Source: Verrucomicrobiia bacterium (GTDB lineage: Bacteria; Verrucomicrobiota; Verrucomicrobiia; Palsa-1439). Taken from it: a DNA stretch of 64,000 bases. The position numbers and the translations under genes are program-made. The notes beneath the pieces were generated by a model that was not told the origin of the DNA, searched no databases, and was given only the letters and a program-made list of their open reading frames with translations. How positions within the stretch are numbered: the first letter of the stretch is position 1; each line of letters starts with the position of its first letter. Location of the stretch: contig JBEKUF010000002.1 in assembly GCA_049515295.1 (NCBI GenBank), positions 5,230-69,229 of the forward strand. Reading direction: 5' to 3'. Of this stretch, positions 1-64,000 are shown piece by piece.

Positions 1-612
1 CGCGCACCATCTTGCCCCCGCGCTTGAGTTCAACAATCGTGAGCCGCTCGGACATGCTTTCCAATTCGTCCAGGCTGTGCGGCGGCCGGTCGGGATCAAG
101 TCCCGCCTCGCGAAACAGTTTCTTGTTCCAGTGCAACGCCAGCGAGGTCGGCGTGCTGGGCAGCGCCCACATGAATCCGTGGTGCGAACACAAATCCCAG
201 TACACGGGAATGTAATCCTCGCGCTTGATACCCGCCTCCTGGATCATCTTGTCGAGCGGCGTCAGCGCCCCTTTTTCGGAAAAGCCGGTAATGGTCGCCG
301 GCCAGATTCCCGCGACATCGGGCGGATCGCCGCCGGCCGTGGCGAGCATCAACTTGCGCTCGATTTCCCCGATCCCCGTGAGTTTCCGTACGAAGATACG
401 GTTCTGGGAATTATTGAAGTCATCGACGACGGCCTGCATCGCGTCGTCTTCAAATCCGCTCCACTTCTCCCAGTAGGAGATTTCGACGCGGCCATTGGTG
501 GGCGGGGGCGTGCCACAGCCGGTGAAAGCCAGCCCCGACAGGATCGGGGCCAGCATCGTGCAAACGATTGCCATCTTGGTACCACTGGGGCTTGATCGGT
601 TCCAGAATCTCA
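1..612 (-). CDS. ABC transporter extracellular solute-binding lipoprotein (sugar-type), 3' end cut by window edge
   Basis: Reverse-complement translation from ATG at 612: MRFWNRSSPSGTKMAIVCTMLAPILSGLAFTGCGTPP... Signal peptide with lipobox LAFTGC, then solute-binding family 1 features (EISYWEKWSG..., DPPDVAG). No stop before position 1. Confidence 0.6.
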
Positions 613-857
613 TGAGATCTCGGCGTGTACGCTGGTAAGTCCCGTTGCAAGGGTGAAAGAATTGGCCGCCAAAGTCAACGCCGCTATTGTTACCGCCACG
701 ATTTTCGAGCGCGGCGTTGTAACGGCGCTCGATGAGCGCCGTTTTCGGCGGTCGCCGGACGCCGCGACAAATAACGCTCCGGCCGGAAGGTCTTCCTTGA
801 CGAAATCACGGCATCACAGGTAAGGAAGGCGGGTGGTGAACAAATCCTGAGACGAGA

Positions 858-1739
858 ATGCAACCAACACTTCTGGTCATGGCCGCGGGCATGGGCAGCC
901 GCTACGGCGGCTTGAAGCAAATCGATCCGGTCGGTCCCAACGGCGAGACGATCATCGATTATTCGGTGTACGACGCGGTGCGGGTGGGGTTTGCGCGGCT
1001 GGTGTTCATCATTCGCCGCGACATCGAGGCGCCGTTCCGCGAAGCGATTGGCAGCCGGTTCGAGACGCGGATTGCCGTCGATTACGTGTTCCAGGAACTT
1101 GGCAGTCTTCCCCAAGGTTTCACCGTCCCCGAGGGACGGACGAAACCCTGGGGCACGACCCATGCGATCCTCCAGGCTGAGGAAGCGCTGAACGAGCCTT
1201 TTGCGGTGATCAACGCCGACGACTTTTACGGACGCGAATCGTTCCAGGTCATGGGTGGCTTCCTGCGCGCGGGCGGCAACGATTACTCGATGGTCGGGTA
1301 CACCCTGCGCAACACGCTGTCCGAGCACGGCAGCGTGTCCCGCGGCGTGTGCGAATGCGACGCGCAGGATTATTTGCGGGCGCTCGCCGAATTGCCCAAG
1401 GTCGAGAAACAGGGCCGCGGCGCACTGGCCGGTGACCGCGCCCTGACCGGTGACGAACTTGTGTCGATGAACTTTTGGGGGTTCACGCCGCTGGTGTTCG
1501 CGCAACTGCGCGAGCGGTTCTACGAGTTCATGCGGCGTCACGGTCAGGAATTGAAGAGCGAGTGTTACATCCCCACGACGGTCAACGAATTGGTCGCGAC
1601 GGGCGTCGCCCGCGTGAAAGTGTTGCGCACGCCGTCATCGTGGTTCGGCGTCACCTACCAAGAGGACAAACCCCGCATCACCGCCGGTATTCGCGGACTC
1701 ATCGCTCGTTGCGAATACCCCCAGAAACTGTGGGAATAG
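858..1739 (+). CDS. sugar-phosphate nucleotidyltransferase-like protein (NTP_transferase fold)
   Basis: ORF track 293 aa. N-terminal LVMAAGMGSRYGGLKQ matches the G-x-G-x-R nucleotide-binding loop of NTP-transferase family; INADDFY motif. Confidence 0.55.
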   Translation: MQPTLLVMAAGMGSRYGGLKQIDPVGPNGETIIDYSVYDAVRVGFARLVFIIRRDIEAPFREAIGSRFETRIAVDYVFQELGSLPQGFTVPEGRTKPWGTTHAILQAEEALNEPFAVINADDFYGRESFQVMGGFLRAGGNDYSMVGYTLRNTLSEHGSVSRGVCECDAQDYLRALAELPKVEKQGRGALAGDRALTGDELVSMNFWGFTPLVFAQLRERFYEFMRRHGQELKSECYIPTTVNELVATGVARVKVLRTPSSWFGVTYQEDKPRITAGIRGLIARCEYPQKLWE

Positions 1740-1767
1740 CGTCGCTGCCTACCCGTCATCGAGCACT

Positions 1768-3705
1768 TCAAGACGCCGCAACGCTGGGGGGCGCAGCCGG
1801 TTTCAACTCGTTGAGGCGCGAGGCGGCTGGTTCCCATTCCGCGATAGCGCGGACGAGGTCTTCCGTGATGTGACTCAATTCACGATTCACCGCCACCGCG
1901 CGGCCCGGTTTGTCGTAGGTTTCGGGCCTTTCCAGTTCGGCGACCAGTTCCCTCTGCGCCTGTTCCAGTCGGGCAATCTCTTTTTCGAGACGGCCCACGA
2001 TCTGTTCCTGGGCGCGTCTCTCGCGTGACAGGGCCTGACGCGCTTCGGCTTCCAGGCGTTTCTGTTCACGAGCCTTCGACCGTGGAGAATCCACCGCGGG
2101 CGCAACAGGAACCACAGCCTGCGCGGCGGTGGCGGCCGACTTATCGAGGTAATACTGGTAATCACCATGATAGTGCGTGAGGTGGCCGTTGTTCACGTGC
2201 AGCACGCGCCGGGCAAGTTGGCGGATGAAATACACGTCGTGGCTGATGAAGATCAGCGTGCCCTCGAATGACCCAAGCGCCCCGATCAACGCGTCGATGC
2301 TGGCCATGTCGAGGTGCGTGGTCGGTTCATCCATCAACAGCAGGTTGGGTGGATCGAGCAGGAGCTTGACCAACGCCAGCCGACTCTTCTCGCCGCCGCT
2401 GAGCACGCCGACCGACTTGAATACGTCATCGCCACGAAACAGGAAGGAACCGAGCACGGTGCGGGCGAATTCTTCTGAGATTCGCTGCGGGGTATCGAGC
2501 GCTTCCTGCAACACCGTGCGCTCGGCATTCAGCATCTCCACGCGATGCTGCGCGTAGTAACCAACTTTTGCGTTCAACCCCAGCTCGCGCGTGCCTTTCT
2601 GAACGTCGAGCACCCCCGCGAGGAGCTTGAGCAACGTGGACTTGCCCGCGCCGTTCGGGCCGACCAGGACGATGCGTTGGCCGCGCTCGGCGTGAAAGTT
2701 CATCCCGCGGTACACGACGGTGTGGCCGTACGCGTGGTGGATGTCCTTGAGCGTGACGACGCGCAACCCGCTGCGTTGGGGTTGCGGGAAGCGGAACTTG
2801 ATCTTGCGCGCTTCGTTTACCGGCGCTTCGATCTTGTCCATGCGCTCGATCTGCTTGAGTTTCGCCTGGGCCTGGGAGGCTTTGCTGGCTTTCGCCCGGA
2901 ACCGGTCGGCAAACTCCTGCAGGCGTTGGATGTCGCGCTGCTGGTTCTTGTAGGCGGCAAGCAATTGTTCCGACTGGGCCTCGCGCTGGACGAGGTACTC
3001 GTCGTAATTGCCGCGATAGCGGAGCAATTGGCTTTGGCGAATCTCCACGATGCTGCCGACCAGTTGGTTCAGGAATTCGCGGTCGTGTGAAATCAACAGG
3101 ACGGCACCGGGATAAGTCCTGAGGTATTCCTGAAACCACTGCAGGGCTTCGAGGTCGAGATGGTTCGTCGGTTCATCCAGCAACAACAGATCGGGCTGCT
3201 GGACGAGCAACCGCGCCAGATAGGCGCGCATCACCCACCCGCCGCTCATGGCCTTCAATTGGCGGCCAAAGTCGCGTTCGCGGAATGCCAACCCGCGCAG
3301 GATCGTCTTGGCTTTCGGTTCGAGTTGGTACCCGCCGAGGGCATCGAACCGCGCTTGTACTTCATGGAAATCATGCGACTCCGCGTCGCGTCCCGCTTCA
3401 AACGCTTTCAGTCGACGCTGCAACTCCACCATCTCGGGGGTAATCGCCGTGGCCAGCTCCAACACCGTCTCTTCGCCGACCGGCCCGGTCTCCTGTGGCA
3501 GGTGACCGAGTGTCCGGTTCCGTTCGATGGCCACTTCACCGGTATCCGCCGAATCGTGACCGAGGATCAACGAGAACAAGGTCGACTTGCCCGCGCCGTT
3601 CGGCCCGACCAACCCGATGCGGTCGCCACGGTTGACCTGCAGCGACGCGTCCTCAAACAATACGCGCGCTCCAAACGCCTTGGTCATTCCCGAAATCGTC
3701 AACAT
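1768..3705 (-). CDS. ABC-F family ATPase (two ABC domains plus C-terminal coiled coil; EttA/Uup-like)
   Basis: Two Walker A (GPNGAGKST twice), two signature/Walker B (LLLLDEPTNHLD, LLLMDEPTTHLD) and a charged coiled-coil tail. Start chosen at internal Met (MLTISGMTKAFG) because upstream residues look non-native. Confidence 0.85.
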   Translation of the reverse strand: MLTISGMTKAFGARVLFEDASLQVNRGDRIGLVGPNGAGKSTLFSLILGHDSADTGEVAIERNRTLGHLPQETGPVGEETVLELATAITPEMVELQRRLKAFEAGRDAESHDFHEVQARFDALGGYQLEPKAKTILRGLAFRERDFGRQLKAMSGGWVMRAYLARLLVQQPDLLLLDEPTNHLDLEALQWFQEYLRTYPGAVLLISHDREFLNQLVGSIVEIRQSQLLRYRGNYDEYLVQREAQSEQLLAAYKNQQRDIQRLQEFADRFRAKASKASQAQAKLKQIERMDKIEAPVNEARKIKFRFPQPQRSGLRVVTLKDIHHAYGHTVVYRGMNFHAERGQRIVLVGPNGAGKSTLLKLLAGVLDVQKGTRELGLNAKVGYYAQHRVEMLNAERTVLQEALDTPQRISEEFARTVLGSFLFRGDDVFKSVGVLSGGEKSRLALVKLLLDPPNLLLMDEPTTHLDMASIDALIGALGSFEGTLIFISHDVYFIRQLARRVLHVNNGHLTHYHGDYQYYLDKSAATAAQAVVPVAPAVDSPRSKAREQKRLEAEARQALSRERRAQEQIVGRLEKEIARLEQAQRELVAELERPETYDKPGRAVAVNRELSHITEDLVRAIAEWEPAASRLNELKPAAPPSVAAS

Positions 3706-3974
3706 GAGAACCGCACAAGCTACCGGCGACAACGGGAGCGCGCAAGGTCGAAATCCCAGAGACTCTGCCAAAAACCTGACCAGCGTGAGCAAATGACGAC
3801 AGCGAATGCGGCGCATGCGGGGGTGAGAGAGATTTTTCACAGGCGTTGTGACGGGTCGCTGCGACCGCGAGACCCCCTGATCTTATGGGGTTTTGTGCAT
3901 CTTCGTTTCACGGGTCGCCCTCGGCACGAGCAAATCACGGAGAATCGAGCACGCGCGTTGCTGTAAGGCGTGGC

Positions 3975-4898
3975 ATGGAAATGCAAGGTGTCCCGCCAAT
4001 TTCTTCATCCCGAGGGAAACTATCGTTGTCGGTCCCTCATGCGCCGCTGGCTCCGCACTTGAATCGGAACCCGAAGGCAGCCCGGCAGTTTGCCGAGGCA
4101 CACCGGGGCCGTCTGTACGAGGGCCACATGACTGTGGACCTGGGTATACGGTCGGAAGAACTCGAACTTCATTTTGTCGGCATGCCGTTGCGGTACTGGC
4201 CGCGCGTGGACGCGATTACCCTGCGCTGGCATCTGGACATCATTCATGAATTTATCGACGGTCTCGCGGGCAGCGACGTGATGCTGGCGCCCCCCGTGGT
4301 CCGCTGGCGGCATCTGCCGGATCGGGGATTTTCCGAAGTGGTCGTCTGCACGTGGGACCGGCTGGGATTACTGGCGAAGATCGCCGGATCGTTCGCGGCG
4401 GTGGGACTCAACATCGTGCGCGCCGACATCTACACCCGGGCGGACAACGTCGTGCTCGACATTTTCCAGGTGTGCGACGAGCAGGTCCGGCACGTCCAGG
4501 ACGTCTCGCGCCTGAAGCAGATGGAACATTTGCTGACCGCTGCCGTCAGCCCGAATGGAGGCGGCGAGCTGGCCTTGCGAACGTGGATGCAACATGCCGC
4601 CGAACCATCGGCAGCGGACCCCGCGAAGGGGGCCAGGGCGTCGGTGGTCGTGATGGACAACGAGCGCTCGGACGATTACACGGTGTTGGAGATCCAGGCC
4701 TCCGACCGCGTCGGGCTGTTGCACGACGTTTTGGAAGCGATTTCCGCCGGCGACGTGGACATCGCCCACGCCATCATCGTCACCGAGGAAGGCGAAGCCG
4801 CCGACGTCTTCTTCCTCACCGGCACCGACGGCAAGAAGATCTGCGATGCGAAGCGATTGAAACAGATTCGCGAAGCCGTGCTGGCATCGCTGGGGTAG
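3975..4898 (+). CDS. tandem ACT-domain protein resembling C-terminal regulatory half of GlnD (no nucleotidyltransferase domain)
   Basis: Two ACT-like segments (VVVCTWDRLGLLAKIAGSFAAVGLNIVRADIYT...; TVLEIQASDRVGLLHDVLEAISAGDVDIAHAII). Start at MEMQGV ATG 3975; longer ORF from 3885 possible. Confidence 0.55.
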   Translation: MEMQGVPPISSSRGKLSLSVPHAPLAPHLNRNPKAARQFAEAHRGRLYEGHMTVDLGIRSEELELHFVGMPLRYWPRVDAITLRWHLDIIHEFIDGLAGSDVMLAPPVVRWRHLPDRGFSEVVVCTWDRLGLLAKIAGSFAAVGLNIVRADIYTRADNVVLDIFQVCDEQVRHVQDVSRLKQMEHLLTAAVSPNGGGELALRTWMQHAAEPSAADPAKGARASVVVMDNERSDDYTVLEIQASDRVGLLHDVLEAISAGDVDIAHAIIVTEEGEAADVFFLTGTDGKKICDAKRLKQIREAVLASLG

Positions 4899-4913
4899 CG
4901 CGGCCAAATCGTT

Positions 4914-5411
4914 TTACAGAGTTGTCGTAGGCGACTTGCTTATCAACGGGCCGCAATCCTTCAGAGCTTTGAAGAGTCTGACGCTCGCCGACATCGCGTC
5001 GGCTGCGTTCATCTCAAAACCGAGCCAATGCCATGTCTCGCCGTCGCAACTCGCGACCTCGAGACTCTTTCTACTGATACTCTTATCCTTTCCATCATCA
5101 ACTGCGTAGTCATCGACATGCTCGGCAACATCTCGCATTTTCTTGAGGTGTGGCAAGGCAGCATCAAAAGTTCTCAACGCGGCGCGCATGTTCGGTCCAA
5201 TCGATGGCACTTTGGCAGCAAGCTCCCCTGCCCTGCGTAACCTTGTAAGCGCTACAACCAAAAAATGAAAATCACTCCACTTCCGAAGGATGAACTTGGC
5301 GTCTTCTGGTTCAATGGAGTTGAGGCGACGACACTGCAAATCAATAGTCCACAAAGCCTGATTCGCCAACCGCCTCGCGCGCTCGTAAGTGGCTGCGCAG
5401 TCTGGTTTCAT
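4914..5411 (-). CDS. hypothetical protein, possible HEPN-like (Rx4H motif MRDVAEH)
   Basis: 165-aa ORF in lower-GC islet; balanced composition; R-x4-H motif at residues ~93-98; no other recognisable motif. Confidence 0.4.
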   Translation of the reverse strand: MKPDCAATYERARRLANQALWTIDLQCRRLNSIEPEDAKFILRKWSDFHFLVVALTRLRRAGELAAKVPSIGPNMRAALRTFDAALPHLKKMRDVAEHVDDYAVDDGKDKSISRKSLEVASCDGETWHWLGFEMNAADAMSASVRLFKALKDCGPLISKSPTTTL

Positions 5412-5489
5412 TTTTTACCTGACGTCCAAGCTCAATGGCCGCGAACCGCGAACGCTTTCAGGGTTAGCTGAGACGGACAGTTGAGAGTT

Positions 5490-5912
5490 TCATTCGTAGT
5501 AAAGGGAGATACGTTTGTCGCCAGATTTTCTGTACTTGCCGCGGAGTGTCGCATCGTCAGTCTTGTACGGTATTTTGCTCGTAATTCCGAGGTCCCTAAG
5601 CGACGACCTGATCTGCCGCACATCCGTTTCGTCGGTGGCGTCGTAAGTATACACACAAATGACATGTTTGGAGGAATCCGTGGAGTTTGGGTTTGGCTTG
5701 GCGGTGGAAACTTTGGCGGCACTCCCCAGTTTGCCTTCTTCGACGGCCAGCTTGATCTTCTGCCATACTTCATCCACTGCGTCCGATGGCACGAATATCA
5801 ACCACTTGCCGCCGCGGTCAGTGTGCTCTGGATAGGAACCAAGCTTTCTCTTAGCGAAAAGCCAATGCCCACGCTTGTCATTCGATGGCTTACTATCCCG
5901 CTGTGTCTTCAT
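5490..5912 (-). CDS. hypothetical protein (possibly DUF1917/eIF4E-like fold family)
   Basis: 140-aa ORF; HWLF...GKWLIFVPSDAVDEVWQKIKLAVEEGKLG pattern recalls DUF1917. The plus-strand ORF covering the same span is low-complexity junk. Confidence 0.4.
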   Translation of the reverse strand: MKTQRDSKPSNDKRGHWLFAKRKLGSYPEHTDRGGKWLIFVPSDAVDEVWQKIKLAVEEGKLGSAAKVSTAKPNPNSTDSSKHVICVYTYDATDETDVRQIRSSLRDLGITSKIPYKTDDATLRGKYRKSGDKRISLYYE

Positions 5913-5975
5913 CCGGTGCTCTGTAATAAAGTTGAACCACCACTGGCCGATCTGGATGTTCGCGCTTCTAGGCGA

Positions 5976-6407
5976 CTACGCCTCCTCGAACTCGGTGCGT
6001 AGGCCGCGCTGCTGAAGCGCCAACTGGATGTGCTCCTTCTCGATATCGGCCATACCTGCAAGCTTGCAACCAAGCTCTCTCAGTCCTTTGCATGTGGCTT
6101 CCATCTCCGGGTCCCGCAGCATCTCTTCAGATGACAGCCAAGCGCTTGGGGAAACAACTACTCCAACACGAGGCTGCCCGTGCGTCTCAAAAACCGTATC
6201 CAAGAAAGCGAGAACATCCTTAGCAGTCAACGCCTCCGGGAGCTTGGGAACCGCCTCCGCGTGAAGGGCCACGTCTGCCCCAAGGTCCATGGCTATCAAC
6301 ATCTGGACACCGATGCCGCCGCTGAACTGAAACGGACGAAAACCCTGGCCCACCGCGTACCAGTCTTTCGGCTTGATGGGACTTGGTGGATTCTTACTCA
6401 TGGGCAC
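5976..6407 (-). CDS. hypothetical protein
   Basis: 143-aa ORF co-directional with islet genes, 63-bp spacing to upstream gene; no recognised domain. Confidence 0.35.
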   Translation of the reverse strand: MPMSKNPPSPIKPKDWYAVGQGFRPFQFSGGIGVQMLIAMDLGADVALHAEAVPKLPEALTAKDVLAFLDTVFETHGQPRVGVVVSPSAWLSSEEMLRDPEMEATCKGLRELGCKLAGMADIEKEHIQLALQQRGLRTEFEEA

Positions 6408-6494
6408 GCTTTCGTTTCGCCTAACGGCGGAGTTGAGGGACTGATGCGCCGGGCAGCGAGTCGCCGATCCGGCCCACTGGCATGGATAGGCCTC

Positions 6495-6830
6495 TCATTT
6501 CCCTTGCTTGCGCATCTGCTGCTTGACGCGCTCAATGATGCGCCGCCGCTCCTCGGGCGGCAATTGATGCGGCGGTGTGGCGGCGCTGCCTTGAACAGAC
6601 AGAAGGGTGGGCTCTCCCGATGCGTCCCTGCCGATGATGTAACCAGGATCACCCGCTATAACCAAGACTTTGATCTTGGAAGCGCACTTGGGGCACACCA
6701 CAAATTCGGTCTTTAAGGGCGGAGTCATGGGCGCTGTGCCTCCACAGTTGCACTGCAACTGAAAGGTGTGCCCCTCTTTCAGAGCATCGCCCGCAACAAA
6801 CGCGTAAAGGTCATAATCATTCTCAGGCAT
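6495..6830 (-). CDS. hypothetical zinc-ribbon protein (C-x-C ... C-x2-C)
   Basis: Start at MPENDYDLY; four Cys arranged CNCGG-x19-CPKC; basic C-terminal tail. Confidence 0.35.
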   Translation of the reverse strand: MPENDYDLYAFVAGDALKEGHTFQLQCNCGGTAPMTPPLKTEFVVCPKCASKIKVLVIAGDPGYIIGRDASGEPTLLSVQGSAATPPHQLPPEERRRIIERVKQQMRKQGK

Positions 6831-7091
6831 TGTTCCTCCTTCCCCCGAATAATAGTGATGGGACAAAAGCAGCGGCAAGAGACAAATCGTAAGGCTGCTT
6901 CGTCCGCGTGGGAAGCATAGGCCGGGATCGCTGATACGTCAATTTGGTTTGCGGCGAACGGCGTGGTCGGGAGACCCACGCTGAGCAGAGCGGTGCGAAA
7001 CCCTGCGGGCTTCATGCGCCACAATTACGGAAGCGGGGCACCGGTCCGAACGCGGGCTGAAGCCCGCGGCTACATCGCGCAACCTCGCGGC

Positions 7092-7499
7092 CTAGCTCTT
7101 TCCAAGCAAAGATGTCAGCGATACAAGAACCCGAGACTCTGTGAACATGAAAGCCTGCTGGCCACTTGCATCCGAGGTCGAAAGCTCCGCCATAACGCCA
7201 GCAATATCTGCTTTGATAGTGTTCATCATCCCCACGTAGTCTACTTGATCTGCCCGCCGTATCATCCGATAAATCCGCGTATACTCTGGCTCTCCCTGCC
7301 AAACGCCAAGAAGGCCGTTGAAAATAGTCGCTCCTGACTCCAGATACTGTAGTCGGTCAAGGAAACCTCTAATCGCATGATGATCCCATATCGCTTCAGG
7401 TATGTAAAAATCAAGTTGTACTCCCTCATAGTCATCCTGGTCCATGCTGCAAGTGACGGCCTGACCCGCAGGCGACTTAGCGGTCCGTGTCACATTCAT
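7092..7499 (-). CDS. hypothetical protein
   Basis: 135-aa ORF in islet; no recognised motif. Confidence 0.35.
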   Translation of the reverse strand: MNVTRTAKSPAGQAVTCSMDQDDYEGVQLDFYIPEAIWDHHAIRGFLDRLQYLESGATIFNGLLGVWQGEPEYTRIYRMIRRADQVDYVGMMNTIKADIAGVMAELSTSDASGQQAFMFTESRVLVSLTSLLGKS

Positions 7500-7643
7500 G
7501 CTTTATTCTCCGAGCCAAAGTCCGAGCTCAACAACCGCCGCTGACGACCGGGTTGAACGCGAAAGGGACGTTCGAATTGCCCCACCGCACGGAGCGCAAT
7601 GAGTAGTGACGGTTCGCTGGTGCGCACTTGTTAGGCGTATCGT

Positions 7644-7901
7644 TCACGACTCACCGCCCTCCACCAACCACCTAAACATGTCGCGATAGATACTCAGAAA
7701 ATCGTCGAGATTAAAGTACGTCTTGAAATGCTCCGCAAGGAATTTTGGGTCATTCCGCATTGCCGCGCCGAAGAAGGCGAACGGAATGGAAACCACGCCC
7801 CACAGGGCACCGAGCAAAAAGAACGGAACCCAGAACAAGCTGTAGAGCACGAATTTGAAAGGAAACACTGCCAACCGGATGATGAAGAAGATCGGCTCCA
7901 T
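7644..7901 (-). CDS. small two-helix membrane protein
   Basis: MEPIFFIIRLAVFPFKFVLYSLFWVPFFLLGALWGVVSIPFAFFGAA: two hydrophobic helices followed by a charged tail. Confidence 0.35.
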   Translation of the reverse strand: MEPIFFIIRLAVFPFKFVLYSLFWVPFFLLGALWGVVSIPFAFFGAAMRNDPKFLAEHFKTYFNLDDFLSIYRDMFRWLVEGGES

Positions 7902-8246
7902 ACTTGTTGCGTGGTTCGACACGCCTAACATCTGTTAGGGGCCCTGACGGCAGGAAACAACGCGCAACAATGGCGTCCATTTCCGCTGGTGTCTTGAGCG
8001 CCTGCTTGTTCGTACGAATTTTATCCTCAACACACTAGACAATTTCATTGAAGCTGCCAAGCCCAAAATCCTCGACCGGACACGCCTTTTGGCTTCAGAA
8101 TATTCACTGGCGTTGGTCGCAGTGGGAGACCGGCGCCGAACAACAGCGGCGGGCTGGGCCAGCCCGCCCTACCAACGACAAGCGGACGCGGCGCAGCGCG
8201 ACCCTCCAAGACGGACGCCACGTGAGGGCACGCGGCCTACAACGGC

Positions 8247-9833
8247 CTACTCGTAGTAGTGGTAATTGACGTCGGGGAAGATGTTGTCGCGCCACTCGAT
8301 GGAGGCCAGCCAGGGTTCGTCGATGTGGTGGGATTTGATCTGGTCGTAGAGGCGCGTGAAACGCAGGATGTGGTCCTTCGTCCGTTTCACGGCGTAGGGC
8401 ACCATCGTGCCGGTCTTCATGATGAACGCCCAATCGCTGGACTGGGCGAGCAGGAGTTCGCGGGCGGCCTGTTTGAGCGCGCGCTGCGTCAGGTGGTCGC
8501 CGTTCTTGCAGTTGCGGGCGAGCTCGGTCATCCGTTGCGCGGCGACGTGCAGGTGCGGGTAAATCCACGCATTCGAACCTTCGAGCCAGACTTCCCAATA
8601 CCCCTTGTTGCCCCAGCTCGAGGCGCTCGGCTCGGTGATTTGTTGCGTCGAGTGATCGTGCAGATATTCGGTCGGCGTGGTGAGCTTGAACACGTTTTGA
8701 TCGAACGCCACCTTGCGCATGAAATAGTTGATGAAATCGGGCCCTTCAAACCACCAGTGACCGTAGAGTTCGGCGTCGTACGGCGAAATGATCAGCGGCG
8801 GGCGTTTCATGATGCCGTGGAGATGCTGGACCTGCTTTTCGCGGTTGAACATGAAATTGCCGGCGTGGCTCGCGGCCTTCTCCATCGCCCAATGGCGGTT
8901 GTACGGCTCCTTGTTCGGCGTCTTGCCCGTGATGCGATAGTACTTCACGCCCGTGAAACAGCGGATGCCGTCGGGATGGATGTAGGGTTTGATGTAGTCG
9001 TACTCGAGATCGAACCCAACGTCGCGATAGAAATCGCGGTAGTCCGCATCGCCAGGATAACCTTCCTCGGAACTCCACACCTGCTTGGACGACTCAACGT
9101 CGCGTCCGAAAGCCGCGACACCGGACGACGTGAACACGGGCGCGTAAATCCCGTAGCGCGGACGCGGGTGGCCGAACATGATCCCGTGCGAATCCATGAT
9201 GAACCAGCGGATTTCAGCTTCCTGGAGGAATTTCTCAAGGCCGGGCATGTAGGCGCATTCCGGCAGCCAGATGCCGCGCGGATCGCAACCGAAACATTGC
9301 CGGTAATGGTCGCGGGCGATCATGATCTGGGCGCGGATGGCTTCGGGATGTTCCGCCATCAGCGGCAGGAACCCGTGCGTGGCCCCGCAGGTAATGATCT
9401 CCAGCTTGCCCATCTCCTGAAACTTGCGGAACGCGCCGACGAGGTTGCGCCCATAGCCGTCGCAGAACGTGGCGCGGGCCTCTTGAAGGCGGTTGTGGTA
9501 GAACCACGCGAGATCGTGGAACGCGCGATCCCATTTCGTGCGGTCGATTTCCTTTTCCGTCAGCTCAATGAGGCGGGTGACGTGGCGGATGTAACGTTCC
9601 TGCAGCAACGGATCGAGGAGCATCGAACACAACGGCGGCGTCAGCGACATCGTGAGGCGAAAGTCCACGTTATCGCGCACGAGGCCTTCCATCACCTTGA
9701 TCAGCGGGATGTAGGTCTCGGTAATGGCCTCGTAGAGCCAGTCTTCTTCGAGAAAATCCTCGTACTCAGGATGGCGCACAAACGGCAGATGCGCGTGCAG
9801 GATGAGCGCTACATAACCTTGTGGCACTGGCAA
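8247..9833 (-). CDS. glycoside hydrolase family 57 alpha-glucan branching enzyme (GH57 GlgB-type, DUF1957 C-domain)
   Basis: 528 aa; HAHLPFVRHPE N-terminus, GYWEVWLEG, and overall GH57 branching-enzyme architecture. Confidence 0.8.
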   Translation of the reverse strand: MPVPQGYVALILHAHLPFVRHPEYEDFLEEDWLYEAITETYIPLIKVMEGLVRDNVDFRLTMSLTPPLCSMLLDPLLQERYIRHVTRLIELTEKEIDRTKWDRAFHDLAWFYHNRLQEARATFCDGYGRNLVGAFRKFQEMGKLEIITCGATHGFLPLMAEHPEAIRAQIMIARDHYRQCFGCDPRGIWLPECAYMPGLEKFLQEAEIRWFIMDSHGIMFGHPRPRYGIYAPVFTSSGVAAFGRDVESSKQVWSSEEGYPGDADYRDFYRDVGFDLEYDYIKPYIHPDGIRCFTGVKYYRITGKTPNKEPYNRHWAMEKAASHAGNFMFNREKQVQHLHGIMKRPPLIISPYDAELYGHWWFEGPDFINYFMRKVAFDQNVFKLTTPTEYLHDHSTQQITEPSASSWGNKGYWEVWLEGSNAWIYPHLHVAAQRMTELARNCKNGDHLTQRALKQAARELLLAQSSDWAFIMKTGTMVPYAVKRTKDHILRFTRLYDQIKSHHIDEPWLASIEWRDNIFPDVNYHYYE

Positions 9834-9903
9834 AACTCCTTTCCGCCTTTGTGTGTTGGCTGAGAATCCTGAGTCTGCTGCCGCGGGCGCGGCCCGTCGC
9901 GCA

Positions 9904-11322
9904 TCACGCCGCCGCCGGCGACTTCAGTTGCGATGGCTGTTTGACGGCGCCGACCCCACCCCTGGCGCGGCTCTGCCGCTCGAAGGTCAACTGCACCTCG
10001 CGCTTGTCGTCGCCCGCTTTCGAGACCGCCACAACGGGCAGATTGTACTGTCCGTCGGGGAACGAATAGTGGAACGAAAATGTGCCATCGCTACGCAGCT
10101 TGATGGGCTTGCCGTCGACGGTAACCGTCGCGTCGGGCTCGGTCGCGCCGTAAATGATCAACTCGGCGTTGACGGCAAACCAGAAACCCTTCTGCGGTGC
10201 CGCCGACCAACTGGAGCCGCTGGGGCTGAACGCGCTGAACATGCCGGAGCTGAGTTCCTCCTGCATGCGGCGGCGCAGCCACTCCGAGATTTCGAACGAC
10301 CCCATTTGGATGCGGCGGAAGAGATCGCCGCCGAGAATGCGCTCCAATTCGGCGGCTTGTTCGGCGGTCCATGGGCCGAGTTCCAGACCGAGCTTGAATG
10401 GGAATCGGAAGCCGGCGAGTTGGAGACGATGCAGGGCATCGGCCAGCGCTTCACCGGAGCGCATGTGGCCACGGATAATACCGAAAAGGTCGCGGAACGA
10501 AATGTGGATCGGAATGGTGACAAACCGCGCCGTCGTGTCGGAGGAGACGGCGTCCGGCGGCGTGGCTGTTTCCCGCGAATGGCTGATGACATGGAATTGT
10601 CCGTCGTGGCGCCAGAAACCGAGTTCGGCACGGTAGGTAGTGGCCGCCTTGTTGACGGGGATGTACCAATTGCGCGAGTCGTGGCCAAGGGTGAGCACCT
10701 GAATTGGGTCGCCGTGGTTCTTCTCATACACGCGCAACAGCAGACGACCATCGGCAGCCTGGCCGCGATAATCAGCCATTTGTTGCCAGCTCAAATCCCA
10801 GTACGCGTACAGCCAATGCGGATCGCGAGCGGTAAGAAACAGCTGGCCCGTGCCGTACGCGTCGGGCAACTCTCCCAAGTGTTCCTCCGAAAACACCTGC
10901 CGTGGAGGCGGCAGGGCCGGTGTGACATCAAATTTGTGCGCGGAAAGTTCGGTGGACGGCTGGGTTGCGCCGTTGTCTTTGCTCGCAACCGGCTCGGGTG
11001 GCACGGGAGCTTTCGCTCGCCGTGAGGGACGTTCCAACTGTGATTTGGCGGCTGCCGCGGCTTTGGTGACTGACCGTTTCGGTTCGTCGGCTCCGGCGCG
11101 CCGGCGAACGGCACGGCGTTTGACGGCATCGGCAACCTTTCGGGCGATGGCACCGACTCCCATCGGCCGCTTGGCGGCGACGCCCTTGGGACGCTCTTGG
11201 GCGACATGAATTCGGTCGGCCAACTCTTCCTTGTTGAGAGTGGACACACCTCGCAACCCAAGCCGTTGCGCGATCTTGAATAATTCGGTTTTTGTCTTCG
11301 CCAATAAATCTGCCTTGTTCAT
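9904..11322 (-). CDS. Rho_N-domain plus DUF4912-domain protein (typical GH57 neighbour)
   Basis: N-terminal KTELFKIAQRLGLRGVSTLNKEELADRI (Rho termination factor N-terminal-like), basic linker, C-terminal DUF4912-like region; adjacency to GH57. Confidence 0.7.
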   Translation of the reverse strand: MNKADLLAKTKTELFKIAQRLGLRGVSTLNKEELADRIHVAQERPKGVAAKRPMGVGAIARKVADAVKRRAVRRRAGADEPKRSVTKAAAAAKSQLERPSRRAKAPVPPEPVASKDNGATQPSTELSAHKFDVTPALPPPRQVFSEEHLGELPDAYGTGQLFLTARDPHWLYAYWDLSWQQMADYRGQAADGRLLLRVYEKNHGDPIQVLTLGHDSRNWYIPVNKAATTYRAELGFWRHDGQFHVISHSRETATPPDAVSSDTTARFVTIPIHISFRDLFGIIRGHMRSGEALADALHRLQLAGFRFPFKLGLELGPWTAEQAAELERILGGDLFRRIQMGSFEISEWLRRRMQEELSSGMFSAFSPSGSSWSAAPQKGFWFAVNAELIIYGATEPDATVTVDGKPIKLRSDGTFSFHYSFPDGQYNLPVVAVSKAGDDKREVQLTFERQSRARGGVGAVKQPSQLKSPAAA

Positions 11323-11531
11323 GGTACGTCTCCTCCTGCCTCGCGGGTGCGAGGCTTTCCCGAAGTTGCTCGGGGGCCACCTTTCTCCAAGCGCACCGTA
11401 ACTTAGAACAGAAATTGCGCGAATGTAAACGGATTTCTTGTGAAAACAAGTCGGGAGTGCGTACGCAGCCGGTTCTGTATGGCCCAGAAGCAGTTACGGT
11501 GGCGGTTTCTGCCTCGACGGAAGCAGACCAG

Positions 11532-12863
11532 CTAGCGGCGCACGATCTGACCTTCCAACAACGCCTTGGCGATGAGGTCGACGCTGCGGGTGGTGGCGCC
11601 GACGTTGGATTCGATGACGCGGTGAGCGGCCTCAACGATGGATCGGCGGCGGTTGCCGTCCTCCAACAATTCCCCCACGGCACGGCAAAGTCCGTCGGCA
11701 TCCGGGACCTGGACGCACGCGCCCTGGGCGACGAACTCGCGGGCGATGGCGCGGAAGTTTTGCATGTGGGGCCCGAACACGACGGGATGGCCGCTGGCGG
11801 CCGCTTCGACGATGTTCTGTCCGCCCTCACCCACCAGGCTCTTGCCGACGAAAATGACGGTGGCGACCTTGTAAAACCACTTCAATTCGCCGGTGCTGTT
11901 GACGATGAGGCAATCGTAAGGCTTGGCGGTCTGTTCGAGGCGCGAGTTGATTTCGGATCGGAGGATGAACTTGACCTGCTTGCGTTTGGCGAGATCGACG
12001 ACTTCGCGGGTGCGCTCGACGTGACGCGGCACAAGGACGAGGAACAGGCGCGAGAACTTCGGGCGGAGGTGTGCCAGCAGGTCGAAGAGGATTTCCTCTT
12101 CACCGGGATGGGTGCTGCCGGCTACAAGGATCGGTTGCGCGGCCGACACTTCGATCTGCTTGAGCAATTGGACCGGATCGACCGTCTGCGCGTCGGCGTG
12201 GGGCATGGAGATGTCGTATTTCATGTTGCCGGTCATGTGGACGCGGTCGGACGGCACGCCGACCGCGATGAAATTGGCGGCGTCCTCGTGGCTTTGCGCG
12301 CACACGAGCGAGAGCTTGCTGAACACCCGTCGCGATAGCCACCCCAGCCGCTTGTAGCCCCGTTCGGAACGCGGTGACATACGACCGTTGACCAGAAAGA
12401 GCGGAACGCCCCGCGCCACCCCCTTCCAGATATGGTTCGGCCACAACTCGGATTCGATGAGGACGACGAAGTCGGGTTGAATCAGGCGGTACGCGCGATG
12501 GACGCACCACGGAAAATCCTGCGGGAAATAGAGCAACTCGACTTCCTGCGGCAGGCGTTCGTAAGCCTGGGTGTAGCCGGTCGAGGTGGTCGTGGTCACG
12601 ATGACGCGCAGGTCGGGAAATTTCCGCCGCAGGACATTGATGAAGTGCCGCGCTACGTTGATCTCGCCCACGCTGACGGCCTGGATCCAACAGCGACGTT
12701 CTTTCTTGTCGGCGAGCCATTGGCGGAGGTCGTTCGAATAAAACCCGAAGCGTTGCCAGAAATTCTCGCGATACTTGCCCCGTTTCCACATTTTGTAGAG
12801 GAACATCGGGCTGAGGAGGATAAAGCTCAGCGTGTATAGGAGCGTGTACAGAAGTCGAATCAC
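11532..12863 (-). CDS. kdtA: 3-deoxy-D-manno-octulosonic acid transferase
   Basis: AVSVGEINVARHFINVL and GT30 C-domain; N-terminal membrane anchor IRLLYTLLYTLSFILL. Start placed at GTG 12863 because no ATG precedes the anchor helix. Confidence 0.75.
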   Translation of the reverse strand: MIRLLYTLLYTLSFILLSPMFLYKMWKRGKYRENFWQRFGFYSNDLRQWLADKKERRCWIQAVSVGEINVARHFINVLRRKFPDLRVIVTTTTSTGYTQAYERLPQEVELLYFPQDFPWCVHRAYRLIQPDFVVLIESELWPNHIWKGVARGVPLFLVNGRMSPRSERGYKRLGWLSRRVFSKLSLVCAQSHEDAANFIAVGVPSDRVHMTGNMKYDISMPHADAQTVDPVQLLKQIEVSAAQPILVAGSTHPGEEEILFDLLAHLRPKFSRLFLVLVPRHVERTREVVDLAKRKQVKFILRSEINSRLEQTAKPYDCLIVNSTGELKWFYKVATVIFVGKSLVGEGGQNIVEAAASGHPVVFGPHMQNFRAIAREFVAQGACVQVPDADGLCRAVGELLEDGNRRRSIVEAAHRVIESNVGATTRSVDLIAKALLEGQIVRR

Positions 12864-13016
12864 AACGGGACAATAGCCAATTCGTTGCGCGGTTGCGAAG
12901 CCATTTCTGTTATGGCGCGGCCTGCAACAAGACAAAAATGTGCGGGTCAAGACCGCTCTGGTACGGGAGACAGCGCAGATACCGCATGGCACGGGAGTTG
13001 CGGCGATTTCTCACGG

Positions 13017-16000
13017 ATGAACGTGGCTCGTTCCAGCGTTACTCAACCTGCGGCGGAAGCACCCTGCCCCGATGAGGCCTATTTCCGTTCCTTGATCGAA
13101 AACGCCTCGGACATCATCACGATTCTGGAGCCGAACGGGATGATCCGCTACGAAAGTCCGTCGATTGAAGGCGTCCTCGGTTACAAACCCGACGAGTTGG
13201 TGGGATGCAACGCCTTCGAGTTCATCCATCCGGACGACGTCGCCGGCATCCAAATCATTTTCCAGGAAAGCTTGAATGAATCCGGTACGGTTCGGCGCTG
13301 CGAGTTCCGATTTCGGCACAAGGATAGAACGTGGCGCGTCTTTGAGGCCATCGGTAAAAATCTGCTTCACGACCCTGCCGTCCACGGCATCATCGTCGTC
13401 TCGCGCGACATCACCGAGCGGAAAGAAGCGGAAGAAGTGTTGCGGCAGAGCGAAGTGAAATTCCGTGGGATCTTCACGGATGCCCCGACTGGTATCGTTC
13501 GGGCTTCGCCCGAGGGACGGTTTATCCAAGTGAACCCCGCCTTTTGCGAACTCCTTGGGTACTCAGAGCAGGAACTGCTCACTAAGACAGGACGTGATGT
13601 CACGCATCCTGATGACCGGGAATGGTCTGCCGACGCCAGGCGTCAGATATGGCACGCCGAGAAGCCTACGATCCGCAGCTACGAGAAGCGTTACGTCCGC
13701 AAGGACGGCCAAGTGGCGTGGGTCAGAATCAGCATCACGTTGATCCGCGACGCAAGAGGACAGGCCAGCTATTCCATCGCTCATGTGATCGACATCACCG
13801 AGCAAAAGAAAGCAGAAGAAGTGTTGCGGCAGAGCGAAGAACGTTTTTCGATCACGTTTGAACAGGCCCCCATCGGCATGGCGTTGGGCGCGCTGGATGG
13901 TCGCTGGCTCAAGGCCAACCAGGCGATGTGCGAGCTCGTCGGATACACCGCCGAGGAGTTGTCACACATGACGTTTCGGGACATTACGCATCCCGAGGAT
14001 GTCCAAGCGTGCCTTGACCATCTGCCCGAACTGTTGGCTGGCAAGCTTCACACGTACCGGTTAGAGAAACGCTATCTCCACAAATGCGGGCGTGTTATTT
14101 GGGCATCGGTGTCCGTTTCTTTGGTGCGAGACGCCAACGGTCGGCCGCTCCACGCGATTGTCCAAAGCCAGGACATCACCGAACGCAAACAGGCCGAGGA
14201 ACGGCTCCGCCTGCAAAGCACCGCGTTGGAAGCCGCCGCCAATGCCGTTGTCATCACGAACCGCACCGGCTCAATCTTGTGGACCAACCCGGCGTTCACG
14301 CAACTGACCGGCTACAGTGCCGACGAGGCGCTCGGAAAAAACCTGCGGATCCTCAAATCCGGAGCGCACGGTCAGGACTTTTACCGCAACCTGTGGGAAA
14401 CCGTGATCTCGGGCCAGGTCTGGCGCGGCGACATGATCAACCGGCGCAAGGACGGAACCTTGTACAATGAGGAGATGACAATTGCGCCCGTGCGCAACGA
14501 GCGGGGCGAGGTCACCAACTTCATCGCCATCAAACAGGACGTCACCGGTCGCAAGCAAACGGAGCGGGCGCTTCGCGAGAGCGAGGAGCTTTTCCGCTCG
14601 CTCAGCGCCAGTTCGCCCCTGGGCATTTTCCTGACGGACACTCGCGGGCAAGTCACCTACATCAATCCGCGGAGCCGGCAGATTCTGTGTTGCTCGCTGA
14701 TCGAGAGCCAGAACGACGGTTGGGTCAAGTGCATTCACCCGGATGACCGCGAGGCTGCCTGGCAGCATTGGCTGGATTACGTCCGGTCCGGCGCAGGCGA
14801 GTATTCGTACGAGTATCGAATTCAAAATCCTGATGGAACCACGCGGTTCGTACACATGCGAGCCGCCCCCCTGCGCTCGGACGAATCCGTGCCGATGGGC
14901 TTTGTCGGGAGCATCGAAGACATCACCCATCACCGTCGGGCGGAGGACGAACTGCGGGAGAGCAAGCGGAATCTCGAACGCGCGCTGAAAGAACTCCAAG
15001 CCGCCCACGACCAGGTTGTTCAGCAGGAGCGGTTGCGCGCGCTGGGCACCATGGCCAGCGGCATCGCCCACGACTTCAACAACGCCCTCGCCGCCATTCT
15101 CGGGTTCACCGAATTATTGTGCCATCGCCCCGAGAACCTGGCCGACACGAAGAAGACGCTACGCTACCTGCAGATGATGAATACTGCAGCGCAGGACGCG
15201 GGGATTGTCGTCAACCGGCTGCGTGAGTTTTATCGCCAGCGCGAGGAGGGCGAAGTGTTTGGCGCCGTTGATCTCAACAAATTGATCGAGGGAGCCGTGT
15301 CGTTGACGCAACCGAAGTGGAAGAACCAGGCGGAGGCCAGGGGCGTCGGGATTCGATTCGCCATGGATCTCGGACAGATTCCCAGCGTCATCGGTAGTGA
15401 GGCGGATCTGCGGGAAGCGCTTACCAACCTCATTTTCAACGCGGTGGACGCCATGCCGCAAGGGGGCACGATCACCGTGCGCACACGTTCCGTCAATTCG
15501 CGGGTCATCATGGAAGTTGCCGATACCGGCACGGGAATGACGGAGGAAGTGCGCCAACGCTGTCTCGAACCATTCTTCACAACCAAGGGCAAGCGGGGCA
15601 CGGGTCTGGGGCTGTCCATGGTCTACGGCACCGTGCAGCGCCACCAAGGCTCCATCGCAATCGACAGCAGCCTCGGCAAGGGCACGACGTTTCGGCTGTC
15701 CCTGCCGGCCGCGCAGGAATCGCCGCCGACCGCCAACCGTGATTCCACGACGGAGAATATCCGTCCGTTGCGGGTGTTGTTGGTCGATGATGAGGATATC
15801 GTGCGCCAGATTCTACGCGAGTATCTGGTTGGGGACGGGCACACGGTGGAGACCGCTCCCAACGGCCGCGACGCTTTGGACAAGATGCCGAAGGCTGCGT
15901 TCGATGTTGTGATCCTCGATCGCGCCATGCCGGGGTTGAGCGGCGACCAGGTGGCCGTCGCGATCAAGGAATTCAAGCCCGACCTGCCGGTGATTCTGTT

Positions 16001-16127
16001 GACCGGTTTTGGGAACATGATGCAAGCCGCCGGAGAAACGCCGCCGGGTATCGATCTCGTTCTTGGCAAACCGGTGACCATCGCCGGGCTGCGCGCCGCG
16101 CTGGCCCAGGTCGTCAGGTCCCGGTAA
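13017..16127 (+). CDS. hybrid sensor histidine kinase: 4-5 PAS domains, HisKA, HATPase_c, C-terminal receiver
   Basis: Repeated PAS units each ending ITERK-x-AEE; H-box LRALGTMASGIAHDFNN; G-boxes; receiver LRVLLVDDE...ILDRAMPGLSG. ATG 13017 preferred over 12885 to leave a divergent promoter region with kdtA. Confidence 0.85.
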   Translation: MNVARSSVTQPAAEAPCPDEAYFRSLIENASDIITILEPNGMIRYESPSIEGVLGYKPDELVGCNAFEFIHPDDVAGIQIIFQESLNESGTVRRCEFRFRHKDRTWRVFEAIGKNLLHDPAVHGIIVVSRDITERKEAEEVLRQSEVKFRGIFTDAPTGIVRASPEGRFIQVNPAFCELLGYSEQELLTKTGRDVTHPDDREWSADARRQIWHAEKPTIRSYEKRYVRKDGQVAWVRISITLIRDARGQASYSIAHVIDITEQKKAEEVLRQSEERFSITFEQAPIGMALGALDGRWLKANQAMCELVGYTAEELSHMTFRDITHPEDVQACLDHLPELLAGKLHTYRLEKRYLHKCGRVIWASVSVSLVRDANGRPLHAIVQSQDITERKQAEERLRLQSTALEAAANAVVITNRTGSILWTNPAFTQLTGYSADEALGKNLRILKSGAHGQDFYRNLWETVISGQVWRGDMINRRKDGTLYNEEMTIAPVRNERGEVTNFIAIKQDVTGRKQTERALRESEELFRSLSASSPLGIFLTDTRGQVTYINPRSRQILCCSLIESQNDGWVKCIHPDDREAAWQHWLDYVRSGAGEYSYEYRIQNPDGTTRFVHMRAAPLRSDESVPMGFVGSIEDITHHRRAEDELRESKRNLERALKELQAAHDQVVQQERLRALGTMASGIAHDFNNALAAILGFTELLCHRPENLADTKKTLRYLQMMNTAAQDAGIVVNRLREFYRQREEGEVFGAVDLNKLIEGAVSLTQPKWKNQAEARGVGIRFAMDLGQIPSVIGSEADLREALTNLIFNAVDAMPQGGTITVRTRSVNSRVIMEVADTGTGMTEEVRQRCLEPFFTTKGKRGTGLGLSMVYGTVQRHQGSIAIDSSLGKGTTFRLSLPAAQESPPTANRDSTTENIRPLRVLLVDDEDIVRQILREYLVGDGHTVETAPNGRDALDKMPKAAFDVVILDRAMPGLSGDQVAVAIKEFKPDLPVILLTGFGNMMQAAGETPPGIDLVLGKPVTIAGLRAALAQVVRSR

Positions 16128-16169
16128 TCTCTCCCGAATGTTTTTGGGGCTCCTTTGTAGGCTGATCGT

Positions 16170-16697
16170 TTAGCCCGGTTTCCGGGCCGGGCTGTCCACG
16201 TACATGCTGGCGATCATGGACAGGAGAATGGTGGCGGCAAACCGGTACACGCCCCGTTGTGGCTGGAGCCTTGCCAACGGGCCGAGCTTGACGAGGACCA
16301 TCGGGATCGCCACGACAAACACGTCGAGCATCGACCATTTGCCGAGGATGCCCAGCCCATGAAGCACGGCTTGTCGCTTTTGCTCTGCCAGACGGACGCC
16401 CCAAAGAAGGCCCAGCATTGCCAACTTGAACACGGGGAACACGATCGAAAAGAAAAACAAACTGATCGCCAGCGCGTACTGCCCTTGTTCTCACAAGCCG
16501 TGGACACCCGCGATGGCGGAGTACTCATTCTTCCAAAACACCATCTTCTCCACCGCCATCAAGGGCAGCGATAGAGCGATCAGGAGCAAGACGAACGACG
16601 CCAGAATCATCCGAGGCACTTCGATTCGTCGCGGATAACGGTCGCGGATCGATTGTGTCATCCGCCCCCACCATACCGCAACGTCGCGCGATGGCAA
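16170..16697 (-). pseudogene. PqiA-like integral membrane protein interrupted by in-frame TGA (possible pseudogene or two fragments)
   Basis: ORFs 16491..16697 and 16170..16460 are in the same frame, separated by TGA at 16491-16493 (rc). Downstream part has PqiA-type motif WSMLDVFVVAIPMVLVKLG. Confidence 0.3.
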
Positions 16698-16748
16698 TCG
16701 TTGAAGACGGTTGAACTTGCCCGCGCCGAATTAGACGGTCGGCGCTAC

Positions 16749-17222
16749 CTAGGGTTTCACGTCGCCAGCGGCGCGTTCGCGCATGTCATGGACGGCGAGG
16801 ATGTACTGGTTGATGCGCTCCACATGGTCGGAGACATCCGCGGTCTTGAGCATGGCGCGGACGCGAATCAACACGTCGGCGATCTGAAACGGTTTGCCCA
16901 CAAAATCATCCGCGCCGGCTTCCATACATTCTTCGAGGCGGCCCCGGGCGGTGAGGGACGTGACGATGATGATTGGGATGTTTCGAGTCTGGGTGCCAGC
17001 CCGAATCGCCTTGCAGAACGTCAACCCGTTCAGCTTGGGCATGCCGACATCCAAGAGGATCAAATCGGGATTCAGCGCCAAGGTTTTTTGCACGGCGTCT
17101 TTGCCGTCGACCGCAGTGCAGACCTCCACATTTTCGGTAACCAGAATGCTTTCGAGAACTTCCCGCATTCCCGGATCGTCGTCAACAACCAGCACTTTAG
17201 GTCGTTTCACGGGCGAACCCAC
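16749..17222 (-). CDS. single-domain response regulator (CheY-like receiver)
   Basis: KVLVVDDDPGMREVL...LDVGMPKLNG...GADDFVGKPF. Confidence 0.85.
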   Translation of the reverse strand: MGSPVKRPKVLVVDDDPGMREVLESILVTENVEVCTAVDGKDAVQKTLALNPDLILLDVGMPKLNGLTFCKAIRAGTQTRNIPIIIVTSLTARGRLEECMEAGADDFVGKPFQIADVLIRVRAMLKTADVSDHVERINQYILAVHDMRERAAGDVKP

Positions 17223-17315
17223 CCCCTTGGGTCGCTTGTACAGAAGCGGTCATGCCGAAGCAAGCTCTTTCTCCCCGTTATCGACAAGCCGACGACACGC
17301 GGGCCGACCCCGGGA

Positions 17316-18080
17316 TCATCCCCAATGGCCGCCGATCCACACCCCGCTGCCGCCGCGGCGCTCCCAGCGCCCACCGATCCATACGGCGTGACGATGCGGA
17401 GGCCATGCCCAGCGGCCTCTCACCCACATCCATCGCCCACCGTACCACGTCCACGAGCCCGCGATCCAGATATAGCCCGGGCCGGGGGCCGGGTAGTATT
17501 CCTCGACAATCGGTGGCGGTGGAGGTTGGGCCACTTCGACAGCTTCCACAGACGTCGTCGGCTCGGGCGGAGGCGGCGGAGCCGAGCCGTAGCCACCGAA
17601 GCTGGCGGTATTGATCATGAAGTCGATGACCCTCTCGCTGACGCCCGAGTCTTTGAGATCAATGATCTCGGCCGTGCTCAATTGATACACCGAATGCGAA
17701 TTGCGAATCTGGCTGATGATGACTTCATCGCTGACACCGGCCTTGGCCAATTCCTTAATGTCCGCCAGACCGAGCGGCTGGCCCTGTTCCACACGTTGCC
17801 ACGTGGCGGGCGCCTCTTGCTGGATGCGGGCTCGTTGCTGCTCGTCGATGGAATGGCCGATGATGCCGCCCGTGAGAGCCCCGACTGCGGCGCCAATCAG
17901 CGCGCCCGCGCCGGCGTTGTGAGCCGCGGCGCCGCCAATGATCGCGCCCGTGCCAGCGCCAATCGCGCCGCCAGCCAGCGCACCGGTGGCTGTATTGTCT
18001 GGCCGTCCTTCCGGAGTGTAGCACCCCGTCAGCACAACTCCGCTTGCCAGAATTGTAACAACTAGATAATTCGGTTTCAT
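17316..18080 (-). CDS. lipoprotein with glycine-zipper segment and C-terminal WxxGxW repeats
   Basis: Signal/lipobox VLTGC; GxxxG-rich run (GALAGGAIGAGTGAIIGGAAA); Pro-rich linker; W-x2-G-x-W-x-W-x2-G-x-W repeats at C-terminus. Confidence 0.6.
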   Translation of the reverse strand: MKPNYLVVTILASGVVLTGCYTPEGRPDNTATGALAGGAIGAGTGAIIGGAAAHNAGAGALIGAAVGALTGGIIGHSIDEQQRARIQQEAPATWQRVEQGQPLGLADIKELAKAGVSDEVIISQIRNSHSVYQLSTAEIIDLKDSGVSERVIDFMINTASFGGYGSAPPPPPEPTTSVEAVEVAQPPPPPIVEEYYPAPGPGYIWIAGSWTWYGGRWMWVRGRWAWPPHRHAVWIGGRWERRGGSGVWIGGHWG

Positions 18081-18258
18081 TTTCACTCTCCTCACAATCA
18101 TTTAGACGTAACACCAGTTGACCCGGTTACGTTTCCCATCTGTGATAACTGACGCACAACCAGCCTCCCTGTTCAACCGCTGTGCGTCAAGACCTGACTT
18201 TGCGTCCAGAAGGGCTTGCTAATCAATAGATTTTTCTCGGTTGGCAAAAACCAGGGCT

Positions 18259-18984
18259 TCACGGCTGCTTTGGAGAGCTGCTCGATTCAGACGCGGGCGG
18301 CGCGGCTTCGTGTGGCGGTGGCGGCATTGGACGTCGGGCTTCCTGCACAGCTTTCTTCAACACGCCCTCGCCGCCCTCCCCGTAGCCGGAAATGAAGCCG
18401 CGACGAAAGTCATCACGCACACTGAGCGGGGCGTTGATGATATACGCACGGATGTATTCGACCAGCCAATCCTGGGAGACAGTCTTTAACCGTAGCGCCT
18501 TGCCGGAATCGTGGCCGAGTGTCAGGTAATCGCGGCCGTCGTATTCGGCATGCGCCGGTGGAGCATTGTCGTACTGGTAGGCTGGAGCACCATCGTAACC
18601 GTAATAATCATACGCCGGATAATCATAATACCCAGGCGGATAACCGTAATAGCCATAGTAATCATACGACGGCCACCAGTAGTACGGATACCCCCACCAG
18701 AACGGGCCTCCCCAGAAGAATCCACCGTAACCCCATCCGTATCCGTGGTGCCAACCCCAACCCCCACCATGAAACTCACGGCCACCGCCGCCGTGCCAGC
18801 CACCGAATCCACCACCGCCATGCCATCCCCCTCCGCCGAATCCGCCGCCATCGTGACCACCTCCCATTCCACCACTACCACCACCTCCTCCTCCGCCACC
18901 GCCACCATATGCGTAGGCCAAAGGAACCGCAGGCAACACAAAAAGCACAACCGCTACGGCAAGTGAACCAAGGTACTTCTTCAT
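18259..18984 (-). CDS. secreted Gly/Tyr/Trp-rich low-complexity protein
   Basis: Signal peptide MKKYLGSLAVAVVLFVLPAVPLAYA; poly-Gly, GGGFGGGGWHGGGG, YDYYGYYGYPPGYYDYPAYDYYGY blocks; ordered C-terminal ~70 aa. Confidence 0.5.
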   Translation of the reverse strand: MKKYLGSLAVAVVLFVLPAVPLAYAYGGGGGGGGGGSGGMGGGHDGGGFGGGGWHGGGGFGGWHGGGGREFHGGGWGWHHGYGWGYGGFFWGGPFWWGYPYYWWPSYDYYGYYGYPPGYYDYPAYDYYGYDGAPAYQYDNAPPAHAEYDGRDYLTLGHDSGKALRLKTVSQDWLVEYIRAYIINAPLSVRDDFRRGFISGYGEGGEGVLKKAVQEARRPMPPPPHEAAPPASESSSSPKQP

Positions 18985-19151
18985 GTTCAATCACCTCGAT
19001 TGTTTAGATGCTGCTCGGTGGGTTTTAGTTCAATCGCCTGTCAGGGTCAAGCTGTACGCTCACCCCTGGCGGGATCGGGGCGCGACTTGGCTTGTATCTT
19101 CCGTCTCCAACGGTGGCAGTAACCAGATGCGACCGCAGAACCAGATCAGAG

Positions 19152-19191
19152 ATGGCAAAAAACCAAAACTCCCCCAACTTCTGAGGGAGTT
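19152..19191 (-). terminator. candidate Rho-independent terminator on minus strand inside long intergenic region
   Basis: Minus-strand reading: AACTCCC-tcagaagttgg-GGGAGTT followed by TTGGTTTTTTGCC. Confidence 0.3.
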
Positions 19192-19715
19192 CTGGGCTGC
19201 GGCTGCGTATCTGGGGGTGCGCTAACCAGCGGTTCTACTGCATCGTCAATTTCTCTTCGTTCCTTGTACGGAGCGTCAACGCAACGTCCGTCATGTCCTG
19301 CATCAATAAAAATTCACCGACAAAAAAGGCTTTCCTTCACGTGGATTTCACGCTTGGAATTTACCCTTACCTCGTCACTGTAAGTCGGTTGAGCTTGCGG
19401 TGTGCCACGCGGGAGGCGGCTGTTTCCCTGCACTGAAGCTCTTTTTCGCAACATGCTGCAAATAAGGTCCTTACACGTCACTTTAGATCGGTTACGCTGC
19501 GATCTCGCCGACCGAGTCGCTGTGGAAGTGTAAACCATTGCGACGCTTCAAGGCCAGTACCTGTGTCTAACTATCAAACATTCAATGTGTTCCGTTTGGT
19601 GGACAGTAACCGGTTACCTTGTAAGGAACACCGACATCGCTCAGACCGCAATCCTGAACCCGTTTTATTGAATTGAATCGGAACGCCGGCCTGTTTAGCA
19701 TCCAACCCACTGACT

Positions 19716-20738
19716 ATGACGCATACCCAGAGGAAGGAAGCTCTTGCGATGAAGGAAACTCAAGCCACGGGACTGAAGGGCTGGATCGGCTACCGCCCCG
19801 AGATCAAGGTCATGGATTGCACAATCCGTGACGGCGGATTGATGAACAACCATCACTTCGACCACGAATTTGTGAAGGCAGTCTACCAAGCGGATGTCGA
19901 GGCTGGCGTCGATTACATGGAAATTGGCTACAAAGCCTCCAAGAAACTGGCCAGCCGCAACGAATTTGGCGCCTGGAAATTTTGCGACGAAGACGATATG
20001 CGGCGAATCCTCGGCGACAAGAAGTCGTCGGTCAAAATCTCCGTGATGGCTGACGCCGAGCGCACGGATTACCATACCGATATACTCCCCAAGGGCAAGA
20101 CCGTCGTGGACATGGTGCGTGTCGCAACCTACATCCATCAAATTCCCACGGCGCTGGATATGATCAAGGACGCCCGCGACAAGGGCCACGAGACGACGAT
20201 CAACCTCATGGCCGTCTCGACCGTTCCCGACCTGGAGCTCGACAACGCCCTGGAGATCCTGTGCAATTCGGCGGTCGGCACGCTCTATATCGTCGACAGT
20301 TTCGGCACGCTATACGGGGAACAGATCCAGGCGCTGATGCACAAGTTCCTCAAGTTTGCCAGGCCGGCCAAGAAGACGATCGGGATTCACACGCACAATA
20401 ACATGCAGCTCGCATTCGCCAACACGATCGACGCGATCATTCTCGGCGCCAACATGCTGGACGCGAGCGTTGCCGGTCTGGGGCGGGGAGCCGGCAACTG
20501 TCCCATGGAGTTGCTGTTGAGTTTCCTTCACAATCCCAAGTTCAATCTCCGTCCGGTCCTGCGCTGCATCCAGCATCATGTGGAACCGATGCGCGAGAAG
20601 CTGCGGTGGGGGTTCGCCATCCCCTACATGGTGACCGGCCACCTCAACCAACACCCGCGCACCGCGATGAAGTTCATGGAAGAAACCGACGGGCGCGACA
20701 TCCTCAAGTTCTACGATACCGCGATTGAAGAAGAGTAA
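19716..20738 (+). CDS. HMGL-like / pyruvate carboxyltransferase-fold (DRE-TIM metallolyase) aldolase-type protein
   Basis: VMDCTIRDGG (TLRDGxQ-like), later HTHNN metal-binding motif; 340 aa. Alternative start at 19749. Confidence 0.65.
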   Translation: MTHTQRKEALAMKETQATGLKGWIGYRPEIKVMDCTIRDGGLMNNHHFDHEFVKAVYQADVEAGVDYMEIGYKASKKLASRNEFGAWKFCDEDDMRRILGDKKSSVKISVMADAERTDYHTDILPKGKTVVDMVRVATYIHQIPTALDMIKDARDKGHETTINLMAVSTVPDLELDNALEILCNSAVGTLYIVDSFGTLYGEQIQALMHKFLKFARPAKKTIGIHTHNNMQLAFANTIDAIILGANMLDASVAGLGRGAGNCPMELLLSFLHNPKFNLRPVLRCIQHHVEPMREKLRWGFAIPYMVTGHLNQHPRTAMKFMEETDGRDILKFYDTAIEEE

Positions 20739-20770
20739 ATCTCAATCGTACCAAGCCGGTTCCCGGCACG

Positions 20771-21508
20771 ATGATACTTCCGAAAGTCCTCAGCTTCCTC
20801 CGCGGCGAGCTCACGAGGAAAACCATGCTGTTCGTCCTGCTCCCGTTGATCTTTATCTCATGCTTCGGAATTCTGGGTCTGGCTGTCTGGTTGTACCCGG
20901 AGCCTTACGATTGGCGCTACACTTCCATCTCCAAATTGCTGTACCCGCGAAACAATCCGCAGTTCCATTACGTTGCCTCCATCAGCCTCGCTGTTTCGGG
21001 CGTGTTGATGCTCCCTTTCGCTGGCTACATCCGCCGACGATTGCGCGGCGCTTATCCCAAGGCGGCAACCGTCGGAGCCGTCGTGTTCTTCGGAGGGTGC
21101 CTGTGCCTCACCCTGGCCGGTTTGGTCGCCTCGCACCCGGCACACGGAACTCCGCGTCTTCCCAAGCTGCATGAAATACTGGCGCGCACCTCAGTCATCA
21201 GCCTCGGGTTGGGGATGGTCGTGTTTAGCGCATGCGGAACGAAGGGATATTTCCGGGCAGCACCGGGCAACGTGCTTCATCGACGCGGCCTCCTGGTCTC
21301 GTGGAACTTGCTCACGCTGCCCGTAATCTTGATCACCGTGACGTGGCTGGTAATCCGCGTATTCATGAAGCGGTCGGGCCCGGCCCTTCACACCATCGTA
21401 ACCTCCGCTGCCTGGAATGTGGGATTCTGGGAATGGCCCGGGTCAGTCGTCGTGTTCGCGTTCCTCGTGTGCTCCGTGTTGTTCCTGCCCGAACACGATT
21501 CGACCTGA
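20771..21508 (+). CDS. polytopic membrane protein, hypothetical
   Basis: Six hydrophobic segments predicted by eye; no catalytic motif. Confidence 0.5.
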   Translation: MILPKVLSFLRGELTRKTMLFVLLPLIFISCFGILGLAVWLYPEPYDWRYTSISKLLYPRNNPQFHYVASISLAVSGVLMLPFAGYIRRRLRGAYPKAATVGAVVFFGGCLCLTLAGLVASHPAHGTPRLPKLHEILARTSVISLGLGMVVFSACGTKGYFRAAPGNVLHRRGLLVSWNLLTLPVILITVTWLVIRVFMKRSGPALHTIVTSAAWNVGFWEWPGSVVVFAFLVCSVLFLPEHDST

Positions 21509-21582
21509 CCAATCTCCGACGGGGACGCGGCCACTGCGCCTCGACGTTGCATTTCGCGTCCCAAAGCGTTATGTAGAATGGC

Positions 21583-23763
21583 ATGAGGTTCGTATTGCGT
21601 CGCACCGCATCATCGGACTGGATACGATTTGGGAACATTTCGCCGGGCTCTCTCCCGAGGGCAACTCGATCACTCGTCTTCCTCGGGATAACATTGCTTG
21701 CGATGATGGTCATTTCCAGCATTGCGCACGGTCAAACGGGCACGGTGGCTTTGGGTCAGTCCACATACACGGTGGACGCGGACCAATCGAACGCCACGAT
21801 CACCGTCGTCTTTACGGGCAGTACCGACGACACGGCCTCGGTCGAATTTGCCACCAGCGATGGAACGGCCACTGACGGAGTGAATTATGTGGGCACCATG
21901 GGCACCAATGTAACATTGGGTTTCACGCCTAGCGCCGTAACGAATTTCGGCATCATCACCACCAATAACATCACCACCAATACCTTCGTCATCACCATAC
22001 TGGGTGGAGGAGCACCGCAATCCACGCAAACGGTCAATTTGGTCCTGTCGAATCCGTCCGGAGAGGCGGTCTTGGGCAGCCCGTCGACGGCTGTCTTGCA
22101 GATTATCAACACCGAGGTGCAGCAAGTGGCGTTTAGCCAGTCGGCCTATACAGTTGACGACACGGATACAGAAGCCATTGTCACGCTCATCCGAACCGGT
22201 GGGACGAACGGCACCATCACCGTCACTTTCAACACCAGCGATGGAAGCGCGCAGGCGGGCGTCAATTACACGGCGATATCGACAAATCTGGCGTTTCCCG
22301 ATGGCGTGGTTACGAACACCGTGGCCATTCCGCTGTTGACGCCGCCGTCGAGCAGCTGCCCAACCAACCAGACCGTCAACCTCGCCCTTTCGAGTCCCAC
22401 GGGAGGCGCAACTCTCGGCAGTCCGAGCCGGGCCGTACTGACGATCCGCGCAACTGAACCGCCGCTGGTCCAGTTGAGCGCCGCCAGCTATAGTGTCCAT
22501 GAACACGTCGGCCGGGCCACGGTCACCGCGATCCGCTGCGGGGACACGTCGGCGCAAGTCAGCGTGGATTATGCGACGAGCGATGGCACGGCGCGCAGTG
22601 GCATTGACTATTTCAGCACGAACGGGACGTTGATCTTCGGGCCCGGCCAGTCCAGCCAGGGCTTCAGTTTTTCCATTCAGAAGTTCTCGACGTTCCAAAG
22701 CAACAAGACCGTCAATGTGACTCTATCCAACCCGGTCGGCGCTACACTCACCAACCAGGATACCGCCGTGGTGACGATCGTCAACGACCGGCCCCAGACG
22801 ATTGTCTTCACCAATTCGGGCGGCGACGTGATTACCCTGATGCTTCGGTCAATTGGAACCATGCAGGTTTTACAACAAGAACCCCTCGATCTCGTCCTCT
22901 CCGAAACCGAGGCGGCCACCCGGATCACAATGAAAGTCAAAGCCAGCCGTACGGCCACTGCCCTTCCCCAAATCGACCAGATCACCGGTGGGCCGGACTG
23001 CGGCCTTATCGACGCCCGAGGTTTCGATGTGGTGGGAGCTGGCATCCAAATGGATGGCTACCTCAAGCAATTGAGAATCCACGACCTCACCAACGACGCC
23101 GTCGTGACCTCCAGCGACACGGAAAACCGGAGCACTACCATCTTCGCCCACAATCTCATGGATGGCTGTGCCATCAACATCAGCAACCGAATCGGCAGTT
23201 TGCAGGCGGCGCGGTTTGGCAACGGATCAACCCTGACCGCGCCGCAAATCGGCGCCATGTCGATCAAAGGCGACAAGAAGACCGGCATTTCAGGCGATTG
23301 CGAAGGAAGCATCGCGGTTTCCGGCGAGGGCCTGGCCGTCAATCAACCGGCCTTGGGGTCGCTGGCGGTATCAGGTACGATTAGCAACACTAGCCTCGTC
23401 GTCTCCAACGGCAGCGTCGGCGCAGTGACCGCCTCGCAGATGATTGATTCAACCATCTACCTCGGTTACACGCCCAATGACCCAACCAATCAGATTTCGG
23501 GCGGCGGCACGTTTGTCACCGGCATGCGGCTGGGGAGCCTCAACATTCGCTCGTCCACCAACGGCTTCATCAACAGTGACATCGCCGCGTCGCAGGTTGG
23601 GAGTGCGCACTTCGGCAGCATCATGACTGACAACGACGGGCTTCCGTTTGGCGTCACCGGCCAACAAATCTCGGGAGCTTCGTGCAAAACGCCGCCATTC
23701 CATTTCTACCCCAGCGGTCCCAACGATCAATCCTTGGGCGACTTCCACGTCTTGTTGCAGTGA
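21583..23763 (+). CDS. secreted protein with four Calx-beta domains and C-terminal beta-rich region
   Basis: Repeated units (Q)SxYTVDxxxxxATITVxxTG...VxFATSDGTAxxGVxY (Calx-beta signature) x4. Confidence 0.75.
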   Translation: MRFVLRRTASSDWIRFGNISPGSLPRATRSLVFLGITLLAMMVISSIAHGQTGTVALGQSTYTVDADQSNATITVVFTGSTDDTASVEFATSDGTATDGVNYVGTMGTNVTLGFTPSAVTNFGIITTNNITTNTFVITILGGGAPQSTQTVNLVLSNPSGEAVLGSPSTAVLQIINTEVQQVAFSQSAYTVDDTDTEAIVTLIRTGGTNGTITVTFNTSDGSAQAGVNYTAISTNLAFPDGVVTNTVAIPLLTPPSSSCPTNQTVNLALSSPTGGATLGSPSRAVLTIRATEPPLVQLSAASYSVHEHVGRATVTAIRCGDTSAQVSVDYATSDGTARSGIDYFSTNGTLIFGPGQSSQGFSFSIQKFSTFQSNKTVNVTLSNPVGATLTNQDTAVVTIVNDRPQTIVFTNSGGDVITLMLRSIGTMQVLQQEPLDLVLSETEAATRITMKVKASRTATALPQIDQITGGPDCGLIDARGFDVVGAGIQMDGYLKQLRIHDLTNDAVVTSSDTENRSTTIFAHNLMDGCAINISNRIGSLQAARFGNGSTLTAPQIGAMSIKGDKKTGISGDCEGSIAVSGEGLAVNQPALGSLAVSGTISNTSLVVSNGSVGAVTASQMIDSTIYLGYTPNDPTNQISGGGTFVTGMRLGSLNIRSSTNGFINSDIAASQVGSAHFGSIMTDNDGLPFGVTGQQISGASCKTPPFHFYPSGPNDQSLGDFHVLLQ

Positions 23764-23808
23764 GGCGGCGAGTTCCCCGCCGCACCATTCACCATTCCGT
23801 CATCCCGT

Positions 23809-24354
23809 GTGAACTTTTCGGGTTCGGCTTGCAACTACGGAGATGGAGGAGACAATCTCACACCGGTGCAGTCTGAGCCCGATACGGTTGGACGGTTGTA
23901 CGGTCAGCACGCCAGCGAGCTGTACCATTATCTCGCCAGGCGATGCCCGGACGCCGCGACCGCCGGCGACCTCCTGCAAGAGACCTTCTTGCAGGTCCTT
24001 CGTCAGCCCGACCAACTGGCCAAGGTGGCCATGCCCCGCGCCTGGCTGTTTGCCATCGCCCGTAACCTGCTGGCCCGCCACTACCGTCGGCGGCGCGATC
24101 CCCAACCCATTGCACAACTCTGGTATGAACCCGCGGAGAAGAAAGACGATCGTCTCGCCGCCATGCGGGAGGCCATCCAAAACCTGTCCACCGAGTTGCG
24201 TGACACACTCGAGCTGCGGCTGGAACAGGAATTGTCCTACGAAGAAATCGCCCATGTCCTGGGCGTCCCGGTCGGAACGGTCCGCTCGCGCCTGCACAAT
24301 GCCGTACGCCAATTGCGCGATCTCATGAACCGGCAGGAGGAAACCAATCAATGA
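23809..24354 (+). CDS. ECF (sigma-70 family group IV) RNA polymerase sigma factor
   Basis: Region 2 (ELYHYLARRC...DLLQETFLQVL) and region 4 HTH (LSYEEIAHVLGVPVGTVRSRLHNA). Confidence 0.8.
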   Translation: MNFSGSACNYGDGGDNLTPVQSEPDTVGRLYGQHASELYHYLARRCPDAATAGDLLQETFLQVLRQPDQLAKVAMPRAWLFAIARNLLARHYRRRRDPQPIAQLWYEPAEKKDDRLAAMREAIQNLSTELRDTLELRLEQELSYEEIAHVLGVPVGTVRSRLHNAVRQLRDLMNRQEETNQ

Positions 24355-24836
24355 AATCTGATGTCATGGAACGTTTGCTACTGGACCGCGCCTTGGGGCG
24401 TCTCGATCCCGACGTCGATGCGCTGCTGGCCGATTATCTGGCCAACGACGCAGCCGCAGCGACACAGGCCCGGGAGTTGCAGGATGTGGTTCATCTGGCC
24501 ACCGGAGCCGTTCGTCAACCGGTGCTCGCGGTCGAGCCGCCCAATCAAATCCACCGGCTCGTCTGGCGTCATCGCGCCGAACGAGCCCTGGCACTCGCCG
24601 CCTCGTTTGTGATCGGCGTGGCCATTACCGCCGTCGCGCTACGCGCCAACCTCCGGCGCGAGGACAACACGGTCTCACGCGCGCCATCGATCCAAAACGC
24701 GTCGATGCGGTCGCCACGCTTGGACGCCCTCGTCAAGACCAAGATCGAGTCCCTCCCCTTCTGGTCGAACCAACGGCTGTACCTGCTGGCGTCGGCGTCC
24801 ACCGTCGGCGCTGACGCAAAGGAGATGGTGAAATGA
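24351..24836 (+). CDS. anti-sigma factor (single-pass membrane)
   Basis: Overlaps sigma stop by ATGA; N-terminal anti-sigma helix region, one TM (ALALAASFVIGVAITAVAL), periplasmic tail. Confidence 0.6.
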   Translation: MKSDVMERLLLDRALGRLDPDVDALLADYLANDAAAATQARELQDVVHLATGAVRQPVLAVEPPNQIHRLVWRHRAERALALAASFVIGVAITAVALRANLRREDNTVSRAPSIQNASMRSPRLDALVKTKIESLPFWSNQRLYLLASASTVGADAKEMVK

Positions 24837-26278
24837 ATATGGGCAAATGGTTCTCACAACGATTCCTGATGGCAGTCTCCGTCCTTCTCGCGCTCTGCGC
24901 CGGCTGCGACCCGACGGATTGGGTCTGTTGGGCGCCGGACGGCGAGCACGCGTTCGTGCGAGGAGCCGACGACAACACCTTCCTGATCGACCGCACCGGC
25001 AAGATCGTTGGCCAAGCAACCGATGCGCGCGCCTGGCTTCCGGACTCGCGGCGAGTGATTGCCGTCCACGCGGTGAAACCCACCAGTTGGGATGAATACG
25101 CCCGGTTGCTCGGCCCCGACCGCGCCGCGAAGACGACGAATGCCGCCGCCAGCATGGTGCAGGTGCTGCAGGCGTATCACGGTGATTGGCCCAAGTTCGG
25201 CGAATCGGCCGAGTACAAGAAATGGGAGAACGACGTGGTTGGGCATACGTACAAAGCGGAGTGGCTGACGCGGGCCGTCGTCCTGTATCTACAGCAAACC
25301 AACCCCAGGATTCTCGTCCCCGTTGTCGATACCAATTCCTTCTCCATAACAGATCTCGTCCCCGACATATACGAACTCAATATCCACAACGTCCTGCCGT
25401 CTGACCCGTCAGCCGAGAGGTTACTGGCCCGGTTCCCGGACGAGATCCTGTCGGTGTTCCCCTCGCCGAGCGGACAAACTCTCGCGTTCGCCGTGGCAGA
25501 ACCCGATCACCCGGCCCTCTACCTCATCCTGCAAGCCACCAACAGTTCTCCCGAAAAGGTCGATGATGGTGTGACCGAAGCGGCCTGGTCGACGGATGGC
25601 CAAAACCTCGTATACGCCAAAACCACGGTTCCCTACTACCTGCTTCAGAACAGCATGCAACTCGGAACCATCACCACCCGCCGCATTTGCGGGACCAATG
25701 GACAAGTGCTGGCGGCGTTCGAGGGCTCCAAGGACCTTGCCGGAGTAATCCTGGGACAATCGGATTCCGTTCGTTCCACATTCGTGGCCTGTCTCCCCGA
25801 CGGTCGAATTCTCTTCGCGGCGGCCCCCATTCGTCTGCCGGCGCTCTCCTCCGACGAGCCAAGCCACCTGACCCTGTTTGTCATCCGACCCGGTCCCACG
25901 CAAACTCTGGAGTCGATCGTGCGCCCCGCAGAGATCTCGCGACTTCCGAACCGGGTGGACCGCTTTGCGCTGAGCCCTGACAAAAAGCGGGCGTCCATTG
26001 TCGATCAACAGGGGAACGTGAGTGTCCTGTCTCTGGACACCGGAGAATTGCTGGCGATCCAACCGACGGCCGTCTATTCCAATTCCGACAAATTCACGCA
26101 ACTCATCCCGACCTGGCGAACCACCAACGAAGTCACGTGCCTCGTCCCGATCGGCGACCCTTCGGGTAGCACCACACGCGTCGAGGTTGTCCTGGCAAAC
26201 CTAAATGGTCAGAGAACCGCGATCAGCCTGTCCTGGTCGAACACGATGGTGAAGGGATTACTACTCCCGACTCAGTGA
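24833..26278 (+). CDS. lipoprotein, beta-propeller-like
   Basis: Lipobox LLALCAGC; repeated W/D-containing beta-strand blocks; ATGA overlap with anti-sigma gene suggests one operon. Confidence 0.55.
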   Translation: MNMGKWFSQRFLMAVSVLLALCAGCDPTDWVCWAPDGEHAFVRGADDNTFLIDRTGKIVGQATDARAWLPDSRRVIAVHAVKPTSWDEYARLLGPDRAAKTTNAAASMVQVLQAYHGDWPKFGESAEYKKWENDVVGHTYKAEWLTRAVVLYLQQTNPRILVPVVDTNSFSITDLVPDIYELNIHNVLPSDPSAERLLARFPDEILSVFPSPSGQTLAFAVAEPDHPALYLILQATNSSPEKVDDGVTEAAWSTDGQNLVYAKTTVPYYLLQNSMQLGTITTRRICGTNGQVLAAFEGSKDLAGVILGQSDSVRSTFVACLPDGRILFAAAPIRLPALSSDEPSHLTLFVIRPGPTQTLESIVRPAEISRLPNRVDRFALSPDKKRASIVDQQGNVSVLSLDTGELLAIQPTAVYSNSDKFTQLIPTWRTTNEVTCLVPIGDPSGSTTRVEVVLANLNGQRTAISLSWSNTMVKGLLLPTQ

Positions 26279-26504
26279 CCATTGACGCCGGGCGCAATTC
26301 GGGGTCGCTCCCGGCCTGAACGAGACGCTCGTCTCCGCGAATTCCGCTTCTGGATTGCAGGGTCACGTAGTGGCACACGGGGCAGCCACGCACTCGTCAT
26401 GGGCTGGCCTCTTCTATACCATTGACCAAACCCCGAGAGACAGGTTAGAAGTCGTTACGGTCGTAACGGACGAAGGGAAGAAGCCAATCAGCGATACCAG
26501 AGCC

Positions 26505-27752
26505 ATGACGATGCGCGCAGTGGCATCGCCGACGCACAACAGTCTCCGCGGCTGGGCCAGGTCATCCGTAATTGCCATTGCGGTCGCCATGGTCTTCGGG
26601 CTGGGATGCGTGTCCCTGTACCGCGCCGCGTATGCGCCCGATCACCGCTCCGATTTCACTGTCTACACCGCTGCGGGTGATGCCGCGCGCGCCGGCGCGG
26701 ATCTTTACAAGGCGCAAAACCCCCGTGGCCTGTCCTACGTGTACCCGCCTCCGTTCGCCATCCTGATGGTCCCCTTCTCGGTGTTGCCAGTGTCTCTGGG
26801 GGCGCTGGTGTGGTACGCGCTCTCGGGGTTGCTCACCTTCTGGTCGCTTCGAATGTGCGTCGCGATGGTACGAGAGGAGCGGCAGTTTGATGGCGACACG
26901 TTCTGGCTGGCGGTATTGGCGGCGGTGCTGGTGCTGCCGTGGTTCATCCAGGGAGCCGCGGAAGGCCAGGCTACACTGTTGATGTCGTGGCTCGTGGTCG
27001 CCGCGCTGTATTGGCAGACCAACCACCGGCCGATCCTCGGCCCAACCTGTCTCGCCGGAGCCATTCTGCTGAAAGTGTTTCCCGCAGTCCTGATCGCCTA
27101 TTTTGTCTGGCGGCAGAAATGGCGGTTTGTCGCCGCCACATTGGCGATGGTCGCCATCGGCGCCCTCGGGCCACCGGCCATGGTATTCGGGTGGAACAAG
27201 ACTCTGACCTACTGGCAGGAATGGGCTTCCGTCGTCGCCGCACCGTCGCTGGGCAACGACCAGCAACACCGTGATAGTCCCGTGAACGGCCAGTTGCTCA
27301 GCCCGTACAAAGTGCGAAGCCAGACGCTACAAGCGGTTTGCTGGCGACTGACCGGCGCCCGTCATGCCCGAGAAATCGCCGCGACGGCCGCCGTCGTCAT
27401 GCTGGCGGTCATCGGGCTGGTCGGATGGCGGTCCCGACCCCGGAGCGAATCCCTGATTGTTTCGGCGGTATTGGTCTGGATGATCCTGGCGGCGCCACTT
27501 TCGGAGTTTCATTATCTCCTTGTGTTACTGCTACCAATGATGGCATTGGTCTTTGTGGCAGCCCATGAGTCGGACAGGGCGACCCGCTGGTTGGCGCGTG
27601 CCGCGTTGGCTGTGTTTGCCGTGGCAGGCCTGCTCACCGTGGGGTTTGTGCCCCTGCAGCAAATCGGGCTGCTCTGTTGGGCAATGATCGGGTTGTGGGG
27701 CGTGCTGTTGACGGCGGTGGTCCGTCAGGCACGAATGCGTGGTTCGGAATGA
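26505..27752 (+). CDS. GT87/DUF2029-family polytopic glycosyltransferase (mannosyltransferase-like)
   Basis: DFTVYTAAGDAARAG...LYK...YVYPPPFAIL motif block typical of DUF2029; about 11 TM. Confidence 0.6.
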   Translation: MTMRAVASPTHNSLRGWARSSVIAIAVAMVFGLGCVSLYRAAYAPDHRSDFTVYTAAGDAARAGADLYKAQNPRGLSYVYPPPFAILMVPFSVLPVSLGALVWYALSGLLTFWSLRMCVAMVREERQFDGDTFWLAVLAAVLVLPWFIQGAAEGQATLLMSWLVVAALYWQTNHRPILGPTCLAGAILLKVFPAVLIAYFVWRQKWRFVAATLAMVAIGALGPPAMVFGWNKTLTYWQEWASVVAAPSLGNDQQHRDSPVNGQLLSPYKVRSQTLQAVCWRLTGARHAREIAATAAVVMLAVIGLVGWRSRPRSESLIVSAVLVWMILAAPLSEFHYLLVLLLPMMALVFVAAHESDRATRWLARAALAVFAVAGLLTVGFVPLQQIGLLCWAMIGLWGVLLTAVVRQARMRGSE

Positions 27753-27755
27753 CCC

Positions 27756-28667
27756 GTGTGGCTCATCCGCAATGTGCCGAGCGGATCCACACGAGAACGG
27801 GCGGAAATAGCAAGGAGGGTTATGCATCCGGTGAAAGACCGAAACGATAGTCAGATCACAATGGAGTTCGCCGACGAAACGATGGTGCCTGTCGACAGCC
27901 AGGGGAACGGAACTGATTCACAATGGTTCGGCTCCCTCGTTTCCACGCCCATTTCGCTGGTGCTGCCGATGTTCAACGAAGCCCCGGTCGTCGACGCCAC
28001 GCTGAAACACGCGGTCGAAGGTCTCGAGCGCAAGTTCGCCGATTTCGAAATCGTCGTGGCCGACGACGCCAGCACCGACGGCTGCGCCGAGAAGGTGGAA
28101 CAATGGACCCGCAAAGACCCGCGGATCAAATTGGTCCGACTTCCCTGCAACCAGCGATTCGGCGGTGCCGTGTGTGCCGCGTTGCAGGGGGGCACGAAAG
28201 ACTTTCTCGTCTACACCGATTTCGACCTTCCCATCCGTCTGGAGAGTTTGCCCCGCTTGCTCGAAGCGTTTTCGGACGCCGATGTGCTGACCGGCTATTC
28301 CGAGGCGGGCGCCAAGTACGCCAACTGGGAATCGAAGGTCATTTCTCTCGGCTACAATTTCTTGGTCCGCGCGTTGTTCGGACTTCACCTGCGCGACGTC
28401 AATTTCGGTTTCAAGGCCATACGACGGTCGGCCTGGGAAAAATTGCAGCTGCACTCTCGCAGCCCGTTTGTCGACGCCGAGTTGTTCGTCCAGGCCCGCT
28501 ACCTCGGCTTCCGCGTCAAGCAGATCCCCGTGCCCTTTGTCCAACGCCAGTTGGGCGCCTCCCACATCCGCCGACTCGATGTCATCGCCGCCACCATGCT
28601 CGACATGGCCAAACTCCGCCTGACTCTGTCACGCCGACTCGGCCCAACGGCGGCCCGCCGCGCCTGA
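27756..28667 (+). CDS. family 2 glycosyltransferase (polyprenyl-phosphate sugar synthase-like)
   Basis: ISLVLPMFNEA...IVVADDASTDG...DxD-like DFDL. N-terminal 70 aa uncertain, true start may be later. Confidence 0.7.
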   Translation: MWLIRNVPSGSTRERAEIARRVMHPVKDRNDSQITMEFADETMVPVDSQGNGTDSQWFGSLVSTPISLVLPMFNEAPVVDATLKHAVEGLERKFADFEIVVADDASTDGCAEKVEQWTRKDPRIKLVRLPCNQRFGGAVCAALQGGTKDFLVYTDFDLPIRLESLPRLLEAFSDADVLTGYSEAGAKYANWESKVISLGYNFLVRALFGLHLRDVNFGFKAIRRSAWEKLQLHSRSPFVDAELFVQARYLGFRVKQIPVPFVQRQLGASHIRRLDVIAATMLDMAKLRLTLSRRLGPTAARRA

Positions 28668-28673
28668 TCGTTC

Positions 28674-29534
28674 GTGAAGCTCCTGGTCGTCAATGCCGAC
28701 GATTTCGGGCTCGACCCGGCCGTCAACGCGGCGATTGCCAAAGCCCACAAGAACGGCCTGTTGACCAGCGCCAGTCTGCTGATCGCCGCGCCGCACGCCG
28801 CCGCGGCCATCGAGTTCGCCCGGTCCCACCCGAACCTCGGCGTCGGCCTTCATCTTTGCCTCGTGGACGGTCGCGCTGCGGCGCTGCCGGACAAAATCCC
28901 GTCGTTGGCAACCGCAGACGGCCAATTGCCGCCGAGCCCGTTCGCTCTGAGCGCACGGTTCTTATCCCATCCGCGATTGGACGCGGACATCGAAACCGAA
29001 CTTCGGACGCAAATCAGCCAGTTCATGGCCACCGGCCTCCGTCCGACCCACTTCGACACTCACCAACACACGCACCTTCACCCGCGCGTGTTGAAGATTG
29101 TTATGCGTCTGGCGCGCGAACATGGCGTCAACTTCATCCGCGCCCCGGTCGAGCCTCTGTTGCCGTCGATCCGATGCAACCGGCAACGGCTGCCGCGCAA
29201 ACTCGTCCGCTGGGCGATTTTTGCCGCGCTCGGCTCGCGGACGAAACGGCAATTGCAACGGGAAAACTTCCGCACCGTCGACCGCGCCGTCGGCGTGCTT
29301 GACCCCGGCCATCTGCGAGAAGAATTTCTCGCGTCGTACCTGCGCCGATTGCCGGACGGACTTACCGAAATGTTCTTCCATCCCGCCGACCGCCCGGCCG
29401 ATCCCCTTGTCGAGATGCAGCGCGGCTACGAACACGCCGCCGAATTGCGCGCCCTCTACAGTCCACGGTTGCGCCAGCTCATCAACGACTCCGGCATCCG
29501 CCTCACCAATTTCCGGGAATTGGCTTTATCCTGA
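28674..29534 (+). CDS. YdjC/ChbG-family carbohydrate deacetylase (HpnK-like)
   Basis: MKLLVVNADDFGL N-terminus and HxH/DTHQH motifs of YdjC-like family. Confidence 0.75.
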   Translation: MKLLVVNADDFGLDPAVNAAIAKAHKNGLLTSASLLIAAPHAAAAIEFARSHPNLGVGLHLCLVDGRAAALPDKIPSLATADGQLPPSPFALSARFLSHPRLDADIETELRTQISQFMATGLRPTHFDTHQHTHLHPRVLKIVMRLAREHGVNFIRAPVEPLLPSIRCNRQRLPRKLVRWAIFAALGSRTKRQLQRENFRTVDRAVGVLDPGHLREEFLASYLRRLPDGLTEMFFHPADRPADPLVEMQRGYEHAAELRALYSPRLRQLINDSGIRLTNFRELALS

Positions 29535-29667
29535 GTCCGTCGAAGGCTTTATCCCGAGTTTGACGAAGGGTTTGTCCTGAGTCCGTCGAAGGCTTTATCC
29601 CGAGTTTGACGAAGGGCTTGTCCTGAGTCCGTCGAAGGCTTTATCCCGAGTTTGACGAAGGGTTCGA
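29530..29667. repeat. 46-bp tandem direct repeat x3, each unit an internal 23-bp half-repeat; overlaps stop codon of upstream gene
   Basis: Units start at 29530, 29576, 29622: cctgagtccgtcgaaggctttatcccgagtttgacgaagggtttgt with 1-2 substitutions. Confidence 0.85.
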
Positions 29668-29779
29668 CTCCCTGGCTTCGTTTCCCGAGAACCGAGCCCC
29701 CGTTTCGGCGTTTCAAGGCCCGAACGAACCCAATAATTGGCTTCGTTTGGCAGAATTACATATATGGGGCCTCCCCCTC

Positions 29780-30165
29780 TGCTGTAGCCCCGCTTGATAA
29801 ACGCGGAACCATCGTTTTCCTCTGTAGGGCGCTCTATGGGCGCCGGCCGTATCTGCATTTTCGCTGGCTGTAGCCACGGCGCTTGACCGCCTCAGGCGCG
29901 GCTCTGTCGCCGTGCCCCATTCCTCGTATTTCAAAGAACTGCCCGACCATACCACCATTCCCACCCCGTGTCCAGCAAAATTATCGATTCAAGATAATTC
30001 GATCCCCTCGCCCCGCCTTCGCCGTTGTAGGCCGCGTCCCCCGACGCGGCGCTTCCCGATCTGGATGGCTCACTTCCCGGCGAGCCGCATCTGCGCCCTC
30101 CCCCCTTCTGCAGCCCGCCCACGCCAGACTTGCTTGCAAAATGAGCCGCCTGTAGACTCGCGTCT
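29780..30165. repeat. array of about 6 REP-like elements (CTGTAG head followed by GC-rich imperfect palindrome)
   Basis: ctgtagccccgc, ctgtagggcgctctatgggcgcc, ctgtagccacggcgc...cgccgtgcc, ttgtaggccgcgtcccccgacgcgg, ctgcagcccgccc, ctgtagactcgcg at about 40-160 bp spacing. Confidence 0.4.
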
Positions 30166-30246
30166 CAGGTTACGGGTGAGCGATTGCTCGAATTCGAACA
30201 GATAGCTCCCCAGGGCATGCGGACAGCAGAATGAGGTGGAAAGAAA

Positions 30247-32505
30247 ATGAACAGCCCGAGCCCATCGCCTACGCCACGTCCGAGCACAAGTGCTGAGATT
30301 GCTGAGTGGATCAAGTACCACCACAATAATCACCCACATGGGGTAACGTTTCTGGTTGGCGCAGGGTTTTCCGCTTCTGCCGGGATTCCGACCGCCAGCC
30401 AGATGGTCAAGACGCTACGAGCGCATCCACTTTTGAAGAACGCTGGGGCTGTGCCTCATGATCAAAGCGAGTATGCGTTTCTCATGGCAAAACTCCCGCC
30501 AGATGAGCGGGTTAGTGTCATCCGTAATGCCATCCGTCAGGCCGAAGACCCCAAGACGAATCGCCTAAAGATCAACTGGGCGCACCTGCTTTTGGCCACG
30601 TTGGTGGATGCGGGATACATCAATCAGATTCTAACGACGAATTTCGATCCATTGATTGTCGAGGCTTTGGCCATGACCGGCCAACCAGTCCGTGCATTCG
30701 ACCTGACCGCCAGTGCCGGCTTTCAGGCGGGGGCTTTGGAGCCGGGGTCGGTCGTGTACCTGCATGGTCAGGCTCACGGATTGTGGCTGTCCAATTCACC
30801 GGACGAAATGGACCGTGTGCGCCACGATCTGAACTCCGTATACCAGGACGCATTGCGTGACAGCATTTTGATCGTTGTCGGCTACAGCGGTGCTTGCGAT
30901 CCAGTACTGCAGGAACTGGCGCAGAGATTCCGCCAGTTCCGTCACTACTTGTACTGGGTTCATCACGATGGCAGTACCGACCCGGGCGACGAGGCCATGA
31001 GCCTTCTCAAAGAGCCTTACCGAGAAGCCTATTTGATCAAGGGCTTGGATGCGGACGCTTTCATGCGGGAACTCGTGCTGGAAGGTCTGAAGCTGGAATT
31101 GCCTCTCATCGTCAAGAACCCGCTGGACTTTGCCTCTGGGAACTTGGGGCGTGTGATGCCATTCCCTCCCGAACCCGGTGGACCCGTCGGCCAGGACCCG
31201 GTCGTAAGCGCACGCAAATTGGTGACCGACGCCCTGGCAGGTCTATCGAACCCGAAAACGGCGGCGCCACCAGCTTCATCACAAGCCGCTACACTGCAAG
31301 CAGTGCTTCCCATTGCCGTTTCAATGGCTGCTGCCACCAAGTCGCGCGCCAAACTGGAGGAACTGCGTCCCGCGGTTGAACAGAGCGCCAATAGCGCCGT
31401 GCAGAAAGAATTCGGGCAGGCATACCTGATTCTTGCCTCGGACGAGATTGAAAGCGGGAACTACGCCCAAGCGCTCGATGATGTTGGAATCGCCGAAAAA
31501 CTGGGAGCGTCCGAGAAACAGTGGATCGCCACGATGTGGGGCGACGTGCTGACCGCTCAGGCCCAAGCCAAGAGTGGGGCGGAGGCCGATGCGTTGTTCC
31601 AGCTGGCCGGGGAAAAGTACGCGCAGGCCTTGCGAATCAAGCCGGACATGCACGAGGCGCTCAACAACTGGGGCGTCGCGTTGAGCGATCAGGCCAGGAC
31701 CAAGACCGGGGCGGAGGCCGATGCGTTGTTTCAACTGGCCGGGGAGAAGTACGAGCAGGCCTTGCGGATCAAGCCGGACATGCACGACGCGCTCTACAAC
31801 TGGGGCAACGCGTTGAGCGATCAGGCCAAGACCAAGACCGGGGCGGAGGCCGATGCGTTGTTCAAACTGGCCGGCGAGAAGTGCGAGCAGGCCCTGCGGA
31901 TCAAGCCGGACAATCACGAGGCGCTCTACAACTGGGGCAACGCGTTGAGCGATCAGGCCAGAACCAGGAGCGGGTCAGAGGCCGATGCGCTGTTCAAACT
32001 GGCCGGGGAGAAGTACGAGCAGGCCTTGCGGATCAAGCCAGACTATCATCAGGCGCTCTGCAATTGGGGCAACGCGTTGGCCGATCAGGCCAAGACCAGG
32101 ACCGGGGCCGAGGCCGATGCGTTGTTCAAACTGGCCGCCGAAAAGTACGAGCAGGCCTTGCGGATCAAGCCGAACAAGGACGAGGCGCTCAACAACTGGG
32201 GCGCCGCCTTGAGCGATCAGGCCCAAGCCAAGAGCGGGGCGGAGGCCGATGCGTTGTTCAAGTTGGCCGGGGAGAAGTACGAGCAGGCCTTGCGAATCAA
32301 ACCGGACGATCGCGAGGCAATGTTCAACATGGCATGTCTATTCGGATTGAAGAACAGTGCGGCGAGCGCGGTTCCTTGGTTGCGTAAGTGGGCTGAGGGC
32401 AATCCAAAGGCAACGCGCGCCAAGATTGCGGCAGATCCCGATTTCGACCGCATACGAGAAGATCCTCTTCTTAGGGCATTCGTCGAAAGTTTACCCAATC
32501 CGTGA
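30247..32505 (+). CDS. SIR2-like (SIR2_2/DHS-like NAD-binding) domain fused to six 44-aa TPR-like repeats; candidate NADase defence protein
   Basis: N-terminus: FLVGAGFSASAGIP, LTTNFDPLIVEAL, VVYLHGQ, LIVVGYSGACDPVL (SIR2_2 motif series with the Asn and His positions). C-terminus: six repeats GAEADALFxLAGEKYEQALRIKPDxHEALxNWGNALSDQAxTKT. Confidence 0.8.
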   Translation: MNSPSPSPTPRPSTSAEIAEWIKYHHNNHPHGVTFLVGAGFSASAGIPTASQMVKTLRAHPLLKNAGAVPHDQSEYAFLMAKLPPDERVSVIRNAIRQAEDPKTNRLKINWAHLLLATLVDAGYINQILTTNFDPLIVEALAMTGQPVRAFDLTASAGFQAGALEPGSVVYLHGQAHGLWLSNSPDEMDRVRHDLNSVYQDALRDSILIVVGYSGACDPVLQELAQRFRQFRHYLYWVHHDGSTDPGDEAMSLLKEPYREAYLIKGLDADAFMRELVLEGLKLELPLIVKNPLDFASGNLGRVMPFPPEPGGPVGQDPVVSARKLVTDALAGLSNPKTAAPPASSQAATLQAVLPIAVSMAAATKSRAKLEELRPAVEQSANSAVQKEFGQAYLILASDEIESGNYAQALDDVGIAEKLGASEKQWIATMWGDVLTAQAQAKSGAEADALFQLAGEKYAQALRIKPDMHEALNNWGVALSDQARTKTGAEADALFQLAGEKYEQALRIKPDMHDALYNWGNALSDQAKTKTGAEADALFKLAGEKCEQALRIKPDNHEALYNWGNALSDQARTRSGSEADALFKLAGEKYEQALRIKPDYHQALCNWGNALADQAKTRTGAEADALFKLAAEKYEQALRIKPNKDEALNNWGAALSDQAQAKSGAEADALFKLAGEKYEQALRIKPDDREAMFNMACLFGLKNSAASAVPWLRKWAEGNPKATRAKIAADPDFDRIREDPLLRAFVESLPNP
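31575..32366 (+). repeat. intragenic 132-bp (44-codon) tandem repeat x6, about 90% nucleotide identity
   Basis: ggggcggaggccgatgcgttgtt...ttgagcgatcaggcc unit recurs at 31575, 31707, 31839, 31971, 32103, 32235. Confidence 0.85.
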
Positions 32506-32689
32506 AGCGTTCCCGCAAATTCGCGTCCCAACACGCATACTAGGCTCACATCTCACCACAGCCTCATCGCATCCCCGTCACACCCGAGCGGATTTTACCC
32601 CGACTCTTTACCCCGAATCCTTTTCGGGGCATGGTCGGGGTCGGGGCACCCAGCCTTCGCCTGCCCGCCATAGCTTTAGCGACGACGGG

Positions 32690-32885
32690 TGCCCTTCGCC
32701 CGTCCTGAGCGAAGTCGAAGGGCGGTGACTATTCGCGTCGATTCGCGTCCATTCGCGGTTGCCTCAAGTCAGAGCCGCCGCCTCTCCGCCTGTCCCGAGT
32801 TCGACGAGGGGCTTCCGCTCTCCGCCTCCTGAATTCTGGATTCTGGCTCCTGACTTCGCTCCTCCGCCTCTCCCGAGGTCAATTC
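32690..32885. repeat. repeat-rich spacer: copies of the cc(t)gag...tcgaagg motif family, 10-bp x3 tandem (attcgcgtcg), ccgcctctcc direct repeats
   Basis: gtcctgagcgaagtcgaagggcg (32702-32724), attcgcgtcg/attcgcgtcc/attcgcggtt (32731-32760), gtcccgagttcgacgaggggcttcc, ccgcctctcccgaggtc. Confidence 0.45.
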
Positions 32886-34336
32886 CCGCCAGAAGCTCCC
32901 CGCGATAGCGCGCGGTCCAGATTGATCTGCGCATCCATGTAATCGGGCTTGATTCGTAGCGCCTGACGGTACTGCTCAACCGCTTCCGACGCCTTTCCCG
33001 CCTGCAGCAAGGCCGTCCCCAGATAGTTGTGCGTCTCAGCAAAATCAGGTTTGAGCTGCACTGCCCGTTGGAAATGCGCAATCGCAGGAGAAATCTTCCC
33101 CGCCTTCCCCAGCGCCAACCCGAGGTTGTACTGCGCCATCCATGCCTCGGGGTTCTTCGTCACGGTATCCGACCAGAGAGTTTCACTCGTCGCGTAAACA
33201 CCGGCCCGCGCCCACGTGGCGATGCCCAACACAACCACCACCACCGCGCCCGCCAGCACGCCCACAATCCGGCCCCGGCCGCCGATGCCTCGGCAGACCA
33301 CCGCTCCCGCCGCCACAACCACCGCGATGACCCCGATGATCGAGTAATACTGCCAGTGGTCCGCCACCAGCGAGTAGTCATAAAACCCCTGATCGAAAAA
33401 TCCGAGCACCGGGAACAACGTCACCACAAAATATCCCGCGCCGAATAGCAACGGCTTCCCCCACGTCTTGCGTTTCCACCAGAAGAGCGCCAGACACGCC
33501 GCCAGAAGCAATCCGGGAAACCACGAGACCCAATGAGACGCATCGACGTTCCACTTCGGGTAGATCACGGACAAATTCACCGGCCACAGGACCTTGCCCA
33601 GGTAAAACCAAACCACCCAACCCGCCGCTACCAGCTTGGAGAGGAATCCTTCGGCCCGGAACACGGTTCCTCTCAACACCCGATGATACTGAAACCAAAC
33701 AGTCACCAACCCGAACAGGAGGGAAAGCGCAAAGAATGGTACGCTGCGCCGCCAGTCCCTCCATCGCAGTCGGCCATGCAACCACCACACGCACCCCAAC
33801 AGCGCGAACGGCAACATGACCACACCGGTCTTGCTGAACAACGCCAACAGAAACGCCCCCAACGACAATGCGTACCAGCGCCACCGGCCGTCCGCGTCGA
33901 ACTTCAAGTACAAGAGTATCGCCACGGCGTAGAACATCATGGACAACGTGTTCTTCTGTTCGCTGATCCAGCCCGCCGTGGCCACGTTCACCGGGTGAAT
34001 CGCGAACACGAGCGCCGCCACCCACCCGCCCGGGATGTTCAGTCGTCGCAGAATCAGCCAGACAAGCACGGCATTGACGGCCTGCAGAAGAATGTTGAGC
34101 ACATGATAACCCGTCGCCTGGTCACCCCACATCCGCCATTCCAGCCACCATAAACTGCCCGTCAGCGGATAGTAATCCGCCGCACCCGCCCCGGACCAGA
34201 ACAGTCGAATCCCGTTGTCGGCCCGGACCATCCCGTTTTCCGTGATCAACGGGTAATCATCGAACACAAACCCGCCGCGCACCACGGGCAGATAGACCGC
34301 GAAGGTGATGAGGACAATCAGAGCCGCCCTGGCCAT
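32879..34336 (-). CDS. polytopic membrane protein with C-terminal TPR repeats (PMT/ArnT-like GT-C fold plus TPR)
   Basis: About 10 TM segments with DxYP motif near N-terminus (FDDYPLI); C-terminal TPRs (AQYNLGLALGKAGK...AIAHFQRAVQLKPD...YRQALRIKPDY). Confidence 0.65.
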   Translation of the reverse strand: MARAALIVLITFAVYLPVVRGGFVFDDYPLITENGMVRADNGIRLFWSGAGAADYYPLTGSLWWLEWRMWGDQATGYHVLNILLQAVNAVLVWLILRRLNIPGGWVAALVFAIHPVNVATAGWISEQKNTLSMMFYAVAILLYLKFDADGRWRWYALSLGAFLLALFSKTGVVMLPFALLGCVWWLHGRLRWRDWRRSVPFFALSLLFGLVTVWFQYHRVLRGTVFRAEGFLSKLVAAGWVVWFYLGKVLWPVNLSVIYPKWNVDASHWVSWFPGLLLAACLALFWWKRKTWGKPLLFGAGYFVVTLFPVLGFFDQGFYDYSLVADHWQYYSIIGVIAVVVAAGAVVCRGIGGRGRIVGVLAGAVVVVVLGIATWARAGVYATSETLWSDTVTKNPEAWMAQYNLGLALGKAGKISPAIAHFQRAVQLKPDFAETHNYLGTALLQAGKASEAVEQYRQALRIKPDYMDAQINLDRALSRGASGGN

Positions 34337-34477
34337 GAACACGCCGCCGGACATCTCTGGGCACGACTGGTGTTGGTTTGCCGGGACGGTTTGCAAGCAA
34401 CTGGTTTATACGGCGGCCCGATTCGCCACCGCGAGTGAAAAACGTCAGCCATCGCGCGCCGCGCCACGCAACTTCAG

Positions 34478-34861
34478 TCACCACTGGGTGATTTCGTCGC
34501 CGTCCTGGAACACCGTCGGGAACAGCCGTCTGAGTTGGTAATTGCTGAAACGGTCGAAGCCCAGGCAACCGTCGTGGTCGGTGACCTTCGCATCGCAGGT
34601 CGTGGCGGACTTGAGAGCCAGCTTCCTGGCGCCGTCCCAGGCAATGACCAATTTCAGGAACTCCTCGCGCGGCGTGTCTGCCGGCATCTTCTTGGCCAGC
34701 CACGGATACATTCGGCGAAGCTGCTCCGTGCTCCATTGATCGTAGCCGTGACAGAACACTCCCATTCGGCCCACCGCCTGGCAGGTCGTTTCGTCGTCAC
34801 GCGTGTTGGCCACGAGATACTCCCGGATCTTGGTCAGTGCTTCTTCTCTTGTGTATCTCAT
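34478..34861 (-). CDS. hypothetical protein
   Basis: 127-aa ORF between membrane-TPR gene and DHOD-like gene; no recognised motif. Confidence 0.35.
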   Translation of the reverse strand: MRYTREEALTKIREYLVANTRDDETTCQAVGRMGVFCHGYDQWSTEQLRRMYPWLAKKMPADTPREEFLKLVIAWDGARKLALKSATTCDAKVTDHDGCLGFDRFSNYQLRRLFPTVFQDGDEITQW

Positions 34862-34879
34862 TTGCCCACCTCTTTCGGT

Positions 34880-35878
34880 CTAGGCTGGTTTGTAATTCGT
34901 CAACGCCCGCATGTACTGCGCCCGCTCGAACGCGCTGGGATCGGCGCAATGGATCTGGCTCATGCTGCCCTGCATCTGCGCGACCGACTCGTACTCATGC
35001 TCCGTCATCCACTGCCGCATCTCCTGTTCAATCACGCCAATGTGCTCGATGCCGTGCTTGAGCAGCACCGAACACAGCATCGTCCCGCTGGCGCCCGCCA
35101 TGAGCATCTTCAGCACATCGTCCCCGTTGTAAATCCCACTCGTCGCCGCCAGGCTCGCCTTGATTCGTCCGTACAGGATCGCAATCCACCGTAGCGGCAG
35201 CCGCATGGCGTGCGCCGTGCTCAACAGCACCTTCGGGGTCACCTCCAGGGCGTCCAGATCGATGTCCGGCTGGTAGAATCGATTGAACAGCACAAACCCG
35301 TCCGCACCGGCTTCTTCCAGCCGCTTCACCATGTTCGCGATGTTGCTGAACCGCGCGCTCAACTTCACCGCCACGGGAATGCTCACGGCGGTCCGCACCG
35401 CCTTCACGATATCGACGTACGTCTGCTCGACCGCCGCGCCGCTGAGGTCCATGTCGGTCGGGATATAATAGATGTTCAATTCGAGGGCGTCCGCGCCGAC
35501 CTGCTCGATCTGCTTCGCGAATTCCACCCACCCTCCCATCGACGTGCCGTTGAGACTGGCGATGATCGGCATGTCCACCGCCCGCTTCGCCCGTTGGATG
35601 TGCTCCAAATAACCGTCAGGCCCCAGTCGGAAGTGCGCCGGCTCGGGAAAGTACGTCAGCGCCTCGGGGAAACTATCAATCCCATGCGTCAGATGATGTT
35701 GCAGTTCGTACGCATCGAGCCGCAGTTGCTCCTCGAACAGCGAATACAGTACCAGCGCGCCGGCCCCCGCATCCTCGGCCCGCTTGATGTTGTCAATGTC
35801 TTCCGAAATCGGCCCGCACGCGGAGACGATCAGCGGGTTTCGTAGCGTCATTCCCAGATATTTCGTGCTCAGGTCCAT
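34880..35878 (-). CDS. dihydroorotate dehydrogenase-like flavoprotein (class 1 DHOD / DHPD-like TIM barrel)
   Basis: LRNPLIVSACGPI, LELNIYYIP, GADGFVLFNRF, active-site region; 332 aa. Confidence 0.7.
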   Translation of the reverse strand: MDLSTKYLGMTLRNPLIVSACGPISEDIDNIKRAEDAGAGALVLYSLFEEQLRLDAYELQHHLTHGIDSFPEALTYFPEPAHFRLGPDGYLEHIQRAKRAVDMPIIASLNGTSMGGWVEFAKQIEQVGADALELNIYYIPTDMDLSGAAVEQTYVDIVKAVRTAVSIPVAVKLSARFSNIANMVKRLEEAGADGFVLFNRFYQPDIDLDALEVTPKVLLSTAHAMRLPLRWIAILYGRIKASLAATSGIYNGDDVLKMLMAGASGTMLCSVLLKHGIEHIGVIEQEMRQWMTEHEYESVAQMQGSMSQIHCADPSAFERAQYMRALTNYKPA

Positions 35879-35892
35879 GCCGTTTCCCTCGT

Positions 35893-38800
35893 TCAGGCGG
35901 TCACACTCGTGCTGGGATCGGCTGTCGCCTGCGCGACGGCGGCCACATCCGGTTTCGTTTTCCGTCCCGCCATGTACTCGTAAAACTTGAACCGGGTTTC
36001 CGCGTCCTCCTGCGCCATGCGGAACAATACCTTCGCCCGGTCCGGCTTGCTCTTGGTCAGCATCTTGAACCGGTTCTCCATCATCAGGTACTGCTCGAGC
36101 GGCTGCGCCGGCTTGCGCGAATCCAGTTGCAGCGGGTTCTCGCCGCTGCTGACCCGTCGTGGATCAAACCGATACAGCAACCATTGACCCGAGTTGACCG
36201 CGACCTTCTGGTCCTGCATCCCCGTCGTCATGTTGATGCCGTGCGCGATGCAATGGCTGTACGCTATGATCAGTGACGGCCCGTCGTAAGCCTCGGCTTC
36301 CAGAAACGCCCGCAGGGTATGCTCGTCGCGCGCGCCCATGGCCACCGACGCCACGTACACATTGCCGTAGGTCATGGCGATCAAGCCGAGGTCCTTCTTC
36401 GCCGACGGCTTGCCGCCCGCCGCAAACTTCGCCACCGCCGAGCGCGGCGTCGACTTCGAGCACTGTCCCCCCGTGTTCGAGTACACTTCCGTGTCCAGCA
36501 CGAGCACGTTGACGTTGCGGCCGCTCGCCAATACGTGGTCCAATCCGCCAAAGCCGATGTCGTACGCCCACCCATCGCCGCCAATGATCCACACGCTCTT
36601 CTTCACCAGCATGTCGGCGATCGCCAATAGCGTGCGCGCCTCGGCCGAGTCCACGGTCTTCAGTTTGGCTTTCAACACGGCGATTCGCTCGCGTTGATCG
36701 AAAATACCGGCTTCATCTTTCTGGTCCGCCTTCAGGATCGCCCCCGCCAGCCCGTCCCCAATTGCCGCAGCCAACTTTCGCACCAGCTCGCCGGCAAACT
36801 CCTTCTGCTTGTCGATCGATATCCGGAACCCGAGCCCGAACTCCGCGTTGTCCTCGAACAACGAGTTGCTCCACGCGGGGCCGCGTCCATTGGCGTCGAC
36901 CGCCCAAGGCGTTGTCGGCAGGTTCCCCCCATAAATGGAGGAGCAACCCGTCGCGTTCGCCGCGATCATCCGGTCACCGAACAGTTGGCTGGCCAGCTTC
37001 AGATACGGCGTCTCGCCGCAGCCGGCGCATGCGCCGCTGAATTCAAACAGCGGCCGCTGCAGTTGTTGGTGCGGGATGCTGCTGACCTTGATCTTGCGTC
37101 GGTCGACCTCGGGTATATTGAGGAAGAACTCCCAGTTCTTCGCCTCGGGCTCGCGCAGGGCTGGTTGCGGCGCCATGTTGATGGCTTTGAGCCGCGTCTG
37201 CGACTTGTTGCGCGCCGGACAAACGTCCACACACAACGCGCAGCCCGTACAGTCCTCGGGCGCAACCTGGAGCGTGTACTTCAGCCCCAACGCCTTCCAG
37301 TCGCGGTCTTTCGCCTCAGCGGACTTGAACGTCGCCGGCGCTGATTCGAGCACCTTCGGCTCGTAAACCTTCGCGCGGATCACGCCGTGCGGGCACACCA
37401 TCGCGCACTTTCCGCACTGAATGCAGACCACCGTGTCCCACACCGGGATTTCCAGCGCGATGTTGCGCTTCTCCCAACGAGCGGTTGCGGTGGGAAACGT
37501 GCCGTCGATCGGCAACCGGCTGACCGGCAGCGAATCCCCCCGTCCGGCCATGATTTCGCCCAGCACGCCGCGCACAAACTCCGGTGCCGCGGCGGACACC
37601 GGCGGCGGCAACTCGATCGTGCTCTCGATACGCGCCGGGACGCGCACCTCGTGAAGGTGCGCCAGCGTATTGTCCACGGCCTTGAGGTTCATCTGGACGA
37701 TTTCGTCGCCCTTCTTGCCGTAGGTCTTTCGGATCGAATTCTTGATCGCCTCGATGGCCTCTTCCGCGGGCAAGACGCCCGAAATCGCAAAGAAACAAAC
37801 TTGCATGACGGTGTTGATGCGGCCACCCATCCCGCTGTCGCGCGCCACTTTCACCGCGTCGATGACGTGCACCTTGAGCTTCTTGGTGACGATGTGCTCC
37901 TGATACACTCGCGGAAGTTTGCCCCAGATTTCGTCCGGGCCACACGGCGTGTTGAGCAGGAACGTGCCGCCGGGAATCGTCTCTTTCAGAATATCGTACC
38001 GCTCCAGGAATACCGGCTGATGACACGCCACGAAGTTGGCCTGGCTCACCAAATAGGTCGAGTGGATCGGCTCGGGCCCAAACCGCAAGTGGGACACCGT
38101 CGTCGAGCCCGACTTCTTCGAGTCGTAGACAAAGTAACCCTGCGCGTAATTGTCCGTGTCCTCGCCGATAATCTTGATCGAATTCTTGTTCGCGCCGACC
38201 GTTCCGTCCGCGCCGAGCCCGTAGAACAACGCGCGCACCGTGCGCGGGCTCTCGGTCGAGAACGATGGGTCAACCTCCAGGCTGGTCTTCGAGACATCGT
38301 CCACAATGCCGACGGTGAAGTGGTTCTTCGGCTTCGCCGCCGCCAGATTGTCGAACACCGCTTTGACCATCGCGGGCGTGAACTCCTTCGACGAGAGGCC
38401 GTACCGCCCGCCAACCACTTTGATTCCGCTCCGCCCCGCTTCGTGGAGCGCCGTGATGGCATCCAGGTATAACGGCTCGCCGGTGCCGCCGGGTTCCTTG
38501 GTGCGATCCAGAACCGCGAGGGCCTTCACGCGGGCCGGCAGTGCCGCCGCAAATCGTGTCACATCAAATGGGCGATACAGCCGCACCATCATCACGCCGA
38601 CTTTCTCCCCGTGTTTCACCAGGTAATCGACGGTCTCATACGCCGCTTCGCAGCCCGACCCCATCAAGACAACCACCCGCTCGGCGTCGGGCGCACCATG
38701 ATAATCAAACAAGTGGTACGCGCGCCCCGTCAGTTTCGCGAATTTGTCCATGGCCCGCTGCACGATATCGGCGCAGCCGTCATAGAAGGGGTTGCAGGTC

Positions 38801-39468
38801 TCGCGCGCCTGGAAAAATACATCCGGGTTCTGCGCCGTGCCTCGGAGCACGGGACGATCCGGTGTCAATGCCCGGGCGCGATGCGCCAGCACCAGCCCAT
38901 CGTCGATCATCGCGCGCATGTCGTCTTCCGTCAGCACCTCGATTTTCGTAACCTCGTGCGACGTGCGAAAGCCGTCAAAGAAATGCAGGAATGGCACCCG
39001 CGCTTCGAGCGTGGCCGCTTGCGCGATCAGCGCCAGGTCGTGCGCCTCCTGCACCGTGTTCGAACACAGCATCGCCCAACCGCTCGCGCGGGCGGCCATG
39101 ACGTCGCCGTGGTCGCCAAAAATCGACAGCGCATGCGTGGCCAACGAGCGTGCGGCGATGTGGAACACCGCCGGAGTCAATTCTCCCGCAATCTTGAACA
39201 TGTTCGGGATCATCAGCAGCAGTCCCTGGGACGCCGTGAACGTCGTCGACAGCGAACCGGTCTGCAACGCGCCGTGAATCGCGCCCGCCGCCCCGCCTTC
39301 GCTCTGCATTTCGACCACGGAGGGCACGGTGCCCCAAATGTTGGGGATACCCTGCGCGGCCCATTCGTCCGCCCATTCGCCCATCGGCGAGGAGGGTGTG
39401 ATCGGATAAATGGCTATGGCTTCATTCGTGCGATAGGCCACATGGGCCACCGCTTCGTTTCCGTCCAT
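35893..39468 (-). CDS. nifJ: pyruvate:ferredoxin (flavodoxin) oxidoreductase, single-chain
   Basis: About 1190 aa; N-terminal MDGNEAVAHVAYRTNE...IYPITPSS, two 4Fe-4S motifs (CIQCGKCAMVCP, CTGCALCVDVCP), TPP-binding GDGW. Confidence 0.9.
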   Translation of the reverse strand: MDGNEAVAHVAYRTNEAIAIYPITPSSPMGEWADEWAAQGIPNIWGTVPSVVEMQSEGGAAGAIHGALQTGSLSTTFTASQGLLLMIPNMFKIAGELTPAVFHIAARSLATHALSIFGDHGDVMAARASGWAMLCSNTVQEAHDLALIAQAATLEARVPFLHFFDGFRTSHEVTKIEVLTEDDMRAMIDDGLVLAHRARALTPDRPVLRGTAQNPDVFFQARETCNPFYDGCADIVQRAMDKFAKLTGRAYHLFDYHGAPDAERVVVLMGSGCEAAYETVDYLVKHGEKVGVMMVRLYRPFDVTRFAAALPARVKALAVLDRTKEPGGTGEPLYLDAITALHEAGRSGIKVVGGRYGLSSKEFTPAMVKAVFDNLAAAKPKNHFTVGIVDDVSKTSLEVDPSFSTESPRTVRALFYGLGADGTVGANKNSIKIIGEDTDNYAQGYFVYDSKKSGSTTVSHLRFGPEPIHSTYLVSQANFVACHQPVFLERYDILKETIPGGTFLLNTPCGPDEIWGKLPRVYQEHIVTKKLKVHVIDAVKVARDSGMGGRINTVMQVCFFAISGVLPAEEAIEAIKNSIRKTYGKKGDEIVQMNLKAVDNTLAHLHEVRVPARIESTIELPPPVSAAAPEFVRGVLGEIMAGRGDSLPVSRLPIDGTFPTATARWEKRNIALEIPVWDTVVCIQCGKCAMVCPHGVIRAKVYEPKVLESAPATFKSAEAKDRDWKALGLKYTLQVAPEDCTGCALCVDVCPARNKSQTRLKAINMAPQPALREPEAKNWEFFLNIPEVDRRKIKVSSIPHQQLQRPLFEFSGACAGCGETPYLKLASQLFGDRMIAANATGCSSIYGGNLPTTPWAVDANGRGPAWSNSLFEDNAEFGLGFRISIDKQKEFAGELVRKLAAAIGDGLAGAILKADQKDEAGIFDQRERIAVLKAKLKTVDSAEARTLLAIADMLVKKSVWIIGGDGWAYDIGFGGLDHVLASGRNVNVLVLDTEVYSNTGGQCSKSTPRSAVAKFAAGGKPSAKKDLGLIAMTYGNVYVASVAMGARDEHTLRAFLEAEAYDGPSLIIAYSHCIAHGINMTTGMQDQKVAVNSGQWLLYRFDPRRVSSGENPLQLDSRKPAQPLEQYLMMENRFKMLTKSKPDRAKVLFRMAQEDAETRFKFYEYMAGRKTKPDVAAVAQATADPSTSVTA

Positions 39469-39521
39469 CGTTACGAATTCTCGTGAGTTGGTTTTCATTC
39501 CTTAAATGTCGTCCTTGGATT

Positions 39522-40532
39522 TCAGCAAATACGTGGCAAATCTTCTCCCGTCGGCATGTCGATGATTCGTTCGCCGCCAATCGTGGTGCGCATCAGCGCC
39601 ATGCCCTCGGGTTTCGCGCTGACCTCGCCGATGATGCGCGCCGGCCGGCCTGCCGGGTGGTCCTTCATGGCTGCCAGCACCCGCTCGGCGTCCTTGGCGC
39701 TGCAAAACACCAACACTTTTCCTTCATTGGCAATCGTCAGCGGATCCAGTCCGAGCAAATCACACGCGCCCCGCACCTCGCCGCCGATGGGGATGGCCTC
39801 TTCAAATAATCGAATGCCCACGTTCGACGCCCGCGCGATGTCGCACACCGCAGCGGCGACGCCACCACGGGTCGGATCGCGCATCGCCCGGATTCGAGCG
39901 CCCGTATCGAGTATGGTCTTCACCAGCGGCCACAGCGGCGCGCAATCACTCGTCACGCTCGTTTGGAACGCCACACCTTCGCGACGACTCATCACCGCCA
40001 CGCCATGCTCCCCGATTGGGCCGTTGATAATCACGGCGTCGCCCGGTTTCACGTTGGCGCTGCCCAGCCAGTAGGGAACCGCGATCTTCCCGAGCCCGGC
40101 GGTGTTGATGTACACACCCTCGCATTTGCCACGCTCGACCACCTTGGTGTCGCCGGTCACGACTTGCGCCCCCACCTCGGCGGCAGCGGCGCGGACGGAA
40201 TCAATGATGGTTTGGAGGTCCGCCAGCGGCAGTCCTTCTTCCAAAATCAGGCTCAGACTCAGCCAGAACGGTTGCGCGCCCATCACCGCCAGATCGTTGA
40301 TGGTGCCGCACACGGCCAGCTTCCCGATGTCGCCCCCCGGAAACATGTAGGGTGTGACGACGTAGCTGTCGGTGGTGAACGCATAGCCGGAATTGCCCAT
40401 CACCAGCACCGCGCTATCGTCCAGCGGCTTCAGCAACGAATTTTCGAGCTGCGGCAGGAACACGGTCTCGATCAGTTCCCGTGTCAGGGAACCACCGCCG
40501 CCGTGCGCCAACAAAACGCGGTCACGCTTCAC
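39522..40532 (-). CDS. hypE: hydrogenase maturation protein HypE
   Basis: AHGGGG, AIR-synthase-like fold, C-terminal PRIC. Confidence 0.9.
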   Translation of the reverse strand: MKRDRVLLAHGGGGSLTRELIETVFLPQLENSLLKPLDDSAVLVMGNSGYAFTTDSYVVTPYMFPGGDIGKLAVCGTINDLAVMGAQPFWLSLSLILEEGLPLADLQTIIDSVRAAAAEVGAQVVTGDTKVVERGKCEGVYINTAGLGKIAVPYWLGSANVKPGDAVIINGPIGEHGVAVMSRREGVAFQTSVTSDCAPLWPLVKTILDTGARIRAMRDPTRGGVAAAVCDIARASNVGIRLFEEAIPIGGEVRGACDLLGLDPLTIANEGKVLVFCSAKDAERVLAAMKDHPAGRPARIIGEVSAKPEGMALMRTTIGGERIIDMPTGEDLPRIC

Positions 40533-41593
40533 GCCACCACCCGCTCATATTTGTAATACGCCGCGCAGGCTCCCTCACTGGACACCATGCACGGCCCAAT
40601 CGGATGCGCGGGCGAGCACGGGTGCCCAAACAGCCGGCAATCCAGCGGTGTCGAAATCCCCCGCAGCACCGAACCGCATCGACAGAGAGGATTCACATGC
40701 GCCTCGGTAAACTTCACTTCCAACACCTTCGCGGCATTGAAACGCTCGTATTTCTCCCGGATCCCCAGGCCGCTGCCGGGAATCGTGCCGATGCCGCGCC
40801 ACACGTCGTCACACGGCTCGAACACTTCGTTCATCAATTCCAGTGCCGCCCGGTTCCCGTATTCGCTGACCGAGCGGCTGTATTCGTTTTCAACCTCCGC
40901 GCGGCCTTCCGCAATCTGGCGCAGCAACATACCGACCGATTTCAAAATGTCCCATGCCTCAAACCCGCTGACCACGCAGGGAATCCAGTATCGCTCGCAA
41001 ATGAACCGATAGATCTGTGTCCCGGTGATGACGCTGACGTGACCCGGGCAAATGAATCCATCGATTCGCATGGCCGGGTCGCGCGCCAGCATGTCCATGG
41101 CGCGAGGCATTGTCTTGTGCGCGCACAACACGGAGAAATTTCGCAGGCCATCCCGTGCCGCGCGCCAGATCGCCCAGGCGACCGTCGGCGCGGTTGTCTC
41201 AAAGCCGACCCCCAGAAACACGACGTGCTTGGACGGGCACTCCCGGGCCAGCACCAGGGCATCGCTCGCGGAATAGACGATGCGAACGCTGGCGCCGCTG
41301 GCGCGTTCCCGTTCCAGAGAGGAATCAGTGCCCGGTACGCGCACGAGATCGCCGAACGTGGCCACGATGACCCCGGGACGCCGACACAACTCGATGGCCG
41401 CATCCAAATAACTGGGGTCCGTTACGCACACGGGGCAGCCGGGCCCGGAGATCAGACGAACGCTGTCCGGCAGCAACTGCCGCAGTCCCGACCGAAACGC
41501 CGCCATGGTATGCGTGCCGCACACCTCCATGAACCGCAGGTCGCGCCCCACCTGCCGCGCCTGTTCCTCGATGTTTGTCACCAAGGTCTTCAT
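40529..41593 (-). CDS. hypD: hydrogenase maturation protein HypD
   Basis: CGTH, GPGCPVC, FETT, CPVC motifs. Confidence 0.9.
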   Translation of the reverse strand: MKTLVTNIEEQARQVGRDLRFMEVCGTHTMAAFRSGLRQLLPDSVRLISGPGCPVCVTDPSYLDAAIELCRRPGVIVATFGDLVRVPGTDSSLERERASGASVRIVYSASDALVLARECPSKHVVFLGVGFETTAPTVAWAIWRAARDGLRNFSVLCAHKTMPRAMDMLARDPAMRIDGFICPGHVSVITGTQIYRFICERYWIPCVVSGFEAWDILKSVGMLLRQIAEGRAEVENEYSRSVSEYGNRAALELMNEVFEPCDDVWRGIGTIPGSGLGIREKYERFNAAKVLEVKFTEAHVNPLCRCGSVLRGISTPLDCRLFGHPCSPAHPIGPCMVSSEGACAAYYKYERVVA

Positions 41594-41817
41594 GTGATCG
41601 TCTCCCGCAAATCGGTGGCCGCACGAATCGCTTGCAGTTCCTCAACTTCGCTCTGGTCCCATCGGTGAATCGCGAATCCCGCGTGGACGAGCACGTAATC
41701 GCCCAGCCGCGGTTCCTCGATCAGGGACACATCCACGTCGCGCAAGATGCCATCGACGGAAATCGTCGCGGTGCAGTCGTGTAATTCCACAATCCGCGCT
41801 GGCACTGCTAGGCACAT
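41590..41817 (-). CDS. hypC: hydrogenase maturation chaperone HypC
   Basis: MCLAVPARIVEL N-terminus (Cys2); the 219-aa ORF in the track is an upstream extension. Confidence 0.8.
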   Translation of the reverse strand: MCLAVPARIVELHDCTATISVDGILRDVDVSLIEEPRLGDYVLVHAGFAIHRWDQSEVEELQAIRAATDLRETIT

Positions 41818-44069
41818 GTTCGTTTCATCCTCTCGACCGCAACCGCGGCCTGACCCAGAGCCAATCCCCCGTCGTTGGACGGCACGGCTGTGTTGATAAA
41901 CACACGGAAATGATGCGACTGAAGCGCTTCCACCGTGCGGCGCAGCAGCAACTCGTTCTGGAATACCCCGCCGGAAAGCGCTACGACGTTCAGGTCGCGC
42001 TGCCCGCGCAGCAAACGGCAGATTTGCAACACCGAGGCCGCCATGGAATTGTGAAACTTCGCGGAAATCTCTCCCGTCGTCACGCCCCGTCGGCGTTCCG
42101 TCACGATGGCGTGAATGGTCGGGCCGAAATCCAGTACCCACGGGCGCTCCCGCGTCTCGACGGAAAACGGGTATTGACCTGTCACGTGCGGGTCGGCGAT
42201 GGATTCCAGTCGGACTGCCGCTTGCGCCTCGTAGCTGGCCACGTCGCACAACCCCAGAATCGCCGCCACCGCGTCGAATAGCCGGCCCGCGCTGGACGTT
42301 AGCGGCGAATTGAACTTGGCTTGGACCATTTTCTGGATCAGGCCCGTCTTGAATCGCGAAAGCCTTCCGCGGACTACGTCCGTCAAGCCTTCATCGGCCA
42401 ACACGCTGGCGGCCATGCGCCAGGGCTCTTGGATGGCTTTGTCGCCACCGGGTAGCCGATAGCTCTTGAAATGACCGACCCGCTCGAAATCGCACCGGTC
42501 GGCCACCATGAACTCGCCGCCCCAAATCGTGTCGTCGGTGCCGTAACCCGTGCCATCGAGGGCGACTCCAATCAGCGGATCGTGCAGATCATGCTCGGCC
42601 ATCACACTGGCGACGTGGGCGTGGTGATGCTGCACGCCTACGCGGTGCGAAACCGGCGCGATGGCGGCGAACCGCGTGGACAGGTAGGCGGGATGCAGGT
42701 CGTGCGCAATCACCTGGGGTTCGATCCGCATCAACTTCTCCCAGGATTCGATCTCGGACAAAAACTGGCTGTAGGTCTTGTAATCCTTCAGATCGCCCAG
42801 GTGCTGGGAGAGGAAGGCGTTGCCACCGCGTACGAGGCAAAACGTGTTCTTCAATTCGCCGCCCACCGCCAGAATTTGCGGAGAATCCTCTGCGATGCGA
42901 ATCGGATTCGGCACAAAACCGCGCGCGCGACGAATAAACTGGCGCTGGCCATTGACGACGCGCACCACGGAATCGTCACACTTGTGGACGATGGGACGAT
43001 CGTGCGTGAGCGCCGCGTCCGCAATCGGTCCCAGCACCACCGGCAGCTCCGACTCGTCGCTGATAATGGGCTCGTCCGTGAGGTTGGCGCTGGTCATGAC
43101 CAGTGCGTCGAAGTCTTCGAACAACAGGTGGTGCACCGGCGCGTAGGGCAGGAATGCGCCGACGTTGTTCGCATCCGGTGAAACTTCCTTCGCCAGAGAT
43201 CGCACGCTGGGCCGGAGCGATACCAGCACAATCGGCCGCGCCGCGCTCAACAGTTCCGCCTCCTCGGCTTCACTGATCGCACAAAACTTCTGGAGAGTGG
43301 GGATGTCGCGGAACATGACGGCCAGCGGTTTGTGCGCACGATGCTTGCGGGAGCGAAGACGCGCAACCGCTTCGGGATTGGCCGCGTCGCAAGCCAGATG
43401 GTAGCCGCCGACTCCCTTGATCGCAACAATGCGCCCACGACGAAGCAGTTCCTTCGTTCTTGACAGGTTCACGTCGTAATGCGTGATCCCGCTGGCGACA
43501 CGAAGCCGCAACTGCGGGCCGCAGCGCTGGCAGGCATTGGGCTGGGCATGAAAACGTCGGTCGCGTGGATTGTGATACTCGTGGTCGCAGGGCTCGCACA
43601 TCGGGAACTTCGACATCGATGTGCGGTCGCGATCGTACGGCAGATCGCGAACGATGGTGAAGCGCGGACCGCAATCCGTGCAGTTGATGAATGCGTGGCC
43701 GTTGCGGCGGTTGCTCGGGTCAAACAGCTCGTGCAGGCAGTCGTCGCAGGTGGCCAGGTCCGGCGCTATATGGACCGCCGGGTCGCCGTCCGGTTCGGAC
43801 TCGACCACCTCGAACCGTTTATAGCCCTTGCTATCGCAGACTTCCTTTTGAAACTCGGAGATCAGCGCCTGCTTGGGCGGCGCGCTGGCCAGCTGGTGGA
43901 AGAACGCGCCCACAATGAGTTCCTCACCCTCCACCTCGATGATCACCCCCTCAGGCGTGTTGCAGACGTACCCGCAAAGGCCGAACTGCGTCGCATACCG
44001 GAAAACGGTCGGACGGAAACCAACTCCCTGGACCCGGCCGGACACCCTGGCTCGTACGCAGGTCTTCAT
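41808..44069 (-). CDS. hypF: carbamoyltransferase HypF
   Basis: Acylphosphatase domain (VSGRVQGVGFRP), two Zn fingers (CDDC...CTDCGPR, CEPC...CQRCGP), YrdC and Kae1-like domains. Confidence 0.9.
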   Translation of the reverse strand: MKTCVRARVSGRVQGVGFRPTVFRYATQFGLCGYVCNTPEGVIIEVEGEELIVGAFFHQLASAPPKQALISEFQKEVCDSKGYKRFEVVESEPDGDPAVHIAPDLATCDDCLHELFDPSNRRNGHAFINCTDCGPRFTIVRDLPYDRDRTSMSKFPMCEPCDHEYHNPRDRRFHAQPNACQRCGPQLRLRVASGITHYDVNLSRTKELLRRGRIVAIKGVGGYHLACDAANPEAVARLRSRKHRAHKPLAVMFRDIPTLQKFCAISEAEEAELLSAARPIVLVSLRPSVRSLAKEVSPDANNVGAFLPYAPVHHLLFEDFDALVMTSANLTDEPIISDESELPVVLGPIADAALTHDRPIVHKCDDSVVRVVNGQRQFIRRARGFVPNPIRIAEDSPQILAVGGELKNTFCLVRGGNAFLSQHLGDLKDYKTYSQFLSEIESWEKLMRIEPQVIAHDLHPAYLSTRFAAIAPVSHRVGVQHHHAHVASVMAEHDLHDPLIGVALDGTGYGTDDTIWGGEFMVADRCDFERVGHFKSYRLPGGDKAIQEPWRMAASVLADEGLTDVVRGRLSRFKTGLIQKMVQAKFNSPLTSSAGRLFDAVAAILGLCDVASYEAQAAVRLESIADPHVTGQYPFSVETRERPWVLDFGPTIHAIVTERRRGVTTGEISAKFHNSMAASVLQICRLLRGQRDLNVVALSGGVFQNELLLRRTVEALQSHHFRVFINTAVPSNDGGLALGQAAVAVERMKRTCA

Positions 44070-44818
44070 TCGTGCGCGATCCCCGGGTGGTGGCTGCGGT
44101 GCGGATGTTGATGCGGCTGGATGATGCCGGCCAGATCCTGATAGGAGTGCGTGTGCGGTTCGATATGAAGTTCGCCCGCGCACACATGGTCGATCCAGTG
44201 GATCCATTCTTCGACGCCTTTGCGCGATTTGCAGGAAAGCTGGAAAACCGGCGCGTCGTGATTGAGTTGGCGAAAATCGCGGTAAAACTGCTCGTAATCA
44301 AAATCGGTGTGCGGGCCCAGGTCGATCTTGTTGAGTACGAGCGCGCCCACGGCGTGAAACAGCAATGGATACTTCGCCGGCTTGTCGTCGCCCTCGGTCA
44401 CGCTGAGGATCCCAACCTTGACCGTTTCTCCGAGATCGAATTCGGCCGGGCAGGCGATGTTCCCGACGTTCTCGATGAACAGCAAATCGATTTCATCCAG
44501 CTTCAATTGGTCGAGCCCGCGCCGAACCAGCGGCGCCTCGAGATGGCAGGCGCCCCCGGTAAGCAACTGGACAACCGGCACCCCGAGCTTTTTGATGCGT
44601 TCGGCATCGCGTGTCGTGGCGATGTCGCCCTCCAGCACCCCGATGCGGTGGCGTCCTTTCAGGAGTGGGATGGTCTTTTCCAACAGCGACGTCTTGCCGG
44701 CACCCGGTGAGCTGATGAGATTGATGGCCGTCACGTGCTTGCCTTCAAGGAGCCGGCGGTTGTGAGCAGCGATTTCGTCGTTCGCTTCCAGAACATTGCG
44801 CAAGACTTTGATGTTCAT
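44066..44818 (-). CDS. hypB: hydrogenase nickel-incorporation GTPase HypB (His-rich C-terminus)
   Basis: SPGAGKTSLL Walker A, ENVGNIACP, C-terminal HTHSYQD...HQHPHRSHHPGIAHE. Confidence 0.85.
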   Translation of the reverse strand: MNIKVLRNVLEANDEIAAHNRRLLEGKHVTAINLISSPGAGKTSLLEKTIPLLKGRHRIGVLEGDIATTRDAERIKKLGVPVVQLLTGGACHLEAPLVRRGLDQLKLDEIDLLFIENVGNIACPAEFDLGETVKVGILSVTEGDDKPAKYPLLFHAVGALVLNKIDLGPHTDFDYEQFYRDFRQLNHDAPVFQLSCKSRKGVEEWIHWIDHVCAGELHIEPHTHSYQDLAGIIQPHQHPHRSHHPGIAHE

Positions 44819-44952
44819 ACAATCCCACCCATGCGGTTAGCACTGCCGGTGCCACAGGAACTGACACATTTTCAACTGCTTGCACCGCAAATAGTTATAT
44901 GTCGAAGCGCCGATAATACTTCAGAGGCTGCGGGCGACACGCTGTCATTGCG

Positions 44953-45372
44953 CTACTCACAGTTCGACAACTTGTCAGCAGGCAAACAGGTGCGGGATTC
45001 CTTGGTCCCAGCACCTGCTTCAGTCGTCACAGCCTCGATATCCAGGCTTGTCAGCCGCAGCTCATCGCCCCGGAGCAAATCCGCGTCGATGGCAGCGCAT
45101 CGAGGGCACTCGAACCACTTGTCCTCGACCGCGAATTCCAAACCGCATTGTCTGCATCGGGCCGCTGCCTCGACTGGTTCGATGGACAACTGCGCACCTG
45201 CCAACGCGGTGTCTCGTATGGTGGCCTCGAAACAGAATTGCAGTGTCGTCCGTTCAACCTGACGGAGCGCGCCCAGGCAGACGTGCGCCGTCTTCAGCCG
45301 CGCCTCGGGATGGGCACGCAGTTCCTCCCGAATCATGCGAACAAGCTCCACGGCGATGGACAATTCATGCAT
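44953..45372 (-). CDS. hypA: hydrogenase nickel insertion protein HypA
   Basis: MHELSIA N-terminus, CxxC-x12-CxxC zinc finger (CRQCG...CPRCA). Confidence 0.75.
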   Translation of the reverse strand: MHELSIAVELVRMIREELRAHPEARLKTAHVCLGALRQVERTTLQFCFEATIRDTALAGAQLSIEPVEAAARCRQCGLEFAVEDKWFECPRCAAIDADLLRGDELRLTSLDIEAVTTEAGAGTKESRTCLPADKLSNCE

Positions 45373-45847
45373 GCGCGGCCTCACTTTCCCACCCGCGTGC
45401 GCCCTGCTCTGTCAATGGCAGGACCAGTGGTGAGATTTGCCGCACCGCCTCTCTCGCGGCGCATTCGGTCGGGGCAGATAACGTCGTCCCGAAATTGAAA
45501 TCATGCCCCCGGATACTGAAGAGAAACGCACGGGGCGCGTGGCCGAAGAGCGTCACCGCCAGTTCCAACAGGTCGCTCGGCGTTAGATAGTGCGCGACCG
45601 CGTGACCGCGAAAGTTCGGTTTGACAAGTGTGCGCGCCATCGGCCGCGGACTTTGCGGAACGGCTGCGTCCACAAAGACCACCGTATCGAAGCGGCTGAT
45701 GACTTCCGCATGATCGATGTCGAGTTGATGTGACGTGAGCAACTCCACGCCGGGCAACTCCAGCTCCGCAAGACGCTCCACTACGAACCAGCCAACGCCA
45801 TCGTCGTTGCGGCTGCGGTTGCCGTAACCGAGCACCAGGGCTTTCAT
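45365..45847 (-). CDS. hoxW: hydrogenase maturation endopeptidase (HoxW/HycI family)
   Basis: LVLGYGNRSRNDDGVGW motif. Confidence 0.7.
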   Translation of the reverse strand: MKALVLGYGNRSRNDDGVGWFVVERLAELELPGVELLTSHQLDIDHAEVISRFDTVVFVDAAVPQSPRPMARTLVKPNFRGHAVAHYLTPSDLLELAVTLFGHAPRAFLFSIRGHDFNFGTTLSAPTECAAREAVRQISPLVLPLTEQGARGWESEAAHA

Positions 45848-47292
45848 GCGGCACCTTCATCCCGTGTGAGGGTCTGCAGCACACGACCGTCCCCGTCGAC
45901 CAATTCGACATGGATGGGCATCTGGCCAACCGCGTGTGTCGAGCAACTCAGGCACGGGTCGTAACAGCGAATGGCCGCCTCGACGCGATTGAGCATGCCT
46001 TCCTGCAATTGCTGCGACTTCACGTACTTTTCCGCAACCGCTTTCACGGCGCGGTTCATCGCCAGGTTGTTGTTCCCCGTGGCCACGATCAGATTAACCC
46101 TCTCGACGCGGCCCGCTTCGTCGACCCAGTAATGGTGGAACAATGTGCCACGCGGCGCCTCGATGACGCCGACGCCCTGCTCGTGGACCGGTCGCGCGTT
46201 CACCAGGGTTGCCGTGCTGCAAATCTCGCGGTCTCGGAGCAGTTCTTCGATTCGCTCCAGCGCATAGACGATCTCGATCAGCCGCGCCCAGTGATAGTAG
46301 AACGAGCTTCGCCGCGGCGGGACACACTGCGACCGCCATTCCTGCAGTTCATCGTTCGCTCGCGGCGTCGAGACCCGGTCCACGATATTCAGGCGGGCCA
46401 GCGGCCCGACCCGGTACATACCGTCTGGATAACCCAGCGACTTGATGAACGGGAATTTCAGGTACGACCAGTCTTCTGTCGTCTCCGCAATCACGTTGAG
46501 GTAGTTGGCCGGGTCGATCTGGTCTTCGAGGATGTTGGCCTTCGTGTCGCAAAACCGCAGTCGGCCATCGTAGTGTTCCAGCGAACCATCCGGCCGCACC
46601 AACCCCATGAAGTTGGAGTCGAAGCACGCGAAATCTTCCACCTCCGGCAAATGGGTTGCCTGGTATTTCTTCAACAAATCGAGGGCGAACCCAGCGTGTT
46701 CCATGGCTTCCGGCAGACCGGCCAGCATTTCGTCCCGCTCGGATTGGGTGAGCGCCTTGTTCACGCCGCCGGGCACGGGAAAATCGGCGTGGATCTTGCG
46801 ACCGCCTGTGAGCTTGATGACTTCCTGGCCGAACTTGCGCAGTCGAATCCCGCGCTTCGCGATATCGGGATGCTGCTGAATCAAGCCAATAATGTTGCGC
46901 GAGGCCGGGTCGCTGTCGAATCCCAGCAGCAAATCCGGCGCGCTTAAATGGAAGAAACTCAGGGCGTGAGACTGCGTCAGTTGGCCCATGTGCAATAATT
47001 CGCGCAGGAGCTTCGCCGGACGGGGGATTTCCACGCCGAGGATCGCGTCGCAGGCCTTCGCGCTGGCCAGCATATGGCTCACCGGACAAATTCCGCAGAT
47101 GCGGGCGGTGATTTGCGGCATCTCGGCAAAAAACCGGCCTTCGCAGAATTTCTCAAACCCGCGGAATTCGACCACATGGAACCGCGCGTCCGCCACATTG
47201 CCCGCGTCGTCGAGCTGTATGGTGATCTTGGCGTGGCCCTCGATGCGGGTGACGGGATTGATCGTGATGATGTTGGCGTTGGGCTCAGTCAT
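45844..47292 (-). CDS. hoxH: [NiFe] hydrogenase large subunit, group 3 (bidirectional NAD(P)-linked type)
   Basis: [11 protein letters not shown]-terminal and [10 protein letters not shown]-terminal Ni-Fe ligands. Confidence 0.85.
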
Positions 47293-47830
47293 AACGCATG
47301 TTGGCGGGGGTCCATACGGGTTTGCGGCCGGCAAGCAACTCGGTCACGGCGTACCAGATGGCATCGGCATCCGGCGGGCAGCCCGGAATATGCGCATCCA
47401 CGTTCACGAACTCCTGGATGGGCCGCACCTTCGTCAATAACTTCGGCACGTCGGGCGCGCCAGGGACTCCGCCCGCCTGTGTGCTTTCGGTTTCGACGTA
47501 ACCGCGTTCCAACACGTCGGCGAGCTTCTGTTGGTTGCGCAACGCGGGGATGTTGCCGGTCAGCGCGCAATCGCCGAGCGCGACCAGCACCTTGCAGCGG
47601 CGGCGCATCGTGCGCAGGACGCGCTCGTTCTCGTCGTTGCACACGGCCCCTTCGACGATCCCCACGTCCACCTCCGGGATTTCTTTTACGTCGGTGATCG
47701 GGCTGGCGGTGAACTCGACCAGCCTCGCCAGGTCCATCAGCCGCTCGTCCAGGTCCAGAAACGACATGTGACATCCGGAACAACCACCGAGCCACGCCGT
47801 GGCCACTTTGATTTTCGGTTGATCGCTCAT
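47285..47830 (-). CDS. hoxY: [NiFe] hydrogenase small subunit, group 3
   Basis: [21 protein letters not shown]; GDCA; HIPGCPP. Confidence 0.8.
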
Positions 47831-49650
47831 GCGAAGGCTATTTCCAGAATCGTCTTGTCCTCGCGCGCTTCACCGTTAACGGGCAATGCGGCCTGCAACG
47901 GTAGCGTGCGCCCTTCAAAGTTCGTGATGGTGCCGTTCTTCTCACACCAGATCGCCGCGGGCAGCACGACCCGGGCGACATCCGTGAGCACCGAGTGGTA
48001 GCTCGCTTGGACGACAACGTTGTCGATCTGTTCCAACAACGGGCGCACATGCGGTTCCTTCAAGAGCCGCGCGCCTCCGTCGGGTTCGTCGCTGGCCACG
48101 ATGTGCAAGAAACCTGGTGGCCGCACGGCGAGCCAGGTCGAGACGTCTTCCACGGGTTCCACCCCGGCCGCCGCCAACGCCAGGCCGTTCGTGCTGGTCG
48201 GCAACTGGATCGGCGCGAGCATTTCTCCCCCGCCGGCAACGGAACCCAGCGTCTTGATGAGCCGATCGAGAATCGTGACGCCGACCGTGGTCATTGCCAT
48301 CGGCCCGTAGACCAGGACCGGGCGCTTCGCAGTTCCCAGCACGTCGCCGACCTGTTTCCAGAACTTCCGTTCCAAACCGACCACGGGCGCGGAGATATCG
48401 GCGTAGGTGTCGAGGTCGCTTCGGCGCGAATGCAGAATCACCAGTTTGGCGCCTCGCCGCCGCACCGCCGTGCGGATTCTTGACGCGACGACCCCGTGGG
48501 TCCGGCTCGGTTCCACGCCGATCAACACGATGGCGTCGGCGTCCTGCAGCCGCGACAGGCTGTCGGGAGAAAACTCGGGCGTCGTGCACAACGCGGCTTC
48601 TTTGTTGGCCACGAACGCGCCGATTCGATCAAACCGAGCTCCGATCGCCTGGAGCGTGCGGATCGTCTCGTTGGTCACCCGCGGGGAAACCAGCATCGCA
48701 TTTTGCCTGTCCTTCGACGCGCTGATCAGGGTCCGCAGGGTGCGCACCGCCTCTTCCCACGATGTGGCGACCAGTTTGCCGTCCCGTCGCACCATCGGCT
48801 GCCGAATGCGCGGGCGCGGTTCGGCCCAGGTTTCGTAGCGACCGCGGCGGCACAAGTGGCCGCGGCTGATGGGGGATTCGACGTCGCCGAACACATCGAC
48901 GATGCGATCATCTTTCGTATAGACCACCAGCCCGCAGCCGACGGGGCATTCCGAGCACGTGGTGCGTGTCTGGCGGCATTTGATCAGCGGTCCGTGAAAC
49001 GCCGCGGCTTTGTCGAACAACGCGCCGGTCGGACAGGCCGTCACGCATGCCCCGCAGGAGGTGCACGTGGTCGACATTCCAAACGTGACATTCAAGTCGA
49101 CGATGATCTGGTTCTTCACGCCACGGTTCCCGATGTCGAGCGTGTGGACGCCCTCGACTTCGTCGCAGGTGCGAACGCAACGCGTGCAAAGAATGCACCG
49201 ATTATGATCGAGTCCCAGATACCTGCCCGAAAGATCGACGGGCAAGGTCGGGTACAGGTACGGGTAGCGAACCGAATCAATGCCGAACCTGTACCCCTGC
49301 TGCTGCAGGTCGCAATCGCCTTTGTTCATCGGGCAGATCGGGCAGAAATGATTGCGTTCGCTAAACAGCAACTCCAGGGTGAGCCGACGCAAACCCTGCA
49401 GGCGCGGACTGTTGGTGACGACCGTGCTACCTTCGACGGCTGGCGTCGAGCAGGATGGGACGACCTTCGGGCTGCCCTGGATTTCGACGATACACATGCG
49501 GCAGCCGCCCCACGGCGAAAGATGCTTCAAGTAGCACAACGTGGGAATCTCGATTCCATTGGCGCCGGCCACCTGCAGAATGGTCTGGCCCTGCATGCCC
49601 TTGCACACATTGCCATCGATCGTCAGGGTGATCTCCTGGGGAGCAATCAC
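47827..49650 (-). CDS. hoxU: hydrogenase diaphorase Fe-S subunit, NuoG-like (unusually long HoxU with C-terminal molybdopterin-oxidoreductase-like domain)
   Basis: 2Fe-2S (CYLKH...CRMC), His-ligated 4Fe-4S, two 4Fe-4S ferredoxin motifs. GTG start at 49650 overlapping hoxF TGA (GTGA). Confidence 0.7.
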   Translation of the reverse strand: MIAPQEITLTIDGNVCKGMQGQTILQVAGANGIEIPTLCYLKHLSPWGGCRMCIVEIQGSPKVVPSCSTPAVEGSTVVTNSPRLQGLRRLTLELLFSERNHFCPICPMNKGDCDLQQQGYRFGIDSVRYPYLYPTLPVDLSGRYLGLDHNRCILCTRCVRTCDEVEGVHTLDIGNRGVKNQIIVDLNVTFGMSTTCTSCGACVTACPTGALFDKAAAFHGPLIKCRQTRTTCSECPVGCGLVVYTKDDRIVDVFGDVESPISRGHLCRRGRYETWAEPRPRIRQPMVRRDGKLVATSWEEAVRTLRTLISASKDRQNAMLVSPRVTNETIRTLQAIGARFDRIGAFVANKEAALCTTPEFSPDSLSRLQDADAIVLIGVEPSRTHGVVASRIRTAVRRRGAKLVILHSRRSDLDTYADISAPVVGLERKFWKQVGDVLGTAKRPVLVYGPMAMTTVGVTILDRLIKTLGSVAGGGEMLAPIQLPTSTNGLALAAAGVEPVEDVSTWLAVRPPGFLHIVASDEPDGGARLLKEPHVRPLLEQIDNVVVQASYHSVLTDVARVVLPAAIWCEKNGTITNFEGRTLPLQAALPVNGEAREDKTILEIAFA

Positions 49651-51500
49651 TGTTTCACCCCTTCGGCCATGAGTTCCCCGTCTGGTTGACGGGCTGGCGC
49701 GATGCCGGGCGATGTCTTGATGACCGCGTCGAACCGGCAGGCGTCGAAGCATGCGCCGCAGCGGATACAATTCTCGTTGGCGATGGAGAACTTCTTCTGG
49801 CCATCGACCTTGTGAATGGTTTGCACGGCGCAGGCGCGGGCGCACAGCGAGCAGCCCTTGCACAATGCTTGGTCGATCTCAAAGTGCAGCAGCTCGCGGC
49901 AGACGCGCGCCGGGCAGCGACGGTCGAGAATGTGCGCCTCGTACTCGTCGCGGAAGTACCGCAGTGTCGTGAGCACGGGATTCGGCGCGGTCTGGCCCAG
50001 GCCGCACAGGCTCGTGTCCTTGACCATGGCGGCGAGATCCTGGAGTTTCTGGATATCGTCGAGTTCGCCCTGGCCGTTGCAGATGCGATCCAGGATGTTG
50101 AGCATCTGGCGCGTGCCGACCCGGCACGGCGGGCACTTGCCGCAGGATTCGTCGCAGCAGAACTCCATGAAGAAGCGCGCGACGTCGACCATGCACGAAT
50201 CTTCATCCATCACCACCATGCCGCCCGATCCCATGATCGAGCCGAGCTTCTGCAACGACTCGTAGTCGACCGGGATATCGAGGTGTTGCTCCGGAATAAC
50301 GCCGCCGGAGGGGCCGCCCGTTTGCACGGCCTTGAATTTCTTGCCGTTCGGGATCCCGCCGCCGACCTCGAAAATCATCTCGCGCAGGCTCGTGCCGAAG
50401 GGAAGCTCGGCCACGCCGGTGTTGTTGATCTTGCCGGCGAGACAGAAGACCTTGGTGCCCTTCGTCTTCTCCGTGCCGATGGAGGCAAACCATTTCGCGC
50501 CCTTCAGGAGGATCGGGCGGATTGTCGCCCAGGTTTCCACATTGTTGATGTTGGTCGGTTTGCCCCACAGACCGCGCTGGGCCGGAAACGGCGGACGGGG
50601 CTGCGGCTGGCCACGACGGCCTTCGACGCTGCGCATCAGCGCTGTTTCCTCGCCGCACACAAACGCGCCGGCGCCGATGCGGACTTCCACATCGAAATCG
50701 AAGTCAGTTTCAAAAATCTTCTTTCCGAGGAGTCCATTCTTGTAGGCCTGCTCGATGGCGATGTGCAGGCGTTTGACGGCCAGGCCGTACTCGGCGCGGA
50801 TGTACACGAACCCGCGCTTCGATCCCATGGCGTACGCGCCGATGGTCATGCCTTCGAGCACACTGTGGGGGTCGCCTTCGAGAACGGAGCGGTTCATGAA
50901 TGCGCCGGGGTCGCCTTCGTCCGCGTTACAGACCACGTATTTCGGGAACTCAGGGGCCTGACGCATGATTTCCCATTTCTTGCCGGTGGGGAAACCTGCG
51001 CCGCCGCGGCCGCGCAGACCGCTGGTCTTGATTTCCTCGATGACCTGCTCCGGCGTCATTTCGGTCAAGGCTTTGCCCAGCGCGCTGTATCCGTCGCGGG
51101 CGATGTACTCGTCGATGTTCTCGGGGTCGATGACGCCGCAATTGTCGCGAACGATGCGCAATTGCCTGTTGAAGAACGTGAAGTCCGCCTGCGTTGCGAC
51201 GACGTTATGCGTCTGCGGGTCTTCCGGCAGTAGTTTCGTGTAGGGACGGCCCTTGAGGAAATGTTCCTCGACCAGTTTCGGCACGTCCGCCGCCACGACG
51301 TTCTTGTAGAAGGTGCCATCAGGATGCACGAGAGCCACGGGGCCAAGATCGCAACGGCCCATGCAGCCCGTTTCGACGACTTCGATCTCGTTGTCGAGCC
51401 CGCGCTTCTTGAGTTCCGCGAGCAAGGCTTCGCGGGTCGCGAGGCTGCCGCTGCTGGTGCAGCCGGTGCCCGTGCAAACGAGGATGTGCGTCCGAATCAT
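49647..51500 (-). CDS. hoxF: NAD(P)H-binding flavoprotein subunit (NuoF-like) with N-terminal thioredoxin-like 2Fe-2S domain and C-terminal 2x[4Fe-4S]
   Basis: ILVCTGTGC...CMGRC; GRGGAGFPTG; CGKCPPC; CKGCSLCARAC, CIRCGACFDAC. Confidence 0.85.
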   Translation of the reverse strand: MIRTHILVCTGTGCTSSGSLATREALLAELKKRGLDNEIEVVETGCMGRCDLGPVALVHPDGTFYKNVVAADVPKLVEEHFLKGRPYTKLLPEDPQTHNVVATQADFTFFNRQLRIVRDNCGVIDPENIDEYIARDGYSALGKALTEMTPEQVIEEIKTSGLRGRGGAGFPTGKKWEIMRQAPEFPKYVVCNADEGDPGAFMNRSVLEGDPHSVLEGMTIGAYAMGSKRGFVYIRAEYGLAVKRLHIAIEQAYKNGLLGKKIFETDFDFDVEVRIGAGAFVCGEETALMRSVEGRRGQPQPRPPFPAQRGLWGKPTNINNVETWATIRPILLKGAKWFASIGTEKTKGTKVFCLAGKINNTGVAELPFGTSLREMIFEVGGGIPNGKKFKAVQTGGPSGGVIPEQHLDIPVDYESLQKLGSIMGSGGMVVMDEDSCMVDVARFFMEFCCDESCGKCPPCRVGTRQMLNILDRICNGQGELDDIQKLQDLAAMVKDTSLCGLGQTAPNPVLTTLRYFRDEYEAHILDRRCPARVCRELLHFEIDQALCKGCSLCARACAVQTIHKVDGQKKFSIANENCIRCGACFDACRFDAVIKTSPGIAPARQPDGELMAEGVKQ

Positions 51501-51881
51501 CTAGTGCTTCTGCTCCGGTTCCTTGATCTTGCCCACGGCGAGGCCATCGACGACCTTGCCCTTTTGCAAGTGCTCGGCGACGATCTTGCGGGCGCCTTCC
51601 GGGTTGACGTTGGCGTAGGTAACGTTTTCGCCGCTCTTTTCCTCGATGCGGATGACCGGCTCGGCGTCCACCAGGCCAATCTCGCCCGTAACGGCGACCT
51701 CCACGTTCTCGATGCCGCGTTTGTCGAGTTCATCGAGCAGGGTCGCCATGACTTCACGCGCGCCGGCGGCGATGCCGCTGGTGCCCATGCTGAAGACAAC
51801 GCGATACTTCTTGTTGCCTTCACGCAGCGCGACTCGCCGTTGTGCCTTTTCCTTGAGCTTCTTGAGTTCGTCCAAGTTCAT
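51501..51881 (-). CDS. thioredoxin-like ferredoxin-fold protein lacking cluster cysteines
   Basis: YRVVFSMGTSGIAAGAREV aligns by eye to the HoxF N-terminal ILVCTGTGCTSSGSLATREAL but Cys replaced; start ATG 51881 overlaps upstream gene by 62 bp (uncertain). Confidence 0.45.
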   Translation of the reverse strand: MNLDELKKLKEKAQRRVALREGNKKYRVVFSMGTSGIAAGAREVMATLLDELDKRGIENVEVAVTGEIGLVDAEPVIRIEEKSGENVTYANVNPEGARKIVAEHLQKGKVVDGLAVGKIKEPEQKH

Positions 51882-52341
51882 GGGATTTGCCTTCTTTCGA
51901 GCTGAAATGAAACGTCTGGCCGTTCGAGCGGTAATGCAGTTGCACGTCCACGCCGGGATGAGCGCACAGTGCGAGAATGGTCGCGTTGAGGTCGCCCAGC
52001 GGAGGGCGGTCGATGTGCGACAGCCGCATCGATGCCGTAACGGTTGTGCCCCGGCCCGGTACGGATCGCACATGGAAGCTCCCGCCGCACGTCTCCGAGG
52101 TCTGCCGCAGGAACGCCAGCCCGAGTCCAATGGGTTTTTTGCGGCCTTTCTTGCTGGTCACATTCCGGCCAAGCACTTGGCTCAACGTCGTCGCGTCCAT
52201 ACCCTGCCCATCGTCGCGGATGCGGATGATGAACCAGTCACGGCTGGTGTTTTCGATCACGACGACCTCGAGGTTCTTCGCCCCCGCGGCCAGCGAATTC
52301 ATGCCGATGTCCAGGATGTGCAGGGACAGTTCCTCAAGCAT
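51820..52341 (-). CDS. GHKL-type ATPase (anti-sigma-factor/Ser-kinase-like)
   Basis: MLEELSLHILDIGMNS...IRDDGQGMD...GLGL: N, G1, G2 boxes of HATPase_c. Confidence 0.55.
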   Translation of the reverse strand: MLEELSLHILDIGMNSLAAGAKNLEVVVIENTSRDWFIIRIRDDGQGMDATTLSQVLGRNVTSKKGRKKPIGLGLAFLRQTSETCGGSFHVRSVPGRGTTVTASMRLSHIDRPPLGDLNATILALCAHPGVDVQLHYRSNGQTFHFSSKEGKSHELGRTQEAQGKGTTASRAA

Positions 52342-52912
52342 ACTTCTTCAACTCCTTCTGGCAGAATCGCGGGATCTTGTCGGGTGTGAGTTTGCCGTAT
52401 ACGTCGTCGCCCACGGTGATGGCGGGCGCCAACGCGCAGGCGCCGATGCACCGCGCAGTTTGCAGGCTGAAAAGACCGTCCTTCGTCGTCTCGCCCCGCT
52501 CAATGCCGAGTTGCTGGCCGAGACGCTCCACGACCGTCGCGGCGCCGCGCACGTGGCAGGTGGTGCCCGTGCACACCATGATCTGGTACTTTCCGCGGGG
52601 GACGACGGAGAAAAAGTTGTAGAACGTGGTGACGCCGTACACGTGGGCGAGGGGCAGCTTCATCGCGCCGGCGACATAGCGGAGCACATCGGGCGCGAGA
52701 TAGCCAAAGGTGTGTTGTGCCGCATGCAATACCTGGATGAGCGCGGTGCGCTCGTACCTGTAATGCTGCATCGTCTGGTCGAGCGAAGCGAAGCGCTGGT
52801 CGCCGCTCGGGTGATGCGGCAGCATGGGCGCGGTGGTGGCCCCCTCCGCGTATGTGGCCGGTTGCGGGGTGATCGCCGCCGTGGCGCTGGGGATGATGGC
52901 TGGTTCACTCAT
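52334..52912 (-). CDS. hoxE: NuoE-like 2Fe-2S diaphorase subunit
   Basis: Thioredoxin-like 2Fe-2S motif CxxxxC...CxxxC (MVCTGTTCHVRG...RCIGACALAP). Confidence 0.75.
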   Translation of the reverse strand: MSEPAIIPSATAAITPQPATYAEGATTAPMLPHHPSGDQRFASLDQTMQHYRYERTALIQVLHAAQHTFGYLAPDVLRYVAGAMKLPLAHVYGVTTFYNFFSVVPRGKYQIMVCTGTTCHVRGAATVVERLGQQLGIERGETTKDGLFSLQTARCIGACALAPAITVGDDVYGKLTPDKIPRFCQKELKKYA

Positions 52913-53270
52913 GGCCGTTTTCTCCGCGAAGCCCGGCTTCCCAAAGTTTGCCCGCCGCCTCGTAGGTGGTGAGCCGGGTGGTCAGCAGCGCAATGCCTTC
53001 TTTCTCGGCTTCCGCGATGATCTCGGGCTCGGGTCTCCGTCCGCACGTAAAGAGCACGACGGCAACGTCCTTGGTTGCGGCAACGGAGACGACGTTGCGG
53101 TGCGTTTGGATCGTGAGCCACAACATACCCGGCTCGGCATGCGCGAGAACGTCACTCAGCAAATCGGAGATGTAGCACCCCGTCACCGTGTCGGGCCGAC
53201 GATCGGTCAATGGTTCGGCCCGCAGCGCCGCGATCAGCGGCGGGAATTTGAGCGTGGCCGGTGTCTTCAT
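52905..53270 (-). CDS. DRTGG-domain protein
   Basis: LTDRRPDTVTGCYISDLLSDV...VLFTCGRRPE (DRTGG signature). Confidence 0.55.
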   Translation of the reverse strand: MKTPATLKFPPLIAALRAEPLTDRRPDTVTGCYISDLLSDVLAHAEPGMLWLTIQTHRNVVSVAATKDVAVVLFTCGRRPEPEIIAEAEKEGIALLTTRLTTYEAAGKLWEAGLRGENGHE

Positions 53271-54229
53271 GTCGCCGCTCCTGTTTGGCGAATGCGGATC
53301 TCCGAACGCAACCGCGTCCCCTGTTGGCTGTCCGAAGTGATGTTCAGCGCATCCGAACACCGCTTGATATTCGGCAAGCCCATGCCGGCGCCAAAACCGA
53401 GTTCGCGCGGCAGGCGTCCCGCCGTGGACCAGCCTTCCTGCATCGCCTGATCCACGTTTTCTATTCCGGGCCCGGTATCGACCGCTTCGATGACGATCTT
53501 GTCCGGGTCGATGGTGGCGATGATTTCGCCTCCCAGAGAATGGATGATGATGTTGGTCTCGGCTTCGTAGGCGACCACGGCGGCGCGGCGCTGAATCTCG
53601 GGGTTCACGCCGCGATCACGCAGGACCTGGCGCATCCGCTGCGAGATCTTACCGGCGCTGTCGTAATCGCCCGTGCGCACGTGGGCGCGGACGACCACGC
53701 GATTGGCCGCTTCGTCGGCGGCGCGAGCGGCGCGCAACGACGCCTCTTGGGCGAGCGCTTCTTCGGCGCGGCGTTCGAGATGCTGCATCAGACAATTGGT
53801 GATATCCCCGCGGGTGATGATGCCGACGAGATGTTCATCCCCGTCGAGGACCGGGAACCGTCCGAACTCATGGCGGTCGAACTCGGCGACGGCGCGCACG
53901 AGAGAGAAATGGTCGCGGAGCGTGACGACGTTGCGAGCCATGTGGGTTTCCGCCGGTTCGTTGATGTAACCCCGGTCCAGTGCGTTGATAATGTCCTCGA
54001 TGCTAATGATGCCCAGCAGCGCGTCGGCCCGGGTGATGGGCACGCCGGAGATGCGGCGCGACTTCATCAACTCCTGGATGACCCGAAGCGAATCCGTCGG
54101 CGCGGCGGTGATGGGGGGCTTGCTCATGGCGTCGCGCACGCGGAGTTCGTAAACCAGAACCTGCGCGACCGAGATCCTGCGCGCATCACCCGCGTCGGCA
54201 TCCCAAAAGGGGGCAGGCGCCGGGTGCAT
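53267..54229 (-). CDS. CBS-pair plus GHKL ATPase regulatory protein
   Basis: Two CBS motifs (GVPITRADALLGIISIEDI; FPVLDGDEHLVGIITRGDI) followed by HATPase_c boxes (DTGPGIE; GFGAGMGL). Confidence 0.6.
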   Translation of the reverse strand: MHPAPAPFWDADAGDARRISVAQVLVYELRVRDAMSKPPITAAPTDSLRVIQELMKSRRISGVPITRADALLGIISIEDIINALDRGYINEPAETHMARNVVTLRDHFSLVRAVAEFDRHEFGRFPVLDGDEHLVGIITRGDITNCLMQHLERRAEEALAQEASLRAARAADEAANRVVVRAHVRTGDYDSAGKISQRMRQVLRDRGVNPEIQRRAAVVAYEAETNIIIHSLGGEIIATIDPDKIVIEAVDTGPGIENVDQAMQEGWSTAGRLPRELGFGAGMGLPNIKRCSDALNITSDSQQGTRLRSEIRIRQTGAAT

Positions 54230-54239
54230 CACATGCCTC

Positions 54240-56435
54240 CTAAGGCCCGTGGACGTCGGCGGCGAGCGCGATGCGCACGTCGGCCACTCGCGCACCCTTG
54301 CCCTGGGCGTGGACAATGAGGGGGTTGATGTCCAGTTCGGTGATCTCGGGAAAATCGACGGCGAGCTGCGATAGACGCTCCAGACATTCGGCGATCGCCT
54401 CGGTATCGGCCGGCGGCTGACCGCGGAAGCTCTCGAACACCTTGGCGGCGCGGATCGACTTGATCATATTGTGGGCGCCCAGTTCGCGGATTGGCACCAG
54501 GCGGAAGCTGACATCCTTGAGGACCTCGACGTACGTGCCGCCCAAGCCAAACATGATGATGTGACCGAAAGCCGGATCCTTGCTGATGCCGAGGATGACC
54601 TCGACACCTTTGGCGGCCATCGCCTGTATCTCCACGCCGAGGAGCCGCGCACCGGGTAGTTTTTGTTTCACCCCGTTTGTGATCTTTATATAACCAGCAC
54701 GGGCTTCCTCGGGCGTGGAAATGTTCAAGAGCACGCCGCCCACGTCGACTTTGTGCACGACATCGGGCGACGCAATCTTCATCGCGACGGGTCCGCCAAT
54801 TTTTTCGAGCCAGGCGACGGCTTCCTCTTCATTCCTGGCGAGAGCGTGTTGCAGCAACGGGAACCCGTAAGCCTTCAACACGGCGAGCGCTTCGGCTTCG
54901 GGCAGGAACGTGCGGCCTTCACTGCGGGCTTTCGCAAAAATCTGTTTGACAGCTGGTTGATCGACCTCGAACTGGCGTTCCCGGGTGCGCGGGCGCGTGA
55001 GCCATTGGGTATAGCGGCACATGGCGGCGAGCGAGCGCGAGGCGTTCTCGGGGAATTCGTAGTTGGGAACGCCGTGCGCCTCGAGAATGCGCACACCGGC
55101 CGACACGTCCACATGGCCCAAGAACGACGCGAGCACGGGTTTCTTGCTGGAGGGCGCGATCTCGCCGATCGTACCCGCAATTGCTTCAATGTCGGTCATC
55201 GATTGCGGCGTGAGCAAGACCACCAGCCCGTCGACGTTCGGGTCGCCGAGAACGGCTTCCAGAGCGGCGGTGTAGCGATCGCAAGTGGCGTCGCCGATCA
55301 CGTCGACGGGATTGGAAAAGTTCGCGGTCGGGGGCAGCTTCGCCTTAAGGGACTCGAGTGTCTCGGGTCGCAGTTTGGCGAGCTCGAGCCCATGACGGAT
55401 GGCGGCGTCGGTGGCCATGACGCCGGGACCACCCGCGTTGGTGACGATGGCGAAGCGGTTGCCTTTGGGCAACGGCTGGCGTGAGAACCCGACCGCGAAG
55501 TCGAAGAGTTCTTCCACAGTATCGACGCGCAGGATGCCAGCCTGCGCGAAAATGGCATCGTAGACGGCGTCACTGCCGGCGAGAGCGCCGGTGTGAGAAC
55601 GGGCGGCGGCCGCGCCCTGCGTGGTCCGCCCGGATTTGACGGCCAGTATGGGCTTGCGTCGCGCGAGTTCGCCCGTGATCTCGCGAGCCAGTTCGATTAA
55701 CGCGCGACCGTCCACGAGGGTTTCGAGGTACATCAAAATGACATCGGTGCTGTCATCGGCGGCGAGATAACGCAGCAAATCCAATTCGGTCACGTCGGCC
55801 TTGTTGCCGACGCTGATGAATTTCGAGAAGCCGATGTTGCGGCCGCGGGCGTAATCCAGAATCCCCGCGCACAGAGCGCCGCTTTGGGACAAGAAGGCGA
55901 TGTTGCCATGCTTGGGCATGCACCGCGCAAAACTTGCATTGAGCAGGACGTCGGCATCGGTGTTGATAACGCCGAGACAGTTTGGGCCGACCAGGGCGAT
56001 TTCGTGTTGACGTGCTATTTCCGCCGCTCGACGTTCCAGCGCGGCGCCCTCGGGTCCGATTTCCTTGAATCCGGCCGTAACGATCACGGCCCCGCGCACG
56101 CCCTTCTGGCCGCATTCCTCGAGCACGCCCGGCACCGCTGTGGACGGAACCATGATCAGGGCAAGATCGATCTCGTCGGGGATTTCGCCCACGTTCGTGT
56201 ACGCATGTACACCGGCGATCGATGGGGCCTTCGGATTCACCGGATAAAGTGTGCCACAGTAGCCGCTGAGCAGGATGTTGTGGAAGAGGTCGTGGCCAAC
56301 TGTGCCAACACGGTTCGATGCTCCGATAACGGCGACGGACTTGGGACTGAAAATCGCGTGGAGCCGGTCGCCGTTCCGAAGAACTGCCGCTGAATCTTTG
56401 GACATCTCGGTTATGCTCTGTAAGGTCGAAGTCAT
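54240..56435 (-). CDS. acetyl-CoA synthetase (ADP-forming), fused alpha/beta (CoA-binding plus ATP-grasp)
   Basis: SVAVIGASNRVGTVG, His-loop RSHTGALAGSD, C-terminal ATP-grasp VAMKIASPDVVHKVDVGGV. Confidence 0.8.
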   Translation of the reverse strand: MTSTLQSITEMSKDSAAVLRNGDRLHAIFSPKSVAVIGASNRVGTVGHDLFHNILLSGYCGTLYPVNPKAPSIAGVHAYTNVGEIPDEIDLALIMVPSTAVPGVLEECGQKGVRGAVIVTAGFKEIGPEGAALERRAAEIARQHEIALVGPNCLGVINTDADVLLNASFARCMPKHGNIAFLSQSGALCAGILDYARGRNIGFSKFISVGNKADVTELDLLRYLAADDSTDVILMYLETLVDGRALIELAREITGELARRKPILAVKSGRTTQGAAAARSHTGALAGSDAVYDAIFAQAGILRVDTVEELFDFAVGFSRQPLPKGNRFAIVTNAGGPGVMATDAAIRHGLELAKLRPETLESLKAKLPPTANFSNPVDVIGDATCDRYTAALEAVLGDPNVDGLVVLLTPQSMTDIEAIAGTIGEIAPSSKKPVLASFLGHVDVSAGVRILEAHGVPNYEFPENASRSLAAMCRYTQWLTRPRTRERQFEVDQPAVKQIFAKARSEGRTFLPEAEALAVLKAYGFPLLQHALARNEEEAVAWLEKIGGPVAMKIASPDVVHKVDVGGVLLNISTPEEARAGYIKITNGVKQKLPGARLLGVEIQAMAAKGVEVILGISKDPAFGHIIMFGLGGTYVEVLKDVSFRLVPIRELGAHNMIKSIRAAKVFESFRGQPPADTEAIAECLERLSQLAVDFPEITELDINPLIVHAQGKGARVADVRIALAADVHGP

Positions 56436-56452
56436 TGCCCGTCCACAACCTT

Positions 56453-56523
56453 AGCAGCAGCCCTGCCAGCTTGCGCCTCGCAGCGCACTTGCATCGCAAC
56501 CTATTCGTAGTAAATAGGTTGCG
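56453..56523 (-). promoter_or_regulatory. candidate sigma54-type promoter (GG-N10-GC) preceded by an 11-bp perfect inverted repeat
   Basis: Minus-strand reading: cgcaacctatt-N7-aataggttgcg (56495-56523), then tGGcagggctgctGCt (56453-56468) about 50 nt upstream of ATG 56435. Confidence 0.3.
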
Positions 56524-56769
56524 GTGTGAAAAATTTCACGAGCCGGGGGGTGCTGATTGTCGAACAGAGGACAAATTGTCAACAGGCGACTGCAATCCAG
56601 ACACATTGTCATGCAGCGCGGTAGCCGCTCCAATCGTGTGGAGTTACCGTTCCGGATAGCGACCGAGCGCTGTCCCACGGCATTATCACCGTTTGCAGTG
56701 CCTTTTCGGGCGCGGTTGTCGCCATCCATGAGAGCGCTAAGGACTTGCAAAAACCGGCTGGGCGATGGC

Positions 56770-58719
56770 ATGAGTACGGCTGACCAACCTGGTTCGTGTG
56801 ACCAGGATGGCTGCGGCGGCACGAGGCATCGGATGACACAGCAGTCGGTGGGAAAGTCAGAGATGGCAACGACATCGCGAAAGCATGCCGCCATCGCTGT
56901 GTTGTCTCTGGCGGCGATTTTTCTCCATCTCCTGCTCCGTTTCGGCCTGCGCACCAGTCCGAATGTCCACCAGCTTCCACTGATTGTGGCGCTGGCGTTG
57001 GGCGGGATTCCCCTAATCTGGGAGCTTCTGATCAAACTGGCCAGACGTGAGTTTGGGTCCGATCTGCTCGCCGGCATCTCGATTGTGACCTCCGTGGTGC
57101 TTGGCGAATATCTCGCGGGCACGCTGGTCGTGCTGATGCTTTCGGGTGGAGAAGCGTTGGAGAATTACGCGGTGCGCAGCGCCTCGTCCGTCCTCCAGGC
57201 TCTGGCCAAACGCATGCCCTCGGCCGCGCGCGTCAAACGCGGTTCGGAAGTCGTCTGCGTTCCGCTCGATCAGATCGCCATTGGCGACATGGTATCGGTT
57301 TATCCGCACGACATCTGTCCCGTCGACGGTGTGGTGATCGAAGGGCGGAGCGTCATGGATGAGTCTTACCTGACCGGCGAGCCATTCCAGATGTCGAAGA
57401 CGCCCGGCTCGGAAGTGCTGTCGGGAGCCATCAACGGCGATGCGGCCCTCACCATCCGCGCCACCAAGCTCGCGGTGGATTCACGCTATGCCAAGATCAT
57501 GCAGGTGATGCGGGCCTCGGAACAACAACGCCCGCGGCTGCGGCGACTGGGGGATCAACTGGGCGCGTACTACACGCCGCTGGCGGTCGCGATTGCGCTG
57601 GCCGCGTGGATGGCCAGCGGCCAAGCGGACCGGTTTCTCGCGGTCCTGGTGGTGGCCACGCCGTGCCCGTTGTTGATTGCCATCCCTGTCGCCATCATCG
57701 GTGCGATCTCGCTGGCAGCCAAGCGCGCCATCATCGTGAAGAACCCGGCGGTGCTGGAACAGATCGATACCTGCCGCACGGTCATTTTCGACAAGACGGG
57801 CACGTTGACCTACGGCGAACCGAAACTGACGGAGCAAGACTGCGCGCCCGGGTTCTCTCCCAAGGAGGTGCTCGCGCTTGCGGCCAGCCTCGAACAGTAT
57901 TCCAAGCACCCATTGTCCCGCGCCATTCTCGCGGCGACACGGCACGCCGGCGGCAAGCTTGAGGAGGCGAGCGAGATCAGCGAGCGAGCGGGACAAGGGC
58001 TGCGGGGCACCGTTTCGGGCCGGAGAATCCAGATCACGGGTCGCCACCGCCTGATGGCAGAGCAGCCGTCGCTGGCGCGACATCTTCCGCCGCCGGGCGG
58101 CGGTATGGAGTGCGTCATTCTGATCGAGGGAACCTACGCGGCGACGTATCGATTCCGCGACGAACCCCGGTCTGAAGGCGCGTCGTTCATTGGCCATCTG
58201 AAACCCAAGCACTCGTTTCACGAAGTGATGCTGGTTTCCGGCGACCGCGAATCCGAAGTGCGTTATCTTGCGGATCGCGTGGGGATTGCCGAAGTGCACT
58301 ACAGCAAGAGTCCCGAAGAAAAACTGTCTATTGTCCGCAAGGAAACGCAAAGGCGCAGAACCCTGTTTCTGGGCGACGGAATCAACGACGCCCCGTCCTT
58401 GATGGCTGCCACCGTCGGCGTGGCTTTTGGTCAGAATAGCGATATCACGAGCGAGGCGGCCAGCGTGGTGATTTTGGACAGTTCGCTGGAGAAGGTGGAT
58501 GAGTTACTGCACATCAGCCGCCGGATGCGCGTCATCGCGCTGCAGAGTGCGGTTGGAGGAATGGCGTTGAGCGTCATCGGCATGATGTTTGCCTCGCGTG
58601 GCCTCCTGCCGCCGGTGGCGGGGGCGATTTCCCAGGAAATCATCGATGTGGTGGTAGTCCTCAATGCTTTGCGGGCGGCGTTGCCGCCGAGGGCGCTGAC
58701 GGACTTCGAAGAGGCATAA
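56770..58719 (+). CDS. heavy-metal-translocating P1B-type ATPase
   Basis: CPC-type TM motif (TPCPL), [15 protein letters not shown]; Cys/His-rich N-terminus ([11 protein letters not shown]). Start uncertain (ORF from 56557). Confidence 0.8.
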
Positions 58720-59057
58720 ATCGTTTGCGAAGGTTCGATAATCCAAGCGCTTGGGAGGTCTCAGGTTCTGGCTGGCACGCCCGGACTCGCGGCTTCTTGC
58801 CGTTGGTGGTGCGGGAGCGTGGCGATGGCGGCCAATCGCTTGCGACCTGAGCATAACGTGGTCGCGTCTTGAGGAGTTGGCTTTGCGAAACGAAGCGGAA
58901 TTCTCGATGGGCTCACTATTTCATAAGTGGCTAATTTACAATCTATTGTGTGTGTAATCCAGTTTGTGTTGCGACATTTTGTCGCATAAAACGTATCCAA
59001 AAAAACCTACGGTTGCGAATTGACAAACTGTCAGTGTCTCCGTAGGCTTCCGCTGTA

Positions 59058-60611
59058 ATGTCTCCTATGGAGCAGGAGCAACGGCTGAAGTTTCTCGGGT
59101 TGACGGCGCACGACGTGGAAGCACTGGTGGCGTTGCGTCCATTATTCGAGACGCACATTGCGGCGATCGAGGACGCGTTCTACGACGAACTGCTTGCCTT
59201 TCCCGAGACGGCCCAACTCCTGGGCGATCATACCACGGTCGAACGCCTGAAGAAGCTCCAGCGGGATTATCTGCTGCGCATTACGGAAGGAAAGTTCGAC
59301 GAGGCGTATTTTGCCGACCGCTTGCGTATTGGGAAAACTCATGAGCGTGTCGGTCTCAGTCCAAGCTGGTACCTGCTGGCGTACAATATCTATTTCAAGC
59401 TGCTCGTCCCGCGGGTTCACGCGTTCCACGCGGGCCATCCCCACCGCGCACAAGAAGCGGTCATTGCGTTGGAAAAAGTGTTCATGCTCGACGCGTCACT
59501 GGCGATGGACGCCTACATCGCCAGCGACCGGTACCGTAACTTTCAATTGCTCGAAAGCATCGTCACTGATTCAGCCGACGCGATTTTTTCACTGGATGCG
59601 GACAACCGCATTCGGACGTGGAATCGGACCGCCGAGGAGGTGTTCGGCTGGCGCGCCGAGGAGATTGTCGGCAAGCCGCTCGCGATGCTCGTGCCACCCG
59701 AAGTGCTGAAGATGGGCGAATTGCAGCGTATCGACCGCGAGATCGCGCGTGATGGGCACTGTCATCTGGAAACGGTCCGGCTGGCCAAGGGTGGCAGGCG
59801 AGTGCCGGTGGAGGTCAGCGTTTCCCTGCTGCGCGATCCCCAGGGCAACCCGATCGGGCGCTCAGCCATCCTGCGGGACACGACGGAGCGCAAACGGCTG
59901 GAGGAAGACAAGCTGCGCGCAGAACGGTTGGCGGTCATCGGCGCAATGTCGGCGCGGCTGGCGCACGAAATCCGCAACCCTCTCAGCTCCATCACGTTGA
60001 ATATCGACCTGGTGGGGGACGAGATCGAGGTTCTTGCAGCGGACAAGGCCGGTGGGGCGACGGAGGCGCGGTCGCTGTTACGGTCCATAGACTCGGAGGT
60101 GCACCGAATCCAACGGGTTACGGAAGATTATCTGCAATTCGCGCGCATGCCGAAGCCGCGTCGCCAGCGCATTTTGCTCAACGATGTGATTGCGCAGGGG
60201 TTATCGTTCATGGGCTCGCTGTTTGCGGCGGCCCATGTGGCTATTGACACGAAATTCGATCCATCGTTGCCGGCGATCAACGGTGACGAGGGCCAGTTGT
60301 GGCAGGTGGTTCTGAATTTGGTGCGCAACTCGCTGGAGGCGATGCCCGAAGGCGGGACGCTGACGGTGGTCACGAGACGCGCGCGGTCCGGGGTGGCCGT
60401 CATGATCGGCGACACGGGCAAAGGCATGACCGAGGAGGAACGCCAGCAGATTTTCAAACCGTTCTTCAGCACGAAACCGAGCGGCACGGGGCTGGGTCTG
60501 CCGCTGGTGCAACAGGTCGTCGCCGAGCACGGCGGGACGATTCGCTGTGAGAGCGCTCTGGGCGGTGGCACCACGTTTGTGATTGAACTTCCGTGCGCTG
60601 AGGAACCCTGA
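59058..60611 (+). CDS. globin-coupled sensor histidine kinase (protoglobin/HemAT-like N-domain, PAS, HisKA, HATPase_c)
   Basis: N-terminal FLGLTAHDVEALVALRPLF...IAAIEDAFYDEL resembles globin-coupled sensor domains; H-box ARLAHEIRNPLSS; G-boxes GDTGKGM, GTGLGL. Confidence 0.7.
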   Translation: MSPMEQEQRLKFLGLTAHDVEALVALRPLFETHIAAIEDAFYDELLAFPETAQLLGDHTTVERLKKLQRDYLLRITEGKFDEAYFADRLRIGKTHERVGLSPSWYLLAYNIYFKLLVPRVHAFHAGHPHRAQEAVIALEKVFMLDASLAMDAYIASDRYRNFQLLESIVTDSADAIFSLDADNRIRTWNRTAEEVFGWRAEEIVGKPLAMLVPPEVLKMGELQRIDREIARDGHCHLETVRLAKGGRRVPVEVSVSLLRDPQGNPIGRSAILRDTTERKRLEEDKLRAERLAVIGAMSARLAHEIRNPLSSITLNIDLVGDEIEVLAADKAGGATEARSLLRSIDSEVHRIQRVTEDYLQFARMPKPRRQRILLNDVIAQGLSFMGSLFAAAHVAIDTKFDPSLPAINGDEGQLWQVVLNLVRNSLEAMPEGGTLTVVTRRARSGVAVMIGDTGKGMTEEERQQIFKPFFSTKPSGTGLGLPLVQQVVAEHGGTIRCESALGGGTTFVIELPCAEEP

Positions 60612-61974
60612 CATGCCCCAACGAGCTGAGATTTTATTGGTCGATGACGAAGAGGCGCTCTGCACCGCGGCGGAGAAGATCCTCGCCAAGGAGGGCTACC
60701 GCGTGACGTCGGTCAACACCGCGGCAGACGGGCTGGCAAAGTTCGAACGCGAGGGCTACGACCTGCTGATCACAGACCTGATGCTCCCCGATTTGGAGGG
60801 GATCCAGGTGCTCAAGCGCGCCAAGGAGCTGCGGCCAACGGTTGAGGTGATCGTTATTACCGGCCACGCGACGGTGGAGAAGGCGGTGGAGGCGATGCGG
60901 TTGGGGGCCTACGATTTCATCGAGAAACCGCTGGACCGCACGGCCTTGGTGAAGGCCGTCAGCAAGGCCGTCGAGAAACAGCGACTGGCGGAGGAGAACC
61001 GCCAATTGCGCGAGGAATTGCACCAGCAGCGGGGCGAAGACGCGCTCATCGGCAACAGCGAGGGGATGGTGGCCGTCAAGAAACTCATACGCCAGATCGC
61101 GGCGACCGACGTCAGCGTGCTGGTGCAAGGTGAAAGCGGAACCGGCAAAGAGGTGGCGGCGGACGTGCTCCACAACCTCAGCCTGCGGCGTGACAAGGGG
61201 ATCGTGAAAATCAGTTGCGCGGCGATCCCCGAGACATTGCTCGAGAGCGAACTGTTCGGGTACGAACGCGGGGCGTTCACCGGCGCGGCCGGGTCCAAGC
61301 CCGGGAAATTTGAACTGGCCGACGGCGGCACGTTGTTCCTCGACGAGATTGCCGAGATGAGTCCGCAATTGCAGGCCAAGCTCCTGCGGGTGCTGCAGGA
61401 CGGACGGTTCCAGCGCCTCGGCAGCACGAAGGATATTCAAGTGGACGTACGCGTGATCAGCGCCACGCACGTGGACATTCACCAGGCGATCGCCGAGAAG
61501 AAATTCCGTGAAGACCTGTACTACCGTCTCAATGTGGTCCATGTGACGCTGCCGCCGCTGCGGCAGCGGAGTGAAGACATCCCGTTATTGACCGAACATT
61601 TTCTCAAGAAGTACGCCGCGCGGATGCGAAAGGACGTGCGCACGGTGGCTGCGGCAGCCATGGAGCAGTTGCTCAACCATTCCTGGCCCGGCAATGTGCG
61701 CGAGTTGGAAAACGCGATCCAGCGCGCGATCGCCGTGGTCGCGGGGGACACGATCCAGTCTTTCCAACTGGTGCTGCTGCCTTCGGGATCGGCGGCGGGC
61801 CAGTCGTTCGGGCCATCGGTCACGATTCCCATCGGATTGCCCATGGCCGAAGCCGAGGAGCGGATTATCAATGCCGCGCTCACCCATTGTGACGGCGATA
61901 AGGAGAAGGCCGCAAAGCTCCTCGGTATTTCCTCGCGCACGCTTTATCGGCGGTTTTCGAAGCCGGGAAGCTGA
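60583..61974 (+). CDS. sigma54-dependent response regulator (NtrC family: receiver, AAA+ sigma54 activator, Fis-type HTH)
   Basis: ILLVDDEE; GESGTGKE; GAFTGA (GAFTGA loop); [15 protein letters not shown]; C-terminal [16 protein letters not shown]. Confidence 0.85.
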
Positions 61975-62137
61975 AAACGCGGGGGGGTGCCAAGTTGTCG
62001 CAGCCATAGGCTCGACCTGACAAGCTGGCAAGAAATACATCGGTTCCGCCACGGCACCTTGTCCCCTAACAGGCTTTTCCACAGCAAGTTACATCAGCGG
62101 CACTGTTCGTGGCATCGCCAGTGCTTACCCACCGGAT

Positions 62138-62560
62138 GTGAACGAAGTAAAGAGCAGTACAACCATCTTGTTGGTCGATGATGATGTTGAGGTGTTGAAG
62201 GCGCTGACGAAGGTGTTGGAGAAGGACGGTTACGGTGTCCTCCCCTACTCCGACGCCCAAAGTGCGATGGATTCCATCAATCGCACCAAGCAGCGCTTCG
62301 ACCTCGTCGTTACCGACGTTTCGATGCCCAAGGTCAATGGCGGGTCGTTCTTGGGCGCCCTCAAGACCGCCTTCCCGAAGGTGCCGGTGATCGTTATCAC
62401 GGCATTCGGAGATTGGGGGCAATACATGAACATGCTTCAGGGCGGTGCGTACGAGTACCTCAGCAAACCACTCGAGAAAAACCAGTTGCTCGCCGTCATT
62501 AGCCGTGCACTCGCCAACGGAGCCAAGGTTGGCGGCAGTCCCCCAACACTGCCGGCCTAG
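62138..62560 (+). CDS. single-domain response regulator
   Basis: ILLVDDDVEVL...VVTDVSMPKVNG...YEYLSKP. Confidence 0.75.
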   Translation: MNEVKSSTTILLVDDDVEVLKALTKVLEKDGYGVLPYSDAQSAMDSINRTKQRFDLVVTDVSMPKVNGGSFLGALKTAFPKVPVIVITAFGDWGQYMNMLQGGAYEYLSKPLEKNQLLAVISRALANGAKVGGSPPTLPA

Positions 62561-62652
62561 CGACGTTCTTCCCAGCCGCGCTGTAGCCGCAAATCCGTTT
62601 GGCAAATCTCCCCCACCCCGTGCTCATGACGCATCGATGAGTTTGTCCCCCG

Positions 62653-63683
62653 TCATTTCGCGCGCCCCTTCAATACACGGAGTTGCAGGAGTTCCAGAAG
62701 TTGGTCAACATCACTGGCCGTCGTCCATTGCCCCAGGCTGAACCGCACCGCGCCGCACCCCACCCGCTCCGGCACGCCCATCGCCCGCAGGACGTGGGAC
62801 ATCTCCCGGCTCTGCGCTCGGTGGGATGACCGTTCAAATGCAGCCGCGAGCCAAACATCTTCTTCAGATTGTCGTGAAGATAATCGCGCAGAGTAACGAC
62901 GTGCGCCCAACGCGAGTCCAATTCGTTGGTGGCCAGCTCGCACGCCTTGCCGAGGGCGACCACCAGCGGCACGTTTTCCGTACCGGCCCGCCGGCCCGAT
63001 TCGTGGCTCGCGCCGTGAATCAGCGGGTCGATCTCCAACCCGCGACGAATGTACAACGCGCCGACGCCCTTGGGGGCGTAGAATTTGTGTCCCGCCAGCG
63101 TGAGCAGATCCACATGGAGTTCATCCACCAGGGCCGGGATTTTGCCCACGGACTGGGCCGCGTCGGTGTGCATCAGGATGCCGCGGGCACGAGCCAGTTT
63201 ACCGATGGCCGCGATGGGCTGGATCGTGCCGACCTCGTTATTCGCGTGCATGATCGAGATCAGGATCGTGGTCGGACGAATCGCCGCTTCCACGTCGCCT
63301 ACGCTCACCGTGCCGTATTGGTCCACGGGCAGATAGGTGACAAAGAAGCCGAGCTGCTCCAGAAACTGGCACGGACTGATCACCGCGGAGTGCTCAATCT
63401 GCGTGGTGATGACATGGTAGCCCTTCTGGCGCAACCGAAACACCACGCCTTTGATGGCGGTGTTGTTCGATTCGCTGCCACCGCTGGTGAACACCACTTC
63501 GTCGGCCTGACACCCCAACAACGTGGCCACCTGCGCCCGTGCCGTGTCGACCGCTCCCTTGGCGTTGACGCCGTACGAGTGCAGGCTGGACGGGTTGCCA
63601 AACAATTCCCGCAAATACGGCCACATCGCCTCCGCCACGCGCGGATCGACGGGTGTTGTTGCGTTGTAATCCAGATAGACCAT
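62653..63683 (-). pseudogene. cysteine desulfurase (NifS/IscS family) with internal deletion/frameshift removing the catalytic Cys loop
   Basis: N-terminal 5/6 in frame A (MVYLDYNATTP...HK PLP-lysine...RLHLNGHPTER), then out-of-frame junk. True C-terminus (SHVLRAMGVPERVGCGAVRFSLGQWTT) is in frame B (62653..62943). Segment expected between HPTER and SHVLRAMG (about 40 aa including SSGSAC) is absent. Confidence 0.6.
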
Positions 63684-64000
63684 ATCCGCCGACCAGTGTA
63701 ACAGCGCGATCCCACCGCAGCAAGTTTCCATGCAATGCTTTGGGCCGGGGAAGGCGTTACCGCAAATGGACGCGAATTCACGCCAATGTTGCTGACGAGG
63801 TTGTTGTAGGCCCACTGCCCTCAGTGGGCGTTCACGTGGGTCGCCGGAAATATCTTGCCATCCCCGCCTGATTGTATGTGGCCGATGCCGGTGGCAACGG
63901 CGCACCGAAACGGTCAGCCACTTTCTTCAGATCAACGGTTAGGGTGTAGCGACCACACATTGGTATCTAACGGCACGGAAGACAGACTAGGGATTTGAGT

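What the first reader, a model, noticed from the sequence alone, without database searches (positions are those of the whole stretch)
30247..32505. SIR2-like NADase domain fused to a six-repeat TPR-like array: candidate single-gene antiphage system
The translation gives the full SIR2_2 (DHS-like NAD-binding) motif series in order: FLVGAGFSASAGIP (Gly loop), LTTNFDPLI (Asn at the catalytic position used by ThsA/DSR-type SIR2 NADases), VVYLHGQ (catalytic His) and LIVVGYSGACDPVL. After a linker of about 120 aa the C-terminal 300 aa is six near-identical 44-aa helical repeats (GAEADALFxLAGEKYEQALRIKPDxHEALxNWGNALSDQ) with TPR-like W-LG-A-F-A-P spacing. There is no NTPase/STAND, SLOG, HerA or Ago partner. 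An NAD-degrading SIR2 effector joined to a repeat sensor is the design logic of DSR2 and SIR2-Avs defence proteins, but this compact SIR2-TPR two-domain layout does not match a named system that I know. The gene is isolated between repeat arrays and REP-like elements, flanked by housekeeping envelope genes; such variable hotspots are typical sites for defence genes.
Basis: partly seen in the sequence, partly recalled or inferred. Interest (0 to 1): 0.8.

Follow-up and report, generated by a model that had tools for sequence, protein, structure and literature searches.

The report
Stand-alone SIR2 NADase fused to TPR array
A strain-specific gene encodes an NAD-cleaving SIR2 enzyme joined to a six-repeat protein-binding array; it belongs to a large, untested family that is probably a one-protein phage-infection sensor, though its genomic neighbours do not confirm that.

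Summary
ORF 30247-32505 (+) encodes 752 aa: an N-terminal SIR2_2 domain, a helical middle region, six 44-aa TOM20-like TPR repeats and a C-terminal TPR cap. The AlphaFold2 model has pLDDT 92.

N132 and H173 align with the mutagenesis-proven catalytic dyad N142/H186 of the SPARSA Sir2 NADase. Both are invariant in 90 aligned homologues. There is no Zn module.

The protein is not unique. The SIR2 profile finds 1015 cluster representatives at E<=1e-30 and 330 relatives among 185,579 species genomes, across many phyla and one archaeon. Repeat number ranges from 0 to 19.

No partner gene is conserved. No PADLOC model matches beyond the SIR2 domain.

The gene is accessory. A fully syntenic relative (77-95% aa identity in flanking genes) lacks it; the same site holds other cargo or is empty in three relatives.

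The defence-island prediction is not met: nearest neighbours in about 60 loci are mostly diverse housekeeping genes with few defence hits.

Best reading (about 0.5): a DSR2-like single-protein sensor-effector that depletes NAD+ on ligand binding. This is a new variant of a known kind, untested experimentally.

The parts
30247..32505 (+). Whole SIR2-TPR gene (752 aa plus stop)
   Evidence: ORF list. AF2 model has mean pLDDT 92.2 and pTM 0.79.
30233..30239 (+). Shine-Dalgarno-like GAGGTGG, 7 nt before the ATG
   Evidence: Read directly from the sequence.
30334..31101 (+). SIR2_2 (SIRim-type) Rossmann domain, residues about 30-285, with no Zn-binding module
30358..30372 (+). Glycine loop GAGFS (residues 38-42), NAD binding
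   Evidence: G38, G40 and S42 are invariant in 28 homologues.
30634..30648 (+). TTNFD motif; N132 is the catalytic Asn
   Evidence: N132, F133 and D134 are invariant in 90 sequences. N132 aligns with GsSir2 N142, which is required for NADase activity (PMC10781750).
30760..30771 (+). LHGQ motif; H173 is the catalytic His
   Evidence: L172, H173 and G174 are invariant. H173 aligns with GsSir2 H186.
30880..30900 (+). GYSGACD motif (residues 212-218), adenine-ribose side of the NAD pocket
   Evidence: G212, Y213, G215 and D218 are invariant. The pocket role follows from general knowledge of sirtuin folds.
31102..31536 (+).
   Evidence: AF2 helices 287-301, 318-334, 346-363, 367-379, 383-402, 406-418, pLDDT 74-95. 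Conserved prolines.
31537..32328 (+). Six 44-aa TOM20-like TPR repeats (residues 431-694), the putative ligand-binding superhelix
32329..32502 (+). C-terminal capping helices (TPR end-of-group domain)
   Evidence: NCBIfam NF047558, 42.3 bits against cutoff 32, residues 691-744.
29535..32878 (.). Variable hotspot segment between the YdjC stop and the PMT_2-TPR stop; holds the SIR2-TPR gene here
   Evidence: Relatives L088, L089 and L090 keep both flanks (77-95% aa identity). The segment between them holds 1.7 kb of other cargo, 63 nt, and 1.84 kb of other cargo respectively. GC is 0.56-0.58 in the SIR2 part against 0.62-0.65 in the flanks.
29522..29664 (+). 23/46-nt tandem DNA array at the left border of the hotspot
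   Evidence: TRF score 266, 96% matches. One unit is present after YdjC in relative L088.
32795..32811 (+). Diverged single copy of the array unit at the right border
   Evidence: Pattern search with 2 mismatches; there are no other copies in the window.

Best explanation
The gene encodes a cytoplasmic, self-contained sensor-effector.

Shown:
- The N-terminal domain is a SIR2_2/SIRim-type NAD+-binding Rossmann fold.
- It carries the Asn-His dyad of the pAgo-associated (SPARSA) NADase and lacks the Zn module that canonical deacylases need.
- The C-terminal part is a TPR superhelix whose repeat number varies widely between homologues.
- One helix face of the repeats is hypervariable.
- The gene is accessory and sits in a variable hotspot.

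Inferred:
- The TPR groove binds a specific protein or peptide, most likely of phage origin.
- Binding relieves autoinhibition and/or drives SIR2-SIR2 oligomerisation, as in DSR2, SPARSA, Avs5, KomC and FAM118B.
- The SIR2 domain then hydrolyses NAD+, and NAD+ depletion halts the infected cell (abortive infection).
For: Enzyme:
- Pfam SIR2_2 scores above its cutoff.
- The profile hits SPARSA Sir2 at 2.4e-21 over the whole domain.
- N132 and H173 align with N142 and H186, whose alanine mutants abolish NADase activity (PMC10781750).
- The dyad and NAD-pocket motifs are invariant in 90 homologues.
- There is a single Cys in residues 1-330, so no Zn tetrad. This is the stated hallmark of the immune 'sirim' clade (bioRxiv 10.1101/2024.09.18.613514).

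Sensor:
- Six TPR repeats are modelled as a superhelix.
- Repeat number is 0-19 across homologues.
- In 50 family members, within-protein variability concentrates at repeat positions 38-40, 43, 3, 6/7 and 10, which form one helix face.

Architecture:
- Apart from long TPR/solenoid scaffold proteins (TTC7B, Ctr9), DSR2 (SIR2 plus alpha-solenoid) is the solved structure that aligns over roughly the full length, and the only one that also carries a SIR2 domain.
- DSR2 is activated by a phage tail tube protein binding its solenoid (PMC11850899).

Autonomy and mobility:
- No neighbour is conserved among 584 neighbour ORFs.
- The distribution is patchy across many phyla and one archaeon: 330 of 185,579 species genomes.
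- The gene is present or absent at a hotspot between close relatives.
- GC is lower than in the flanks.

Clade prior: the SIR2_2/sirim clade is 12-fold enriched near defence systems.
Against: - No clear defence-island association. Among 224 nearest (+-2) neighbours of about 60 homologues, PADLOC hits at E<=1e-8 are few and partly generic: one type I MTase, two AbiL-type ATPases, a few MADS-like components, and kinase and MotB hits.
- Pfam shows mostly unrelated housekeeping genes among those neighbours, such as GatB, translation-factor GTPases (GTP_EFTU domain), IGPS, RF-1 and DNA pol III. No family occurs in more than 3 loci.
- Seven loci with precomputed annotation show the same picture.
- Other cargo at this hotspot is not defence-related.
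- The same TPR module is also fused to a ParA/MinD-like ATPase and to unannotated domains, not to classic immune effectors.
- No experiment exists for any member, and no paper was found.
- The census is crude: greedy ORF calls, MAG contigs, and only family counts returned.
Confidence: 0.5

Rival explanations
1. A non-immune NAD+-consuming switch. The TPR array senses an endogenous protein or peptide, such as a chaperone tail, a stress signal or a misfolded protein. The SIR2 domain then lowers NAD+ or makes an ADP-ribose-derived signal to impose dormancy or adjust metabolism.
Against: The gene is accessory and differs between near-identical genomic backgrounds, with a patchy cross-phylum spread. 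That fits poorly with a core physiological switch. Repeat number and surface residues vary strongly, which suggests changing targets.
Confidence: 0.22
2. A protein- or nucleic-acid-modifying sirtuin. The TPR array recruits a substrate, which the SIR2 domain ADP-ribosylates or deacylates (SirTM-like), rather than performing bulk NAD+ hydrolysis.
For: The SIR2 fold supports ADP-ribosyl transfer in some bacterial families (PMC9503650; PMC12700824). TPR arrays are classic substrate-recruitment modules, as in the OGT and SPY hits.
Against: There is no Zn module for acyl-lysine binding. There is no linked macrodomain and no conserved neighbour. The nearest solved relative by sequence is a pure NADase.
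Confidence: 0.15
3. Part of the adjacent envelope glycosylation cluster (GT87-GT2-YdjC / PMT_2-TPR), for example a regulator of those enzymes.
For: Position between glycosyltransferase genes in the window. PMT or PMT_2 genes also lie next to homologues in L168 and L170.
Against: The syntenic relatives L088, L089 and L090 keep the whole glycosylation cluster without this gene. PMT_2 is not among the recurrent neighbour families in 224 neighbours. A 712-nt gap and repeat array separate the gene from YdjC, and the downstream gene is convergent.
Confidence: 0.03
4. A catalytically dead scaffold or decaying gene whose repeats expanded by slippage.
For: A tandem DNA repeat at 86% identity could reflect recent slippage.
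Against: The ORF is intact. All NAD-pocket and catalytic residues are invariant. The fold is confidently predicted. Repeat framework positions are conserved while surface positions vary.
Confidence: 0.03

Closest known systems
DSR2 (defence-associated sirtuin 2, Bacillus subtilis)
   Same: Single polypeptide with an N-terminal SIR2 NADase, a helical middle region and a C-terminal alpha-solenoid repeat sensor. Apart from long TPR/solenoid scaffold proteins, it is the solved structure that aligns over roughly the full length, and the only such hit with a SIR2 domain (Foldseek E about 1e-9, about 920 columns). Likely the same logic: ligand binding to the solenoid switches on NAD+ depletion (PMC11850899).
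   Different: No sequence relationship outside the SIR2 fold (10-12% identity, TM 0.22-0.27). No DSR model appears among the PADLOC hits. The sensor is a regular 44-aa TPR array rather than HEAT-like repeats. The protein is shorter (752 aa against about 1000). Tetramer formation and the ligand are unknown.
SPARSA Sir2-APAZ (GsSir2, PDB 8JKZ/8IN8)
   Same: Closest SIR2 domain by sequence (profile E 2.4e-21 over the whole domain). Best PADLOC hits are Aga_SIR2 models. The catalytic N142/H186 dyad is conserved as N132/H173.
   Different: The C-terminal half is TPR, not APAZ. There is no short pAgo gene nearby, here or in homologues. Activation therefore cannot be guide-RNA or target-DNA dependent.
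PADLOC candidate PDC-S65
   Same: A single-gene candidate with a related SIR2 domain (E 5e-25, profile positions 34-287 of 592).
   Different: Neither the window protein nor ten family members match the C-terminal 300 positions of that model. It is a different C-terminal domain and so a different family.
Avs5 / SIR2-STAND and ThsA (Thoeris)
   Different: No STAND NTPase, no SLOG domain and no TIR partner.
Plant Tom20-type extended TPR (PF06552)
   Different: Bacterial, cytoplasmic, in arrays of up to 19 units and fused to enzymes. No import-receptor role is implied.

Membership tests
SIR2_2 / 'sirim' sirtuin-like NADases (PF13289) | Pfam model matched above the gathering score | tested here: met
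   34.2 bits against cutoff 24.5, residues 127-245.
SIR2_2 / 'sirim' sirtuin-like NADases (PF13289) | Catalytic Asn-His dyad and GAGxS glycine loop in register | tested here: met
   N132 and H173 align with GsSir2 N142 and H186. They are invariant in 90 sequences.
SIR2_2 / 'sirim' sirtuin-like NADases (PF13289) | Absence of the Zn-binding Cys tetrad of canonical sirtuins | tested here: met
   One Cys (C217) in residues 1-330 and none between N132 and H173. The criterion is as stated.
SIR2_2 / 'sirim' sirtuin-like NADases (PF13289) | NAD+ glycohydrolase activity | not testable with these tools
   Needs a biochemical assay.
DSR2 | N-terminal SIR2 plus C-terminal alpha-solenoid in one chain | tested here: met
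   AF2 model. Roughly full-length Foldseek alignment to 8WYE, 8WYD and 8YG1.
DSR2 | Sequence homology to DSR2 (PADLOC or profile hit beyond the SIR2 core) | tested here: not met
   No DSR model appears among the PADLOC hits at E<=1. Structure alignments show 10-12% identity.
DSR2 | Activation by phage tail tube protein; SIR2-centred tetramer | not testable with these tools
   Needs co-expression and cryo-EM or SEC.
SPARSA (short pAgo + Sir2-APAZ) | APAZ domain C-terminal to SIR2 | tested here: not met
   Aga_SIR2 models match only the SIR2 part (residues 71-257). The C-terminal half is TPR.
SPARSA (short pAgo + Sir2-APAZ) | Adjacent short pAgo gene | tested here: not met
   The window neighbours are GT87, GT2, YdjC and PMT_2. 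No neighbour is conserved in 64 loci.
Thoeris ThsA | SLOG/STALD domain and a ThsB TIR partner | tested here: not met
   ThsA model E 0.022 on the N-terminus only. No TIR neighbour.
Avs5 (SIR2-STAND) | STAND NTPase module between effector and sensor | tested here: not met
   No NTPase family in Pfam or NCBIfam. Residues 286-430 are modelled as plain helices.
PADLOC PDC-S65 | Full-length match to the 592- or 503-position models | tested here: not met
   Only profile positions about 30-290 match, for the window protein and for 10 homologues.
Antiphage defence gene (generic genomic criteria) | Enrichment of known defence genes in the neighbourhood of homologues | tested here: inconclusive
   Few PADLOC hits among 224 nearest neighbours, and mostly housekeeping Pfam families (also 15-17, 73-76). 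No clear enrichment was seen. The census is coarse: +-2 genes, MAGs, no matched control.
Antiphage defence gene (generic genomic criteria) | Accessory gene with variable presence between close relatives and patchy phyletic spread | tested here: met
   Absent from syntenic L088, L089 and L090. 330 hits scattered over many phyla in 185,579 species genomes.
TPR (TOM20_plant-like 44-aa variant) | Tandem helix-turn-helix repeats with the W-G-A-F-A-P framework forming a superhelix | tested here: met
   PF06552 105 bits and TPR_11 82 bits. Helix pairs of 15+21 residues per unit. CTPR and OGT are the top Foldseek hits.

The most novel reading that the evidence does not exclude
The family is a widespread pattern-recognition receptor that needs no NTPase. 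A copy-number-variable array of 44-aa TPR units (0-19 per protein), each with its own hypervariable helix face, directly reads phage proteins and switches on a SPARSA-type SIR2 NADase. The same sensor cassette is reused with other N-terminal enzymes (a ParA/MinD-like ATPase and several unannotated domains). That would make it a modular 'TPR-sensor plus swappable effector' immune superfamily that lies mostly outside defence islands and has therefore been missed by guilt-by-association screens.
Probability: 0.3. Interest if true: 0.7.

Novelty: new variant of a known kind. Interest (0 to 1): 0.55.

Why it matters
If members protect against phages, this would add a compact third activation route for SIR2 NADases: direct TPR sensing, besides Argonaute/STAND/signal-driven routes and DSR2's HEAT-like solenoid.

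It would also be an example of an immune gene family that defence-island methods miss, because it inserts singly among housekeeping genes.

The family is large (about 1000 clusters at 50% identity). It is concentrated in poorly studied environmental phyla such as Planctomycetota, Verrucomicrobiota, Acidobacteriota and Chloroflexota.

The regular repeats, with a defined hypervariable face, would make specificity experimentally tractable.

If the family is not immune, it is a widespread NAD+-consuming switch of unknown physiology.

Tried and rejected
- Exact-sequence look-up of the protein: not on record.
- Rfam on the whole window: no hits. tRNA scan: none. No tRNA-linked island was found.
- Promoter and terminator scans around the gene: nothing above shuffle expectation.
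- PDC-S65 membership: rejected, because only the SIR2 core matches.
- Conserved partner gene: all-against-all BLAST of 584 neighbour ORFs found only a response-regulator/kinase cluster in 8 loci. This was rejected as generic.
- Envelope-glycosylation link: suggested by PMT genes beside L168 and L170. Not supported by the 224-neighbour Pfam census or by synteny.
- Phage-borne origin: only 4 distant SIR2 hits (24-30% identity) in IMG/VR.
- Effector-swap test with the TPR half: alternative N-domains exist, but none is a recognised immune effector, so the test is inconclusive. The 0-repeat members of the SIR2 clade mostly still carry divergent TPR or TOM20-like repeats.
- Literature searches for 'PDC-S65', 'SIR2-TPR' and SIR2+TPR+defence terms: no description of this family was found.
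Full report
**1. Observation.**

It has a GAGGTGG Shine-Dalgarno-like element 7 nt upstream of the ATG.

Pfam gives SIR2_2 (PF13289) at 34.2 bits against a cutoff of 24.5, on residues 127-245. It gives TOM20_plant (PF06552) at 105 bits in six stretches and TPR_11 at 82 bits. NCBIfam adds a 'TPR end-of-group' cap at residues 691-744.

Tandem Repeats Finder reports a 132-nt period with 5.8 copies, 86% matches and score 1109 at 31537-32307. At the protein level there are six in-register 44-aa units at residues 431-694. They are 68-86% identical in protein and 79-92% in DNA. The array is very regular, but 'near-identical' overstates it.

An AlphaFold2 model built on 90 homologues is confident: mean pLDDT 92.2, pTM 0.79. 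It shows an alpha/beta domain (residues about 30-285), then an uninterrupted run of helices. Each repeat forms a 15-residue and a 21-residue helix.

**2. The enzyme domain.**

A 28-sequence alignment of the N-terminal 360 residues shows these residues invariant: G38/G40/S42 (GAGxS), N110, T130-N132-F133-D134, D152, L172-H173-G174-Q175, G212-Y213-G215-D218, W237 and D270. In a 90-sequence full-length alignment N132, F133, D134, D152, H173, G174, G212, Y213, G215 and D218 stay invariant.

A profile of the domain hits the Sir2-APAZ protein of the SPARSA system (8JKZ/8IN8) at E 2.4e-21 over chain residues 16-304. That is far ahead of canonical sirtuins (1e-5) and ThsA (3.5e-3).

In that alignment, and in the single-sequence one, N132 and H173 fall on N142 and H186. 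Alanine substitution of either residue abolishes NADase activity in GsSir2 (PMC10781750).

Residues 1-330 hold a single cysteine, with none between the Asn and His motifs. The Zn module that canonical deacylases need is therefore absent. This is the published hallmark of the SIR2_2/'sirim' clade.

**3. The repeat domain.**

Within the window protein, differences among repeats cluster at unit positions 3, 10-13, 38-40 and 43.

Across 50 family members with at least four ungapped repeats, within-protein entropy is highest at positions 38, 43, 3, 7 and 10 (1.2-1.4 bits). It is near zero at the framework positions W1, G2, L5, A9, A17, L20, A24, K27, A31, P36 and N44.

Given the helix boundaries of the model, the variable positions recur every 3-4 residues along the shorter helix, so they lie on one face. 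That is the pattern expected of a ligand-binding surface on a repeat scaffold. This is an inference, and it does not say what the ligand is.

**4. A family, not a singleton.**

A search with residues 1-360 found 270 proteins at E<=1e-5 among the scored candidates. Many are 500-630 aa with PF13289 + PF13414 + PF06552.

An exhaustive HMM search of 1.84 billion cluster representatives gave 1015 hits at E<=1e-30 and 4670 at E<=1e-10.

A scan of one genome per species found 330 confirmed relatives among 185,579 genomes. The phyla include Planctomycetota, Verrucomicrobiota, Acidobacteriota, Chloroflexota, Armatimonadota, Ignavibacteriota and Proteobacteria. Named organisms include Undibacterium, Mesorhizobium helmanticense, Thalassolituus maritimus, Nannocystis punicea and a Methanosarcinaceae archaeon.

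The best hit is only 65% identical. The exact protein is not in the collection.

Repeat number ranges from 0 to 19 in 64 genomic homologues. It ranges from 0 to 12 in the top representatives. Most '0-repeat' members still carry divergent TPR or TOM20-like repeats.

**5. Autonomy.**

In the window the upstream genes are GT87, GT2 and YdjC on the same strand. They are separated from the ORF by 712 nt. The downstream gene is a convergent PMT_2-TPR membrane protein, followed by a DHOD-like gene and a pyruvate:ferredoxin oxidoreductase.

An all-against-all comparison of 584 ORFs within 6 kb of 64 homologues found no conserved neighbour. The largest cluster (8 loci) is two-component-system proteins. 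There is no Ago, HerA, TIR, SLOG or STAND partner.

PADLOC matches are confined to the SIR2 core of Aga_SIR2 and PDC-S65 models, both for the window protein and for ten homologues. The family is therefore not covered by PADLOC v2.0.

**6. Accessory status.**

A metagenome scan with the flanking YdjC protein recovered close relatives from peat metagenomes.

- L090 is collinear with the window over Calx-beta protein, unknown ORF, GT87, GT2, YdjC, PMT_2-TPR, ORF127, DHOD-like and PFOR, at 77-95% aa identity. It has no SIR2-TPR gene. Its 1.84-kb gap holds a glyoxalase-family gene and a weak BNR-like ORF.
- L088 has 1.7 kb with an unannotated ORF.
- L089 has only 63 nt between the two flanking genes.

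Nucleotide homology to the relatives stops at about 29520-29550 and resumes at about 32881. L088 additionally shares two short border pieces (29733-29782 and 32554-32640), so there the cargo differs between conserved borders.

The SIR2 part has GC 0.56-0.58 against 0.62-0.65 in the flanks.

The 23/46-nt tandem array at 29522-29664 sits at the left border. One unit is present in L088. A diverged copy lies at 32795-32811. No other copies occur in the window.

It is a general accessory hotspot, not a defence island.

**7. The defence-island test.**

I took the two nearest ORFs on each side of about 60 homologues (224 proteins) and scanned them.

PADLOC at E<=1e-8 returned:
- one type I methyltransferase;
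- one or two Ser/Thr-kinase (PD-T4-6) hits;
- one PDC-S02 hit;
- a few MADS-like components;
- two AbiL/AriA/PtuA-type ATPases;
- one MotB-like hit;
- a few others.

Pfam showed an assortment of housekeeping families. Examples are GatB, translation-factor GTPases (GTP_EFTU domain), aldehyde dehydrogenase, IGPS, adenylosuccinate synthetase, RF-1, DNA pol III alpha and ABC transporters. No family occurred in more than 3 of 138 or 2 of 86 proteins. A few toxin-antitoxin-type domains appeared (PIN x2, AAA_21 x2, MqsA x1).

Seven loci with precomputed Pfam annotation over +-10 kb show the same picture. The only defence-like item is an AAA_15/DUF4276 pair about 8 kb away in L169.

This census has limits. 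ORF calling was greedy. Most contigs are MAGs from phyla with poorly catalogued defence systems. Only counts per family are returned, and there is no matched control. Within those limits I see no clear enrichment. The gene sits alone in ever-changing contexts.

**8. Other tests.**

The family is essentially absent from viral contigs: 4 distant hits.

A search with the TPR half shows the same 44-aa array and cap fused to other N-terminal domains. These are a ParA/MinD-like P-loop (13 of 116 hits) and at least five unannotated classes. The sensor module is reused, but not with recognised immune effectors.

**9. Mechanism.**

The best-supported reading is a DSR2-like single-chain sensor-effector. 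Apart from long TPR/solenoid scaffold proteins (TTC7B, Ctr9), DSR2 is the solved structure that aligns over roughly the full length, and the only such hit with a SIR2 domain. It works by phage tail-tube protein binding to its C-terminal solenoid, which activates a SIR2 tetramer (PMC11850899). SPARSA likewise activates by tetramerisation (title of PMC11452484). FAM118B, KomC and Avs5 form filaments.

I therefore propose that ligand binding in the TPR groove leads to release of autoinhibition or oligomerisation of SIR2, then NAD+ hydrolysis, then growth arrest.

- Shown: the fold, the catalytic residues, the architecture, the autonomy, the accessory status and the hypervariable sensor face.
- Inferred: NADase activity, the ligand, oligomerisation and an immune role.

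The published 12-fold enrichment of defence systems around the sirim clade as a whole is a prior, not evidence for this sub-family. Confidence is about 0.5. The rivals are listed separately: an endogenous-signal NAD+ switch, a substrate-directed ADP-ribosyltransferase, a link to the glycosylation cluster, and a dead scaffold.

**10. Novelty and verdict.**

No paper in the searchable library describes this family or names a SIR2-TPR system. One sirtuin tree labels SIR2_2 proteins with fused TPR domains. Databases call members 'SIR2 family protein' or 'TPR repeat protein'.

It combines a known effector with a known type of sensor in the manner of DSR2. It differs in three ways: a SPARSA-type SIR2, a distinctive copy-number-variable 44-aa TPR array, and no NTPase. 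That makes it a new variant of a known kind.

It is a sound experimental candidate and a large unexplored family.

Noticed in passing
window 4914-8100: A run of small minus-strand ORFs (165, 140, 143, 127, 135 and 95 aa). GC is 0.52-0.58 against 0.60-0.62 in the flanks. This may be a second accessory islet.
   Followed up: no
window 29522-29664; also 32795-32811 and about 32702-32727; L088 about 9856-9880: A 23/46-nt tandem array lies directly after the YdjC stop codon, and diverged single units lie at the other border of the hotspot. One unit is also present after YdjC in relative L088. There are no other copies in the 64-kb window. It may mark the recombination borders of the hotspot.
   Followed up: partly
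proteins P0161, P0175, P0183, P0204, P0218, P0219 (not in the window): The same 44-aa TOM20-like TPR array is fused to an N-terminal ParA/MinD-like P-loop ATPase. At least five further unannotated N-terminal domain classes also carry this array.
   Followed up: partly
L168 12098-18980; L170 11913-18103; window 32879-34396: PMT or PMT_2 glycosyltransferase genes, some with TPR, lie just downstream of the SIR2-TPR gene in three unrelated loci. The 224-neighbour census did not confirm a general association.
   Followed up: yes
L015 9929-13978; L077 513-3710: Homologues with 19 and 15 copies of the 44-aa repeat (1349 and 1065 aa). They show extreme expansion of the array.
   Followed up: no
P0033, P0039 (Kosmotoga), about 310-317 aa: SIR2-only members of the same clade with no TPR array. 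Whether they have a separate partner gene was not examined.
   Followed up: no
window 24833-26278 (+) and 20771-21508 (+): Two sizeable ORFs (481 and 245 aa) with no Pfam family. The 481-aa one is conserved at 80-87% identity in relatives L090, L091 and L101.
   Followed up: no
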